Below, piece after piece: positions 1-64,000 of a stretch of 64,000 nucleotides of DNA. The DNA is from Candidatus Methanomethylophilaceae archaeon (GTDB lineage Archaea > Thermoplasmatota > Thermoplasmata > Methanomassiliicoccales > Methanomethylophilaceae), in NCBI GenBank assembly GCA_050944155.1, contig JBMNQN010000002.1:32001-96000 (forward strand), in the 5' to 3' direction. The stretch's first letter is position 1. Every line of letters begins with the position of its first letter. Both the position numbers and the translations under genes were made by a program. Below the pieces are notes generated by a model. The model ran no database searches. It was not told where the DNA came from and was given only the letters and a program-made list of their open reading frames with translations.

Positions 1-310
1 CGGTGGTTATGGTGGCGCCTTTGTTCAGAATGTTACGCTGAACGTAGTTGGGGTCGGCGGGGTTGGTCTTGACGGTTACGATTTTGACTTTCTTGGCGGT
101 GTTGGTCTTCTTGTCGAGAACGTTGGCGTATTCCGCTCCGATAAGTCCGGTTTTTACGTTTCCGCCCATTCCGCGGTAGCTTTTAGCGGAGTGGGGACCG
201 ACTCTGGTGAACTGTTTCTCTCTGCCAATCTCGAATTTTCTTTTGCCGGCGCAAAGAACGCGCCTTCCGCCCGTAGGCTTTCTTCTGGATTTACCCTGCC
301 AAAGTGCCAT
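1..310 (-). CDS. rps8e: 30S ribosomal protein S8e (3' end runs off window; absent from ORF track)
   Basis: Manual translation from ATG at 310: MALWQGKSRRKPTGGRR...KRKFEIGRE...NPADPNYVQRNILNKGA, typical eS8; GGAG SD upstream. Confidence 0.95.
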   Translation of the reverse strand, partial: MALWQGKSRRKPTGGRRVLCAGKRKFEIGREKQFTRVGPHSAKSYRGMGGNVKTGLIGAEYANVLDKKTNTAKKVKIVTVKTNPADPNYVQRNILNKGATITT

Positions 311-884
311 TCTAATCGACTCCTGCTATTGATGTTCCGTATAAAAGCTTTGCGCGGGACGGTACTCTGTTGCATAATTCCTGAGTAAGGCCGAAAATCG
401 CCTCATTTTTGATTAAAACGCCGTTTTTCTACCCCTTTACTCCATATCCGCAACCCCTTTCCGCACTCTTTTTTTCGGGCTCTCTGCTATTTATTTTTTT
501 GATAAACATAAGTATGAATTCTGTCAAGCCACGCATACAACCAGACGGTAGAGAAAAAGTCGCAAAAGAAAAACGAGTAGGACGGTCCCGCAGCCACAAT
601 AAAAACCTTCTGCGGGACGGTCACTCAGGAAACACGATAGGACGACGTACAGCTAAGGCAGAACGGAATAAAATCCGGAAATCGGAAAAAGAGATATAAA
701 AAAGTACGAAAACTCATTTTTCACGAAAATCACGCTAACAACAACGTATTCTTGCGCACGGATCCGAGATTTTCAACATAAATTCCCGATTAAAATCGTA
801 AAACAACCTGGAACGTACAAATTCCGGAAAACGGGGCAGATTCTACGTTTACTGCAATTCCATGATTATACAATAATCGCCGTC

Positions 885-2900
885 ATGAGTTTTTCAGAGA
901 GGCAGCTGTCCGCGGCGCCGCAGGCACCGCGGCCGGTATCCTTGAATCCCGAAAGTCCCGCATTACTCCAGGATACCGAAAAGAATATCGGATCCCGCCC
1001 CCGGAACTGCCCGGAAACCGGCAGCCTATTGGTTATACGACAGAGTAACGGATGTGCATATCTTTTTAAGCGGAAAAGTGCTGATTTAATCATAAGTCGG
1101 TACAGCACGTCGAATGATGCGCATAAGGACAGCTTCTTTACGAAACGCACCCTGGTTTTGTCCGCGGCCTTTTTCTTTTTGGCGGTCGCATCGTTCAGGT
1201 TTATGACGGGTTTCGCCGATGATGCGGACGCAATCTCGTTCGACAAGGACGGATTCATATACCAAACCACCTCCGTCGACGAAGAAGTTACGGTTACCGG
1301 CACTGAATTGACCTCCGGGAATCTGGAAATACCTTCCTCAGTCGATTACGACGGGAAGACTTACAAAGTCACCTCTATCGGAAATTCCGCATTCTACGGC
1401 TGTTCCGGGTTCACCGGCAACCTTACGATACCCAGCGGCGTCACGACCATCGGAGATTACGCATTCCAGAATTGTTCCGGGTTCACTGGCTCCCTCACGA
1501 TACCTAGCAGTGTTACGTCCATCGGAGATTACGCATTTTACGGGGCGAATTCTTTGTCGGGCCTGACTTTCGCCGGAGAAAGTCTTCCCGCAATCGGAAG
1601 TAATGCATTTAATTTCAACACGACTTCGACGGAAAAACCCTACGATCTTAAATTCCAGTCCAACAGGCCGTTGCCCGACGAACTGAAATACAATTACACG
1701 AAATTCCAATGCGAAATAATCTGGAACGTCGGTGGCACATCGCATACGCTGAAACACGTCTACGGTACCCTTCCGGAATATGACGGAACCACACCTGTAT
1801 CCACGCCCGACGGAAATTTCTATACGTGGAATCCGGCGGTCGAAGAGGTAACCGGTCCGAAAGAGTATACCGTCGCGTACAAGGAAATCACCGTGGATTT
1901 CGGTGGCGTCGATTACTACTACACGGGCTCCCCGATAACACCGGAAGTAACCGTTAAAATCGGTTCCGTTGAACTGGAAAAGGATACAGACTACGAGATT
2001 TCTTATTCTGAAACCTATGTAGGCTCCGCCACTGTCACGATTAAGGGCATCGGTAAATACGGAGGAACCGTCGAAAAAGGATTCGAGATCCTCAAGGCGA
2101 AGCTGACAATAACAGCCGAAGACAAAGCCGTCGTTTTCTCCGAAGCGGCTCCCGAGTTTACCGCGAAATACGAAGGGTTCGTGAGCGGCGACGACGAAAG
2201 CGTCCTTGTCGGAACCCTGGAATTCGACTGCGGTTACGACGGATCCGTTCACGCGGAAACTTTCGATATAATGCCCAAGGGATTAACATCGGACAACTAC
2301 GACATAACGTTCGTCAAGGGAACGCTTTCCTTCGTGGAGGCGACGATTGACATTCCGACCGCCGTATCCGGACTTACCTACAACGGTGCGGAACAGACCG
2401 GCGTCCCCGAGGGCGACGGTTACACAATAACCGGAAACACCGGCATATATCCCGGCGATTACTCGGCGACATTAACCCTAAATGACGGTTACGCCTGGTC
2501 CGACGGGTCCGTCGATGCCAAGACGGTTGAGTGGTCCATAGCCAAGGCGAAGCTGACAATAACAGCCGAAGACAAGACGGTTACCTTCTCCGAAGCAGCT
2601 CCCGGGTTCACCGCGAAGTACGAAGGGTTCGTAAACGACGAGAACGAAAGCGCTCTCGGCGGAACTCTGGAATTCGACTGCGGTTACGACGGATCCGTTT
2701 ACGCGGAAACTTTCGACATAACGCCAAAAGGACTCACTTCGGACAACTACGACATAACCTTTGCGAAGGGTACTCTCACCGTGGTGTCAAACGCCCCCGC
2801 CGAGAATACGGGCGTCTCCCTGGGCGTGATTGCCGCAACCGTCGCGGTTCTGTCGACGGCTGCCGCGGGATCCATGTATTGGGTGCTGAGACGGAAGTGA
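885..2900 (+). CDS. Adhesin-like surface protein: BspA-type LRRs, two MBG-like Ig domains, C-terminal TM anchor (true start uncertain, probably downstream)
   Basis: Signal-like KRTLVLSAAFFFLAVA..ADA; LTIPSGVTTIGDYAF repeats; duplicated KAKLTITAEDK...LTSDNYDITF domain; hydrophobic C-terminus ending LRRK. Confidence 0.85.
   Translation: MSFSERQLSAAPQAPRPVSLNPESPALLQDTEKNIGSRPRNCPETGSLLVIRQSNGCAYLFKRKSADLIISRYSTSNDAHKDSFFTKRTLVLSAAFFFLAVASFRFMTGFADDADAISFDKDGFIYQTTSVDEEVTVTGTELTSGNLEIPSSVDYDGKTYKVTSIGNSAFYGCSGFTGNLTIPSGVTTIGDYAFQNCSGFTGSLTIPSSVTSIGDYAFYGANSLSGLTFAGESLPAIGSNAFNFNTTSTEKPYDLKFQSNRPLPDELKYNYTKFQCEIIWNVGGTSHTLKHVYGTLPEYDGTTPVSTPDGNFYTWNPAVEEVTGPKEYTVAYKEITVDFGGVDYYYTGSPITPEVTVKIGSVELEKDTDYEISYSETYVGSATVTIKGIGKYGGTVEKGFEILKAKLTITAEDKAVVFSEAAPEFTAKYEGFVSGDDESVLVGTLEFDCGYDGSVHAETFDIMPKGLTSDNYDITFVKGTLSFVEATIDIPTAVSGLTYNGAEQTGVPEGDGYTITGNTGIYPGDYSATLTLNDGYAWSDGSVDAKTVEWSIAKAKLTITAEDKTVTFSEAAPGFTAKYEGFVNDENESALGGTLEFDCGYDGSVYAETFDITPKGLTSDNYDITFAKGTLTVVSNAPAENTGVSLGVIAATVAVLSTAAAGSMYWVLRRK
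1371..1560 (+). repeat. 72-bp (24-aa) tandem BspA-type LRR units
   Basis: atcggagattacgcatt and gttccgggttcac recur at 72-bp spacing. Confidence 0.85.
2093..2780 (+). repeat. Intragenic direct repeat (~240 bp x2, 450-bp period) encoding MBG-like domains
   Basis: caaggcgaagctgacaataacagccgaagacaa at 2093 and 2543; ctggaattcgactgcggttacgacggatccgtt duplicated. Confidence 0.9.
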
Positions 2901-2906
2901 GTCCGT

Positions 2907-2927
2907 GACGCCCGCGCTGCGGGCGTC
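2907..2927 (+). terminator. GC-rich hairpin after adhesin stop
   Basis: gacgcccgc-gct-gcgggcgtc inverted repeat. Confidence 0.55.
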
Positions 2928-3117
2928 CGGACAAAACCTTTACCGTATATTCCCCGAATCATCGCAAACAGGCTCTTCGGGTTCAGCTGCGCAATGAACC
3001 GATAAACTCCGAATCAGTGTTCATACACTTTATCCGGTGATCGTAACGATATTTTCCTTCGAACGTAACCCGACCGGAGAGATTCCTGCCGTCAGGAATT
3101 TCGTTTTCATACTGATT

Positions 3118-3759
3118 TCAGTCCCGCGGACCGAGCATCTTTACATCTATGCCCCCGCCGTCGATTTCTATAACGGCAGCATATCCGTCTCTTGCGGGAC
3201 CAGGATTTACGAAAACGGTGCCGTTCTTTTTCACGGTTCCGATGGCTTCGTGCACATGGCCGGACAGGGCCAGAACGGGACCGAATTCTTCGACTATGCG
3301 TCCCACGGCGGGACTTCCCACGTTCAGTCCGGACGGAATTTCGTCCAGTATTCCGTACGAAGGGACGTGCGTCATCAGGACCATTCCTTTTTCGGATACG
3401 GTTTTCAGTCCTTCGTACAGTTCTTCCTCGGTGAGCTCGAAAGGAGTCCCGAAAATGGTTATGTTCGAACCTCCCAGTCCGGCGAAACGGAGACCCATAA
3501 TATCCGCGCTCTTTCCGTGCATGTCGTGCGCTATATCGCTCACCGCGGAGGGCATGTCTCTGGGATCGCAGTTTCCGGGTATGACGTAAACTTCGGAATC
3601 GATTTCGGAAAGGATGGAAACGGCGTCTTCACCCGTTCCCATATCCGTAACGTCTCCCAGGAATACCGTGAAATCCGCTCCGTATTCCTTAATCCTGGAG
3701 TTTATGGAGGGTATTCTCGATTTTTTCTGATGCAGGTCCGAAATGACAAGGAATTTCAT
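3118..3759 (-). CDS. Metallophosphoesterase (calcineurin-like)
   Basis: SDLH, GD, PGNCD, TH and SGHVHE motifs. Confidence 0.9.
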   Translation of the reverse strand: MKFLVISDLHQKKSRIPSINSRIKEYGADFTVFLGDVTDMGTGEDAVSILSEIDSEVYVIPGNCDPRDMPSAVSDIAHDMHGKSADIMGLRFAGLGGSNITIFGTPFELTEEELYEGLKTVSEKGMVLMTHVPSYGILDEIPSGLNVGSPAVGRIVEEFGPVLALSGHVHEAIGTVKKNGTVFVNPGPARDGYAAVIEIDGGGIDVKMLGPRD

Positions 3760-3818
3760 GAAACGTCATGGCTCCGCATGGTAATCAATTGTTCTCTCCG
3801 CGACGGAATGTTATCCGT

Positions 3819-4667
3819 TCACCTGAGGTAAATCACTATACCCCCGTATTCGGGACTGTATTCGGAGATCATGGTCGTCCGTTCCGAAAACGGAAGTACC
3901 ATGTTCAGACCGTTCAGCATCATGGTGTGGCGCATACACACCACATCCCCGTTTTCGTGGGGCCTCACCACCAGTATTCTGTAGTCGGCGCTTATGTGGA
4001 CGAAATATCTTGTTTTGCAGAAAGATTCGCTGTAAATTTCGTCGGGACCGATTCTTTCGACGGTAATCCTCTCCGGACGGAAAGACGTAAAACCGTCGGC
4101 ATTCGGTATGGTTTCTCCGCAGGGTTCCGGGGGACGCATCTCGTACATCCGTACTTTTTCCTCCAGGGAAGATATGATCTGCCGGTTTTCCTTGTCTTTT
4201 CCTTCGAGTTCTTCGATTTTGGAATTCAGTTCGCTTATGTGTTCTTCCTTTTCTTTGACGGCTTCCGCAACCTTCTCGCCGATGAATTTTTTGGTGATTT
4301 CTTTGTATTTTTCTTCAAGCAGAGGTTCCACCGCGTCCCTGTGCTTCGTAAGTATGATTTCCACTATGTCTTCTATCTGATCTCCCCTCATTTCCATAAG
4401 AAAAGCGCCGTCGACTCTGTGTACGGCTTTGGCGAAATAGTAATGTCCCATCAGCGTGAGGGTACAGAGCCAGGTTTCTCCCTCGTGTATTATGTTTTCG
4501 AAGGCCCGGTCTCTGTATACGTTGCGGCCTCTGTATTTGGACAGAATTATGTTTCTGACGGGATCTCTGTAGAAGGTTAGGGCGACCGCGCTTTCGATGC
4601 TGTCCAATCCGTCGTCCGCCAGATTCCATTTGTCCATGAAATCGTTCGATGCTTTGTGGAATTCCAT
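3819..4667 (-). CDS. Hypothetical protein with central coiled coil
   Basis: 282-aa ORF with EK-rich heptads (KEKEEHISELNSKIEELE); ATG immediately follows NYN stop. Confidence 0.75.
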   Translation of the reverse strand: MEFHKASNDFMDKWNLADDGLDSIESAVALTFYRDPVRNIILSKYRGRNVYRDRAFENIIHEGETWLCTLTLMGHYYFAKAVHRVDGAFLMEMRGDQIEDIVEIILTKHRDAVEPLLEEKYKEITKKFIGEKVAEAVKEKEEHISELNSKIEELEGKDKENRQIISSLEEKVRMYEMRPPEPCGETIPNADGFTSFRPERITVERIGPDEIYSESFCKTRYFVHISADYRILVVRPHENGDVVCMRHTMMLNGLNMVLPFSERTTMISEYSPEYGGIVIYLR

Positions 4668-5201
4668 TTATTCAGCCTCCTCGGATGCGGTTTCGTTTTC
4701 GGTTTCTTTCGGAGGGTTGAACACGGACAGAAGAGGCATTTTTTCGAGAGCGTGGAAACTGTCTCCCGCCTTTCTCATTTCGTTGCCCACCGAATAGGCG
4801 AAAGCGGCCACTTCCACCTTTTTTCCGGCGGACTGTATCTGCTGTATCGCGGGTACGAAGTCTCTGTCCCCGCTTACGACCACGGCAACGTCGTAATGGT
4901 TTCTGAGTGCGTGTACGACCATTTCGCAGGCCATGGCCACGTCTACTTCTTTCTGCTCGTCCCTTTCGGAATCGTAAGCTTCCCTGGCTATCACCCTGTA
5001 TCCCATATATCTGAGTTTGTCGTGCAGTTTTCTGGAAGAATCGTTTTCTCCGAAGGGTGCCTGTGTGTCGAATATGTATGCGGCAACCAGTTCCCTCTGG
5101 TCGAGGAGCTGAATCGCCAGCGTATAGAAGTCCAGTCTGAATACTTTGTTTTCGCTCAGCTGGACGCTTTTGAGAACGTTTCTGATATCAACAAAAATCA
5201 T
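4668..5201 (-). CDS. NYN/LabA-DUF88 PIN-like nuclease domain protein
   Basis: IFVD, QKEVDV and VSGDRDF acidic motifs; start may be an in-frame CTG ~10 codons upstream after a GGTGA SD. Confidence 0.88.
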   Translation of the reverse strand: MIFVDIRNVLKSVQLSENKVFRLDFYTLAIQLLDQRELVAAYIFDTQAPFGENDSSRKLHDKLRYMGYRVIAREAYDSERDEQKEVDVAMACEMVVHALRNHYDVAVVVSGDRDFVPAIQQIQSAGKKVEVAAFAYSVGNEMRKAGDSFHALEKMPLLSVFNPPKETENETASEEAE

Positions 5202-5332
5202 GACACGGTCCGTTTTGTTTTTCGTGATCAGTGAAATGGAATCACCGGCGCGTATATTGTAAGAATAGAATATCTAATATACGGACGAAGAGGGGCGCAT
5301 GTCTCGAAAATCCGTTATGTTTTGCAGAATAA

Positions 5333-5420
5333 TGGCGTGGAGGGCGAGATTCGAACTCGCGAGTCCTTTTGGGACAATAGATTAGCAGTCTATCGCCTTG
5401 CCAGGCTGGGCCACCTCCAC
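5333..5420 (-). tRNA. tRNA-Ser(GCT), encoded CCA
   Basis: GTGGAGG/CCTCCAC acceptor, ATAGA-CTGCTAA-TCTAT anticodon arm, long variable arm, TTCGAAT. Confidence 0.96.
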
Positions 5421-5734
5421 AGCATCAAGCCGTATGAACTCGGATTATTAAAGATTTGGACTTAACAGAGGGGGAAAACCGTCGGGAAAAGGTATTTCCG
5501 CCGTTCTGCGGCGTTATTCCGCAAATCCGAAAACATCGGTGCCGTACTGTATTTTCGGATTCGAAGTATACGCGCTGTTCTAATGCGACACGTGCGTAAA
5601 AATCGGGGCAACTATCTGCCGGCAGGAGGCCGTAAAATACGGAATGCGGAAAAATCATGATTGTTATTTTATACTCCTAATATGATGTTATATTTCCCGC
5701 GTGTATCGGACGGGTATCGGCGGAATCATAATCG

Positions 5735-5769
5735 TTATATACCCGACCGTTATACAAGGAGATGCGCGA
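5735..5769 (+). promoter_or_regulatory. 16S rRNA promoter (TATA plus initiator)
   Basis: TTATATA at 5735 and GGAGATGCGCGA at 5758; same layout before the 23S gene. Confidence 0.7.
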
Positions 5770-5990
5770 CTTGGCGACCACATGTTCTGTGGTCTCTGAT
5801 GCCGCGATGATGGAGAGTCAAGATCTCCGCTTCGGCGTGTTCTCTTGAACTCTGACGTTCGATGCTACGAATGTTCTGTTAGACGGAGCATTCTAACGAG
5901 TGAGCCGTTTGACAGGACAGCGGTGAAACATGGTAAACTGCCAGTTTCTATTTCATCCATCCAAGACGATACAAAAAGTCATAGGATTTG

Positions 5991-7460
<1,470 letters not shown>

Positions 7461-7716
7461 AAGCAGGGCGGGGTACAACCCCGCCCTCAACCAACAAACA
7501 AAGTGTGTATATACCGAAATAAGCAAGGAAGTCTATTGATTTCCCGGCGATTCCTTGGCAGTTTGCCATGCACTAAACGTAGCATCGAACGTCAATCCTT
7601 CATTTTTATCATTCATACGTATCTGTTTACGGCATCCCGTATCGATTTTTCCGACGGATGTTGATTTCTTTTCGGGGTTTTTTAGAAATTTACGTGCCGT
7701 TTACGGGTTGAAAAGG

Positions 7717-7789
7717 TAGTCCTGCCCGGATTCGAACCGGAGTCTCCGGCTCCAAAGGCCGGAATGATTGACCGCTACACTACAGGACT
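7717..7789 (-). tRNA. tRNA-Gln(TTG)
   Basis: AGTCCTG/CAGGACT acceptor (A1-U72, archaeal Gln), CCGGC-CTTTGGA-GCCGG anticodon arm. Confidence 0.96.
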
Positions 7790-7810
7790 TTCGGGCGCTT
7801 ATCCCGTTCT

Positions 7811-9046
7811 TTATATAACGATTTTACCGATAAGATGGGTAGGTTTGCATCCGGTTATTTCCGCCTCGGCAAAGGTGCCCAGAGGCAGACCCTCCGCTAT
7901 TCCCACGGGACGGTAGCTGTCCGTTCTGGCTATGACGGATCCGTCCTTTCCTTTTTCCGTCACAAGAATTCTGAAGGTTTTTCCCACGGTCTTTCTGTTG
8001 TTTTCCAGACAGATTTTGTTTTTGATTTCGGTGAGTTCGGCCGAACGCTCTTTCGCAATCCTTCCGTTGACCTGTTCCATCTCCGCGGCCTTCGTCCCCG
8101 GACGGGGGGAAAATCTCGTTATGTTGACCGTATCGGCTCTGAGTTTTTTCAGAATCTCTGCACTCATGCGGTGGTCTTCCTCCGTTTCTCCGGGAAATCC
8201 CGTAATCATGTCGGTGGATATGCTCATATCGGGATAGACGGAACGGATTTTTTTCACCAGTTCGATGTATTCCCCTGCGGTGTAACCCCTCCCCATAGCT
8301 TTCAGTATGTCGTCGCTGCCGCTCTGCAGCGGTATGTGAAGAAATCTGTACACTCTCGGATCTTCGAAAACTTCCAGAAGTCCGTCGAGAACCGGAGGGA
8401 TTCTGCAGGGATTCATCATTCCGATGCGCACTCTGTAGTCTCCGTCTTTTTCCAGCATGCGTTTCAGAAGAACGGAAAGATCCGTTCCCGAATCCGCTCC
8501 GTAGCAGACGGTATCCTGGGACGTTATCAGAATTTCCTTTGCTCCGCCGTCGATTTTTTTCCGGAATTCTTTAATCAGTTCCTCTTCGGGATAGCTTTTC
8601 AGTTTTCCCCTGGCGAAGCGCGTTATGCAGTATGTGCACGCTCCCAGACACCCCTGGGCGACGGGGAGTATCGCGGACACGGATGTTTTTCTGTGCTCCG
8701 AAGGAGCGCTCTGTCCGTATCTGTTCCCCACTTTTTCGGAAAAATCGGAATAATTTTTGGGAGTAATCACCAGGGAACCGGGAAGTCTTACCGCGATTCT
8801 TCCGGGCTGTACTTCCGCCATGCATCCCGTTACGATAACCTCTTTCCCGAGATTTCTCAGTTCGGTCATCCTTTTGACCATTTTTTTCTCGGTGGCCTCC
8901 ACTACCGTGCAGGTGTTCAGAATGACTATGTCGGCTTCTTCAGCCGATTCCGCTTCGGAATATCCCATCCCGGACATCCGCTCCGACAGCTGCTCTCCTT
9001 CACCGAAGTTCATGGTGCAGCCGTACGATTCCACGTAATGCTTCAT
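7811..9046 (-). CDS. tRNA methylthiotransferase, MiaB/MtaB (archaeal CDKAL1-like) family radical SAM
   Basis: ESYGCTMN, LNTCTV, TGC, CLGACTYC, C-terminal TRAM; start at ATG overlapping the aIF2-beta stop. Confidence 0.92.
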   Translation of the reverse strand: MKHYVESYGCTMNFGEGEQLSERMSGMGYSEAESAEEADIVILNTCTVVEATEKKMVKRMTELRNLGKEVIVTGCMAEVQPGRIAVRLPGSLVITPKNYSDFSEKVGNRYGQSAPSEHRKTSVSAILPVAQGCLGACTYCITRFARGKLKSYPEEELIKEFRKKIDGGAKEILITSQDTVCYGADSGTDLSVLLKRMLEKDGDYRVRIGMMNPCRIPPVLDGLLEVFEDPRVYRFLHIPLQSGSDDILKAMGRGYTAGEYIELVKKIRSVYPDMSISTDMITGFPGETEEDHRMSAEILKKLRADTVNITRFSPRPGTKAAEMEQVNGRIAKERSAELTEIKNKICLENNRKTVGKTFRILVTEKGKDGSVIARTDSYRPVGIAEGLPLGTFAEAEITGCKPTHLIGKIVI

Positions 9047-9678
9047 CAGCGGGTCGGAGCCTCGTCGGTAACCTGTCCAAATGCAGTTTTTGCCGAGATG
9101 TTCGTAATCTTGGCGCGGACGCGGGAGCCTTTGGCGGTTCCGGGAACTATGATGACAAAATCTCCGAATTTGCCTATTCCGTCTCCTTTCTTTCCCACGT
9201 CGTTGATGCTGAGTTCCAGAACGTCTCCCACCTTCAGAACGTCCGCGTCCGCTTTCACGGTTTTGCGGACGGATATGGGACGCCGTGCGCCGCAGGCTTC
9301 GCACTCCAGCATCACTATGCGGTCCTCTTTGGTGAGTTTCGTGTCGGGACGTCCGCATTCGGTGCACAATACGTAAGTGTCCACGTACTGCTGCAGTCTG
9401 TCCGATATGTTCTGAGCGGGAATTTTAGCTTTGAACACCGCTCTTCTGTTGTCTACGTCGCCGGGGGTTCCCAGTTCCCTGAGCAGGAAATGCAGAAGGT
9501 GCTGGGGATCTCTCCGTACTTTGTCGGCGATGTCCATGAAGTTTCTGAGAATGGTGATTTTTCCTTCCTGAATCACGTCGAGTTCGGGAAGCGCGAATCT
9601 TTCGTGATTCTCTATGGTTTCGGGAAGGTTCATTTTGGCTCTTTCGAGCAGTGCCAAGTAATCGCTGTCGTCTTCCAT
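9046..9678 (-). CDS. eif2b: Translation initiation factor aIF-2 beta with C-terminal TRAM domain
   Basis: LRELGT, YVLCTECGRPDT...CEACGA zinc ribbon, GKKGDGI TRAM. Confidence 0.93.
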   Translation of the reverse strand: MEDDSDYLALLERAKMNLPETIENHERFALPELDVIQEGKITILRNFMDIADKVRRDPQHLLHFLLRELGTPGDVDNRRAVFKAKIPAQNISDRLQQYVDTYVLCTECGRPDTKLTKEDRIVMLECEACGARRPISVRKTVKADADVLKVGDVLELSINDVGKKGDGIGKFGDFVIIVPGTAKGSRVRAKITNISAKTAFGQVTDEAPTR

Positions 9679-9922
9679 AACTTATCCCTGACTCCGTTTA
9701 AGCGGACCAGCTTTTAAAACTTGTGCATGATACGCTGTATTATACATGCTTCGCGGGGAATCCCAAACGTCTCTCCGCGGTGCTTTTTCACCCATCGGAG
9801 CAAGTGTCAGGTGTAAAAGGTCTTAAATAGAGGGTTATGCTAGCCATGCTCCGCTATAGACCTTCAATATAGGTCTTTAAATATAGCGCGTGTATCGCGT
9901 TAACACTCATCGAGGTGAAAAA

Positions 9923-10351
9923 TTGGGAAGAGGTCTTAACACCGCAAGAAAAATGGAGGATGACAGGCAGAAATTCCGCTGGCTGGACAGAGGCTATAAG
10001 AAAAGAGTGCTCAAACTGAGGGAGAAATCCGACCCGTTGGAAGGATCCTCTCAGGCCAGAGGCATAGTGCTTGAGAAAGTGGGAATCGAAGCCAAGCAGC
10101 CCAACTCCGCCATACGCAAGTGCGTAAAGGTTCAGCTTATCAAAAACGGCCGTCAGGTTACCGCGTTTGCGGTAGGAGACGGAGCCATCAACTTCATAGA
10201 CGAGCACGACGAGGTTCTCATCGAAGGTATCGGCGGAAGAATGGGCCGTTCCTACGGGGACATTCCCGGAGTGCGTTTCAAAGTAGTCAAGGTCAACAAC
10301 GTTTCTCTTGACGAAATGGTCAGAGGAAGGACCGAGAAACCCGTAAGGTGA
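9923..10351 (+). CDS. rps12: 30S ribosomal protein S12
   Basis: [22 protein letters not shown]; TTG start after GAGGTG SD. Confidence 0.97.
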
Positions 10352-10356
10352 TTCAG

Positions 10357-10959
10357 ATGGCCGAAGAAGCAGTTTCAGGAAATACAGCGGCGGCCCCCAA
10401 GGCACTGATGTTCGGTAAGTACGATTCGACGGAAGTTGTCGTTGAAGACAGCGGCCTCGCCAAGTACATAGACCTCACCCCCACCAACATCCCCCATTCC
10501 GGAGGAAAGCACGCCAACAGATGGTTCGGAAAATCCAAACTGAGCATCGTCGAGAGGCTCATTAACGATATCATGAGAACCGAAAAATACACCGGCAAGA
10601 AGATGAAAGCTTACAAGACCGTTTCCCAGGCTTTCGACATAGTTGCCGAGAAGACCAAACAGAACCCTCTGCAGGTTCTTGTGACCGGGCTGCAGAACGC
10701 CGCCCCCAGGGAAGAGATAACCAGGCTTCAGTTCGGAGGAATTTCCGTTCCCAAAGCCGTGGACATCTCCCCCCAGAGAAGACTCGACATCGCCCTGCGC
10801 AACATGAGTGCCGGCGTTGTACAGGCGTCTTCCAAGAGCAAAAAATCCATCTCCGAATGTCTTGCCGACGAGATGCTTCTCGCCTCCAGAGGCGACATGC
10901 AGTCTTTCGCCGTATCCAAAAAGGAAGAGATAGAGAGAGTGGCGCAGGCCGCCAGGTGA
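10357..10959 (+). CDS. rps7: 30S ribosomal protein S7
   Basis: SIVERL, NAAPREE, AVDISPQRRLD, KKEEIERVA. Confidence 0.97.
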   Translation: MAEEAVSGNTAAAPKALMFGKYDSTEVVVEDSGLAKYIDLTPTNIPHSGGKHANRWFGKSKLSIVERLINDIMRTEKYTGKKMKAYKTVSQAFDIVAEKTKQNPLQVLVTGLQNAAPREEITRLQFGGISVPKAVDISPQRRLDIALRNMSAGVVQASSKSKKSISECLADEMLLASRGDMQSFAVSKKEEIERVAQAAR

Positions 10960-10979
10960 TTCCGTACGGGTGAAATGAT

Positions 10980-13187
10980 ATGGCAAGAAAAGAAGAAAAC
11001 GCGCGAAAGGCAACCAAACTGATGAGATCTCCCGAGTTCATCAGAAACATAGGAACCGCAGCGCATATCGATCACGGAAAGACCACATTCTCTGACAACC
11101 TGATTGCGGGTGCCGGAATGATGTCCGCCGAACTCGCAGGAGAACAACGCGTTCTCGATTTCGACGACCAGGAAGCGGCGAGAGGAATAACCATCAACGC
11201 CGCCAGCGCATCCATGGTCCACCACTGGGAAGGAAAAGACTATCTCATCAACCTGATAGACACCCCCGGACACGTGGACTTCGGAGGAGACGTCACCAGG
11301 GCTATGAGGGCTCTCGACGGTGTGTTCATTCTCTGCTGCGCCGTGGAAGGAATCATGCCTCAGACCGAAACGGTCATCAAACAGGCTCTCAAAGAACGCG
11401 TCAGACCCATGCTGTTCATCAACAAAGTGGACAGAATGATCGTCGAACAGCAGGTTACCAAGGAAATGATGATCGAGAAGTTCTCGAGAATCATCGCCGA
11501 ATTCAACCAGAAGATCTACGCGAACCTCCCCGCCCCCCTCAACAAAGAGTGGCAGGTGAGCATTCAGGACGGCACCGTGGGATTCGGTTCCGCCTACAAC
11601 AACTGGGCAATAACCTCCACGGCCATGAAGAAGTACAACTTCTCCTTCAGCGATATTTTCGAATACTGCAAGAAGGAAGGCGGCCAGGCTGAGCTTGCCA
11701 AGAAAATACCCCTTCACGAAGTTGCTCTGGGAATGGCCATAAGGCACGTCCCCAACCCCGTTGAAGCGCAGAAACTCCGTATCCCCGTCATCTGGAAAGG
11801 AGACCTCAGTTCCACTGCCGGAAAGGCGATGGTTGCCTGCGACCCCAACGGACCCACTTCCCTGATGGTCACCAAAATCATCATGGATCCACACGCCGGC
11901 GAAGTTGCCTTCGGAAGACTGTTCTCCGGTTCCGTGAAAAAGGGAGATTCCCTGTACATATCCGGAATTTCCAACCCCCAGAGGGTTCAGACCGTCTCGC
12001 TTATGGTGGGAGGGGACAGAATCGCCATCGACGAGTGCGACGCCGGAAACATCGTTGCAATTACCGGTCTGAAAGACGCGATAGCCGGTTCCACCCTTAC
12101 TTCCGACAAAGACACGGAACCCTTCGAGAAGATGACCCACTATTCCGAGCCCGTGGTCACCAAAGCCATCGAGGCGAAGAACATGAAGGACCTTCCGAAG
12201 CTGGTGGAAGTACTCAGATCCATAGCGAAGGCGGACCCGTCTCTTAACATCGAAATCAACAACGACACCGGCGAACACCTGATATCCGGTATGGGAGAGC
12301 TTCACCTGGAGATTACCGAATACCGCATTATCAACGAACAGAAAGTGGATATCGTATCCTCTCCGCCTATCGTCGTTTACAGAGAGAGCGTCAAAGGACC
12401 CAACAACAGCGAGTTCGAAGGGAAATCCCCCAACAAGCACAACAAGTTCTACTTCATCGTAAAGCCTCTCGACGAGAGCATCATGGCGGCAATACGTGCC
12501 GGCGACATCGATGTGGAATCTAAAATAAAGGATCCGAAAGCTCTTGCGCACCAGCTCGAAGAGCTCGGAATGTCCAAAGACGAAGCCAAAGGCGTCGTCT
12601 GCTTCAAGAACACCAACGTCCTGCTCGACTGCACCAAAGGTATCCAGTACCTCCACGAAACCATGGAACTGGTGAAACAGGCCTTCGAAGAAGCCATGGT
12701 AAGAGGACCCCTCGCCAACGAGAAAGTCTCCGGCGTCAAGGTCATGCTCATGGACGCAAAACTTCACGAAGACACGATCCACAGAGGTCCCGCCCAGGTC
12801 ATCCCGGCGGTAAGGGACGGTATTTACGGTGCTATGTGTCAGGCCGGAAGAATCCTTCTTGAACCCATGCAGAAACTGTTCATCAGCGTTCCCCCGGATT
12901 ACATGGGAGGCGCGGTCAACATGGTGACCCAGCGTCGCGGAACGATTCTCGAGATGGGGCAGGAAGGAGCCGATTCCACCGTAACCGCAACGGTCCCCGT
13001 TTCGGACATGTTCGGATTCGCATCGGATATCCGCAGCGCAACACAGGGACGTGCCCTTTGGTCCACCGAGAACTCCGGATTCCAGCAGGTTCCCGCGGAA
13101 CTCCAGAAAAAGGTGGTTTCGGAGATCAGAACCAGGAAAGGACTCAATCCCGAGCCCTATGACGAACGCTATTACGCGGGAGTGTAA
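10980..13187 (+). CDS. fusA: Elongation factor EF-2
   Basis: AHIDHGKTT, DTPGHVDF, NKVD; diphthamide site HRGPAQ. Confidence 0.98.
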   Translation: MARKEENARKATKLMRSPEFIRNIGTAAHIDHGKTTFSDNLIAGAGMMSAELAGEQRVLDFDDQEAARGITINAASASMVHHWEGKDYLINLIDTPGHVDFGGDVTRAMRALDGVFILCCAVEGIMPQTETVIKQALKERVRPMLFINKVDRMIVEQQVTKEMMIEKFSRIIAEFNQKIYANLPAPLNKEWQVSIQDGTVGFGSAYNNWAITSTAMKKYNFSFSDIFEYCKKEGGQAELAKKIPLHEVALGMAIRHVPNPVEAQKLRIPVIWKGDLSSTAGKAMVACDPNGPTSLMVTKIIMDPHAGEVAFGRLFSGSVKKGDSLYISGISNPQRVQTVSLMVGGDRIAIDECDAGNIVAITGLKDAIAGSTLTSDKDTEPFEKMTHYSEPVVTKAIEAKNMKDLPKLVEVLRSIAKADPSLNIEINNDTGEHLISGMGELHLEITEYRIINEQKVDIVSSPPIVVYRESVKGPNNSEFEGKSPNKHNKFYFIVKPLDESIMAAIRAGDIDVESKIKDPKALAHQLEELGMSKDEAKGVVCFKNTNVLLDCTKGIQYLHETMELVKQAFEEAMVRGPLANEKVSGVKVMLMDAKLHEDTIHRGPAQVIPAVRDGIYGAMCQAGRILLEPMQKLFISVPPDYMGGAVNMVTQRRGTILEMGQEGADSTVTATVPVSDMFGFASDIRSATQGRALWSTENSGFQQVPAELQKKVVSEIRTRKGLNPEPYDERYYAGV

Positions 13188-13253
13188 ACATTAAATAATA
13201 AACATCTTATGCTAACACAATCCAAGAGAATATAAATCAAAGGAGAGAAAGAA

Positions 13254-14516
13254 ATGGCTGACAAAGAGCACATGAATCTGGTCATCATCGGTCACGTCGA
13301 CCACGGAAAGTCCACCCTTACCGGAAGGATTCTTCTCGAAGCCGGCGCAATCGAGCCCCACATAGTCGAGAAATACAAGAAAGAAGCCGAGGAGAAAGGG
13401 AAAGGTACCTTCTACTTCGCCTGGGTCATGGACGGACTCAAGGAAGAGAGGGAGAGGGGAGTCACCATCGACCTGGCACACAAGAAGTTCTACACCGACA
13501 AGTACTTCTACACTGTCATTGACGCACCCGGTCACCGTGACTTCGTCAAGAACATGATCACCGGTACCTCTCAGGCGGACTGCGCAATCATCACCTGTTC
13601 TGCAATCGAAGGACCTCAGGCCCAGACCAAAGAGCACGTGTTCCTCGCGACCACCCTGGGTATCAAACAGATTGTCGTCGCAATCAACAAAATGGACGCA
13701 GTCAACTACGACCAGAAAAAATTCGAAGACGCCAAGAATGCCATGCTCAAACTCATGGCGACCGTAGGAGCCAAACCCATGGAGGTCATACCCGTTTCCG
13801 CTTACATGGGAGACAACATAAAGACCAAGTCCGACAAGACCCCCTGGTACACCGGAGCTACTCTCTTCCAGGCTCTCGACAACTTCAAAGTTCCCGAGAA
13901 GCACACCGAGAAGCCCCTCAGGCTGCCCATACAGGACGTCTACACCATCACCGGTATCGGAACCGTTCCCGTAGGACGTGTTGAAACCGGAGTACTCAAG
14001 CCCAACATGAAAGTCATGTTCGAGCCCTCCCACGTAGTCGGAGAAGTGAAATCCATCGAGGCTCACCACGAGACTCTCCCCAGCGCGGTTCCCGGAGACA
14101 ACGTCGGATTCAACGTCCGCGGAGTTTCCAAGAACGATGTGAAGAGAGGAGACGTAGCCGGACCCGTTGACAACCCGCCCTCCGTTGCGAAATCTTTCGT
14201 GGCGCAGATCGTTGTTCTCAACCACCCCTCCGTGATTACCGTCGGATACACCCCCGTGTTCCACTGCCACACTTCGCAGACCGCATGCAGAATCACCGAG
14301 CTCATCAAAACCATCGACCCCAAATCCGGTGCCGTAAAGAAGGAGCACCCCGACTTCATTAAGACCGGGGACATTGCCTTCGTAAGATGCGAGCCCACCA
14401 AACCGATGGTCATCGAAACTGCGAAAGAGTACCCCCCTCTCGGAAGGTTCGCCATCCGCGATATGGGACAGACTGTCGCTGCCGGTGCCTGCGTAGAAGT
14501 CGAGAAATCCAACTGA
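13254..14516 (+). CDS. tuf: Elongation factor EF-1alpha
   Basis: [31 protein letters not shown]. Confidence 0.98.
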
Positions 14517-14525
14517 GGGCTTTGA

Positions 14526-14840
14526 ATGGCACAGCGCGCAAGAATATCTCTCAGCGGTTGCGACCCGGTAAAGGTCGGCAACGTATGCAGTCAGATTAAG
14601 ACCATTTCCCAGAGGACCGGCGTGGATATCCGCGGCCCCGTCCCCCTTCCCACCAAGAAGCTCAGGGTTCCCTGCAGAAAGAGCCCCGACGGAGAGGGAA
14701 GCGAAACCTGGGATCACTGGGAGATGCGCATCCACAAGAGACTCATCGACCTGGATGCGGACGAGCGCGCGCTCAGGCAGCTCATGAGAATAGATGTTCC
14801 CGACGGCGTGAACATCGAAATCGTTCTGCGCAGCGTCTGA
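14526..14840 (+). CDS. rps10: 30S ribosomal protein S10
   Basis: [28 protein letters not shown]. Confidence 0.97.
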
Positions 14841-14857
14841 AACACTTTTAATATCAC

Positions 14858-14888
14858 GGCGGGGATTTCCCCGCCTCCCCTTTTCTTT
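14858..14888 (+). terminator. Hairpin plus T-tract ending the str operon
   Basis: ggcgggga-tt-tccccgcc followed by a pyrimidine tract. Confidence 0.6.
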
Positions 14889-14937
14889 AATCAGTTATTT
14901 ATTGCAGTTACCGATAGCCCTATGCAGGGTAACGCAG

Positions 14938-16584
14938 ATGAGAAGCGACGCAGTCAAAAAAGGCATCGACAAAGCGCCCGCCAGAAGTCTTCTGAGGGCG
15001 GACGGTCTTAAAGACGAAGATTTTGAAAAACCCTTCATAGGGATCGCAAATTCCTGGAACGAAGTCGTTCCCGGACATATACACCTCAACGAACTCGTGG
15101 AGGAAGTGAAAAAAGGAATCATCGAAGCCGGAGGATATCCGTTCGTTTTCGGAGTTCCCGCCGTCTGCGACGGAATAGCCATGGGACACAACGGAATGAG
15201 ATATTCCCTGATATCCAGAGAAGTGATTTCCGACTGCTGCGAGGTTATGGTCGAAGGACATGCTTTCGACGGATGGGTGGGAGTGACCAACTGCGACAAA
15301 GTGACTCCCGGGATGCTGATGGCCGCGGGAAGGATGAACATTCCAGCAATCATGCTGACGGGCGGTGCCATGGAAGCGGGAAAAGAAGGGGACAGCAATC
15401 TGGACCTTCAGTCCGTGTTCGAAGCCCTCGGCGAATATTCCGCGGGAAAAGCGGACGAAGCTTACGTCAAAAACATAGAATGCAGGGCATGCCCCGGAAG
15501 GGGAAGCTGCTCCGGACTTTTCACGGCAAACACCATGGCGTGTCTGACGGAGACGCTGGGACTCAGTCTCGAAGGATGCGCGACCACAATCGCCACCGAT
15601 AAAAAGAAACTGAAAATCGCCCGCGAAACCGGTAGAAAAGCGGTGGAACTGGCAATCAATAACATAAGACCCAGAGACATAGCTTCGGACGCTTCCTTCA
15701 GAAACGCCGTAAGAACGGATATGGCAATCGGTGGTTCCACAAACACCGCTCTTCACATTCCCGCCATTTCCAAGGATTTCGGATGTTCCGTCGATTTAAA
15801 CGACTTCGACAGAATATCCAGGGAGGTCCCCCACATAACCAGTCTAAGGCCTGCGGGACCCTACAGCATCGCGGATCTGGACGCGGCGGGAGGAATCCCG
15901 GCGGTTCTCCACAGACTTTACAATGTTCTGGAAGACGCCCCCACGGTGAACGGCAGAAACATCAAAGAGATAGCCGCTTCCGCGAAAGTCGTCGATCCCG
16001 AAATCATAAGGCCTATGGACAGGCCATTCCACGAACAGGGAGGCATAGCCGTTCTGAAAGGGAACCTGGCACCTTTGGGTTCCGTCGTGAAACAGGCCGC
16101 GGTAAGTCCCGAAATGATGAAGTTTTCCGGACGTGCCAGAGTGTTCGACGGCGAGAAAAGCGCCACCGAAGCGATCGTGAACGGATCCGTAAAACCCGGC
16201 GACGTCGTGGTGATAAGATACGAAGGTCCCAAGGGAGCTCCGGGTATGCCCGAAATGCTCTCCCCCACCAGTCTCATAATAGGACGCGGACTGGGAGATT
16301 CCGTCGCCCTCATAACGGACGGAAGGTTCTCCGGCGCCTCCAGAGGCGGAGCCATCGGCCATGTTTCCCCCGAAGCTTACGAAGGAGGGCCCATAGCGGC
16401 GGTGAAAGACGGAGACATAATCGACATCGACATTCCTTCAAGGACTCTTAACGTAAGACTGTCGGACGCCGAAATAAAGAAAAGGCTGTCCGAAGCCAAA
16501 AGAGTCGAACGTCCGGTCAACGGCGTGCAGAAGAAGTACAGGAAACTGGTGTCCAACGGAGCCAACGGCGCGTATATGGAATGA
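14938..16584 (+). CDS. ilvD: Dihydroxy-acid dehydratase
   Basis: PGHIHL, CDGIAMGH, NCDKVTPG, GGSTN, ITDGRFSG, GHVSPEA. Confidence 0.96.
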   Translation: MRSDAVKKGIDKAPARSLLRADGLKDEDFEKPFIGIANSWNEVVPGHIHLNELVEEVKKGIIEAGGYPFVFGVPAVCDGIAMGHNGMRYSLISREVISDCCEVMVEGHAFDGWVGVTNCDKVTPGMLMAAGRMNIPAIMLTGGAMEAGKEGDSNLDLQSVFEALGEYSAGKADEAYVKNIECRACPGRGSCSGLFTANTMACLTETLGLSLEGCATTIATDKKKLKIARETGRKAVELAINNIRPRDIASDASFRNAVRTDMAIGGSTNTALHIPAISKDFGCSVDLNDFDRISREVPHITSLRPAGPYSIADLDAAGGIPAVLHRLYNVLEDAPTVNGRNIKEIAASAKVVDPEIIRPMDRPFHEQGGIAVLKGNLAPLGSVVKQAAVSPEMMKFSGRARVFDGEKSATEAIVNGSVKPGDVVVIRYEGPKGAPGMPEMLSPTSLIIGRGLGDSVALITDGRFSGASRGGAIGHVSPEAYEGGPIAAVKDGDIIDIDIPSRTLNVRLSDAEIKKRLSEAKRVERPVNGVQKKYRKLVSNGANGAYME

Positions 16585-16590
16585 TGTTCC

Positions 16591-17100
16591 ATGGTCGTAA
16601 GGGACGAATTCAAAGTCGACGAACACGGGTTCACCCGTGACGGATACGAGGTTCTTCCGAAACGTTCGATCGGCAGTATGTACGTCGGAAAAATCATTAC
16701 GTTCGTCATCTTAGCGGCGGTGTTCTACGGTGTTTACTATTTCGGCGACTTGCCCAAAATAGCAGAAATCCTTATGCTGGCACTTTTTGCGGTAATAACG
16801 GCATATCTTTTTCTGAGCCCCCCGGTTTACTACGCTCGCTACAGGTATAAAATCGACAAAGACCGCATAGACATCCGTCACGGGGTCATCTTCATAACCC
16901 ACGACATAGTGCCCATAGAAAGAATACACCAGCTGGCGGTTTCCCGCGGTCCTGTAAACAATATGTTCCGTCTTGCGGATGTTGCCGTAACAACCGCAGG
17001 AGGGACAGTAACCCTGAAGTTCCTGGAAATAGAAACCGCCGAAGATATTGCGGACAAACTCAACGAATACATCGAGGAACTGCTGAGAAAGAGGGAATGA
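16591..17100 (+). CDS. Bacterial PH-domain membrane protein, YdbS-like
   Basis: Two TM helices then IRHGV..PIERI..RGP..LADVAVTTAG. Confidence 0.8.
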   Translation: MVVRDEFKVDEHGFTRDGYEVLPKRSIGSMYVGKIITFVILAAVFYGVYYFGDLPKIAEILMLALFAVITAYLFLSPPVYYARYRYKIDKDRIDIRHGVIFITHDIVPIERIHQLAVSRGPVNNMFRLADVAVTTAGGTVTLKFLEIETAEDIADKLNEYIEELLRKRE

Positions 17101-17101
17101 A

Positions 17102-18634
17102 GTGCAGGACGGACAGAACGGAATGCCGGATTTCGCGGAAAACCCTCAGTCAGTGTCGGAAGCCGTACCTCCGGTCGAAAAGATTCGCTGCCATCCCGTG
17201 ATGGTTGTCGAATTTGCTCTGCAGGGTCTTATTTTCGGCATCATCGTGGCATATGTCGCGGGCGCATTTCTCGCGGATTATCCGGAGATACCCGGAATTT
17301 ATGTTTCCGACGCTCTGCTGGTTCTGTTTCTGGCATCCTTCATTTGGATAGGTTACTGGCGTTGGAAAAAAACCACGGTCACTTTCACGGAAAACGAAAT
17401 GACCGTCGTCCGTGACACGGTTTTCAAACTCAACAAAAGAATTCCTTATTCGAAAATTGCGTCCGTGAACGCAAACAGGGGAATTCTTAACCGTATTACA
17501 GGAACGACGAAGCTTCTGTTCAACGTCAACAGTGCCGTGAATGCGGCTCTTCCGGAAGTTTCTCTGATATTCGGCAAGGAAACGGCGGACAGAATAAGAT
17601 CCGATCTTTCCGGAAAGATGTACGATAACAACATGGTTCCGGAAAACGAAAAATCCATTCCGTCCATCGTCGACGTGACAGCCAAAGACATCGTGTTTCA
17701 CAGTTTCCTGTCGCAGCCCACCGCCGTTTCGATATACGGTCTCATTTTCTTCGTCATAGGGCTGCTACAGATAATATTCCAGGGTGCAACGGCCGGATTC
17801 ACGGCAACGGTCATGCTGTTCGTTCCCGGTTACGTTTTCCCCGTAATAACTACGATTTTTTACTACTACGGATACAAAATATACCGTATCGGTGATACGA
17901 TTTACATCAGTCACGGGCTGATAAGGGAGTACAAAACCTCTTTCAAAATCAACAAAATAAACGCCGTGGTGGTATTTTCTCCGCTGTTTCCCAGAATGAT
18001 AAAAATGAAGATGATCCGCGCGGAGGTTCTGGGTCTCGGTTCATCCGAGGAAAAGGGGCAGACCCCTCTTCTGTGTCCGCTCAAAGACAGCCTAACGGTG
18101 GAAAAGATTCTGAACGCGCTGGTCCCCGAACTCAACGAGAAATTCGAAACGGATCTGCAGCCTCCCGAAGCGGCGAAGCCGATTCTCACAAATGCTCTGC
18201 TGTGGTCGATTGTAACCGCTGCGGTGATTTTCATTGTTTTTGCGGCCGTATCCAGAAGCTACGACGTCGGCGTTTACGGAATACTGTTCCCGATTGCCGC
18301 CGCTCTGGCTGTCATTGCGTATTTTGCTTACGGCATACGTTCCACAAAGGTTCTGAAATACGGTCTGGGAACCGACGTTTTTACGATGGTTACCGGAGTA
18401 ATAGACCGCGCCGAGATGACTATGTATTACGATAAAGTACAGATAGCCAGCGTGAAGAACGGCCCCGTCTCCAGAATATGGAATGTTTCCAGATGCGAAG
18501 TGAGTCTTCTTTCCGCCTCGGGAGAAAAGAAAACCAAATCCGGTTATTTCAGAACCGAAGATTTAGAGAAAATTCCGGATATTGTGGTGGACCGCATCGT
18601 GGAGGGACGCTACGATTACAGAAAATATCTGTGA
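17102..18634 (+). CDS. Multi-PH-domain membrane protein, YdbT-like
   Basis: Three repeats of 2 TM + bPH-like domain (IPYSKIASV, FKINKINAV, YYDKVQIA); adjacent to YdbS-like gene. Confidence 0.75.
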   Translation: MQDGQNGMPDFAENPQSVSEAVPPVEKIRCHPVMVVEFALQGLIFGIIVAYVAGAFLADYPEIPGIYVSDALLVLFLASFIWIGYWRWKKTTVTFTENEMTVVRDTVFKLNKRIPYSKIASVNANRGILNRITGTTKLLFNVNSAVNAALPEVSLIFGKETADRIRSDLSGKMYDNNMVPENEKSIPSIVDVTAKDIVFHSFLSQPTAVSIYGLIFFVIGLLQIIFQGATAGFTATVMLFVPGYVFPVITTIFYYYGYKIYRIGDTIYISHGLIREYKTSFKINKINAVVVFSPLFPRMIKMKMIRAEVLGLGSSEEKGQTPLLCPLKDSLTVEKILNALVPELNEKFETDLQPPEAAKPILTNALLWSIVTAAVIFIVFAAVSRSYDVGVYGILFPIAAALAVIAYFAYGIRSTKVLKYGLGTDVFTMVTGVIDRAEMTMYYDKVQIASVKNGPVSRIWNVSRCEVSLLSASGEKKTKSGYFRTEDLEKIPDIVVDRIVEGRYDYRKYL

Positions 18635-18892
18635 TTACTGAACTTTTTTTGCCCACTCTATGAGGAAACGGGCAAGAGATTCGGATTTATCGGGATCTAT
18701 TCCGAAATCAAGTGCCAGCCTCCGGTATCTTTCTTTTACCAGGGTTTCCGTTTCGGGGTCTTCCACTTCCAGATCGTTGAAGAATTTGTAACGTCCGATT
18801 TCTTCGGCGGTACGGAGTCTTTCCGCAACCAGATACAGAATTTCGTAATCGATGTCGGCTATGAGTTTTCTCAGTTTTTCTATGTCGGTCAT
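18635..18892 (-). CDS. Chorismate mutase (AroQ type)
   Basis: LRKLIADIDYEIL..VAER..A.EIGRYK; coupled to aroC. Confidence 0.85.
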   Translation of the reverse strand: MTDIEKLRKLIADIDYEILYLVAERLRTAEEIGRYKFFNDLEVEDPETETLVKERYRRLALDFGIDPDKSESLARFLIEWAKKVQ

Positions 18893-19941
18893 AATCCCCT
18901 CGCAATCTGATCCGCTATTACCAGAGCCGTAACCGATTCGACCGCAACGGCCGCTCTCGGCACTATGCACGGGTCGTGCCTTCCTCTGACTCTTATTTTC
19001 ACTTCCTCCATGGTCCTCATGTCGACGGTTTTCTGCAGCCGGTCTATGGACGGCGTGGGTTTGAAAACCGCACGGAAAACCAGGGGGGCGCCGTCGCTCA
19101 TTCCTCCGACAATTCCGCCCATGTTGTTGGAAGAAGTTTTGATTCCGTTGTCAAAGTAATATTGATCGTTGCTTTCGGAGCCTCTCATTCCGGCCATTCC
19201 GAATCCCTTTCCGAATTCGATTCCTTTGCAGCCCGGAACGCTGAGAACGGCATGTGCCAGTTCCGAATCCAGAGCTTCGAACCAAAGCCCGCCGAAACCT
19301 ACGGGAAGTCCGACCGTTATGCATTCCACGACTCCGCCCACGCTGTCTTCGGAACCGGCGGTGTCTTCGATGGCCCCTCTCATTTTTACGTCCAGTTCTT
19401 CCGTGCAGGAGCGGGTTACGTATTTTTCCGACTCCAAAGCCTCTTCGTAACTTCTTTCTTCAACGTCGGTAACGTCTCCGATGGATTTGGAAAAGGAAGC
19501 CGTCGAGATTCCGTGTTCGGAAACGAACTGTCTGGCTATGCTGCCTCCGGCGACTATCGCCGCAGTCATCCTTCCCGAAAATATACCTCCGCCAAGATAG
19601 TCCGAGCCTTTTACGTACGCGGGAAGGTCCGCGTGTCCGGGGCGGGGCGTGAATTCGTAGGCGGAATAATCCGAACCTCTTGCGTCGGTGTTTGCGATTT
19701 TTATCATAAGAGGCATGCCGTCCGTCTTTCCGTTCCTTATTCCGGAAACGAACTCGGGCATGTCGGGTTCGAGACGGCCGGTACCGATTCCTTCTGACGG
19801 TCTTCGCAGATCCATGTATTTGGAAACGGATCCGAAATCGATTTCCATTCCGGCGGGAAGTCCTTCCAAAATACACCCGACCGAATTGCCGTGACTGCTG
19901 CCGAAGAGCGAAAATACTATTTTTTTACCCAGACGGAACAC
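18889..19941 (-). CDS. aroC: Chorismate synthase
   Basis: FGSSHG, RPGHAD, KGIEFG, FKPTPSI, GRHDPC. Confidence 0.94.
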   Translation of the reverse strand: MFRLGKKIVFSLFGSSHGNSVGCILEGLPAGMEIDFGSVSKYMDLRRPSEGIGTGRLEPDMPEFVSGIRNGKTDGMPLMIKIANTDARGSDYSAYEFTPRPGHADLPAYVKGSDYLGGGIFSGRMTAAIVAGGSIARQFVSEHGISTASFSKSIGDVTDVEERSYEEALESEKYVTRSCTEELDVKMRGAIEDTAGSEDSVGGVVECITVGLPVGFGGLWFEALDSELAHAVLSVPGCKGIEFGKGFGMAGMRGSESNDQYYFDNGIKTSSNNMGGIVGGMSDGAPLVFRAVFKPTPSIDRLQKTVDMRTMEEVKIRVRGRHDPCIVPRAAVAVESVTALVIADQIARGL

Positions 19942-19955
19942 GGATACGGATATCG

Positions 19956-20795
19956 TTACGGGGCTTTTTCACTTTCGCATAATTTTCTGGTTTTTGTTAC
20001 GATAACATCCTTCGATTCGGTTTCTTTCATGAAACTTTCCGCCGTATCCTTTTCCAGAATCACTGCGGTTGCGGGACCGAAACCGGAGATTCCGGCGGCA
20101 AGCGCTCCGTGACGCAGGGCGTTTTCCGCAAAACGGTTATCGAGTCCCAACGTTTCCGCCACGAATCTTCCGTTGAGAGTCAGTGCTTCAAACGGATCGG
20201 TTTCCGCAAGAGCCAGAGCCTTAGCCTGTCCGGCCGCGGCGGCTCTAAGTAGTTCGGGGTTTCTTTCCGCCGTGCGGGGCGGGACGCGAATAACGACGTC
20301 GTATTCCGGAAAATCTCTCAGGAAAATAATCTCGTTGCTTCCGTTGTCGGTCATGACGTACCCTCCGAAATGGCATCCGCAGGCGTCGTCGAAGGCTCCG
20401 GTAACGGAAACTCCCGCACGTCTGGCACACTCTGTTCCGGATTTCAGAAAGGTTATCGGATCCGTACGGAAATTCAGCTCGTCCAGAACGGAAAGAATAA
20501 CCGCGTTGCACACGGAACTGGAGCTTTTGAGCCCCGCCGAAGGAGGTATTTCTGAAGTTACGGAAAGGGTCCAGTTTTCCGGTTCCTTTTCCCCTGCGAT
20601 ACGGTATGCGGCACTCACGCATATTTCGAGAAGTTCGAAAAATCCCGGATTTGTTTTTTCCGTTCCCGCCGTTCTCCCGTTTCCTTTTCTTTCGAAAAGT
20701 GCCTCGGTTTTAAGATCGATACCGATTGTCGCTCCGATTCCGGTGGGAACCGCGTTAAGTACGCTGACGGCACCGAAAGAGACGCCGTATCCCAT
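19956..20795 (-). CDS. aroK: Archaeal (GHMP) shikimate kinase
   Basis: GAVSVLNA..TG.G, IPPSAGLKSSS, SVTGAFDDA. Confidence 0.9.
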   Translation of the reverse strand: MGYGVSFGAVSVLNAVPTGIGATIGIDLKTEALFERKGNGRTAGTEKTNPGFFELLEICVSAAYRIAGEKEPENWTLSVTSEIPPSAGLKSSSSVCNAVILSVLDELNFRTDPITFLKSGTECARRAGVSVTGAFDDACGCHFGGYVMTDNGSNEIIFLRDFPEYDVVIRVPPRTAERNPELLRAAAAGQAKALALAETDPFEALTLNGRFVAETLGLDNRFAENALRHGALAAGISGFGPATAVILEKDTAESFMKETESKDVIVTKTRKLCESEKAP

Positions 20796-21574
20796 CAGAG
20801 GAGTCTCCCGGCTTCCTCCGCGTCGGAGCCGTTTTTGACTATGTCGGCGATGGCAGCCGTTATTTTTTCGGGGTTTCTGTGCTGGAATATGTTTCTTCCT
20901 ATGGACACTCCGGAAGCTCCCGCGGACATGGCACCATATACCATGTCCAGAATATCCCGGTCGGACTCCATTACCGGCCCTCCGGCAACAACCACCGGCA
21001 CGAGGGAAGCTTCGACAACCGTGCGGAAGGAATCCGGATCTCCCGTGTAATCGCATTTGACGACGTCTGCTCCCAGTTCCGAAACCACGCGGACCGCATG
21101 GGCCGCATCTTCCGTTTCGGACGGAGCGTTTCCGCGGACGTACGCCATGCACACGAGGGGCACCCCCCATTCGGAACACTCCTGGGAGACCATACCCAGA
21201 TCGTGAAGCATTTCGGGTTCGCTTTTCGAACCCAGGTTTATGTGCAGCGAAACGGCATCGGCACCGGTTTTTATCGCTTCCCGTACGGAAGAAACCAGAA
21301 CTTTGCAGTCTTCCGTATTGCCGAATTCGGTGGAAGCAGACAGGTGAAGTATAAGACCCAGATCTCTTTCGTGTCCGGGGTAGGCGGAAGCGACCGTGCC
21401 TTTATGCATAAGAATGGCGGTGGCTCCTCCTTCGGCGACGGAACCCACGGTTTTCATTAAATCGTTAAGTCCCTTTACGGGACCGACGGTGACGCCGTGA
21501 TCCAGGGGGACGATGATGTACTTACCCGTATCCCTGTCTCTTATTCTGCCGAGTCTGATGTCCTTTCCCAACAT
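20795..21574 (-). CDS. 2-amino-3,7-dideoxy-D-threo-hept-6-ulosonate synthase (class I aldolase, AroA')
   Basis: PLDHG..GP, LILHLSAST, ELGADVVK, GRNIFQ; located in aro cluster. Confidence 0.85.
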   Translation of the reverse strand: MLGKDIRLGRIRDRDTGKYIIVPLDHGVTVGPVKGLNDLMKTVGSVAEGGATAILMHKGTVASAYPGHERDLGLILHLSASTEFGNTEDCKVLVSSVREAIKTGADAVSLHINLGSKSEPEMLHDLGMVSQECSEWGVPLVCMAYVRGNAPSETEDAAHAVRVVSELGADVVKCDYTGDPDSFRTVVEASLVPVVVAGGPVMESDRDILDMVYGAMSAGASGVSIGRNIFQHRNPEKITAAIADIVKNGSDAEEAGRLL

Positions 21575-21642
21575 AGGTAATTCCGAGCCGAAATAACTTA
21601 GAGCGAAACCTATATAATACTTCTTCAAATTGACTTGGACGT

Positions 21643-21718
21643 GGGCTGGTAGATCAGCTGGCAGATCGCTTGCTTTGCAAGCAAGAAGTCGCGAGTTCAA
21701 ATCTCGCCCAGTCCACCA
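21643..21718 (+). tRNA. tRNA-Ala(TGC), encoded CCA
   Basis: GGGCTGG/CCAGTCC acceptor with G3:U70, CTTGC-TTTGCAA-GCAAG anticodon arm. Confidence 0.96.
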
Positions 21719-21721
21719 ATT

Positions 21722-22558
21722 TCAAATCCGATTTCGGCGGCACGTTGCCGTTAAATCCCCGTAAAGTTCCGGTTTTCTTTCGGATATGTAATAATTGTTT
21801 CCCATGATCCCGCCTTTGCGGGCCTTTGCGAGTTTTTCTCCGTCCAGTCCGGCGAGTACGATTTTTTCTTCGGATGAGTAGTCTTCGGCCAAAACTCTCC
21901 CTTTGAAGTCGAGTGCCAGCACTCCGCCTCCGGCAACACCCTCGGTTTCTCTGCGCAGCATGTTGCATGTAAGAACGTAAACGGTATCGTCCGAGGCACG
22001 GGTCGGAAGATATTTTCCCCAGATCTCCCTGCGGCTGTTTCCCCCGGGTCCCGACGCATAAGGTATCAGAACGATGTCGGCTCCTTTGACCGCGAGTATC
22101 CTGGTTATTTCGGGAAATCTGGATTCCCAGCAGAGGCATATTCCCGTTTTTCCGAACGAGGTATCGAACACTGGTATCGTGTTTCCGGCTTCGAAATAGT
22201 TTCTTTCGTTATGACCCAGATGTGTTTTTCTGTACTTTCCGACGATACTCCCGTTTTCCGCCAGAACGTGCGTTATGTATTTTTTCCCGCCGTCTTTTTC
22301 GACGAATCCCGCGGAGACGCATATGCCGTATTTTTTACTGATACCGCATATTCTTTTCACGGAAAGACCGTCCGCCGTTTCCGCGCATTCCGCAGCTTCG
22401 GGCAGAACGTAACCGGTTACGGAAAGTTCCGGAAAACATATCAGACGGGCTCTCCTGCGGGACGCTTCGGCGGAGAAGGATTCGATCGAATTCAGGTTAG
22501 CCTCCGTATCCGCAGGAACGGGCAGGAAATTCACCAGGGCCGCCGTAATGCTTTCCAT
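21722..22558 (-). CDS. Carbon-nitrogen hydrolase (nitrilase superfamily)
   Basis: FPEL, YRKTHL, ICLCWE catalytic E-K-C triad. Confidence 0.9.
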   Translation of the reverse strand: MESITAALVNFLPVPADTEANLNSIESFSAEASRRRARLICFPELSVTGYVLPEAAECAETADGLSVKRICGISKKYGICVSAGFVEKDGGKKYITHVLAENGSIVGKYRKTHLGHNERNYFEAGNTIPVFDTSFGKTGICLCWESRFPEITRILAVKGADIVLIPYASGPGGNSRREIWGKYLPTRASDDTVYVLTCNMLRRETEGVAGGGVLALDFKGRVLAEDYSSEEKIVLAGLDGEKLAKARKGGIMGNNYYISERKPELYGDLTATCRRNRI

Positions 22559-22598
22559 GCACCGGAATGCGAAATCCGGCTTATCATGTTACCGCAGG

Positions 22599-24368
22599 TC
22601 AGTTGAAGTCGCCCACGACGGCCTTTATTCTTCTCACTCCGGCCGCGGAACTTTCTTCCTTCGTAATTTTGAACCCTTTGAGTTCTCCGGTGTGTTTAAC
22701 GTGGGGTCCCCCGCAGATTTCGCAGGAAACGTCTCCTATGGAGTACACTTTCACGCGTTCGCCGTATTTATCCTGGAACACGCCTATGACGTTTCTTTCC
22801 TTGGCATCTTCGTAGGCGACTTCCTCGCATACGACGGGAAGGTCCATTCTGATGATTTCGTTGACGTATTCTTCGATTTCTTTGAGTTCTTCGGGAGTGA
22901 CCTTGCGGTCCAGGTTGAAGTCGAATCTGAGTCTTTCGGCTGTGATGTTGCTTCCTTTCTGCTTTATGTCCGGAGATACGATTTTTCTGAGCGCCGCGTT
23001 GAGAAGATGGGTCGCCGTGTGAAGTTTGGTGGTCTCTTCGCTGTGGTCGGCGAGCCCTCCCTTGAATTGATGTTCGGACCCGGCTCTGGAAACGTCCTGA
23101 TGTTCCTTGAAGCGTTTTTCGAAATCCTCCCTGTCGACCTTCAGGCCCTTTTCTTTGGCGAGTTCTTCAGTCAGTTCCACCGGGAAACCGAAGGTATCGT
23201 ACAGTCTGAACACCTGTTCTCCGTCGAGTACCTGCCCTGCCGAACATCCGGAAACGGTTTCTTCGAATCTGCGGAGTCCTTTTCTCAGAGTCCTGACGAA
23301 TTTTTCTTCTTCGGACTTCATTCCGTTTAATATGGCGTCCCGGTTCCTTTCAAGTTCGGGATATGCGGAAGAGTATCCGTCGATTATGACTTCGCAGATG
23401 CTTTCTATGCTGGCTTTTTCGTTTCCGATACGGGACATGTATCTGATTGCTCTGCGTATGAGTCTTCTGAGAATGTATCCCTGGCCCATTTTCGACGGAA
23501 CCACTCCGTCTCCCATTATGAAAACGGCCGCTCTCACGTGATCGGCGATTATTCTGAACGAGCGGACGTCGTCTTCGTACGATCCGCCGGTGATTTTTTC
23601 GATTTCTTTGATTATATCTTCGAAAAGTTCGGTGTCGTAGACGGTTTCTTTTCCGTTGATTATTCTAAGAACCCTTTCGAGACCCATACCCGTATCGACG
23701 TTTTTCTGGGCCAGAGGGGTGAATTTTCCCTCCGCGTCCTTGAAATACTCCATGAAAACGTTGTTCCAGATTTCGGTGAATTTGCCGCATTTACAGGAAG
23801 GCCCGCAGTCGGGACCACATTTCGGCCTCCCGTCGTCGAAGAATATTTCGGTATCCGGGCCGCAGGGTCCGGTCTGTCCGGCGGGTCCCCACCAGTTGTC
23901 CTTCCTTCCGTAGAAGTAAATCTGTTCTTTGGGTATACCCAGGCTTTCCCAGATTTCGGCGGTTTCGGTGTCTCTGGGAATATCGCCTTCTCCTTCGAAG
24001 GCGGTTACCGAAATCTGGTCAACTCTCAGTTTGAGAACTTCGGTGAGGAATTCGAAACTGTATGTTATGGATTCTTTTTTGAAATAGTCGCCCAGAGACC
24101 AGTTTCCGAGCATCTCGAAGAACGTAAGGTGGCTGGCATCGCCCACTTCGTCTATGTCGCCGGTTCTGATGCATTTCTGATAGTTTACCAGTCTTTTTCC
24201 CTGAGGGTGTTTCTCACCCAGGAGGTAAGGTACCAGAGGGTGCATTCCCGCAGTGGTGAACAGTACGGTCGGATCGTTCTCCGGTACCAGCGATGCGGAC
24301 CGGACAAATGCGTGTCCCCGTTCTTTGAAGAAATCGACGTATGCTTCTCTGAGCTCCTGTGCTTTCAT
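22599..24368 (-). CDS. alaS: Alanine--tRNA ligase, short bacterial type (589 aa)
   Basis: LFTTAGM, FFEMLGNWS, GPCGP, DTGMGLER, ADHVR, HTATH, CGGPH. Confidence 0.95.
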   Translation of the reverse strand: MKAQELREAYVDFFKERGHAFVRSASLVPENDPTVLFTTAGMHPLVPYLLGEKHPQGKRLVNYQKCIRTGDIDEVGDASHLTFFEMLGNWSLGDYFKKESITYSFEFLTEVLKLRVDQISVTAFEGEGDIPRDTETAEIWESLGIPKEQIYFYGRKDNWWGPAGQTGPCGPDTEIFFDDGRPKCGPDCGPSCKCGKFTEIWNNVFMEYFKDAEGKFTPLAQKNVDTGMGLERVLRIINGKETVYDTELFEDIIKEIEKITGGSYEDDVRSFRIIADHVRAAVFIMGDGVVPSKMGQGYILRRLIRRAIRYMSRIGNEKASIESICEVIIDGYSSAYPELERNRDAILNGMKSEEEKFVRTLRKGLRRFEETVSGCSAGQVLDGEQVFRLYDTFGFPVELTEELAKEKGLKVDREDFEKRFKEHQDVSRAGSEHQFKGGLADHSEETTKLHTATHLLNAALRKIVSPDIKQKGSNITAERLRFDFNLDRKVTPEELKEIEEYVNEIIRMDLPVVCEEVAYEDAKERNVIGVFQDKYGERVKVYSIGDVSCEICGGPHVKHTGELKGFKITKEESSAAGVRRIKAVVGDFN

Positions 24369-24421
24369 ATTTACACCGAATGAACGCGTGATGGGCTGGT
24401 CCCATAAAAACAATGGCTTTT

Positions 24422-25690
24422 TCAGGACAGCAGAATGGCTTCCGCCGCGTCCTTTGCGGCTTTTTCCGCCGGGCCCTCCGTCACTGTGACCGCCATGCCT
24501 CTGGAGGAAAGAACGCTCTTGGGCATATGTCCTATTTCGGAAACGGCGACGGCTCTGCAGTCTTTCAGCAGATCCGCCAGATGTCCGATTCTTCCTCTGT
24601 GCCCAGGTCCGGCCGTTTCGGTGTCCCTTTTCACTTCGACGTCTCTGACGAATCTTGCTTTCCTTCCGTCGGAGGCGAATATTCTGAACATCGGAGCGTT
24701 TCCGAATCCGCAGTCGGCGTTTTTCCCGTCGGAAGTGGCCACGGCTACGAATATTTCGTCGGGACGGAGAACGTCCGCGGGCATGGAAACGGGTTCGGAA
24801 GGTTCCGTAGGTCCGCATCCGGAACCGCAGGGTTTCGCGAATTCCGAGGAACGGTCTTCTCCCAGGAGGCCGACGGCGTCGGCGCGGCACTGTTTGCAGT
24901 GCCTCATCACTTTGGCGTATCCCGAGCACTTGTCCATGAGATCCTTCCTTTCTTTGGGAGTCGGTGCTTTTCTTTCCGCAAAAGGAGTTCCTTCGACGGG
25001 TATGAGAGGGAGTATGTTTACGGTGTACGCGCCCAATTTTTTGACTTCTCTTACGAGTTCGGGAATTTCACCGTCGTTGATCCCGGGAATCATAACCGTG
25101 TTGACTTTGACAACCATTCCCAGTCCTGCACAGATTCTGATTCCTTCTTTCTGATTCTCTATGAGACGTTCGGCGGCGGCCTTTCCGGTAAGTCTTTCTC
25201 CTTTCCACCTCACGCTTCCGTAAATCTGTCCCCCGGTCTCCGGATTCAGGGCGTTCATGGTTACGGTTATGAACCTGACGCCCAGACCGTAAAGTTCTTC
25301 CGCCCTTTCCGGAAGAGCCAATCCGTTGGTGGAAACGCAGGCGGTGAGTTCCGGATATCTCTCTTTCATCAGACGGAGGGTTTCGAAAGTTTCCTCGTTC
25401 GCAAGAGGATCGCCGGGTCCGGCTATTCCAAGAACTTTTAGATGGGGTATTTTTTCGAGAACGGTTCCGACTCTGTCCATTGCGGCCTCGGGGGAAAGCA
25501 CCTCGCTGGTGACCCCGGGACGGGATTCGTTGGAGCAGTCGTACTTTCTGTTGCAGTAATTGCACTGTATGTTGCATTTCGGTGCCACGGGAAGATGCAT
25601 TCTCGCAAACTTCGTGTGCGCCTCTTCGCTGTAGCAGGGATGGGTTTCCAATGCGGCTCTGAGTTTCTCTTCCGTGTTCACGTCCTCCAT
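24422..25690 (-). CDS. nifB: NifB radical SAM enzyme with C-terminal NifX-like domain
   Basis: HPC, CNIQCNYC, ESRP, AGPG, TVTMN, CKQCRADA fingerprint motifs. Confidence 0.93.
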   Translation of the reverse strand: MEDVNTEEKLRAALETHPCYSEEAHTKFARMHLPVAPKCNIQCNYCNRKYDCSNESRPGVTSEVLSPEAAMDRVGTVLEKIPHLKVLGIAGPGDPLANEETFETLRLMKERYPELTACVSTNGLALPERAEELYGLGVRFITVTMNALNPETGGQIYGSVRWKGERLTGKAAAERLIENQKEGIRICAGLGMVVKVNTVMIPGINDGEIPELVREVKKLGAYTVNILPLIPVEGTPFAERKAPTPKERKDLMDKCSGYAKVMRHCKQCRADAVGLLGEDRSSEFAKPCGSGCGPTEPSEPVSMPADVLRPDEIFVAVATSDGKNADCGFGNAPMFRIFASDGRKARFVRDVEVKRDTETAGPGHRGRIGHLADLLKDCRAVAVSEIGHMPKSVLSSRGMAVTVTEGPAEKAAKDAAEAILLS

Positions 25691-25728
25691 ATCTTCATTT
25701 AATTATTATAAGATAGATATGGGCACTT

Positions 25729-26130
25729 ATGGAAAGAGACGTCCGGTTCATGAAATCGATCATGAGCGACATGAATTCCAATCTCCCCGCGGAGAGGCGC
25801 ACTCTCACGGATTATCTGGAAAACGGGAATCTCTTTTACCGGAACAGAGCGGGAGACACTTTCGGAATAAACCTTTCGGAACTGGAAGATCTCGCGTCTT
25901 TCTGCACCGAACAGGAGAAGTTCGTACTCAGGATTCCGTTAATCATAAGCACGGATGTGTCGGGTGACCGCGGCGCATGGAAAACCGAAGGCGTCGCGGA
26001 AACTTCGGTTCTTTCCAAAATAACGGGGAAAAAGGTTTACGGGAAGAATATCCTGCGTTTGTACCATCCGGATCTGGCGGAGCTGCGCCGCAGATTTCCC
26101 ACGGCGACGGTTATAGCGTTCGTTCCGTAA
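25729..26130 (+). CDS. Small archaeal conserved protein, DUF61/UPF0216-like
   Basis: NSNLPAERRTL..L N-terminus and ELRRRFPTAT C-terminus resemble DUF61. Confidence 0.7.
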   Translation: MERDVRFMKSIMSDMNSNLPAERRTLTDYLENGNLFYRNRAGDTFGINLSELEDLASFCTEQEKFVLRIPLIISTDVSGDRGAWKTEGVAETSVLSKITGKKVYGKNILRLYHPDLAELRRRFPTATVIAFVP

Positions 26131-26228
26131 TTTCCGGCACGGAAAAACCGTTCCTTTCGGGAAAAAACGTCCGTCCCGGCATAAGACGGCGGTATCGGTC
26201 CTCGGCCGGGGCCCGTCTTTGCTAAACC

Positions 26229-26264
26229 TATAAATATGAGTGTAGATTAGAGGGAGATGCGCGA
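26229..26264 (+). promoter_or_regulatory. 23S rRNA promoter (TATA plus initiator)
   Basis: TATAAATA at 26229 and GGAGATGCGCGA at 26253. Confidence 0.7.
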
Positions 26265-26506
26265 TGCAGCCCGCACGGATATGTACCGTGATAGAAAGGG
26301 CGTCGACGAGGTATTATATACCTCCTCGGTAATCCGCAATCCCGCCAGATTCCGGCTTGGAATATGGCTAAATGTAAGATAACGTGCACCCCGGGAGAGG
26401 TCCTCCTTGGGGGAAGTGGCGGAAGGGCCCCGTAAATGGAGGATGAGATCGGATAAGCCCGATGACCGCCGATCATACGCAACCTGGACGTGTGCTAGAT
26501 CATACG

Positions 26507-29423
<2,917 letters not shown>

Positions 29424-29742
29424 AGTGTGGTCTAGCAGTTAAACGGGTTGCGTATGAAAAATTCTCATCCTCATTTCCATTTTATTTCGTTTTTTCCTGC
29501 GGAACAGCGTAAGTTTTCGGTACCGTTTCCGGCAAATCCCGCCGATATTCCGATTATGCGCGCCGCACAGATCCGATTGTTTTTCGCCTGATGCGAATGT
29601 GTTCCCGGGACGGAGACGAACCCGCCTTTTTCGGCCGTTGTTGCATTCGCCGTACACCGTCGGAACGCCGTTTCGGCTCCCGAACGGCACCCGGATTGTT
29701 TCGCGCTATAATGTTAAATAGAGTGACAGAATCAGTTAATTC

Positions 29743-30375
29743 ATGGCGATATTCAGAATCGGTTCCCCCGTTCCCTACGATTCAAATATCTACCTCGTCA
29801 CCGGCGAGCGCACGATGCTGGTGGATACGGGAACCGGAAAGGCATCCGAACCGATTATCGGAAATATCGCGGAAATTCTGAACGGCAGAAAGCTGGATTT
29901 CGTGGTTCTGACCCACGGACATTTCGACCACATCGGCGGCCTGAAAGACATAGTCTCGAAGTTCCGTCCCGAAGTGTCGGCGGGCGCGGCGGATGCGGAA
30001 ACAATACGCAGGGGAGGCAGAGATTCCATCTTCGGAATGACACTGCACCCATGCGAGAACGTAAAAGAACTGTCGGAAAACGACATAATCGACTTGGGCG
30101 ACCGCCGTTTCCGCGTCATAGAGACGCCGGGACACACCGAAGGCTGCATATGTCTGTACGACGACGAATCCGGAGACCTTTTTTCCGGAGACACGGTGTT
30201 CGCCGACGGAATCGGACGTACCGATTTCGAAGGCGGCAGCATAACAAGCCTCAGAGAATCACTGAGAAAGCTTTCGCGGCTGAAGATCAAAGGACTATAT
30301 TCCGGTCACGGTCCCTGCGTCGAAAACGGCGGAGGAGAATCCGTAGCCAGAGGGCTCGTTTATGCCGGAGGATGA
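29743..30375 (+). CDS. MBL-fold metallo-hydrolase
   Basis: VDTG, THGHFDHIGG, TPGHT, SGD, SGHG. Confidence 0.92.
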   Translation: MAIFRIGSPVPYDSNIYLVTGERTMLVDTGTGKASEPIIGNIAEILNGRKLDFVVLTHGHFDHIGGLKDIVSKFRPEVSAGAADAETIRRGGRDSIFGMTLHPCENVKELSENDIIDLGDRRFRVIETPGHTEGCICLYDDESGDLFSGDTVFADGIGRTDFEGGSITSLRESLRKLSRLKIKGLYSGHGPCVENGGGESVARGLVYAGG

Positions 30376-30380
30376 ATCTA

Positions 30381-31016
30381 ATGAACGTATTGAAATGCAA
30401 CCCCAAACAGATTGACGCAGAAACCATGGACGCCATCATGCACGCCGCGGAGGACGTAGCGGCGGGAAAACTGATTGTGTATCCTACGGAAACCGTTTAC
30501 GGCATAGGAGCAGACCCATTCAACCAGAAGGCCGTGAAGAATCTCTACATGGCGAAAAAGAGGCCCTTCGACATGCCTCTTTCGGTCGCGGTTTCCGACA
30601 AGAAAATGATGGAAAAGGTCGCGGTTCTCAACGAAAACGCGGAAAAACTCATAGACACGTTCCTGCCCGGACCTCTCACTATAATAATCAAGAAGAGAGA
30701 GGAAATTCCCGATTTGGTCACTTCGGGTTCGCAGAAGGTCGGACTCAGGATTCCCGAAAACCGGATAGCCCTCGAACTCGTGAAACGCACCGGTCCGATA
30801 ATATCCACTTCGGCAAACCTGCATTCCCATCCCGACGCGGTGGACGTGAATCCGGCAATCAGGGACCTCGGAGACAAAGTATCCACGTATCTCGATGCCG
30901 GACCCTGCACTCTCGGAAAGCCGTCTACGATTGTCTGGCTCAATGCAGGAGAGATCGAAATCGTAAGACAGGGCGCAATAACCAAAGAGCAGATTGAGGA
31001 GGCTCTGCGTTGCTGA
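30381..31016 (+). CDS. L-threonylcarbamoyladenylate synthase (TsaC/YrdC, single domain)
   Basis: YPTETVYG, K.RP, PGPLT, STSAN, PSTI. Confidence 0.93.
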   Translation: MNVLKCNPKQIDAETMDAIMHAAEDVAAGKLIVYPTETVYGIGADPFNQKAVKNLYMAKKRPFDMPLSVAVSDKKMMEKVAVLNENAEKLIDTFLPGPLTIIIKKREEIPDLVTSGSQKVGLRIPENRIALELVKRTGPIISTSANLHSHPDAVDVNPAIRDLGDKVSTYLDAGPCTLGKPSTIVWLNAGEIEIVRQGAITKEQIEEALRC

Positions 31017-31900
31017 CCGCAGACGAGCTTTCCAAACTCAGAAAGGCGGGACGGGTAGCCGGCGAGGCCAGGGAAATAGGCCTTAATATGGTGAAACCCG
31101 GAGCGAAAGTTTACGACATAGCCCAGGAAGTCGAAGGCTACATACGCTCCCACGGCTGCGGTCTGGCATTTCCGTGCAACATAAGCATAAACGAAGTTGC
31201 CGCCCATTACACCCCCTCCGTAAACGATAAAAAAACCATCGAGGCGGGAGACGTAGTCAAGGTGGACTGCGGAGCCCATCTCGACGGCTTGGTCGGCGAC
31301 ACCGCCGGCACCGCCGAAGCCGGAACGTCCGCTTACACCCAACTCATACGCGCGTCCAGGGAGGCCAGGGACACCGTCGCGGAATTCATCGGAAACGGAA
31401 CGCCTCTTTCCGAAATCGGAAGAGCCGTGGAAATGACCATAAAATCCGAAGGTTTCGTACCCGTGAAGAATCTCTGCGGCCACCAGATAGACAGATACAA
31501 CCTTCATGCCGGTCTGTCCGTACCCAACTACGACGACGGAGACGGAACCATGCTCAACGGGGGCATGGTCGTCGCAATCGAACCTTTTGCCACCGACGGC
31601 GTAGGCGAAGTGGTTAACGGAAGGCCCGGAAACATAGTCAGAATACTCAGGGAAAGGGAAATCGAAGATCCCGACGCAAGACAGTTTTTCGAATACGCGA
31701 AAGAAGAATTCAGGACGTTTCCCTTCTGTGCCAGAAGCTGCGATTGGCCCAATGCGGAAAAATACGTAAGCAGGCTGATCAGACGGGGAGTGCTTTCCAG
31801 CTATGCCCAGCTTACGGAAGCGGGAAAAGGCATAGTGACCCAGCACGAACACACCTTCTATATAACCGAGGACAGGGCGGAAGTAACGACTCTTCCGTGA
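31010..31900 (+). CDS. map: Type II methionine aminopeptidase
   Basis: AFPCNIS.NEVAAHYTP, KVDCG, GHQI, AIEPF, QHEHT; TTG start. Confidence 0.95.
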   Translation: MLTADELSKLRKAGRVAGEAREIGLNMVKPGAKVYDIAQEVEGYIRSHGCGLAFPCNISINEVAAHYTPSVNDKKTIEAGDVVKVDCGAHLDGLVGDTAGTAEAGTSAYTQLIRASREARDTVAEFIGNGTPLSEIGRAVEMTIKSEGFVPVKNLCGHQIDRYNLHAGLSVPNYDDGDGTMLNGGMVVAIEPFATDGVGEVVNGRPGNIVRILREREIEDPDARQFFEYAKEEFRTFPFCARSCDWPNAEKYVSRLIRRGVLSSYAQLTEAGKGIVTQHEHTFYITEDRAEVTTLP

Positions 31901-31934
31901 GTTTTATTAACGAAACGTCTTTACGTTCAACTGC

Positions 31935-32019
31935 GCCGGAGTTGCCAAGCCAGGTCAAAGGCGGCAGACTCAAGATCTGTTCCCGCAGGGGTTCGCCGGT
32001 TCAAATCCGGCCTCCGGCA
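31935..32019 (+). tRNA. tRNA-Leu(CAA)
   Basis: GCCGGAG/CTCCGGC acceptor, GCAGA-CTCAAGA-TCTGT anticodon arm, long variable arm. Confidence 0.96.
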
Positions 32020-32203
32020 CTGTCAATTCTTTTTCGGGAGCCGTCCCGCGCGTATAATTCCGCACATAAGCTTTTAAATAAGGAGTCCTTCCGAGGCACT
32101 ACGCAAACCCGGGACCCGCCTTAAGGCGAAAACCGTGAGCGATGCCTGTCATGGCACCGCTTGGCTCATTCCCCCGAGGGGGAACATTTGCGGAGGAACA
32201 AAA

Positions 32204-32677
32204 ATGGCTAAAGAAAAGAAAGAGGCACCCAAGGCCGAAGACGAGAACTTCAACTTCATCGTCCGTATCGCCAACAGCGATATCGACGGACAGAAGGGAA
32301 CCGTCATAGGTCTCCAGGGCATCAAAGGCGTAGGAGCCAGAGTGGCTCAGACGGTTGTAAAGAAAGCGGGAATCGACCCTTCCGTGAAGATAGGTTCCCT
32401 TGACGAAGACAAAGTGAAGGAACTGGAAAACCTGGTTCTCACTTACGTCGAATACGCTCCTTCCTGGGCAATCAACAGGCAGATGGATTACGATTCCGGA
32501 GCCGACATGCACCTTCTCGGAAACGATCTCGACATCATCCAGAAGGACGACGTAAACAGAATGAAAATGATACGCAGCTACCGCGGAATCAGGCACGAGA
32601 CCCACCGCAAGGTAAGGGGTCAGAGAACCAGATCCAACGGAAGAAAGGGACTGACGCTGGGCGTCAAGAGGAAATGA
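32204..32677 (+). CDS. rps13: 30S ribosomal protein S13
   Basis: IKGVG, SYRGIRH, KVRGQRTRSNGR; GGAGG SD. Confidence 0.97.
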   Translation: MAKEKKEAPKAEDENFNFIVRIANSDIDGQKGTVIGLQGIKGVGARVAQTVVKKAGIDPSVKIGSLDEDKVKELENLVLTYVEYAPSWAINRQMDYDSGADMHLLGNDLDIIQKDDVNRMKMIRSYRGIRHETHRKVRGQRTRSNGRKGLTLGVKRK

Positions 32678-32687
32678 GGCGGTTTGA

Positions 32688-33338
32688 ATGGGAGATCCTA
32701 AATTTTCACGCAAATCCTACGAAACCCCGTCCCACCCGTGGCAGGGAGAGAGAATAAAGTCCGAGCGCGAAATCGTTACCGAATTCGGCCTTAAGAGCAA
32801 AACCGAATTCTGGAAAGCGCAGTCCGTTCTCAGGAATTACAGAAAACAGTCCAGAGAGCTTCAGGCCCGTCTCAGAGGAAACGACGCACAGGCCCAGATC
32901 GAAGCGGAGAACCTTCTGGCGAAATGCGGCCGCATCGGAATACTGCCCATGACCGGCGGAGACCTGAACGACATTCTGGTTCTCACCGAAAGGGACATCC
33001 TTTCCAGGCGCCTTCAGACGGTGGTTTACGAAAAAGGACTTGCCAGCACGATTAAACAGGCAAGACAGATGATCAACCACGGACACATCTTCATCAACGG
33101 ACACAGAGTGACCGTTCCCGGATACATAGTCCTCAGAAGCGAAGAGCCCACCGTGGAATACGCGCCCTCTTCCGCATTCACCGACGACATGCATCCCATG
33201 AGGGTTTCCGCGGAACAGGCCGCCGCCGCAGCCGAAGCCAAAGCGGCCCTGGCGGAAAAGGCACACAAGAGAAACGCCAAAGCGGCAAAAGAAGACGCCG
33301 AAGAGGCGGGAATAACAATCAAGGACGGTGAATTCTGA
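32688..33338 (+). CDS. rps4: 30S ribosomal protein S4
   Basis: MGDPK...HPW, RRLQT, QARQ.I.HGHI. Confidence 0.97.
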
Positions 33339-33727
33339 TGGCTTCCGCAAAATGGGGAATAGCTAACATCTACGCCAGCTACAACAACATCATGATCACG
33401 CTTACCGACATCACCGGAGCGGAGACCATAGGCAAAGTGACCGGCGGAATGGTAGTCAAACAGGCTAAGGACCAGTCTTCTCCCTACGCAGCCCAGAAGG
33501 CCGCGGAGAAGATTGCCGAAATCGCCAAAGAGAAGGACGTTTCCGGAATACACGTCAAGGTACGCGCACCCGGAGGAAACAAATCCACCTCCCCCGGTCC
33601 CGGAGCTCAGGCAGCCATACGCGCACTCGCCAGAGCCGGACTGAGAATCGGCCGCATCGAAGACGTTACACCCATACCCCACGACGGTACGAAGAAGAAA
33701 GGCGGACGCAGAGGACGCAGGGTCTGA
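33338..33727 (+). CDS. rps11: 30S ribosomal protein S11
   Basis: [31 protein letters not shown]. Confidence 0.97.
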
Positions 33728-33738
33728 GGTGTTCCTCC

Positions 33739-34578
33739 ATGGAAATCGAAGTCATCGAAATGGCAGAGAGGAAGGCATCCTTCGTTCTGAAGAATTCCTC
33801 TCCCGCCAAGGCAAACGCCCTCAGAAGGACCATGATGTCCGACATACCCAAGATGGCCATCGACAAAGTCGAATTCCATCTGGGACAGATTATGGTGGAC
33901 GGAAAGGAATACGAGAGCGTAACGCCGCTGTTCGACGAGATCATCGCCCACAGGCTCGGAATGGTACCCGTACCCACGGACCTCGACACCTTCGGATTTC
34001 AGGAAGACTGCGCCTGTGGAGGCGAAGGCTGCCCCAACTGCGCCATAATGTACAGTCTGAACAAAATCGGACCCTGTACCGTTATGTCCGGAGATCTTAT
34101 GCCTCTCGGCAGTCCCGAACTCAAGGTTAAGGACGAGTTCATACCCATAGTGGAACTCACTGGCGAACAGGCCGTTCTCATCTACGCCACGGCGGTTATG
34201 GGAACAGCGGCCAAACATGTAAAATGGCAGGCTGTCAGCGGCACGGGTTACAAATATTACCCGATAGTCAAGGTCGATCCCAAGAGAGCGTCCGCCGAGG
34301 AAGTTCTGAACTGCGCGAAGGTGTGCCCCAAGCAGGTCTTCGAAATCGTGGGAGGAAAACTCACCGTCAAGAATCCCATGGAATGCACCCTGTGCAAATC
34401 CTGCGTGGAGTCCGTGCACGGAGACGGTTCCGTAACCGTCGAAGGAGACGATAAAAATTTCATCTTTACCTTCGAAACGGACGGTTCCCTTACCGCGGAA
34501 CAGGTTCTCAGGAAGGCTGCGGAGATATTGTCCGAGCGCGCCGCCTCCCTTGCGGAAAAGGTCGCCGCTCTGCAGTAA
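33739..34578 (+). CDS. rpoD: DNA-directed RNA polymerase subunit D (Rpo3)
   Basis: ANALRR, DEIIAHRLG, CACGGEGCPNC, ferredoxin-like CPK..CTLCKSC, FETDGSL. Confidence 0.95.
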   Translation: MEIEVIEMAERKASFVLKNSSPAKANALRRTMMSDIPKMAIDKVEFHLGQIMVDGKEYESVTPLFDEIIAHRLGMVPVPTDLDTFGFQEDCACGGEGCPNCAIMYSLNKIGPCTVMSGDLMPLGSPELKVKDEFIPIVELTGEQAVLIYATAVMGTAAKHVKWQAVSGTGYKYYPIVKVDPKRASAEEVLNCAKVCPKQVFEIVGGKLTVKNPMECTLCKSCVESVHGDGSVTVEGDDKNFIFTFETDGSLTAEQVLRKAAEILSERAASLAEKVAALQ

Positions 34579-34586
34579 ACATGTTT

Positions 34587-34604
34587 CCGGGGCAAACGCC
34601 CCGG
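34587..34604. terminator. Hairpin between convergent rpoD and polC
   Basis: ccggggc-aaac-gccccgg. Confidence 0.55.
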
Positions 34605-34614
34605 TCCTTATTTC

Positions 34615-37600
34615 TTAAAAGAAATCGGTAAGTTTGCACTTTTTGACTTTATCGTTTTCGAAAACGGATTTCATGCTCATATCCAGTATGTCGATTCTGT
34701 CTCTCACGTATTTGTCCAGGTCGTACTTTTCGCCGATGGTTTTGGAAATCTCCAGATATTTCATGACGCTGGCTCTGTGAACGGTCATCGTGAGGCCGTT
34801 TCCGCAGTTTCTGCATTTGCCGTTCATGGGTATCCTTCTGTATTTCTCGCCGCACTTCGTGCATCTGAAAGTCTGGGCGGAGAAACTTCTGAGGTTTCCT
34901 ATCATGTCCGGCATGAAATGTTTGTTAATCACCAGGGTGGCGACGTTTTTCTCGTCCACCGCCCTTATTTTCTCACCGAGGGAAAGCTGGGCTTCCATCT
35001 TGTCCATCATGGAACCCAATGTTATGTATGCGGAATATTTCGGCCCCTCAGAAATGTTGGGTGTATCGTGTGTGAATCCGAATCCTTCGTACTGGGCGGG
35101 AGTTCCTATGCGCCCGGAAACCAGATCCATCTGCTTGTCTATGCTTTTCGGATCCTTCATTTCCATGGCGGATTCGTACAGTAAAAGCGGATATTCTCTG
35201 AGGCAGTCGATGTTGTGCGCCTCTTTGTCGATTTCGTTCGGATCCAGTCTGGTCGTAAGAACCAGAGGGGCGTCCATAAGTCCTCCGCGCCTGTCGGGAA
35301 GGAAGCTGAACGAAAAGTTCAGAAGAGCGTCCATCGCCAATATTATGCAGTCTTCGTCTCCGTCGCAGTTTCTTCTTTTAGAAGCGTGGAAGAACGGGTG
35401 TCCGAAGCATCCTCTCGCCGGGGAATAGCCAATTATGCGGCACAGAATTCCTCCGGAAGTGTGAGGTGCCAGACCGAAGACGATGTGGCCTATGAGTTCG
35501 TCTCTTTTCGATATGTTGTAATAGCGTTTGAGCCCGTAGATTTTTTCCAGTTCGTCGTCTACGTAGTTGGCGACTTTGACCATGAAATCGCCGCATTCGA
35601 TTGCGGGAATAATGTCCTGGATTTTGAGTTCGCACAGCTGGTCCGGATCGGTCAGAGGATTTCCGTTCCAATCTTTGGTATATCCGAGTTCTATGGCTTT
35701 TTCGACGCTCAGTCCGATCTCGGAAGGTCTGAAATGAGTGAGCGGGATGTCGGTCATGTCGTAGCGTACCGTTCCGTCTTTGTAGGTGGAAACTCCGTTC
35801 TTGGCTCTGAGAATTCCCTTTTCTATGGCTTCTGGCACCTTCTTTCTGGAAGTCAGGCTTTCCACGCATTTCAGCGCCTTTGGACGGCTTTCGCCCAACG
35901 CGGCGCAGGCTTTGCTCAGTTCCTCGTCCAGATTCACCGGGACGGAAGCTCTGTTCTGCCCCGCGAACCTGTCGGTCTGTTCGTATTCGGTATGTCCGCC
36001 GCACTCCGGGCATCTGATGTTCCATCCGATTTTTCCGCATGCGGAGCATCTTCTGCGTCCCAATTCCAGAGAAACCGTTCCGGTGGATTTCAGCGAAGAC
36101 TTTCTTGCGACGTCTATGGCAGAAAGCATTTCCTTGTTGGTTCCGGGTTCTTTTCCCACCGGGAAGAGGCAGTGGACGCTGGGACTCATTTCCCTTTCTT
36201 TCGCTTTTTCGGGACGGCCCATTCTCATTCCTATGCGGGTTCCCCCGCGGCCTTTGACTTCGTATCCCGCCGCGGAGCTCACCGCCTCCAGGACGGTCTT
36301 TCCTCCGAAACTTCCTTTTTCGGTTATCTTTCCGCTTTCGGAGCGAAGACCCAGACAGTCCAAAATCGGTTCGGAGTATCTTTCCGAAACAATCACCGTT
36401 CCGTCACGGAGTTCGTGAAGGGCACCCAGTTCTTCGAGGGTTTTCTTGATTGCCGGATCGAGCGGAACGGATATGCGCCCGTCCGAATACGTTCCGTTTT
36501 CCGTTATGTAATTTCTCAGTTCGTTTATCCTGTCCAATCCGAAATCGGACCAGAACAGGTTGTATCTGGGATGGAGCGGAACTCCTAGGGAAGCGGACAT
36601 CTCTTTCGCTCTGGCATATGTGGGAGAAGCCCAGTCTTCCGGAATCTCTCCGTGTTTTTTGAGTTCCTGTTTGTGCCACTCGAGACAGTATCCCGGGGGC
36701 ACAAGAACGTGATTGTTCTCGCAGAATTCGCCGAAAGGAATCAGAACTTCGCCGTTGTCCACAATCTGAACGATACGTTTTCTGACCTCCTGAACTTCGT
36801 CGACGGTATCGCAGTAAACCAAATCTCCGTTATCAAGCAGAAGAATAGGTCCTTCCACGGAATCGCAGGGCGTAACCACGCAGGCCTTTCCGGGTCTCTC
36901 GATTTTGAGCTGGGTCCCTATTGCCATGAATTCTTCCATGGCGTACATACTGGCGGGATTGAACGCCAGAGAAGCGAGACCCGCGGTTCTGGCTCTTCCG
37001 TACCTCAGCCTGAAACCGCCCTTTTCGACCGGGTCTCCGAATATGGGTCTTCCCGCCACCAGGTCGTTCAGGTAGGTGCCTTTTGCTTTAACTCCGCCCT
37101 CGTCTTCTTCCTCTTCCTCATCGTCGTCCCTGTCTTTGGTTTCCTGAACGGATTCCTTGGATTTGAGGAAATCCGCGATGAATTCCCAGCCTCCGATCTT
37201 CAGGGAGTCTACGTGCTTTTTGAGTTTCAGAGCCTTCTGGCACATTCCTTCGGCTATTACCAGGCAGGCTCCCCCGCGGACCTGATTGGTTTCTATGCGT
37301 GGCAGATCCCGGTAACCGGATATTTCCGCTCTTTCGGTTCCTTCCCCGTCGATCATTATCGGACAGTTTCTCACTATCAGGTCTATTTCCTTTGACGTGG
37401 GCATGTACTGAAGGTGCTGTTCCTGTTTGTAAAGGGGAATTTCCTCGTCGAATCTGGATATTTCCGCTTCGGTGGGGATGTATTTTCCGATTTTGAGCTC
37501 TCTTCTGACCACGTCGGCTATCAGAACGCTCATCGCCTGGGCCGTACCTCCGGCGGCTCTTATGGGGCCGGCGAACAGAAGATCGACGAAATCCGTTCCG

Positions 37601-38010
37601 TCGTCGTTTTTCTTTATTTTCACGTCCGCGATTCCTTCCAGCGGAGCCACCAATATTCCTTCGGTGAGGACGGCCAATCCCACTCTTATCGCTCTTTCGA
37701 GAGCCTTTTCGGTGCTCTCGGCGTTGCGGTGGGCCACTTCTTTGGCGACCATCAGGGAAACCATTTCGCGGTTTCCGTACTCCGCGGTCAGACGTCTTAT
37801 GTCTTCGGCGACTCCTTCCACGTCGTAATCGTGAAGAAGTTTTTCCACACGGGACGCAAGGTCTTCCGCCTGGGGAACTTCGACGAAAGTTTCCGGGTCG
37901 ATTCCCAGTTTTCTGGCTTCGCCCGCTATGGCGTAACAGATGTCCTTCTGTCTCGCAAGGCTGTCGAAATAATCGTAAATTTCCGGACTGGCGGCGGGAC
38001 GTTCAGGCAT
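34615..38010 (-). CDS. polC: DNA polymerase D large subunit (DP2), no intein
   Basis: AGPIRAAGGT, GGFRLRYGR, RMGRPEKA, APHTS, KRRNCDGDED, C-terminal Zn finger. Confidence 0.97.
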   Translation of the reverse strand: MPERPAASPEIYDYFDSLARQKDICYAIAGEARKLGIDPETFVEVPQAEDLASRVEKLLHDYDVEGVAEDIRRLTAEYGNREMVSLMVAKEVAHRNAESTEKALERAIRVGLAVLTEGILVAPLEGIADVKIKKNDDGTDFVDLLFAGPIRAAGGTAQAMSVLIADVVRRELKIGKYIPTEAEISRFDEEIPLYKQEQHLQYMPTSKEIDLIVRNCPIMIDGEGTERAEISGYRDLPRIETNQVRGGACLVIAEGMCQKALKLKKHVDSLKIGGWEFIADFLKSKESVQETKDRDDDEEEEEDEGGVKAKGTYLNDLVAGRPIFGDPVEKGGFRLRYGRARTAGLASLAFNPASMYAMEEFMAIGTQLKIERPGKACVVTPCDSVEGPILLLDNGDLVYCDTVDEVQEVRKRIVQIVDNGEVLIPFGEFCENNHVLVPPGYCLEWHKQELKKHGEIPEDWASPTYARAKEMSASLGVPLHPRYNLFWSDFGLDRINELRNYITENGTYSDGRISVPLDPAIKKTLEELGALHELRDGTVIVSERYSEPILDCLGLRSESGKITEKGSFGGKTVLEAVSSAAGYEVKGRGGTRIGMRMGRPEKAKEREMSPSVHCLFPVGKEPGTNKEMLSAIDVARKSSLKSTGTVSLELGRRRCSACGKIGWNIRCPECGGHTEYEQTDRFAGQNRASVPVNLDEELSKACAALGESRPKALKCVESLTSRKKVPEAIEKGILRAKNGVSTYKDGTVRYDMTDIPLTHFRPSEIGLSVEKAIELGYTKDWNGNPLTDPDQLCELKIQDIIPAIECGDFMVKVANYVDDELEKIYGLKRYYNISKRDELIGHIVFGLAPHTSGGILCRIIGYSPARGCFGHPFFHASKRRNCDGDEDCIILAMDALLNFSFSFLPDRRGGLMDAPLVLTTRLDPNEIDKEAHNIDCLREYPLLLYESAMEMKDPKSIDKQMDLVSGRIGTPAQYEGFGFTHDTPNISEGPKYSAYITLGSMMDKMEAQLSLGEKIRAVDEKNVATLVINKHFMPDMIGNLRSFSAQTFRCTKCGEKYRRIPMNGKCRNCGNGLTMTVHRASVMKYLEISKTIGEKYDLDKYVRDRIDILDMSMKSVFENDKVKKCKLTDFF

Positions 38011-38986
38011 CCTTCTCCACCTGTACGGCTCTGAGTTTTTCCAAAATCATGTTATTAAGTTCTTCCATGTTCTCCCCGGTCTGGGCCGAGAAGAAGAAGT
38101 TCCCGCTTCCGGTGGTCATAATGTCGCTTTTGCTTTCCGCGACGATTATTTCCGCGTCGGGGAAACCTTTCATAACGGTTTCCAGAAGCGCTTTCTGTTT
38201 GTAAATCGAATATCCGCAGGTTTCGGACGGATCGATTACGAATACCATAAGATCTGTAAGATATCTCAGTGCCAGAACAGCCTGTTTTTCTATGTCGTTG
38301 CGGTTTTCGAAATCCCTGTCGAGAAGACCGGGAGTATCTATGATCTGGTATTTTCTGTATCCGTCCTCGATATGTCCTATGATGATTCCTTTCGTGGTGA
38401 AGGGGTACGGAGCGATTTCCGGGGTTGCGGTGCTCAGTTCGGTAACGAGTTTGCTTTTTCCCACGTTGGGGAATCCGGCTATTACCACGGTGGGCACATT
38501 CGGAAGCACGGAAGGCATGGACCTGAATTTGTTTTTGGCATCCTGCAGAAACAGAAGATGCGGCGAAATCATTCTGATGTACGATCCGAGTCTTCCGTAG
38601 AAGCTTTTCAGAGCGGCTTTTATGTACGTCGGATCTTTGCTGTAACGTATGTCGCGGAGAGTCTCGTTTTTCAGCTTCTCCGTGCGTCCGGCCGCCCAGT
38701 TAATCGACCCCAGGGCCTTTTTGTACGGATCGATTCCGATTACCAGGTCCACCAGCTGGGGAAAGAAGTCGTCGGCCTTCTCGACTCTGGGAAAGCGTTC
38801 GACGTAACCGTACAGGGTCGAAGAAACTATGTCTCCCGCGGCCGTAACTTTCGCAATGGCTGTTTTCTTTTTTCCGTCCAGCGAATTCGTGCCGGTTTTG
38901 GAAATCTTCAATGCCCTGCCGAAAGCCTTGTCCGCCAGTTCTTCGGAAGTGAGAACGGTCGGTATTCTGTGCTCCGTGCGGACCAT
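38003..38986 (-). CDS. NOG1 family GTPase
   Basis: GFPNVGKS, YPFTTKG, DTPGLLDR. Confidence 0.93.
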   Translation of the reverse strand: MVRTEHRIPTVLTSEELADKAFGRALKISKTGTNSLDGKKKTAIAKVTAAGDIVSSTLYGYVERFPRVEKADDFFPQLVDLVIGIDPYKKALGSINWAAGRTEKLKNETLRDIRYSKDPTYIKAALKSFYGRLGSYIRMISPHLLFLQDAKNKFRSMPSVLPNVPTVVIAGFPNVGKSKLVTELSTATPEIAPYPFTTKGIIIGHIEDGYRKYQIIDTPGLLDRDFENRNDIEKQAVLALRYLTDLMVFVIDPSETCGYSIYKQKALLETVMKGFPDAEIIVAESKSDIMTTGSGNFFFSAQTGENMEELNNMILEKLRAVQVEKDA

Positions 38987-39027
38987 GTTTCCGTGAAGGG
39001 AATCCGATATAATAAACGGACTGCTTT

Positions 39028-42000
39028 TTACGCCTCGCGTATTTTGGCCTTTATCAGCCAGAGGTCAGACTTCAGATTCGGGTCGGTTTTCATGGACTTG
39101 GGAAGTAGCACGCTCGGGCAGTCCTCTATTCTGATTCCGGTGTTGACTTCCCAGTTTCCCGTGTCTTTTCCCAGAACCGCGCAGAGTCCGGATATGTTGC
39201 AGGATACGTAAGCTCCGGCTCTGACCGTCGGAACAATGTCGGTTCCTCCGAGGAATCCGGGCGTGGCCATTCCGGTGTAAACGGAAACCGCCAAATCCAC
39301 GTCGTCGAACGGTATTTTGCTTCCGTCGATTCCGTACGGATTCTCCATGTTGAACAGCAGCGCCTCGATTTCTCCGACTATGTATTTCAGAGTGTTGCCT
39401 ACGGTTTCCGAATCGATGGAAAGTGCGATTCTTATTCCCGTGGCGGAAGCCCCCGCCGCGTCGCTCACGTCGAAGGAGACGAAAAGGGAAGCCTCCACCA
39501 TGCACCCCGCAATCATGTCGATCGTCGAAGATATGGCGTCCTGAATGGTTCTCTGAAGGAACGCCGAAAGGTCTTCGGTGCCGTCAAGGACCCCGTCCAT
39601 CTCTTCCAGGGCTCTGATGGCCGAGTCCTTGAATATTTTTTTCATGTAACCCTTCATCATGTCTCCGTTCACCAGTCCTCCACAGTTCCCCTCTCCGGGG
39701 GTTCCTTTGGCGAATGTCCAGTCCACCGCTCCGTCGGCCACTCTCTGCCAGGTATAGGAGCTGTTGTTCGTATCGGTGAAGACGGGAGTCTCGTCGACGA
39801 TCTTTCCTTCTTTGTCTCTGAGAACGACTTTCTCTCCGTTCAGAGCGCCGTTCTTTCCGTTCACCAGAACCACATGATCGTCGAGAGGCACGAGCAGTCT
39901 TTCGTGAGGTGCCAGCACAGTCTCTCCCAGGTACATTTTCTTCTTTATTTCGTTGGTCCCGGCGCTTATGGAGTAACCGGAAATATCCGCGGTTTCGAAC
40001 GACGAGTTATAGATTTCCACCCACTCGGCCCCTTTGTCGTCCCCGGGAGGATTGGACTCGACTTCGTTTATCACGACGCCCTCTTCGAAGGGAACGTTGT
40101 ATTTGATTTCCAGTCCAGCATCGAGACTTCCCTTGAGACCCAGAGCGGGAAGGGGTATGTTGGAAATTGCGGTTCCAATACCCTCTATGTCGGAAAGTCT
40201 GACTCCCGTTTCCCTGTACTGAACCACTTCGGGCATAGCGATATCGAAAGACGTTCCCCTGACTTCGCCCTCTATCGTAACCAGATGTTTCATGGATTTC
40301 ATCAGAGGGTCGAATTTCATCTTCAGATTCCACTCCTTTCCTTTGAGCGAAGCGTCCCCCGTAAGGAAGAAATCCTTTCCCGACTGGGTATCCTTTTCTT
40401 TGATGGTCAGGCCGCTTTTCAACTTAAGTCCGCTGATTTCTCCGGAAAGGCTCACGGTTACTATGTTGCGGACATTTTTGGCCATGGAAACAATATCGAA
40501 GGAGAAGGTCAGCGCAAGACCCAGGAAGGAAATTCCCACGGTCTGTTTCTTCATGGTGGCTTTGAATATGTATTCGGTCATATTGACGAATCCCCCTATG
40601 GAACGGTTCATCATCGAGTCGAGATACTTTTCCGCGAATTCTTTCAGCTCCGCCATAGGCCCTATGATTGTGTCGTAAATGCGTTCGATAACTTTCGAAA
40701 CATATTTCGACAGTTCGAGGAGCGCGGAATTTATCAGAACCACAAGTTCCCTCAGCATGCCCACGATTTTTCTCAGAGGTTCGAGCAGGGGTTCCAGAGC
40801 TTTCACCAGAAGGGCCCAGCCGTCGCTGAAAATCGTGTTCGTCGGCGTATAGGAAGAAACTCCGGAAAGACCCCATCCGCTGACCACGGCAATCTTTATG
40901 TCTACGTCGATCGGAACGCTGCTCCGCATGGCTGAATCGTTAAGACCCAGTACGGAAGAAATGTCTCCGGTCCCGCTCGCCGTATAATCCAGACTGTCTT
41001 TGAGGGAAACCCTGAAAACGGTACAGAATGCGGCTCCCTTTTTCTCGTTGAATCCCACGTGGTGGACGCAGTCCTTCAGGTTTTCGTTGGGTCCGTACAC
41101 CCGTATGTCCGGATTCAGCTTATCGGCAATCTTTATCTTTTCCTTGGTTTCCGAGTGTTTGTCCCTGAGAACGAAACTGTCCGATCCCGGCATTTTAATC
41201 ACGCCGCAGTACGGATTCATGTCCATGTTGCGGCACATCTCTCCGCACATGTTCCACATGCGTTCGGGAATGTCGTCCACGACCGAAATCATCGGCATGA
41301 TTTTTTCGCAGATCATGGTCATGAATTTTTTGACCATTCCGCTCTGTCCTCCCGGAACCTTAAGCATCGAGTCATAACGCTGGCACATCTCTTCGGCGGC
41401 GTGTTTGTATTCCTCCAGAAGTTCTTCGTTGCAGTAGGCATCCATGGCCTTTTTACAGAATGCGAGTCTTTCGTTTATGTCGAAAAACGCGGCGTCTTCC
41501 GATGCGGCCCACGACGTGTTTGCTCTTAACCTCATGTTACTTTTGAACTGGGAGATTCCGAACACTTCGTCTTTGTGGTTTTTGATCTTTTCCGCTATGG
41601 CCGAACAGAACGGATCGAAAATCGTTTGGTTGTTTATCGACGTTTTCATGAACTTTTCAATTTCCGATTCGAGTTTTCCCAGGGCTGCGCCGATCCCGGT
41701 TTCTATGCTCTTCGAGAACGTTACGCTGTCCGTGCCGTCCACTTTTATTCTGACTGAAAACGCTGTTTTGTCGGCGGCTACGTTGATTGCCGCGGTATGA
41801 AGGATGCTTCGCATCCATTCGGTTATTTCGTTCGTTCCGAATCTGTATTCGCTCTTGAACTTGCACAATCCCTCCCATGCAAGAACGTCCACGTCGGGAT
41901 AGGGTACAGTTACGTATTCGCCTCCGGTCCTGAGGGTTTTGACCTCTCCGTCGACGGTTTTGGAAACCGAAATCTCCGGAACGTAATATTTTGCTGCTTT

Positions 42001-43077
42001 TCCGTTGTACAGGTAACGGTATTCCGCTTCGGAATATCCGCAGCCTTCCATGATTTCCCTTATGTAGGGCGAGGCCGAAAGGGTTTCTTTCTTGGTAATG
42101 AACGAAACCAAAGAGTCCCAGGCGTTTCTGACCTTGTCCGAAGCCTTGTCTATGAAATCGGCCGCTATGTTTCCGCAGAAATAATCCGCCCATCTCAGTA
42201 CGATTTCGTCCGTCGCGGACATGAGGGCCTGAGCGTATACGGCTCCCAAATCCACTGTGAGGTATCCGTCTTCGGCAATGCCGTCGGCAAGATCCAGTTT
42301 CTCGAAACCGCGGAACGTCCCGTCGGAAGAGTCTCTGAAATTCGTCATTTCCAGTGCGGAGACGCAGTCGCGGTATGATTTGCGGACGTCTTCCTTGGTA
42401 AGAATCTGTGCGGTTCCCATATTTCCGTTGGCAGCCAGAGACCCGTACCCATTGATGACTCTCTGTTGTGCCAGTGCGGTAAGCTGGTAGGTCATCATCT
42501 GCGAGAGTATCGACCCTTCGCCGGTAAGGGAAAGTTCGAAAAGAGATCCCTGTTCCGCGACCAGAGGCAGGGCGCAGCTGCCGTCCGAGTTTATCGTTAT
42601 TGTTTTTTCCGCCGACGCGGAATCGCACTCGAAGGAAGCTTTGAATCTGCCGGAAGCCCCCAGATAAGAAGGAACGTAGCTTCCCTCGGCAACTTTCATG
42701 TTCCTGGAAACCAGATTGACGGAAAATTCCGAAACCGTTATCCTGACGCATCCGCAGTACGACGGAAACTGAAGTTCCATCCATTTTTCGGCGTCGGTTT
42801 CGAATTTTTCCGCCCTCTCTTTCAGCGTGCCTCCGTCGGGGTCGTTCCCGACGGACATAATCAGTTCTCCCAAACCTCTGTTGACGAAAATCTCCGCATC
42901 CCGCATTGCGCGTCCGACCGTTTCCGTTTCCTTTTCGACGTTTCCGGCTCTGTCGTCTGCGTCGCCTATCTGCGAGCTCACCACTCCGTATCCCAGCGCT
43001 ATTACCAGAATCGTGACTGCTATTATAGCGAAAGGCATGCTCCCTTTTCTGTTTCCCGTACCGCGGATTTTTCTCAT
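39028..43077 (-). CDS. Very large secreted/membrane-anchored protein with prepilin-like N-terminus and lamin-tail domain
   Basis: MRKI...NRKG|SMPFAIIAVTILVIALG; VVINEVESNP...EWVEIYN...DISGY lamin-tail signature. Confidence 0.8.
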   Translation of the reverse strand: MRKIRGTGNRKGSMPFAIIAVTILVIALGYGVVSSQIGDADDRAGNVEKETETVGRAMRDAEIFVNRGLGELIMSVGNDPDGGTLKERAEKFETDAEKWMELQFPSYCGCVRITVSEFSVNLVSRNMKVAEGSYVPSYLGASGRFKASFECDSASAEKTITINSDGSCALPLVAEQGSLFELSLTGEGSILSQMMTYQLTALAQQRVINGYGSLAANGNMGTAQILTKEDVRKSYRDCVSALEMTNFRDSSDGTFRGFEKLDLADGIAEDGYLTVDLGAVYAQALMSATDEIVLRWADYFCGNIAADFIDKASDKVRNAWDSLVSFITKKETLSASPYIREIMEGCGYSEAEYRYLYNGKAAKYYVPEISVSKTVDGEVKTLRTGGEYVTVPYPDVDVLAWEGLCKFKSEYRFGTNEITEWMRSILHTAAINVAADKTAFSVRIKVDGTDSVTFSKSIETGIGAALGKLESEIEKFMKTSINNQTIFDPFCSAIAEKIKNHKDEVFGISQFKSNMRLRANTSWAASEDAAFFDINERLAFCKKAMDAYCNEELLEEYKHAAEEMCQRYDSMLKVPGGQSGMVKKFMTMICEKIMPMISVVDDIPERMWNMCGEMCRNMDMNPYCGVIKMPGSDSFVLRDKHSETKEKIKIADKLNPDIRVYGPNENLKDCVHHVGFNEKKGAAFCTVFRVSLKDSLDYTASGTGDISSVLGLNDSAMRSSVPIDVDIKIAVVSGWGLSGVSSYTPTNTIFSDGWALLVKALEPLLEPLRKIVGMLRELVVLINSALLELSKYVSKVIERIYDTIIGPMAELKEFAEKYLDSMMNRSIGGFVNMTEYIFKATMKKQTVGISFLGLALTFSFDIVSMAKNVRNIVTVSLSGEISGLKLKSGLTIKEKDTQSGKDFFLTGDASLKGKEWNLKMKFDPLMKSMKHLVTIEGEVRGTSFDIAMPEVVQYRETGVRLSDIEGIGTAISNIPLPALGLKGSLDAGLEIKYNVPFEEGVVINEVESNPPGDDKGAEWVEIYNSSFETADISGYSISAGTNEIKKKMYLGETVLAPHERLLVPLDDHVVLVNGKNGALNGEKVVLRDKEGKIVDETPVFTDTNNSSYTWQRVADGAVDWTFAKGTPGEGNCGGLVNGDMMKGYMKKIFKDSAIRALEEMDGVLDGTEDLSAFLQRTIQDAISSTIDMIAGCMVEASLFVSFDVSDAAGASATGIRIALSIDSETVGNTLKYIVGEIEALLFNMENPYGIDGSKIPFDDVDLAVSVYTGMATPGFLGGTDIVPTVRAGAYVSCNISGLCAVLGKDTGNWEVNTGIRIEDCPSVLLPKSMKTDPNLKSDLWLIKAKIREA

Positions 43078-43206
43078 TATCGGGTTATCCGCGGGCAGGA
43101 GACTTAAGACGGGCAACAGCAGTTAGTATAACCGGGACCGGAAACCCGTAAAACATACTATAAATAAGAAGCATTATACTTGACCGAATTACATCGAGGC
43201 TCAGAA

Positions 43207-44829
43207 ATGACATCGACTACAGCACCTAGCGCGCTTCAGAAGGGACTTCCCAAAAAAACGGAATCACTGTGTCCGGAATGCGGAAAGCTCGTAGAGGCGA
43301 CGATTTACGAGAAGGACGGGAAGGTATTCATGGACAAGGAATGTCCGGAACACGGCAAGTTTTCCGACATTTATTGGTCGGACGTCGATGCCTATCTCAG
43401 AGCGGAATATTTCGCCTATGACGGAGTGGGGCTCAGAAATCCCCACGACAAATCCCTTGCCGAGGGAGAAAACGTCAACTTCATGATTTCGGGCAAGCGG
43501 GTGGACGTGAAGTCCTGCACGGCGTTGGCTCTCATAGATCTGACCAACAGATGCAACATGAACTGCCCCATCTGTTTTGCCAACGCAAACCAGGCGGGAT
43601 ACGTGTACGAACCTTCCTACGAGGAAGTCGTGGCGATGATGGAAGCCCTCCGTGCCGAGGAGCCGATCAAATGTACCGCGCTGCAGTTCTCCGGAGGCGA
43701 GCCCACGGTGCACCCGAGACTCGTCGACATAATAAAGAAATCCAAGGAGCTCAAGTTCGCCCAGGTTCAGGTGGCGACCAACGGGATATCCTTCGCCAAG
43801 AATTACGAACTCCTGAAACAGTGCAAACTCGCGGGCCTGAACACGATATACCTTTCTTTCGACGGCGTCACTGACGACATATATCTCCAGGCCAGAGACA
43901 GAAAGATGTTCGACATCAAACTCAAAGTTATCGAGAACTGCAGAAGGCTCAAAGAAGAAGTGGGAAGCTCCCCGTCGATCGTTCTCGTACCCACCCTCGT
44001 AAGGGGAGTCAACGACCACCAGGTCGGCGATATCGTGAAATTCGCTTTCGACAATTCCGACGTCGTACGCGGAGTAAACTTCCAGCCGGTCGCGTTTACC
44101 GGAAGGATAACCAGAGAGGAACTCGAGAAGGGAAGGATAACCCTGACCGATCTCGTGAATCTTTTCATAGAGCAGACCGGATACACCGAACCGGAAGACT
44201 GGTATCCCGTTCCCGTCGTCGCTCCCGTTTCGAGATTCGCATCCGAATTCCTGGACCAGCAGAAAGTTACCTTCACGGCGCACCCCCACTGCGGTCTCGC
44301 CACGTATCTTTTCAAATCGGACGACGGCAACGTAATACCCATGCCCCATTTCATAGACGTGAAAAAGTTCTCCGACGGACTGGACGAACTTGCGTCGAAA
44401 ATGTCCGACTCCAAATTCAAGAAATTCTACGCCACGAAGGTCCTGAAACTGCTGAACAAGTGCATAGACGAAAGCAAGATTCCGGACGGAATGTCCAAGA
44501 AAAAGTTCATCAAAATGCTGTACAGCGTCATGGGAAACAAATCCAAGAAGAATCTCGCATCCTTCTCGTGGAGAGCCATGTACATAGGGGCCATGCACTT
44601 CCAGGATTCGTACAACTACGATTTGGCGAGAGTGGAACGCTGCGCCATCCACTATATAACTCCCGACCTGAAGGTCATACCTTTCTGCGCCTACAACGGA
44701 GGGCCCGAATACCGTTCGAAAGTCGAAGAGAAGTTTTCGATGCCCCTTGCGGAGTGGAAAGTCAAGCATAAAGAAGAAGCAAAGGCACTGGAGGAAGCTC
44801 TCGTCGTGCCCGAAGAACAGAAAGAATGA
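43207..44829 (+). CDS. tes: Tetraether lipid synthase (Tes/GDGT-MAS) family radical SAM enzyme
   Basis: SLCPEC...CPEHG rubredoxin-like start, TNRCNMNCPICFANAN, RGVNFQP, HPHCG, MHFQD.YN.D..RV.RC.IHY.TPD...IPFC; lipid gene context. Confidence 0.88.
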   Translation: MTSTTAPSALQKGLPKKTESLCPECGKLVEATIYEKDGKVFMDKECPEHGKFSDIYWSDVDAYLRAEYFAYDGVGLRNPHDKSLAEGENVNFMISGKRVDVKSCTALALIDLTNRCNMNCPICFANANQAGYVYEPSYEEVVAMMEALRAEEPIKCTALQFSGGEPTVHPRLVDIIKKSKELKFAQVQVATNGISFAKNYELLKQCKLAGLNTIYLSFDGVTDDIYLQARDRKMFDIKLKVIENCRRLKEEVGSSPSIVLVPTLVRGVNDHQVGDIVKFAFDNSDVVRGVNFQPVAFTGRITREELEKGRITLTDLVNLFIEQTGYTEPEDWYPVPVVAPVSRFASEFLDQQKVTFTAHPHCGLATYLFKSDDGNVIPMPHFIDVKKFSDGLDELASKMSDSKFKKFYATKVLKLLNKCIDESKIPDGMSKKKFIKMLYSVMGNKSKKNLASFSWRAMYIGAMHFQDSYNYDLARVERCAIHYITPDLKVIPFCAYNGGPEYRSKVEEKFSMPLAEWKVKHKEEAKALEEALVVPEEQKE

Positions 44830-44839
44830 GGTTGAAAAG

Positions 44840-45010
44840 ATGACGATATTGGTTAATGCCGACAAATGCCTGCACTGCGGAGGATGTGCCGGGTCGTGTC
44901 CGAAAAATGCGATATTCATGAACGATTTCGTTCTCGAATTCAGCAGCGAATGCAATTCCTGTGGCAGATGCGTTAAAATATGCCCCGTTGCGGCGCTGAG
45001 GATGGAGTGA
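44840..45010 (+). CDS. 2[4Fe-4S] ferredoxin
   Basis: CLHCGGCAGSCP and CNSCGRCVKICP. Confidence 0.92.
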   Translation: MTILVNADKCLHCGGCAGSCPKNAIFMNDFVLEFSSECNSCGRCVKICPVAALRME

Positions 45011-45015
45011 TTCCC

Positions 45016-46212
45016 GTGAAGACGTACACATGCGACATTGTGGTGGTGGGAGCCGGCCCCGGAGGGAGCATGGCCGCCAAATTCTGCGCTAAAGCGGGAC
45101 TCGATACCATACTCATAGAGAAGAAAGCCGAAATAGGATCTCCCCTGAGATGTGCCGAAGGCGTATCCAAAAAATGGCTGGAAGAGGTGGGAATCGAACC
45201 GGATCCGGCATGGATCTGTGCCGACATGGCCGGAGCGGTGATACGCTCTCCCGGAGGATACACCTTCCAGCTGGACGAAAGCCGTGCGGGTTCAGAAGTG
45301 GGATACGTTCTCGAAAGACATCTGTTCGACAAAGCTCTCGCCCGCGACGCGGCGGAAGCCGGCGCTAAGATAATGATGCGCACTTCCTGTACCGGAGTCG
45401 TAAGAGACAAGAACGGAAAGATTACCGGTATCGAGGCGAGAAGTTTCGGCGAAAAAATCATAATCAACGCGAAATGCATAGTCGCGGCAGACGGATACGA
45501 GTCCCAGGTGGGCAGATGGGCCGGAATACCCACGGTTCAGAAGTCGAGCGACATCGTAACCTGTATCCAGTACAGACTCACCAACATAGACGTCAGCCAG
45601 GAATTCTGCGAGTTCGTCATCGGAAACGAGATTGCTCCCGGAGGATACCTTTGGATATTCCCCAAGGGAAACCGTACCGCCAACGTGGGACTGGGCGTTT
45701 CCGCAAGCAGATGCAAAATCCCCGCTGCGCCGAAACACTATCTGGATAAGTTCATATCATCCGACGACCGCCTCAAGAACGGACAGATTCTCGAGATATG
45801 CGGAGGAATGGTTACGACCAACCCCGGTCTCGATTCCGCCATCGCCGACAACATAATTCTGGTGGGCGACGCCGCGAGGATAATCGATCCGATTACGGGC
45901 GGAGGAATATGCCACGCTTGCAGAACCGGAATGTACGCCGGAAAGGTTCTCGCCGAGTGCGCAAAGAAGAACGACTTTTCCGAAAAAGCCCTCAAACCCT
46001 ACGAAAAGATGTGGAGGGACAGGATGGAAGACAAAATCTACAGAAACTGGATGGCCAAAGAGAGGCTCAACGAGATCGACGACAAGACCATGGACGATCT
46101 TGTCCAGATCATCGGCGATTCCACACTGACCGAGATGAACGTCTACAACCTGCTTAAAATCATCAAGGAAAAGTATCCGAAAGTCGTGGAAGGTTTCGAA
46201 GACCTTATCTGA
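45016..46212 (+). CDS. Digeranylgeranylglycerophospholipid (geranylgeranyl) reductase
   Basis: GAGPGG, RCAEG, PGGYLWIFPKG (PxxYxWxFP), GDAA..PITGGGI; GTG start. Confidence 0.92.
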   Translation: MKTYTCDIVVVGAGPGGSMAAKFCAKAGLDTILIEKKAEIGSPLRCAEGVSKKWLEEVGIEPDPAWICADMAGAVIRSPGGYTFQLDESRAGSEVGYVLERHLFDKALARDAAEAGAKIMMRTSCTGVVRDKNGKITGIEARSFGEKIIINAKCIVAADGYESQVGRWAGIPTVQKSSDIVTCIQYRLTNIDVSQEFCEFVIGNEIAPGGYLWIFPKGNRTANVGLGVSASRCKIPAAPKHYLDKFISSDDRLKNGQILEICGGMVTTNPGLDSAIADNIILVGDAARIIDPITGGGICHACRTGMYAGKVLAECAKKNDFSEKALKPYEKMWRDRMEDKIYRNWMAKERLNEIDDKTMDDLVQIIGDSTLTEMNVYNLLKIIKEKYPKVVEGFEDLI

Positions 46213-46221
46213 AACTGATTT

Positions 46222-46237
46222 CCCGGCTTTTGCCGGG
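46222..46237. terminator. Hairpin between convergent GGR and mvk
   Basis: cccggc-tttt-gccggg followed by a T-rich tract. Confidence 0.55.
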
Positions 46238-46248
46238 CTTCTTAATTT

Positions 46249-47178
46249 TTATTCGGCCCTCACGCCGGGTTCTCCGGTTTTTACCGTTATGGGGGTTCCG
46301 CCGCGGGAAGATATCGCTTTGCTTACCTTTTCGGGTTCGTCTGTCAGCGCCAACATGCTTCCTCCGCCTCCCGCCCCGGTGAGTTTCGCCCCGTAGGAAT
46401 AATCGGATACGGCATCCACCAGCTTGTTCAGTTCGGGCCCCGAGACACCGAGAATGGAAAGGAGTTTGTGATCTTTGGTCATCAGGCCTCCGAGTTTCAC
46501 CCTATCCCCTTTCTTTATCGCGTCCATGCCTTCGAGGGTGACTGTTCCTATCTCGTCGATTATGTCTTTTGCAAAACTGTTTCTTTCTTTGTATCTCCGT
46601 ACCTTTTCCACCAGAGGTCCGGTCAGAGCTTTCTTTCCCGTGTAGCCTATGACGAAAGTCATCTCCGGAACATCGAGACCGCATATGTCCCAGACGTTCT
46701 TTCCCCGTTCTACTCTCCAAAGGAGATTTTCCGGCTCCGGTGCGTTCACGGCGATGCCCATTCCGTGCACTGAAGCGGAAGTATCCATGGGACTGCCGAT
46801 TCCCTGAACCGAATATTCGGCTTCGTAGGCTTCTTTGGCGACGGCTTCGGAATCCGTCGGTTCTCCCAGAAGACTGCGTACGGCGAAGGAAAACGAGGCG
46901 GCAAGGGCCGCCGAGGACCCCAGACCGGAACCGGACGGTATGTCGCTCTCCGTCGTTATTTCGATATCCGGATGACCGTGGACGTCCAGTACGGAAAGTA
47001 TGTGGGGATGAAGTGCCAGGGCGTTTTCTTCTCCGTTAATCGTCACCCTGTCGCTCTTCGATACGGTACACTTGAAACGTCTGTCGATTGCCACCGCTAC
47101 GGCTGGTTTTCCGAAGACGACTGCGTGTTCGCCGAGTATGACGAATTTTCCGGGTGCCGATGCGGATGCGGTTTTCAT
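46249..47178 (-). CDS. mvk: Mevalonate kinase
   Basis: APGK..L.GEHAVV, PSGSGLGSSAA, KLTGAGGGG. Confidence 0.95.
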   Translation of the reverse strand: MKTASASAPGKFVILGEHAVVFGKPAVAVAIDRRFKCTVSKSDRVTINGEENALALHPHILSVLDVHGHPDIEITTESDIPSGSGLGSSAALAASFSFAVRSLLGEPTDSEAVAKEAYEAEYSVQGIGSPMDTSASVHGMGIAVNAPEPENLLWRVERGKNVWDICGLDVPEMTFVIGYTGKKALTGPLVEKVRRYKERNSFAKDIIDEIGTVTLEGMDAIKKGDRVKLGGLMTKDHKLLSILGVSGPELNKLVDAVSDYSYGAKLTGAGGGGSMLALTDEPEKVSKAISSRGGTPITVKTGEPGVRAE

Positions 47179-47693
47179 TCCATGAGCCCGTACCGTTTCA
47201 TGTTTTCGACGATGGCATCGTTGGGATTTCTTTTACCGAGTTTCGGCTGGGGTATGGACCACCATTCTTCTTCGAAATCTCTGATGGCTCTTTCGTATTC
47301 TTCGTTGTCCGCGAATTTTTTAGGGTCCACGGAAAGCAGAGCCTTCTGCTGTTCTTTGAAAAGATCCACGCCGAATTTCTTGTTCGTCAGAGCAACGCCG
47401 ATGTAGCTGTCGAAGACGTAGGACAGTTCTTCCGTCGTATCAGGCGTTGTGCATTCCATCACCATATCCAGCACGGCGTTGGCGGTCATTTTGAAGATAA
47501 GCTCTCTTTTCGCCTCTTCCGGAAGTTCCTCGGAATCTACGGATTCCATCAGTTCTTCGAACCAGAGTTCTTTCATTGCCGAAACTCTGCGAGGATTCTT
47601 TCCGAACAGCTGTCCGTAGAGAATTTCTTCTTCGGATTTTTCTTCTTCTTCTCCGAAGAGTCCGGAGTTGGGGTCGACTGTGGGGTTGTTCAT
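47175..47693 (-). CDS. Hypothetical acidic protein
   Basis: 172-aa ORF overlapping both neighbours by ATGA. Confidence 0.75.
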   Translation of the reverse strand: MNNPTVDPNSGLFGEEEEKSEEEILYGQLFGKNPRRVSAMKELWFEELMESVDSEELPEEAKRELIFKMTANAVLDMVMECTTPDTTEELSYVFDSYIGVALTNKKFGVDLFKEQQKALLSVDPKKFADNEEYERAIRDFEEEWWSIPQPKLGKRNPNDAIVENMKRYGLME

Positions 47694-48817
47694 TTTCTCA
47701 GCCTCTTTATCGTCTTCTCGAGTATATCCATTCCCGCCGAAATCTTACTTTCGTCGGCGGCATAGGAAAATCTGAGGTGCCCTTCTCCGTATTTTCCGAA
47801 CGCGGATCCGGGGGTGCATATCAGGCCGTCGCCGGCCAATATATTTGCAAGTTCGGACGAAGGCATATCCATGTCGTAAGACGGGAACGCATAAAACGCA
47901 CCTTTCGGTGGAATGATTTCCATACCTTCTATTTCGTTGATTCTTTTCGAAATCAGGTCTCTTCTGTTTTTGAAAACCGATTTGGCTTTTTCCAGATATG
48001 AGTCAATTCCGGGGAAGGCGGCCAAAACACCGTACTGGAACGGCATGGCGGGACCGGCACATACGTGATACTGCATCTTTATCAGATCGCTGACGTATTT
48101 TTCGTCCGCGCAAAGAATTCCGAGTCTCCATCCCGTGACGGCCATCATTTTGGAAAATCCGTTTACGACTATCGCCCTGTCGAGGCGGTTCATGAAAGAG
48201 CGGTATTTTCCTTCGTAAACGAAAGAGTCGTAAACTTCGTCGGCAAGGATGAACAGGTCTTTGTCTTCGGCGATGTCGAGCAACGCTCTGTAAGTATCTT
48301 CCGAAAGCACCCCTCCCGTGGGGTTGGAAGGATTGTTTACTGCGATTATTTTTGTGTTTTTCGTGATTTTGCTCTGAATATCGTCGATATCAGGTTGAAA
48401 ATCTCCCTTGGTGAGTCTGTACTCTTCGTATTTTCCTCCTGCAAGTACGGTGTGGGGACCGTAAACGACGAATCCCGGGCTAGGAATGAGAACTTCGTCT
48501 CCTGGGCCTATGAACGACTGGATTACTTCGAAAAGCGCGGTCGAACCGCTGGGAGTAATAATGATGTTGTTTCTGCCGAGCTTTCCGTATTTCGAAAAGT
48601 ACGATGCTACGGTATCTCTGAGTTCGGGTATGCCCGCGGTGGGGCCGTATTTGTTAAGACCCGCCGAGGCGGCGTCGATCATTCCCTTTATGGCGGCCTC
48701 CGGGGGAGCCATGTCGGGTTCTCCCAGACCCAGGTTTATCGAATCCGGTCCCGCGAGATCGAACATTTTTCTGATTCCGGACATGGGGACGGACGAAAGT
48801 CTGTCGGAAATTTTCAT
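47690..48817 (-). CDS. PLP-dependent aminotransferase class I/II
   Basis: LGEPD, PSNPTG, DEVY, FSK...TGWRLG, GAFY. Confidence 0.93.
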   Translation of the reverse strand: MKISDRLSSVPMSGIRKMFDLAGPDSINLGLGEPDMAPPEAAIKGMIDAASAGLNKYGPTAGIPELRDTVASYFSKYGKLGRNNIIITPSGSTALFEVIQSFIGPGDEVLIPSPGFVVYGPHTVLAGGKYEEYRLTKGDFQPDIDDIQSKITKNTKIIAVNNPSNPTGGVLSEDTYRALLDIAEDKDLFILADEVYDSFVYEGKYRSFMNRLDRAIVVNGFSKMMAVTGWRLGILCADEKYVSDLIKMQYHVCAGPAMPFQYGVLAAFPGIDSYLEKAKSVFKNRRDLISKRINEIEGMEIIPPKGAFYAFPSYDMDMPSSELANILAGDGLICTPGSAFGKYGEGHLRFSYAADESKISAGMDILEKTIKRLRK

Positions 48818-48917
48818 GAATCGTAATCCGGAGAGTACCCTATATTATTTTCCAAAATCATGCCGGACGTTACCGTTCTTCCTTTATGTTTTATACTTTC
48901 ATGCGGCTGACGGAACC

Positions 48918-49202
48918 ATGGACTTCCGCCGCGGAATCATAGAAAACGGAAAATACGCCGTAATCTGGACGGTTATGTGTCTGGCCGGCATCATCGTTAT
49001 GCTGACCGGAACATTCGGCGTTATCGGCCTTGCCGGAATCCCGGCATCGGGTTCTCTGTTTGCCGCAGGCGCGGTTATGATAGTGTTTTCGGCGGCGATA
49101 ATATTCTACAATTCCCACAGACTGGGTCTTCTCGGCGGAAACGCCGCCGAAGTTCCGGCGGAGAACAAGAAAAGAATAAGCCACCATAAAAGGAAGAAAT
49201 GA
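48918..49202 (+). CDS. Small two-TM membrane protein
   Basis: Two hydrophobic helices and a basic tail; 1 nt before the HD gene. Confidence 0.6.
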   Translation: MDFRRGIIENGKYAVIWTVMCLAGIIVMLTGTFGVIGLAGIPASGSLFAAGAVMIVFSAAIIFYNSHRLGLLGGNAAEVPAENKKRISHHKRKK

Positions 49203-49203
49203 A

Positions 49204-50346
49204 ATGGCAGCGCTAAACGCAGAGATGATTTACTTCATGTTCGAGTCGGCAAACATGCGCAGGTGGAACGACCACCTCCGCCCCATGGATCTGACCGAAC
49301 AGGACAAGCAGGCACACAAGGCAGCGGTAGCCTGGGTCATTGCCAAATTCGAAGAAGATGCAGGAAACAAAGTCGACTGGGACATCCTCATAGAACACAA
49401 TCTTTTCGCTTTCATCTCCCGCATGGTCCTGACGGATCTGAAGCCCCAGCTCTACCACCGCATCGTCAGGGAAAAAGAGGAACAGGTCAACGAGTACGTG
49501 ATGAGCGAATTCAAAAGAAGCGTCCCAAACGCCGGAAAGGAATTCTTCGAGCGTTTGGAAAATTACCTGAAATCTCCGAAAACTCTGCCGGAAGACCGGA
49601 TCATCAGCGCCGCCCACTACTGGGCGTCGAGATGCGAATTCGAACTGATTAAAGATATGAACGACGGACGGTTCAAAGCGGAAGTTACGGAAAAGGAACT
49701 CGACGGAAAAATTGCCGAACACCTGGAAGTGCAGGGTGTGAAAAAAGCCGTCAACGACGAAGGCGCACGCGGTTTCATTAATCTCGTCGGACAGCTGAGG
49801 TTCCAGCAGAGGTGGGCAAAAACTCCCCGCATACCGAAAACCACGGTACTGGGTCATTCCTTTATGGTCGCAAATATGGTGTTTCTGAACGACATCGACA
49901 GAGGAATATCCGGCAGACAGCTTTACAACGATTATTACACGGCGCTGTTTCACGACCTTCCCGAAGTTCTGACCAAGGACGTAATTTCTCCGATTAAGAG
50001 AAACGTCAACGGGCTGGCGGACCTTTTGGAAAGTTATGAAAAAGAGCTTGTCGAAAGCGAAATAATGCCTCTGCTTCCGTCATCCTGGCACAGGGAAATG
50101 GAGTTTCTGCTGTACGGTCCCTTCGAGGACACCGACGATCCGGTGCTGGGAAAACGTTCCGGAAAGACGATAAAATCCTGCGACCTTCTTGCGGCTTACG
50201 TGGAAGCCCACGTTTCCATATGCTACGGGGTGTCCTCCAGGTCTCTGAAAGAAGGGGAAGAGGAGCTCAGAACCAGACTGATGCAGGACGGAGGAAACAT
50301 TGATGCGGAAGAGCTGATAATCAGACTCGGCCGTATCAACGTTTAA
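49204..50346 (+). CDS. Tandem HD-domain phosphohydrolase (YfbR-like)
   Basis: RWND..KQAH degenerate first domain; QRW...VLGHS...FHDLPE..TKD.ISP.K second domain. Confidence 0.85.
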   Translation: MAALNAEMIYFMFESANMRRWNDHLRPMDLTEQDKQAHKAAVAWVIAKFEEDAGNKVDWDILIEHNLFAFISRMVLTDLKPQLYHRIVREKEEQVNEYVMSEFKRSVPNAGKEFFERLENYLKSPKTLPEDRIISAAHYWASRCEFELIKDMNDGRFKAEVTEKELDGKIAEHLEVQGVKKAVNDEGARGFINLVGQLRFQQRWAKTPRIPKTTVLGHSFMVANMVFLNDIDRGISGRQLYNDYYTALFHDLPEVLTKDVISPIKRNVNGLADLLESYEKELVESEIMPLLPSSWHREMEFLLYGPFEDTDDPVLGKRSGKTIKSCDLLAAYVEAHVSICYGVSSRSLKEGEEELRTRLMQDGGNIDAEELIIRLGRINV

Positions 50347-51611
50347 TTTCCTATCGTTTCCTGTCCGCCCATATACGGTCTGAGGACTTCCGGAATCGTT
50401 ACGGTGCCGTCTTTGTTCTGATAGTTTTCCAGAATCGCCACCATGGTTCTGGGAAGTGCCAGCCCGGAACCGTTCAGAGTGTGTATGAATTCGCTCTTCA
50501 GGTGCGGTTCGGGGCGGTATTTTATTCTGGTTCTTCTTGCCTGGAAGTCGGTGAAATTGGAACAGGAAGAGGCTTCCAGCCAGGCATCTTTGGCGGGTGC
50601 GTACAGTTCCAGATCGTAACATTTGCTGCACGAGAAACTCATGTCACCCGTGCAGAGAAGAAGGACCCTATAGGGAAGACCCAGACCTTTTATCAGTTCT
50701 TCCGCCTGTCCTCTGAGAGTCTCCAGAACCTCGTAGGAATTTTCCGGAAGAACGAAATTGACCATCTCGACTTTGTTGAATTCGTGGACCCTGATGATTC
50801 CTCTGGTGTCCGCGTGTTTTCCCACTTCGCGTCTGAAAGACGGAAGGTACGCCGTGTAGAATATGGGAAGATCTTCTTTGGCGAGTATCTCGTCGGCGAG
50901 CATATTCGTAAGAGGGACTTCCGCGGTGGGGTTCAGGAACAGGTCGTCCTTTTCCATGTAGTACATGTCGTCCTTCAGATTCGGATACTGCCCCGTTCCG
51001 GTTACGGCGGCTTTGTTGACGACCACGGGAGGGAACACTTCGGTGTATCCCTGTTTCATATGGGTATCCAGGAAATAATTTATGAGCGCCCTTTCGAGCC
51101 TGGCGCCGTCCCCCTTGAGACAGTAGAAACCGCTTCCCGCGACTTTTACGCCTCTGTCGAAATCGATGATGTCGAGCTCTTCTCCCAAGACCCAGTGTTC
51201 TTTGGGTACGAAATCGAATTTTCTTTTCTCCCCGCTTTCGTAGACCACGACGTTTTCGGTGCTGTCCTTTCCTATCGGAACGCTTTCGTGGGGAATGTTC
51301 GGAATGTTGAGGACGCAGTCCGTGCGTATCTCTTCCAGTTCGGCCATTCTTGCGTCGTTGGCTTTTATTCTGTCCCCGACCTTTCTCATGGACTGTATCT
51401 TTGCGTCCTTTTCCGGTCCTTTGGGGAGTTTGGAAATTTCCGACGAAACCGTGTTGCGTTCCTTTCTCAGATTGTTGTTTTCGTCGGTCAGAAGCCGCCA
51501 TTCGGAATCGGCTTTCAGGAATCTGTCCAGTATCTCCGTGTCTTTGTTTCTGTTGATAAGCATGGTCCTGATCTTTTCGGGGTCGGACCTAATGACGTTC
51601 ACATCAAGCAT
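50343..51611 (-). CDS. serS: Serine--tRNA ligase (canonical bacterial type)
   Basis: IPNIPH, PTAEVP, FRRE, HEFNKVE, SSCSN.TDFQARR, HTLNGSGLA. Confidence 0.97.
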   Translation of the reverse strand: MLDVNVIRSDPEKIRTMLINRNKDTEILDRFLKADSEWRLLTDENNNLRKERNTVSSEISKLPKGPEKDAKIQSMRKVGDRIKANDARMAELEEIRTDCVLNIPNIPHESVPIGKDSTENVVVYESGEKRKFDFVPKEHWVLGEELDIIDFDRGVKVAGSGFYCLKGDGARLERALINYFLDTHMKQGYTEVFPPVVVNKAAVTGTGQYPNLKDDMYYMEKDDLFLNPTAEVPLTNMLADEILAKEDLPIFYTAYLPSFRREVGKHADTRGIIRVHEFNKVEMVNFVLPENSYEVLETLRGQAEELIKGLGLPYRVLLLCTGDMSFSCSKCYDLELYAPAKDAWLEASSCSNFTDFQARRTRIKYRPEPHLKSEFIHTLNGSGLALPRTMVAILENYQNKDGTVTIPEVLRPYMGGQETIGN

Positions 51612-51620
51612 TCTATCATC

Positions 51621-51914
51621 TCAGAATTTCTTTTGGCAGAGGGAGTTCCAGGTTCTTCTGTCCGTTAATACCACCACTCCGCCGCGCACGTCTACGACAA
51701 CCGAATCGGTTTTTTCGGAAAGTTCTTCGGAAATTTCGTCTGCGCTGCGCCCGGCGCCCGGGAGGATTTTGACTTTGATGAGCCTGTTTTTCTTGAGCTG
51801 AGCGGTGATTTCGCCGTAAACGCCCTCGTCGGTTCCGTCTTTTCCGACGTGAACCGTCGGGCTGAGATTATTGGCGCGTCTCATCAGTTCTTTTCTGGCT
51901 TCTTTCTCGGTCAT
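51621..51914 (-). CDS. YhbY/CRM RNA-binding protein
   Basis: LSPTVHVGKDG, LIKVK, VDVRG. Confidence 0.9.
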   Translation of the reverse strand: MTEKEARKELMRRANNLSPTVHVGKDGTDEGVYGEITAQLKKNRLIKVKILPGAGRSADEISEELSEKTDSVVVDVRGGVVVLTDRRTWNSLCQKKF

Positions 51915-52230
51915 CTTTCTGTTCCCTCAGATACGGAAATCGTTTTAATGTGCCGCATTCGGAGCAGGTTACGGTGATTTTGCCCTGGTTCAGTCTCACC
52001 CTGCAGCTTATTTCCGGAATCAGCGGTACGAGGCATTCCTCGCAGTATCGGAATTCTTTCGGAATTCCCGTGCGGGTTTTCATGCCTATGCGTCTTGCCA
52101 ATTCCACATATCGTTTTGCCCGGTCGGTATTTCCCTCCCTCGCGGCTTCTTCGGCAAGACCCGTAAGCACGGATATGCGCCGTCTTCCTATTTCGGAAGC
52201 CTGCTTGGAAGTGATCGATCTCCTGGACAC
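51868..52230 (-). CDS. rnp4: Ribonuclease P protein component 4 (Rpp21)
   Basis: RYVELARRI, CEEC..L.P, CSECG..KRFPY. Confidence 0.9.
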   Translation of the reverse strand: MSRRSITSKQASEIGRRRISVLTGLAEEAAREGNTDRAKRYVELARRIGMKTRTGIPKEFRYCEECLVPLIPEISCRVRLNQGKITVTCSECGTLKRFPYLREQKDDRERSQKRTDETRQ

Positions 52231-52276
52231 ATTCCGTCACATTGCGTGCGTAATATAAATATTGGGGAGGAACGGC

Positions 52277-53248
52277 TCAGAAGGGAACTAGGGACAGAAG
52301 GTAATCTCTTATTTCCTCCTCTTCCCCGCTGAGATTCTCTTTTCCGTCCGCGGCGTAGGTTTCCCACAGGAACATGAAGTAGTCGTGGAAAGCCGATACC
52401 GCATCGTTCCATCCGGGCCTGGATACGGAAATTCCCATTATTTCGTTGGACAGAGTCCATTTTCTGGAAGTGCGGTCGAAAGATACGTCGGCAGATACGG
52501 GATTTAGAAGTGCCAGATCCTTTTCCGGACAGACGATTCTTTTGAATACGATCCCGGGGAACGCGTTCGTTCCGCATATGTCGCGGATTTCCGCTATGTT
52601 GCCGTCTTCCCCCAGACGTGCCATTCCGGAAACCAGAAGAGCCCCCTCGGAAACCAATGCGTCCGCATCCGCCGCAGTGAAACTTTTACCGGCGACTATT
52701 TTCGAACGGTACGAACCGGTGTCCAGGAAATATTCTTTCTTTCCGTCTCCTTTCACGACGGCTCCGGCAAGGGCGCATGCGAACATGCGGGTGTCGGCTT
52801 CCGCGCTCTCCGCGAAACGTTCGGAACGGGCGTTGTACAGCCTTTTCATCCTTCTTCCCGTACCGTAGGAGAGTTCCGATCCTTTCAGCCCGTCGCACAG
52901 TTTCATAAGGTCTTTGGCTATCGCCGTCCTGTATCTCGGATCGGTGTAAGTTTCGGAAAGCCAGCGGTTCGCTATTTCGGTTCCCGCAACATCGAGGGTT
53001 TTCTCCATGGTGCTCAGGGCGACCCGTATCAGAGAATTTTCGTAATCGTCCCTAACGGGTTCGCCGTCGAGTCTGAATTTGTTTTCGAAACCTTCGGGGA
53101 CGGCGCCCTGAAATCCCATCTCCGCCGTGAGAATAAACATCCCGATATCCGTGAGAAGCGATTGTACGCTGTTTATTATCGCTTCTTTCCGTTCTTCGGA
53201 CAGTTCTTCCCCTTCCGCGGGAGTTATTTCGAATCTCAAGGTTTCCAT
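52277..53248 (-). CDS. Hypothetical protein
   Basis: 323-aa ORF with normal composition filling the gap; no catalytic motif recognised. Confidence 0.75.
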   Translation of the reverse strand: METLRFEITPAEGEELSEERKEAIINSVQSLLTDIGMFILTAEMGFQGAVPEGFENKFRLDGEPVRDDYENSLIRVALSTMEKTLDVAGTEIANRWLSETYTDPRYRTAIAKDLMKLCDGLKGSELSYGTGRRMKRLYNARSERFAESAEADTRMFACALAGAVVKGDGKKEYFLDTGSYRSKIVAGKSFTAADADALVSEGALLVSGMARLGEDGNIAEIRDICGTNAFPGIVFKRIVCPEKDLALLNPVSADVSFDRTSRKWTLSNEIMGISVSRPGWNDAVSAFHDYFMFLWETYAADGKENLSGEEEEIRDYLLSLVPF

Positions 53249-53450
53249 CGGACGGAGAGGTATAGAGTCCGCTCCTTTTTAATCTGTTACATTTGGCAGC
53301 GTCCTGCACGAGGGATTCGGGCAGGTTTTATATGTGGGACCATTATCTTCCCGGTAAGGCGCGCGTACCTTTGCTTTCCCGAAAATGGGAGAGCAGGTAT
53401 TATATACAAAATGGGGAATGTGTGCCCGTCACGATTCATAAGGTGTTATA

Positions 53451-53966
53451 ATGGTAAGAAAACCCGCATCGATGTACAGAGAAATCAAAGGACAGGCGTA
53501 CACCCGCCGCGAATACATGGGAGGGGTACCCGCCAGCAGGTTGAACCAGTTCGAAATGGGCGACCTCAGGGGAGAGTTCCCCGTTATCATGTCCCTTAGA
53601 GTCGAGAACAGGGTTCAGATCAGACACACTGCTCTCGAGGCCGGACGTATCGCAGCTAACAGAGTTCTTTCCAAAATCGGAACCACGAACTATCACATGA
53701 CCGTAAGGGTATTCCCCCATATGGTTCTCAGAGAAAACAAACTTGCGACCGGAGCCGGTGCCGACCGTGTTTCCAGCGGAATGCGCAACGGATTCGGCAA
53801 AAACGTCGGAACCGCCGCAAGACTGGAGCGCGGACAGGCCGTATACACCGTCCGTTGCACCCCGGCTGCGTTCAATTCGGCAAAGACCGCCCTCTGGAAG
53901 GCATCCATGAAAATGCCCTCCCCCTGCTACATAGAAGTGGAAGAGGGTCAGGAATACGCCAACTGA
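53451..53966 (+). CDS. rpl10e: 50S ribosomal protein L16/L10e
   Basis: YTRREY, QIRH.ALEA.R, RENK..TGAGADR...GMR..FGK. Confidence 0.96.
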   Translation: MVRKPASMYREIKGQAYTRREYMGGVPASRLNQFEMGDLRGEFPVIMSLRVENRVQIRHTALEAGRIAANRVLSKIGTTNYHMTVRVFPHMVLRENKLATGAGADRVSSGMRNGFGKNVGTAARLERGQAVYTVRCTPAAFNSAKTALWKASMKMPSPCYIEVEEGQEYAN

Positions 53967-54946
53967 TGTTCGATTTAGAACCGGAACGCGTAACCGCATG
54001 GATTAAGTCCAACGGATATTCCAAAGTAGCCGTACAGTTGCCAGAAGGTCTCAAAGTCAGGTCTTCTGAGATTTCGGACACGTTGCGTTCCGCGGGAGCA
54101 ATCCCGATTCTGATAGGGAGGCCCTGTTACGGAGCCTGCGATTATTACGACGGGTACGGAGAGTTCGCGGACGCTCTGATCCACTACGGCCATTCGGCCA
54201 TACCTTCCATGGGCGAAGACCCGAATGTTTTATTCGTGGAAGCCCGCGCCGAAGTCGGAGCGGACGCTCTGAGGAATCACCTGGACGGGTTGCCCTCCAA
54301 GATAGGCGTTCTGGCTTCGGTACAGTATATCGGACTGATCGATGCCGTTACGGAGATTCTGGAGGAATCCGAAAGAACCGCATTCGTTTCTCCAGGAGAT
54401 TCCAGGATAAAGTATCCCGGGCAGGTTCTCGGGTGCAACTGCAGTGCCGCAGAAAACATAAGAGACTGTGTGGACGCGTTTCTGTTTTTGGGAGAAGGGG
54501 ATTTTCATCCTCTGGCCGCCGCGTTCGGCACGGATATTCCCCTTTTTGTTTACAACCCGGTAACCGGAAGCATGAGAAGCGTCGAAAACACCAGAGAAAG
54601 AATTCTCAGGAAACGTTTCGCTTCGATAACAATCGCATCGGAGGCAGAGAGTTTCACGGTAATCGTGTGCAGTAAAAAAGGCCAGAAACGCATAGCCGAA
54701 GCCGAACGCATATCCGCCCTTTTGGAAAAAGCCGGAAAGAAAGTTTACACCGTGGTTCTGGAAGAAATAACTCCGGAAGCCCTGTCCCATTACCGTACGG
54801 ACGCATTCGTGAACACGGCGTGCCCCCGCATTTCCATGGACGAATCCTCGAGATTCGTGAAGCCGATACTGACGGTCACGGAAGCGGAAATCGTTGCCGG
54901 AATACGAAAATGGGAAGATTACGAATTCGATTCCATAAGGAACTGA
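53966..54946 (+). CDS. dph2: Diphthamide biosynthesis enzyme Dph2
   Basis: QLPEGLK, CYGACD, HYGH, GQVLGC, FHPL, TACPRI. Confidence 0.94.
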   Translation: MFDLEPERVTAWIKSNGYSKVAVQLPEGLKVRSSEISDTLRSAGAIPILIGRPCYGACDYYDGYGEFADALIHYGHSAIPSMGEDPNVLFVEARAEVGADALRNHLDGLPSKIGVLASVQYIGLIDAVTEILEESERTAFVSPGDSRIKYPGQVLGCNCSAAENIRDCVDAFLFLGEGDFHPLAAAFGTDIPLFVYNPVTGSMRSVENTRERILRKRFASITIASEAESFTVIVCSKKGQKRIAEAERISALLEKAGKKVYTVVLEEITPEALSHYRTDAFVNTACPRISMDESSRFVKPILTVTEAEIVAGIRKWEDYEFDSIRN

Positions 54947-54995
54947 CTCTCTTTCCGCTTAACTTTTTAACGACGATTCGCAATCAGTGGTCCGT

Positions 54996-55739
54996 ATGGT
55001 AACGTCCGAGGAATTTCTTTCCGGGCATCTGCCCGACGCAAACATAGGGATCGGCCGCGGTTCAGACAACGGCACGGTCGAAAAAAGCGTAGAATATTTC
55101 GGCCGCGACAATATCGCAATATACGACAATCCGGAAAAACTGGTATCCGATTTGATTTCCGGCAGAATAGATGCGGCGGTCAGAGGAGACATGTCCTCTT
55201 CGGTTCTCCTGCCCATAATAAAAAAGACAACGGGCCTGAAAGTTCTGGAAAGAGTCGTTCTCATGGAACCGCCGGGAGGCAAACTTTTCCTTATGGCTCC
55301 GGTGGGGATAGACGAGGGATGGACTGTAGCCCAGAGGGAGGCTCTTGCGGTACGGGCCGTCGCCCTTGCCGAAAGGATAGGTCTCGGAAAAAAGATAGCA
55401 GTGATGTCCGGCGGCAGATGCGAAGATTACGGAAGGTGCAAAACGGTAAACAAAAGCATAGACGACGCTCTCCTTCTGGTGAAAAAACTGAAGGATAAGG
55501 GATACGACGCGTACCACTCCCAGATTCTTATCGAAAATGCCGTAAGGGAGGCGGACATACTGATAGCGCCCGAAGGAATTTCCGGCAACCTGCTTTTCAG
55601 GTCCATGCATCTGGTGGGCAACACCGCGGCGCTGGGTGCCCCCATCGTGAACATGGACAAGGTGTTCGTAGATACATCGAGAGCGAAGAAAGATTACTGC
55701 GATTCCATAGCGCTGGCACTCAGACTCACGGAGAAATGA
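54996..55739 (+). CDS. mtxX: Methanogenesis marker MtxX-like protein
   Basis: IDAAVRG, APVGIDEG, SGGR.ED.GR, ILIE.A, GISGNL, VDTSR. Confidence 0.85.
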   Translation: MVTSEEFLSGHLPDANIGIGRGSDNGTVEKSVEYFGRDNIAIYDNPEKLVSDLISGRIDAAVRGDMSSSVLLPIIKKTTGLKVLERVVLMEPPGGKLFLMAPVGIDEGWTVAQREALAVRAVALAERIGLGKKIAVMSGGRCEDYGRCKTVNKSIDDALLLVKKLKDKGYDAYHSQILIENAVREADILIAPEGISGNLLFRSMHLVGNTAALGAPIVNMDKVFVDTSRAKKDYCDSIALALRLTEK

Positions 55740-56218
55740 TTATGATATTGGAAATTGACGGAGGGTATTCGGGAATAAGATTCTCGGCGTGCCACTTCAT
55801 ACCCAGACACGAAAAATGTTCCAGGCTTCACGGACACTCGTACATAATACGCCTGAGACTGGAAGGAGACGCGGGAGAAGACGGAATGCTCATGGATTTC
55901 GTGGTTCTCAAAAAGGAACTGAGGGCATTGGCATCCATGTTCGACCACAGAACGATTCTTCCGTCCCGGTCTTCGGACGTGGGCCTGAACATCGACGGAG
56001 ATTCCGTGGAAGCCACGGCCTGCGGAAAGCGCTACGTGTTCCCTCTGGAAGACACGATAATACTGGAACTTCCCAACACGACGGCGGAGGAAATGGCGAA
56101 ACTCATGGTTTCCATCTTCCTCAAAGACGTGAAATTACCGGAGAACGTACGTTCGATATCGATAGGCCTCGACGAAGAAAGAGGTCAGACGGCGTGGTAC
56201 ACCGAGGTGCTGAGATGA
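55736..56218 (+). CDS. queD: 6-carboxytetrahydropterin synthase
   Basis: FSACH, KCSRLHGHSY, DF, DH, TTAE. Confidence 0.92.
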   Translation: MIMILEIDGGYSGIRFSACHFIPRHEKCSRLHGHSYIIRLRLEGDAGEDGMLMDFVVLKKELRALASMFDHRTILPSRSSDVGLNIDGDSVEATACGKRYVFPLEDTIILELPNTTAEEMAKLMVSIFLKDVKLPENVRSISIGLDEERGQTAWYTEVLR

Positions 56219-56892
56219 CCAAGGCGGTTGTCCTTCTGTCCGGAGGTCTGGATTCGACCGTTACGCTGGCACAGGCAATCGACGACGGAAACGAAGTCTA
56301 TGCCCTGAGTTTCCGTTACGGTCAGAGACACGGAAGGGAACTTATGGCCGCCGCAGACGTATGCAGGCATTACGGAGTCCCACATACGATTATCGATATC
56401 AATCTCTCTTCTTTCAGATCGGCTCTCACTAATCCGGACATAGACGTGCCGGAAAACAGACCCGAAATCTCCGAAAAAGAAATTCCCATAACATATGTTC
56501 CGGCAAGAAACACAATCTTCCTGAGCGTGGCGGCGGGTCTGTGCGAATCCATCGGCGCGGATCTGATTTACATAGGAGCGAACATCATCGATTATTCCGG
56601 ATATCCCGACTGCCGCCCGGACTTTTTCTCCGCTTTCGAAGAGATGCTCCGCAGAGGAACCAAAGCGGGCGTCGAAGGCAACCCCATCAGAATAATGACT
56701 CCGATTCTGAAGAAGTCCAAAGCGGACATAGTCCGTCTCGGCAAGAAACTCAACGCACCGCTGGCACTTACGTGGTCGTGCTACGAAGGCAAAGAGAAAG
56801 CCTGCGGAAAATGCGACTCCTGCATACTCAGACTCAGGGGATTCCGCGAAGCGGGATACAAAGACGAAATCGAATACGAGATACCGATATGA
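56215..56892 (+). CDS. queC: 7-cyano-7-deazaguanine synthase
   Basis: SGGLDS, YGQRH, YVPARN, YPDCR, TWSCY, CGKCDSC. Confidence 0.96.
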   Translation: MTKAVVLLSGGLDSTVTLAQAIDDGNEVYALSFRYGQRHGRELMAAADVCRHYGVPHTIIDINLSSFRSALTNPDIDVPENRPEISEKEIPITYVPARNTIFLSVAAGLCESIGADLIYIGANIIDYSGYPDCRPDFFSAFEEMLRRGTKAGVEGNPIRIMTPILKKSKADIVRLGKKLNAPLALTWSCYEGKEKACGKCDSCILRLRGFREAGYKDEIEYEIPI

Positions 56893-57512
56893 AGATATGC
56901 GAAACGTTCCTGTCGCTCCAGGGCGAAGGACTTACCATGGGTGTTCCCACATTTTTCATCAGGACAGTCGGGTGCAATCTGAATTGTTCCTGGTGTGATA
57001 CCAAGTATGCGTTCGACGGCGGAAAAGAGATCGGAATCGACGAACTGATCGACTCGGTTCCCTGGGCCCCGTGCGTTTGCGTAACCGGGGGAGAACCCAT
57101 GCTCCAGCCGGACATTTACGAATTGCTGGGTCTTTTGATTTCCATGGGAAAAACGACGGTATTGGAGACCAACGGTTCCGTGGATCTGTCGGAACTTCCC
57201 GACAGTCCGAATCTCATGATAAGCATGGACATCAAATGCCCCTCGTCCGGAATGGAAGACAGGATGATGTTTTCCAACATATCCCTGCTGGGAAAAAAAG
57301 ACCAGCTCAAATTCGTCGTCGGAGACATCGGCGACGTGGATTACGCCGAAAAGATAATCGAAAAATACGGCGCGGACACGAACATTATTTTCTCGCCGGT
57401 GGGCGGTATGGATCTCGAACCTTTGGCGGAAGAGGTTCTGAAGAGAAAACTGAACGTGCGCGTTCTGCCGCAGCTGCACAAAATAATATGGGGCGACAGA
57501 CGGTCAGTCTGA
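56889..57512 (+). CDS. queE: 7-carboxy-7-deazaguanine synthase
   Basis: SLQGEG, CNLNCSWCDT, TGGEP, ETNG, QLHK. Confidence 0.95.
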   Translation: MKICETFLSLQGEGLTMGVPTFFIRTVGCNLNCSWCDTKYAFDGGKEIGIDELIDSVPWAPCVCVTGGEPMLQPDIYELLGLLISMGKTTVLETNGSVDLSELPDSPNLMISMDIKCPSSGMEDRMMFSNISLLGKKDQLKFVVGDIGDVDYAEKIIEKYGADTNIIFSPVGGMDLEPLAEEVLKRKLNVRVLPQLHKIIWGDRRSV

Positions 57513-57860
57513 ATTACCCAGCGCTTCGAATTTCTTTCTGCGTTCGTACCGTCTTTTGAAATCCGTGACGCTTTCTTCCACGGTACCCTCTTCGTCCGAA
57601 GAAACGGTTATTCCAGCATTCGTCAGTTTATCGTATCCGTGGGGGCCGATTCCGCCCGTTATCACGGCGTCGACGCCGAGACCGATGATGGAATCGGCAA
57701 CCAGCATTCCGGCTCCGGACGCTGCGTTCACGTGTTCGTTTTCGACAACAGTGTAGTCCAGAGTATCCATGTCCACGATGAGGAAAAACGGCGCGTGCCC
57801 GAAATCATCCGCAACGAAAGAATCCAGGGTGTCGCCCTCGGCCAGAACTCCGATTTTCAT
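57504..57860 (-). CDS. NifB/NifX family cluster-binding protein
   Basis: FGHAPFF, VEN, GAG, GVDAVITG.IGP. Confidence 0.88.
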   Translation of the reverse strand: MKIGVLAEGDTLDSFVADDFGHAPFFLIVDMDTLDYTVVENEHVNAASGAGMLVADSIIGLGVDAVITGGIGPHGYDKLTNAGITVSSDEEGTVEESVTDFKRRYERRKKFEALGNSD

Positions 57861-58687
57861 TCCGCTTCGACCGTCGCCACTATTTTCTTTATAATCGACA
57901 TGAACGCTTTGGCGGAAGCGGATTCGGGGTTGCTCAGAACCGTCGGCATTCCTCCGTCGCCGTCGGTGACTACGGCGGCTTCGATGGGAACTTTTCCGAG
58001 GAACTGGATATCGAATTCTTTGGCAACATTTTCTCCTCCGCCGGATTTGAAAATGTCCGTGACTTCGCCGCAGTGAGGGCAGACGAATCCGCTCATGTTC
58101 TCGATGATTCCGATGATCGGAATTTTGGCTTCCGCAGCGAACGTGATGCTCTTGCGGCTGTCGAGCAGCGCAACGTCCTGTGGCGTCGTGACTATGACGG
58201 CGCCGTCGGGCTTGGGAATGAGATTCATAACGGACAGGGCTTCGTCGCCGGTTCCCGGAGGCATGTCGATCACGAGATAATCCAGATCTCCCCAGTTGAC
58301 GTCCTCTATGAACTGTTTTATCGCCGTGTTTTTGACGGGGCCCCTCCAGAGTATCGGGGTGTCCTTCGTGGGCAGAAGGAACGCCATGGACATGATTTTC
58401 AGGGACGGGGGGAAAAGAATCGGAACGAGCTTTCTTTCGTCGTCGACGAGAAGCTGTTCGTCCTCCACTCCGAACATTTTCGGAATGTTGGGCCCGGTTA
58501 TGTCCACGTCCATTATTCCGGTCTGATATCCCATGGAAGAGAGCGCGGCGCCGAGGTTGGACGAAACCGTGCTCTTTCCCACTCCGCCTTTTCCGCTGAG
58601 GACTATAATCGTGTGTTTTATCCTGCCGAGGCTTTCCTTGAGTCTGGTTTCTTCTTCTATTTTATCGGCGCTTATTACTTCTGCCAT
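57857..58687 (-). CDS. Mrp/NBP35 Fe-S carrier ATPase
   Basis: GKGGVGKS, WRGP, DMPPGTGD, ENMS..CPHC. Confidence 0.95.
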   Translation of the reverse strand: MAEVISADKIEEETRLKESLGRIKHTIIVLSGKGGVGKSTVSSNLGAALSSMGYQTGIMDVDITGPNIPKMFGVEDEQLLVDDERKLVPILFPPSLKIMSMAFLLPTKDTPILWRGPVKNTAIKQFIEDVNWGDLDYLVIDMPPGTGDEALSVMNLIPKPDGAVIVTTPQDVALLDSRKSITFAAEAKIPIIGIIENMSGFVCPHCGEVTDIFKSGGGENVAKEFDIQFLGKVPIEAAVVTDGDGGMPTVLSNPESASAKAFMSIIKKIVATVEAE

Positions 58688-58868
58688 GATTATCGGTCCC
58701 GAAACTTGGTGTTAAGATAAAAAGTGTGTGCTTTGCAGACGGGCGATTCGGCAGCTGTATCTATTCGTATCGAAAAGGAAATGTCCGTTCCGTCGCGTAT
58801 CTACGAAGTGCGCCTCCTCGCCGGAGCGTTCAGAAATTGCTATATCCCCGTCCGCCCATAGCGCCGTC

Positions 58869-59273
58869 ATGCCGCTCGGAGATCCCGGAGGAGGAAATTT
58901 CGAATACACCGAGGAAGGACTTCCTCAGAACATAATCGCGGTGAGGATACCCACCTCCGATCTTGACGAGAGTACAGCGTTTTACACCGAACTTCTGGGC
59001 ATGGAAGCCGTGGGCAGAAAAGAGTCCTATGCGGTACTCAGAAGGGAAGATGCGGTGATTCTTCTTTACCTTTCGCCCAACACAGGAGTGGACACGGGAT
59101 TCTACATGGGGGTGGACGACCCTTACGCTCTTCACAGACGTCTTATCGACGAGGGAGTTATTTTCATGACGGACCCCGAAATGGGACCCATCGGAGTTTA
59201 CACCTCGTTCAGGGACACCGACGGAAACATAATCCGCGTTGTCGACAAGTATGCTGTGGATTCGTTTTCCTGA
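58869..59273 (+). CDS. VOC/glyoxalase family protein
   Basis: SDLDESTAFYTELLG...FRDTDGN. Confidence 0.8.
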   Translation: MPLGDPGGGNFEYTEEGLPQNIIAVRIPTSDLDESTAFYTELLGMEAVGRKESYAVLRREDAVILLYLSPNTGVDTGFYMGVDDPYALHRRLIDEGVIFMTDPEMGPIGVYTSFRDTDGNIIRVVDKYAVDSFS

Positions 59274-60494
59274 TCAGTCTCCGAGATTTGCCAGTTCCGT
59301 GGCTTCCCTGATTCTCTTTTCCAGCTGGGGCGGAAGTCCCGCGATGCCTCCGGAAAGGAATCCTCTGACAATCATGCTCACCGCCTGTTCTTCCGACAGA
59401 CCTCTCGACATAAGGTACTCGATCTGTTCTCTGGCTATTTTGCCGACGGCGGCTTCGTGGGTCATTTCCAGATCCGCTTCGTTGGCTTCCAGTTCGGGGA
59501 TGGCGATGGTGCTTCCGCCTTCTTTGAGGATTATGCTCTTGCATTCCAGGTGGGCTTTGACGCCGGGGGCGTTTCCGACCAGACGTCCGCGGGCGGTCAT
59601 TTTTCCTCCAACGGCTATGCTTCTGCTGATGATTTCGGCGGAAGTTCCCCTGCTGTTCATGATGGCAACCGAACCGTTGTCTATGTCGGAGCCTTCGTGC
59701 GCTATGCACATGGAATTGAATTTGGCGGTCGAGCCCTCTCCGTTAAGATTTACGATGGGGTTGGACTGCAACGTTCCCACCTTCTCGAGAATGACGTAGT
59801 TGTTGGAATAATGGGAATTCTTGCCGACGACTATTCCGGTTCTGGGTCTTACCGCGGTTTCCTCTCCCCAGTTGTGAATCATGGAGAAATCCATCGATGC
59901 GTTGTCTCCGAGGAAAGATTCCGTGACGCCTATGTGTACGGCTTCGTCCGCACCGGGTCCGGTGGCACATCCCGTAATGAAGTTCGCGGACGCGCCGTCT
60001 TCGACCACTACTATGTTGTGCACGTGCTGAATCGATTTGTCGGATTTCAGGAGCATGCACGCCTGAATAGGAGCTTCGATTTTGTATCCGGCTTTGACTC
60101 TTATGAAGTAGCCGTCAGATTTTTCCAGGTACGTCAGTGCCGTGAATTTATCTTTTTCCGGAGCAACCGCCGTCCACATAAGGTCCTTGACCCAGTCGTA
60201 TTTTTTGACCGCCTGTTTGGTCGTCAGTATCTCGACTCCGTCGGGCAGTTTGTTGGAGCAGTGGCTCATACTGTTGTCTATGAACATGACGGTTCCGGAA
60301 CGGAGCGACTCGTCCGGCGAAATTCCAACGCTGGTCATGGTTTCTTTGAACTCGTTCTGGGAACCTTCCAAATCGTCTATGACGGGTGAATCTCTGCATA
60401 CGGGATTGTATTTTTCCAAATCCACGTCTCTGCCGTATGCGGCTTTTTTGTCCAGAGCCTCTCTTACAGCTTTGTCACTATTACGTTCTGACAT
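59274..60494 (-). CDS. sufB: Fe-S scaffold SufB/SmsB
   Basis: Beta-helix; HLECKS, IPELE, MTHEAAVGKI, YLMSRG. Confidence 0.93.
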   Translation of the reverse strand: MSERNSDKAVREALDKKAAYGRDVDLEKYNPVCRDSPVIDDLEGSQNEFKETMTSVGISPDESLRSGTVMFIDNSMSHCSNKLPDGVEILTTKQAVKKYDWVKDLMWTAVAPEKDKFTALTYLEKSDGYFIRVKAGYKIEAPIQACMLLKSDKSIQHVHNIVVVEDGASANFITGCATGPGADEAVHIGVTESFLGDNASMDFSMIHNWGEETAVRPRTGIVVGKNSHYSNNYVILEKVGTLQSNPIVNLNGEGSTAKFNSMCIAHEGSDIDNGSVAIMNSRGTSAEIISRSIAVGGKMTARGRLVGNAPGVKAHLECKSIILKEGGSTIAIPELEANEADLEMTHEAAVGKIAREQIEYLMSRGLSEEQAVSMIVRGFLSGGIAGLPPQLEKRIREATELANLGD

Positions 60495-61222
60495 GTTTCG
60501 CAGTCTCCGTATCCGTTCTTTCTGATCATTGCAAGCAGTTCGGTGGGTCTTCCCGAACACCTTATGCGCCCTTTGTCCATGACGTAGGCTTTATCGGCTC
60601 CGATATAGTCGAGAACCTGTCCCGTGTGAGTAATTACCAAAGCGGAAATATTCTTCATCCCGTCAGATCCGCATTCGGCCCGATCGTAAAGCAGATCGTG
60701 GATTTTGTTTCCTATGAGATCGATGCTCTGCAAGTCCACGCCGGATTCCGGTTCGTCCAGCATAACAAAGTCGGGGCGCTGGGCGGTAAGCTGGAAAAGT
60801 TCCGATCTTTTTATCTCCCCTCCGGAGAAACCGACGTTCACGTCTCTCTCCAAAAAGGGTTCCATTTTGAATTCGTCGGCTCTTGCCATCACGTCTCCTG
60901 CGCATTCCTTGTCGGCCGAAGTTTTCACCAGTTCTCCGAGTTTCACTCCGGTGATGTTGGGGGGCCTCTGCATCATCATTCCGATACCGCGTTTGGCACG
61001 TTCGTCCACGGGCAGGTCCGTTATGTCCTCTCCCTTGAAAATTATGCTGCCTTTGGTAATTTTGCAGGTGCTGTAACCCATAATGGCGGAGAGCAGCGTG
61101 GATTTTCCCGAACCGTTGGGGCCGAAAAGAATGCAAATCTCCCCGTCTTCTATTTTCAGGTTCACGCCCTTCAGGATTTCCCTGTCTCCGGCGGTTGCGT
61201 GAAGATCTATGATTTCGAGCAT
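60464..61222 (-). CDS. sufC: Fe-S assembly ATPase SufC/SmsC
   Basis: GPNGSGKST, FSGGEIKR, LDEPESGVD, ITH, C-terminal CETC. Confidence 0.93.
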   Translation of the reverse strand: MLEIIDLHATAGDREILKGVNLKIEDGEICILFGPNGSGKSTLLSAIMGYSTCKITKGSIIFKGEDITDLPVDERAKRGIGMMMQRPPNITGVKLGELVKTSADKECAGDVMARADEFKMEPFLERDVNVGFSGGEIKRSELFQLTAQRPDFVMLDEPESGVDLQSIDLIGNKIHDLLYDRAECGSDGMKNISALVITHTGQVLDYIGADKAYVMDKGRIRCSGRPTELLAMIRKNGYGDCETCQNVIVTKL

Positions 61223-61388
61223 TATCTCACTTAAACGGCGATGTTAATCTATCGTTAAATACTTGTCTCCGAGGGTCCGGAACGGGTATGTTTCCGTTCC
61301 TCTGGGTTTCTTGTTCTCCGGACGGAGACGTACATTTTCGAAGCGGTTATGACAAAAGATTATAGCGCTTCAAACAATCATCCGGAAC

Positions 61389-61964
61389 ATGAAAGTCATC
61401 GCGCTCAACGGCAGCCCCCGTCTTCTGGGAAACACGTCCGGTATACTCATGGATATGCTGGACAGATTTTCCAAAGAAGGCTTGGAGACCGAGCACATTC
61501 AGCTTTATTCTTACAATTTCATCCCGTGCAACGACTGCAGGTCCTGCGAGATCAGAGGGGACGGACGCTGCATAATCGAGGACGACGGACTGAACGAACT
61601 GGTGGAAAAACTGAGATGCGCGGACGGGATAGTTTTCGCAAGCCCGGCTTACTACGGAGGAGTGACGGGACAGATGAAGATATTCATGGAACGCGCGGGA
61701 CTTTCCTTGGAGATGGGGGATCTGGGTCTTAAACACAAAGTCGGCGGTGCAATAGCGGTTGCCGCTCACGACGGCGCCTCCGCGGCCTATTCCCAAATGG
61801 TCAATTTCATGCTCCGCAATCAGATGATCGTGTGCGGTTCCGCCCCCCAGACGGTTTTCAGGGCGCTGAATTCCCCTCAGTTCGAAAACGATACCGCTGC
61901 AGTAAAGGCGGTATCCGTCCTGGCCGACGAAATGATGTATGCCATGGAACGTCTTTCGGAGTAA
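61389..61964 (+). CDS. Iron-sulfur flavoprotein (Isf-like, flavodoxin fold)
   Basis: GSPR..GNT, CNDCRSC......C, SPAYYG. Confidence 0.88.
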   Translation: MKVIALNGSPRLLGNTSGILMDMLDRFSKEGLETEHIQLYSYNFIPCNDCRSCEIRGDGRCIIEDDGLNELVEKLRCADGIVFASPAYYGGVTGQMKIFMERAGLSLEMGDLGLKHKVGGAIAVAAHDGASAAYSQMVNFMLRNQMIVCGSAPQTVFRALNSPQFENDTAAVKAVSVLADEMMYAMERLSE

Positions 61965-62687
61965 TCAGAAGAAGAAAAAGCCGCACCCTTCGCTTTTAGA
62001 GATTTCCGCGACGCATTCCATGCGGTCGAGAGTTCCGCTGTACCAGTTGACCTTCTGTTTTCCTTCCTTGGGAAGAGCTTCTCTCAGAATCGCTATTTCC
62101 TTCAGCAGGGATTCCGCGTCTTCGGGAGTAAGTTCTTTTTTTGAGGCTGCCATTTCCGGAACAGAAGCCACGATGGGGCATCCGTATTTGTCCGCGATTC
62201 CGGGAAGCTGGCTCTTATCGGGGCCGAAGGTTCCTATGCATCCTCTTCCCTTATCCCAGGAAAGTGCGCATTCGGCGCATATTTCGGCCATTTCGTCAAA
62301 CGTAACCAATTCCCATTCCGTGGTGCGGTTTTCGGGTCTGGATTCGGCCAGAGCCTTTTCCGCATCGTCGGAATCAAGAAGACCCAGTTCCACCCATCCG
62401 GTATAACTGGATTCGGCCAGGGGTTTCAGTTTCGCGATGTCGTTTTCGTCGGTCAGCAGTTCGGTGTGTACGGTTTCTGTATCTTTACCGAGTCTGTTTC
62501 TTTTAAGGAAGGATCCCCAGTCGTCCACAACTTTTTCCGCGGATTCTTTTGACACGGTGTGCTGTATTTCCGCAGCTTCCCCGTATTTTTCCGGATTATC
62601 GGTAAGCACCCTCACGATTTTCAGTTTCTTTTCTCTGCAGAGTGCGTTTCTGCATTCGGTTTCCCTGATTGCGATATTGATTCCCAT
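61965..62687 (-). CDS. Cys-containing hypothetical protein
   Basis: ~240-aa ORF in a same-strand run; CxxC and further Cys. Confidence 0.75.
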   Translation of the reverse strand: MGINIAIRETECRNALCREKKLKIVRVLTDNPEKYGEAAEIQHTVSKESAEKVVDDWGSFLKRNRLGKDTETVHTELLTDENDIAKLKPLAESSYTGWVELGLLDSDDAEKALAESRPENRTTEWELVTFDEMAEICAECALSWDKGRGCIGTFGPDKSQLPGIADKYGCPIVASVPEMAASKKELTPEDAESLLKEIAILREALPKEGKQKVNWYSGTLDRMECVAEISKSEGCGFFFF

Positions 62688-62698
62688 TGTTTTTTCTC

Positions 62699-63235
62699 TC
62701 ACCCGTCAAGAGACTCGAGGTATTTTTCTCTGTTGCTCTTGTAAGTGACGGGGACGAGCATCATTTTCAGGGCTATCAGTACGGCGAGAATGTAGAATAT
62801 TCCAATCATGTCTATGGAAACGGTTACCGAATCCACGGACAGATCTCCTCCGCTTCCGAAACCGGATGTGTCCATGCTTACGGGGACCACGCCCGTCCGG
62901 AATATGAGCAGCATCCAAATCAGCGAGTAAGCCAGAGCCACGAAGCTTGCGGCGGCTCTGGCTTTGTTGCCTTTTGCGTAAAAAGCGGTGAAGAACGAGA
63001 TTATGATGACGGGTATGCCGTAAATCATGTATCTTTCCACGGTTTCCTTCAGCGTTTCGATGGTGGGAGCCATTTCGTCCCCCATGCCCATGGTATCCAG
63101 CATGTTTCCCATTATGTACAGCACAATCAGAGGCACGACCACGATGGAAACGAAGCTCATGAACGAAGACGTGGCACCCCTCAGGAACGAACCGTGTCCC
63201 GCATCCTGTCCGAACGTTGTGTTTTCGGTCATCAC
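62699..63235 (-). CDS. Hypothetical four-TM membrane protein
   Basis: Four hydrophobic segments; overlaps the upstream gene. Confidence 0.75.
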   Translation of the reverse strand: MMTENTTFGQDAGHGSFLRGATSSFMSFVSIVVVPLIVLYIMGNMLDTMGMGDEMAPTIETLKETVERYMIYGIPVIIISFFTAFYAKGNKARAAASFVALAYSLIWMLLIFRTGVVPVSMDTSGFGSGGDLSVDSVTVSIDMIGIFYILAVLIALKMMLVPVTYKSNREKYLESLDG

Positions 63236-64000
63236 GGCACCTCCGGTTTGTAAGTTTCCATAATATTCGAGACGGCTTCTATCATAAGGTCCATCTCTTC
63301 CTGGGTAAGAATTACGGTTTCTTCTCCCTCGCCGATATCGTAAGTTATGGTGTAATCTCCGCCTTCATAATATTCGTTCAGAGCGTCGATTATTTTGTCC
63401 GTTCCGCCGTCAACCACTGCGGAGAATCCTGATCCGGTGTTTTCCACACTGATGCTGACTCCGCCTATTTTGGCATTGACGTCGGTTCCGACGGGAATCA
63501 TGGCAACCACCGGTCCGGCCGCTTCTATCTTATTTTCGGTGACGCTTATGGTTGGGGCTCCCGACGGGGCGTAAGAGGCGGCCACGGTTATGTCGGCGCC
63601 GGCTATTCCCTTCATGTATTTCCCGGCCACGTTGATGTCCATGTTGATTTTCATGGTGTCCTTTTCGCCTGCCAGCATGATCATGGCGTTGTTCAGGTAA
63701 TTGATTTCTATATCGATTCCCGCGGAGCGGGTCTCTTCGGGTTCGACGGTGAACACGGGAGTTTCCGCAATGAGATACTTTATCGTCCCGTCCTTGGAGA
63801 CCTGGTTTACGCTGACGGAAATATCCTGAAGACTGTAGCGCAGATAGTTGGTCAGCGTGACTTCCGTGTACATTTTCATTCTGACGCCGGCTTTTTCCAC
63901 GAGAACCATGCTCTGTTTCAGAACCTCTCCGGCGGAATCCTTCAGAACGGCGGTTTTCCCCATATGTTCCGTCTGCAGTTCAGTCACCGCGGCGGAAACG
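63232..64000 (-). CDS. Hypothetical beta-rich protein (5' part off window)
   Basis: Frame stays open to the window edge (..VSAAVTELQ..). Confidence 0.7.
   Translation of the reverse strand, partial: VSAAVTELQTEHMGKTAVLKDSAGEVLKQSMVLVEKAGVRMKMYTEVTLTNYLRYSLQDISVSVNQVSKDGTIKYLIAETPVFTVEPEETRSAGIDIEINYLNNAMIMLAGEKDTMKINMDINVAGKYMKGIAGADITVAASYAPSGAPTISVTENKIEAAGPVVAMIPVGTDVNAKIGGVSISVENTGSGFSAVVDGGTDKIIDALNEYYEGGDYTITYDIGEGEETVILTQEEMDLMIEAVSNIMETYKPEVP

Follow-up and report, generated by a model that had tools for sequence, protein, structure and literature searches.

A tetraether synthase without the ligands of its N-terminal [4Fe-4S] cluster, encoded next to ferredoxin and GGR genes in Methanomethylophilaceae

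In the window, by which we mean the whole 64,000-nucleotide stretch of Candidatus Methanomethylophilaceae archaeon DNA that was analysed, the gene for tetraether synthase (Tes) is followed on the same strand by genes for a ferredoxin and for geranylgeranyl reductase (GGR). Tes, a radical SAM enzyme, couples two phytanyl chains end to end, giving rise to GDGT and macrocyclic archaeol. The source organism has been described as a gut-type methanogen. The following features were recognized at the locus.

43159..43167, + strand: TATA-box-like element TATAAATAA, 40-48 nt 5' of the tes ATG, read from the sequence; putative promoter element
43207..44829, + strand: tes, tetraether (GDGT / macrocyclic archaeol) synthase, 540 aa plus stop (NF045702, 7TOL)
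43270..43353, + strand: rubredoxin-like mononuclear Fe site, C22-x2-C25-x20-C46-x2-H49 (CPEC...CPEH), aligned to MJ0619 C9/C12/C33/H36
43453..43521, + strand: segment SLAEGENVNFMISGKRVDVKSCT, residues 83-105, which replaces the [Fe4S4]N loop CPxxCGLCxxH of other Tes (alignments, AF2)
43552..43575, + strand: radical SAM motif C116-x3-C120-x2-C123 (Pfam, 7TOL alignment; invariant in 96 sequences)
44281..44688, + strand: C-terminal auxiliary cluster region with H359, C362, M463 (labile Met), C479, Y483 and C494 (7TOL alignment)
44840..45010, + strand: 2x[4Fe-4S] ferredoxin, 56 aa, two CxxCxxCxxxCP motifs (Pfam Fer4)
45007..46212, + strand: GGR, geranylgeranyl (digeranylgeranylglycerophospholipid) reductase (PF22578 GGR_cat, 5.5e-31; TIGR02032, 228.5 bits, cut-off 158.8)
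46249..47178, - strand: mevalonate kinase, convergent with GGR (TIGR00549, 187.8 bits, cut-off 163.05)

The ATG at 43207, with GAGG at 43196-43199 located 7 nt ahead of it, was preferred as the tes start over an alternative TTG at 43180 because of the position of the TATA-box-like element. The ferredoxin gene starts 10 nt after the tes stop, and its own stop is overlapped by 4 nt by the GTG start of GGR (GTGA), a start codon assigned from this overlap and from relatives. The three genes are thus immediate neighbours, and the layout, including the convergent mevalonate kinase gene, agrees with the original prediction.

The gene at 43207-44829 is, judged from its sequence, a full-length Tes ortholog, as had been proposed. 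The product scored 610.7 bits against the NCBIfam equivalog model NF045702 (cut-off 450), with residues 17-513 covered, and matched PDB 7TOL (MJ0619) with an E value of 5.9e-146; Pfam detected Radical_SAM (PF04055, 1.1e-23) and Zn_ribbon_HMPTM. Its identity to MJ0619 (7TOL, 7TOM; Lloyd et al. 2022) is 46% over the full length, with the same four-domain fold. The AF2 model (pLDDT 91) was superimposed by Foldseek on 7TOM with TMq 0.85, TMt 0.92 and rmsd 2.2 A, so that the partial TIM barrel carrying the radical SAM CX3CX2C motif is present by fold match. No other Tes was found in this 1.04-Mb genome.

The rubredoxin-like C/C/C/H site, the radical SAM motif and the C-terminal cysteines, all listed as retained in the original prediction, are shared with MJ0619, together with the labile Met and a conserved Tyr. 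C22/C25/C46/H49 as well as H359, C362, M463, C479, Y483 and C494 form invariant columns among 96 aligned Tes sequences. By HMMER alignment, M463 corresponds to Met439 and Y483 to Tyr459 of MJ0619, with the MJ0619 numbering in 7TOL counted by hand (chain = native + 20).

One metal site is absent. According to the accessible text of Lloyd et al. (2022), the N-terminal cluster of MJ0619, [Fe4S4]N, is held by C73, C77, C80 and a conserved His (H83), in agreement with the motif that the original prediction had given for this protein. In the residue-by-residue HMMER alignment with 7TOL, MJ0619 GCPYDCGLCPNH stands opposite EGENVNFMISGKRVD of the present Tes, and C73/C77/C80/H83 are replaced by G87/I94/K97/D100, so that none of the four ligand positions holds Cys or His; the predicted absence of these ligands was thereby borne out. 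No C..C..C..H was found within the 45 residues ahead of the SAM motif. The replacing segment, 3 residues longer than that of MJ0619 in the pairwise alignment, was predicted to form a beta-hairpin with strands 91-94 and 97-100 (block pLDDT 95 and 92). C104 ('KSCT') was considered as a substitute ligand and rejected, as this position is Cys in no more than 24 of the 40 clade members; sporadic Cys of relatives were dropped likewise as unconserved. The protein would therefore be expected to hold two [4Fe-4S] clusters and one Fe, versus three and one in MJ0619. The loss is no assembly or sequencing artefact to judge from the sequences of relatives, since those at 59-82% identity share it. Within the motif-less clade the mean pairwise identity was 46% for this segment versus 65% for the protein, while in motif-bearing Tes it was 65% for the segment versus 53% for the protein.

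The distribution of the motif was surveyed by matching the regular expression C.{2,4}C..C..H to the 45-50 residues ahead of the SAM motif; loci without a locatable SAM motif were left uncounted (36 of 150 representatives in one survey, and 2 of 80 loci in another). The motif was absent in 25/25 loci of families f1 and f5, and in all 80 loci named as Methanomethylophilaceae-type, and it was kept in the six other sampled families of Methanomassiliicoccales. In the tree, the 40 rows of the Methanomethylophilaceae type formed one clade (SH-aLRT 99) on a stem branch of unremarkable length (0.12). This pattern would date the loss to an ancestor shared by Methanomethylophilaceae and one sister family.

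Loss of function was considered as well, with tes as an inactive or decaying leftover of genome reduction in a host-associated archaeon, in view of the small genome size (1.04 Mb) and of a relative (G014) with a second Tes copy degraded by stop codons. However, all 80 named loci carry ORFs at 59-82% identity in which no catalytic ligand varies, tes keeps its place in the operon and the predicted fold is confident, making this reading extremely improbable. A Tes match was obtained in 41/41 genomes of the order, and the matches are intact apart from two, of which one is interrupted by an internal TGA and the other lies across two contigs. The tes gene is under selection and not decaying.

Loss of the motif was also observed outside this lineage. 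Within canonical Tes, separate losses were found in DHVE2/Aciduliprofundum, by deletion, and in two other Thermoplasmata families, in partial form; counted by family, loss or degradation of the motif arose three times independently in canonical Tes, in f1+f5, f13+f16 and f17. The Tes of DHVE2/Aciduliprofundum (L062, L089, L172-L189) resembles the present one in missing the three N-cluster Cys, in keeping the rubredoxin-like site and in lying in a tes-fd-GGR operon, and is the sole Tes in the two genomes checked (G050, G098). It differs in its separate place in the tree, which makes the loss independent, and in that about 7-15 residues are deleted rather than substituted; all three Cys were gone in 18/18 loci spanning the N-terminal region. 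Cultured A. boonei is reported as a tetraether maker in the accessible text of PMC11214058, where the reference given is Schouten 2008. The Aciduliprofundum sequences are from MAGs with 95-97% identity to one genome, none being named as a cultured strain, and by this analogy [Fe4S4]N would be open to loss in a tetraether producer. In the portions of the literature on tetraether synthase and rubredoxin that were accessible, lineage-specific loss of [Fe4S4]N is nowhere mentioned.

Two more distant groups share parts of this architecture. A P0020-like clade of Tes-like proteins, from Thermoplasmatota MAGs, several DPANN phyla, Hadarchaeota and CPR-labelled MAGs, is of full length, is 35-41% identical to the present Tes and has the rubredoxin-like site, and the N-cluster Cys were absent in all 78 loci with a located radical SAM motif. 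Unlike the present Tes, this clade is a deep paralogue, with no GGR in 80/80 loci and a ferredoxin-like ORF in 3/80. One assembly (prefix JAOZSQ01) contains both a P0020-like copy and a canonical, motif-bearing Tes (L216, L305). The radical SAM (seleno)protein TrsS (NF045646) has a similar arrangement of N-terminal rubredoxin-like site, N-cluster and radical SAM domain, with 36-41% identity over Tes residues 17-335. It differs in its length of about 456 aa, in its C-terminus and in the retention of CPLDCGLCxxH; the present Tes reached 311.5 bits against NF045646, below the cut-off of 490, and no TrsS-like match was found in this genome with the Tes query. Since clades other than the present one also match the Tes models without the [Fe4S4]N feature, this cluster does not define the Tes family as modelled by NCBI.

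The ferredoxin gene next to a Tes deprived of a cluster raises the question of compensation in trans, as put forward in the original prediction. In a fuller form of this idea, the operon ferredoxin would dock on Tes where the cluster had been, or close by, and supply the electrons otherwise delivered by [Fe4S4]N, and its co-translation with Tes would have permitted repeated loss. All three independent losses (f1+f5, f13+f16 and f17) lie within tes-fd-GGR operons, the 16 tree rows without a Tes-adjacent ferredoxin are all motif-bearing, and the 10-nt gap and 4-nt overlap suggest that the three genes are translated together. Tes is described, in the published text accessible to us, as using one electron per SAM cleaved and as being served in vitro by Ti citrate, and the rubredoxin and [Fe4S4]N domains as lying on the protein surface (Lloyd et al. 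2022).

The linkage itself, however, came before the loss and is the commoner arrangement. The ferredoxin gene was found directly 3' of tes in 30/30 loci of the order, including five motif-bearing ones, and ferredoxin orthologs occupy the equivalent position in 78/91 loci of the class. Of the 31 Thermoplasmata families, 26 have the order tes-fd-GGR, and the motif is retained in 21 of these 26. Expressed by motif state, the ferredoxin-linked operon is present in 5/5 families where the motif is lost or degraded versus 21/26 where it is kept, and among the 31 families none without a ferredoxin adjacent to Tes had lost the motif. The compensation idea predicts exactly this, that losses fall only in ferredoxin-linked operons, but five out of five would arise by chance with a probability of C(26,5)/C(31,5) = 0.39 and represents three events, indistinguishable from chance. 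When motif loss was mapped against ferredoxin adjacency on the phylogeny, the ferredoxin linkage was unchanged over the three independent contrasts in motif state (p = 1). With a linkage this old and this common, the association carries no statistical weight, and the survey lends no support to the proposal of a trans-acting ferredoxin as cluster substitute.

Gene separation also speaks against compensation, since the ferredoxin then stays with GGR and not with Tes. Where tes is located elsewhere, a ferredoxin gene was found directly upstream of GGR in five of eight GGR loci (f9, f11, f14, f20 and f22), and two more loci show a ferredoxin gene directly upstream of GGR with tes elsewhere. Motif-less Tes also occur with no ferredoxin close by: one Methanogranum MAG has an additional, motif-less copy (L085/L129) with neither ferredoxin nor GGR in its vicinity, and within the motif-less Tes-like clade a ferredoxin-like ORF occurs within 2 kb in only 3/80 loci. 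Two loci (L076/L077) had the look of tes-fd pairs without GGR; L076 is no exception, because its GGR is merely separated from the pair by an insertion of about 2 kb. Prediction of a Tes-ferredoxin complex (alignments A1 and A2) gave a score of 0.00 against a mark of 0.32, a result that counts neither for nor against binding. Taken together, recruitment of the ferredoxin as a substitute for the lost cluster appears unlikely. A related reading, in which the operon ferredoxin is the electron-entry module of both Tes and GGR, so that [Fe4S4]N became redundant, was shed at least three times and was kept where Tes stands alone, is similarly doubtful; if true, an intramolecular relay cluster would have been replaced by a diffusible partner.

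The better-supported reading is that the ferredoxin is an old neighbour belonging to GGR and not a substitute for the lost cluster, in line with the reservation, already attached to the original prediction, that it may serve only GGR. The same three neighbours, MA_1486 (Tes), MA_1485 (ferredoxin) and MA_1484 (GGR), are adjacent in Methanosarcina acetivorans, the likeness being drawn from the accessible parts of the published descriptions (Zeng et al. 2022; Isobe et al. 2014). There GGR needs the ferredoxin for its activation, as stated in the accessible text of Zeng et al. (2022) and PMC12042123, both citing Isobe 2014. By analogy with these reports, and with support here from synteny, the ferredoxin would be the electron donor of GGR.

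Altered chemistry was also considered, in which Tes without [Fe4S4]N would yield changed products, such as a predominance of macrocyclic archaeol or GTGT, or act on substrates with unusual backbones. Tes homologs do differ in output: in the accessible text of Zeng et al. (2022), MA_1486 gave GDGT, whereas MA_1114 yielded macrocyclic archaeol in traces only. Methanomassiliicoccales moreover include one species with butanetriol and pentanetriol tetraethers, which the original prediction had brought into connection with this locus. That tie is weak: these lipids were reported for Methanomassiliicoccus luminyensis, the description of M. alvi mentions tetraethers for M. luminyensis only, and the motif is present in the six other families sampled from the order. 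A literature search on Methanomethylophilaceae lipids and GDGT returned no data. Against changed products stand the conservation of all catalysis-linked residues and of the lipid pocket fold, the surface position of [Fe4S4]N and a reaction centre composed of 5'-dA and [Fe4S4]C, as given in the accessible text of Lloyd et al. (2022), and the status of this Tes as the only one in a 1.04-Mb genome. We regard this reading as quite improbable.

The explanation that we favour with fair confidence is an active Tes ortholog in which a predicted hairpin replaces a dispensable surface cluster, encoded in an ancestral lipid operon whose ferredoxin belongs to GGR. In the common ancestor of the lineage, the 16-residue [Fe4S4]N loop would have been exchanged for a Cys-free segment of about the same length, predicted to fold as a beta-hairpin. 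All catalytic parts are in place, from the rubredoxin-like Fe site through the SAM cluster to the C-terminal cluster and its labile Met, so that the motif-less Tes most likely still makes tetraethers. Electrons would reach the SAM cluster without [Fe4S4]N, apparently a dispensable accessory. The ferredoxin would work with GGR, in a tes-fd-GGR operon ancestral in Thermoplasmata and also present in Methanosarcina, rather than having been recruited after the loss. Of this account, the sequence features, their distribution, the gene order and the predicted fold were established here, whereas enzyme activity, the path of the electrons and the dispensability of the cluster are inferred.

GDGT lipids are used as palaeoclimate proxies. 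The structure of Tes contains three auxiliary metal sites, of which only [Fe4S4]C has been assigned a role. An operon that is ancestral across Thermoplasmata, with a ferredoxin that tracks GGR, corrects the tempting inference of compensation. Orthologs without [Fe4S4]N and with all else kept offer a ready-made natural experiment on the role of this cluster, and one motif-less lineage has a cultured relative that produces tetraethers. These orthologs predict that [Fe4S4]N would be dispensable for C-C bond formation.

The tetraether synthase gene (tes) of the window is followed by genes for a small ferredoxin and a geranylgeranyl reductase (GGR), and a mevalonate kinase gene converges on them.

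Features of the tes region (window coordinates, strand, description)
43159-43167, +, TATAAATAA upstream of the tes ATG, read from sequence
43207-44829, +, tes ORF, 540 aa (a TTG at 43180 is another candidate start); Tes family by NF045702 'tetraether lipid synthase Tes' (610.7 bits, cut-off 450), with Radical_SAM and Zn_ribbon_HMPTM
44840-45010, +, 2x[4Fe-4S] ferredoxin (Pfam/NCBIfam), 56 aa, two CxxCxxCxxxCP motifs, 10 nt past the tes stop
45007-46212, +, GGR, 401 aa, GGR_cat; TIGR02032 228.5 bits, cut-off 158.8
46249-47178, -, mevalonate kinase, 309 aa, convergent; TIGR00549 187.8 bits, cut-off 163.05

The GTG start of GGR overlaps the ferredoxin stop (GTGA). A GAGG sits 7 nt before the tes ATG and, together with TATAAATAA, would favour the start at 43207. 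Divergent from tes lies a 1362-aa ORF (39028-43116, - strand) with a hydrophobic stretch at its N-terminus; it gave no match in an NCBIfam search at E <= 0.001, and may encode a large surface protein.

As judged from the NCBI equivalog model and the presence of every catalytic feature, the window's gene is a member of Tes. The closest solved structure was GDGT-MAS MJ0619 of Methanocaldococcus jannaschii (7TOL; E 5.9e-146, Tes residues 14-522). In the description of MJ0619 by Lloyd et al. (2022), the rubredoxin-like iron is held by C9-X2-C12-X20-C33-X2-H36, the cluster [Fe4S4]N by C73, C77, C80 and a conserved His, and Met439 is labile at [Fe4S4]C. Residues were mapped by counting chain numbering in the printed 7TOL alignment (chain = native + 20). 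By this count, C22/C25/C46/H49 of the window's Tes take the place of the rubredoxin ligands, M463 that of Met439 and Y483 that of Tyr459, and the positions of C73/C77/C80/H83 are occupied by G87/I94/K97/D100. This mapping bears out the original prediction that the protein lacks the N-terminal auxiliary cluster's ligands, as well as the motif given there for MJ0619. When 96 Tes sequences were aligned, C22, C25, C46, H49, C116, C120, C123, H359, C362, M463, C479, Y483 and C494 were all invariant. An AlphaFold2 model made from this alignment (pLDDT 91.0, pTM 0.92) could be laid over 7TOM/7TOL at TMq 0.85/0.84, TMt 0.92 and an rmsd of 2.2/2.4 A, and a hairpin was predicted at residues 91-94 and 97-100. 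The window's Tes carries the full catalytic set on a predicted Tes fold, minus the ligands of one surface cluster; in contrast to the structurally characterised MJ0619, it fails in [Fe4S4]N only.

The genome of the window (1.04 Mb, 27 contigs) carries one Tes, and a Tes match was found in all 41 sampled genomes of the order. Among the 30 loci returned for the order, the motif was absent from 25, belonging to the window's family f1 and to f5, and CPxxCGLCxLH was present in five, of families f7 and f4. Named public records assign the window to Methanomethylophilaceae, and loci so named lacked it in 80 of 80 cases. Family codes such as f1 are those of the search tool, and taxa are called by the titles of nearly identical public records. 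Motif states were scored by pattern match and checked by eye on the alignment, and a maximum-likelihood tree was built without the motif columns (IQ-TREE quick search, LG+G4, no bootstraps). With an SH-aLRT of 99, the 40 motif-less rows formed a single clade, which is surrounded by Methanomassiliicoccales that bear the motif. In its first branch, the f5 sequence L023, the replacement segment equals the cluster loop exactly in length, and the other members carry 3-7 additional residues upstream of it. The lone Cys of 'KSCT' is Cys in just 24 of the 40. Mean pairwise identity of the segment was 46% in the motif-less clade versus 65% for the whole protein, whereas in motif-bearing Tes it was 65% versus 53%, a contrast that fits conversion of a metal site to a plain structural element.

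In an early branch of the motif-less clade (L025:1498-3054, genome G024), CDETCEDC (C-x3-C-x2-C) stands directly before the hairpin segment, with the His missing; this may be what is left of the motif, or a coincidence. In a relative belonging to the window's genus, a further Tes copy (G014:C1:162826-164574, L347) is in pieces, with TAG and TAA inside the matches, and looks like a decaying duplicate. Many Methanomassiliicoccales carry a paralogue of about 456 aa, at L346:214-1584 (G030) and in similar places in 20 other relatives; a search of the window's genome with the Tes query did not find it. L346, the sole paralogue scanned, is TrsS by NF045646 (538.5 bits, cut-off 490) and keeps CPLDCGLCxxH.

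In the class Thermoplasmata, 142 of 151 genomes (G124 counted) had a Tes match at E <= 1e-80. Among 31 families, surveyed at one to several loci each, the motif was retained in 26, fully lost in f1, f5 and f17, and degraded in f13 and f16, with Phe in place of the first Cys; on the tree, the motif state must have changed three times or more. The f17 loss is a clean deletion. Among named records, f17 comes nearest to MAGs of Aciduliprofundum sp. (97% and 95% identity) and of DHVE2, and the Cys were absent in 18/18 loci of this type spanning the N-terminal region.

Beyond canonical Tes, the SAM motif was located by pattern in 114 of 150 cluster representatives; of these, 89 have the N-cluster motif, 21 are without it and 4 are truncated. 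P0020, one of those without it, represents a clade that extends over Thermoplasmatota, Aenigmatarchaeota, Woesearchaeota, Hadarchaeota, Undinarchaeota and MAGs labelled CPR, with the motif absent in 78/78 scorable loci. This clade appears to be a paralogue of canonical Tes, because both forms occur in one assembly (L216 and L305). Only 3 of 80 P0020-type loci have a ferredoxin-like ORF within 2 kb, among them L303, where at 1690-2001 the end of a 2x[4Fe-4S] ferredoxin-like ORF meets the start of the Tes-like gene. Four loci (L251-L254) have Tes-like genes without the motif that share 79-95% identity with P0020, on long contigs that carry the names Parcubacteria, Nealsonbacteria or Minisyncoccales; CPR bacteria could be transfer recipients, or binning could be in error. 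Eight archaeal tes-ferredoxin-GGR or Tes-like contigs under the labels Dialister hominis, Prevotella hominis, Bacteroides salyersiae, Eggerthellaceae, Anaerovoracaceae or Saccharibacteria (L168, L169, L204, L208, L211, L217, L298, L310) are probably mis-binned.

In 78 of 91 loci of the class, a ferredoxin ORF starts at -7 to +68 nt from the Tes stop; such an ORF lies beside Tes in all 30 loci of the order, two of them cut by contig ends. The order tes-ferredoxin-GGR was found in 26 of 31 families: 5/5 with lost or degraded motif and 21/26 keeping it.

Motif state and adjacent ferredoxin in the 94 tree rows scored for both
Motif absent, ferredoxin adjacent: 41 rows
Motif present, ferredoxin adjacent: 36 rows
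Motif present, ferredoxin not adjacent: 16 rows
Motif absent, ferredoxin not adjacent: 1 row (L085, second Tes copy, Methanogranum MAG)

L085 (= L129; OY780938.1, 96943-104559), an intact second Tes 64% identical to the window's, stands at least about 3 kb from any ferredoxin or GGR, and is the only motif-less canonical Tes seen apart from a ferredoxin. The tree offers just three independent motif-state contrasts, and these gave no difference in ferredoxin linkage (p = 1). Together with the family counts, this indicates that the linkage predates motif loss and does not track it, and the proposal that the ferredoxin substitutes for the lost cluster was not upheld. The idea that Tes, too, is fed by the operon ferredoxin, whether in every lineage or in motif-less ones only, is kept alive by the one-sided pattern, motif losses being seen only in ferredoxin-linked operons, but is improbable. 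Where the trio is split, the ferredoxin accompanies GGR: in families without a ferredoxin beside Tes (f9, f11, f14, f20, f22), a ferredoxin ORF abuts the GGR start in 5 of 8 GGR loci, as it does in L335 (f15) and L331 (f14). In agreement, Zeng et al. (2022) were led to Tes partly by the fact that MA_1486 adjoins MA_1485, the ferredoxin 'required to activate' the GGR MA_1484, and ma1484-1485 is handled as 'GGR with its ferredoxin' in PMC12042123. The operon ferredoxin would then reduce GGR. In one locus (L076:4280-6290, G126), ferredoxin and GGR are separated by an insertion that measures about 2 kb and holds several short ORFs, the ferredoxin-region reading seemingly being partly repeated near 5775-6227.

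The tes-ferredoxin-GGR arrangement itself is already known. A search of the literature on tetraether synthase and rubredoxin found no statement of a lineage-specific loss of [Fe4S4]N in the text covered. The suggested tie to butanetriol/pentanetriol lipids gained no support: the producer on record is M. luminyensis, and the order's other six sampled families keep the motif.

In MJ0619, phytanyl termini are coupled by way of a C-S intermediate on [Fe4S4]C, with SAM being cleaved twice (Lloyd et al. 2022). By analogy, the window's Tes would still join phytanyl termini in this way, with two electrons arriving at [Fe4S4]RS by a route that bypasses [Fe4S4]N. Their source could be the retained rubredoxin-like iron, invariant in 96/96 sequences, or a soluble donor directly. 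The two f17 genomes checked each carry a single Tes, which lacks the Cys, and tetraether production by cultured A. boonei is on record (PMC11214058, citing Schouten 2008); we therefore infer that [Fe4S4]N is not required for tetraether synthesis in vivo.
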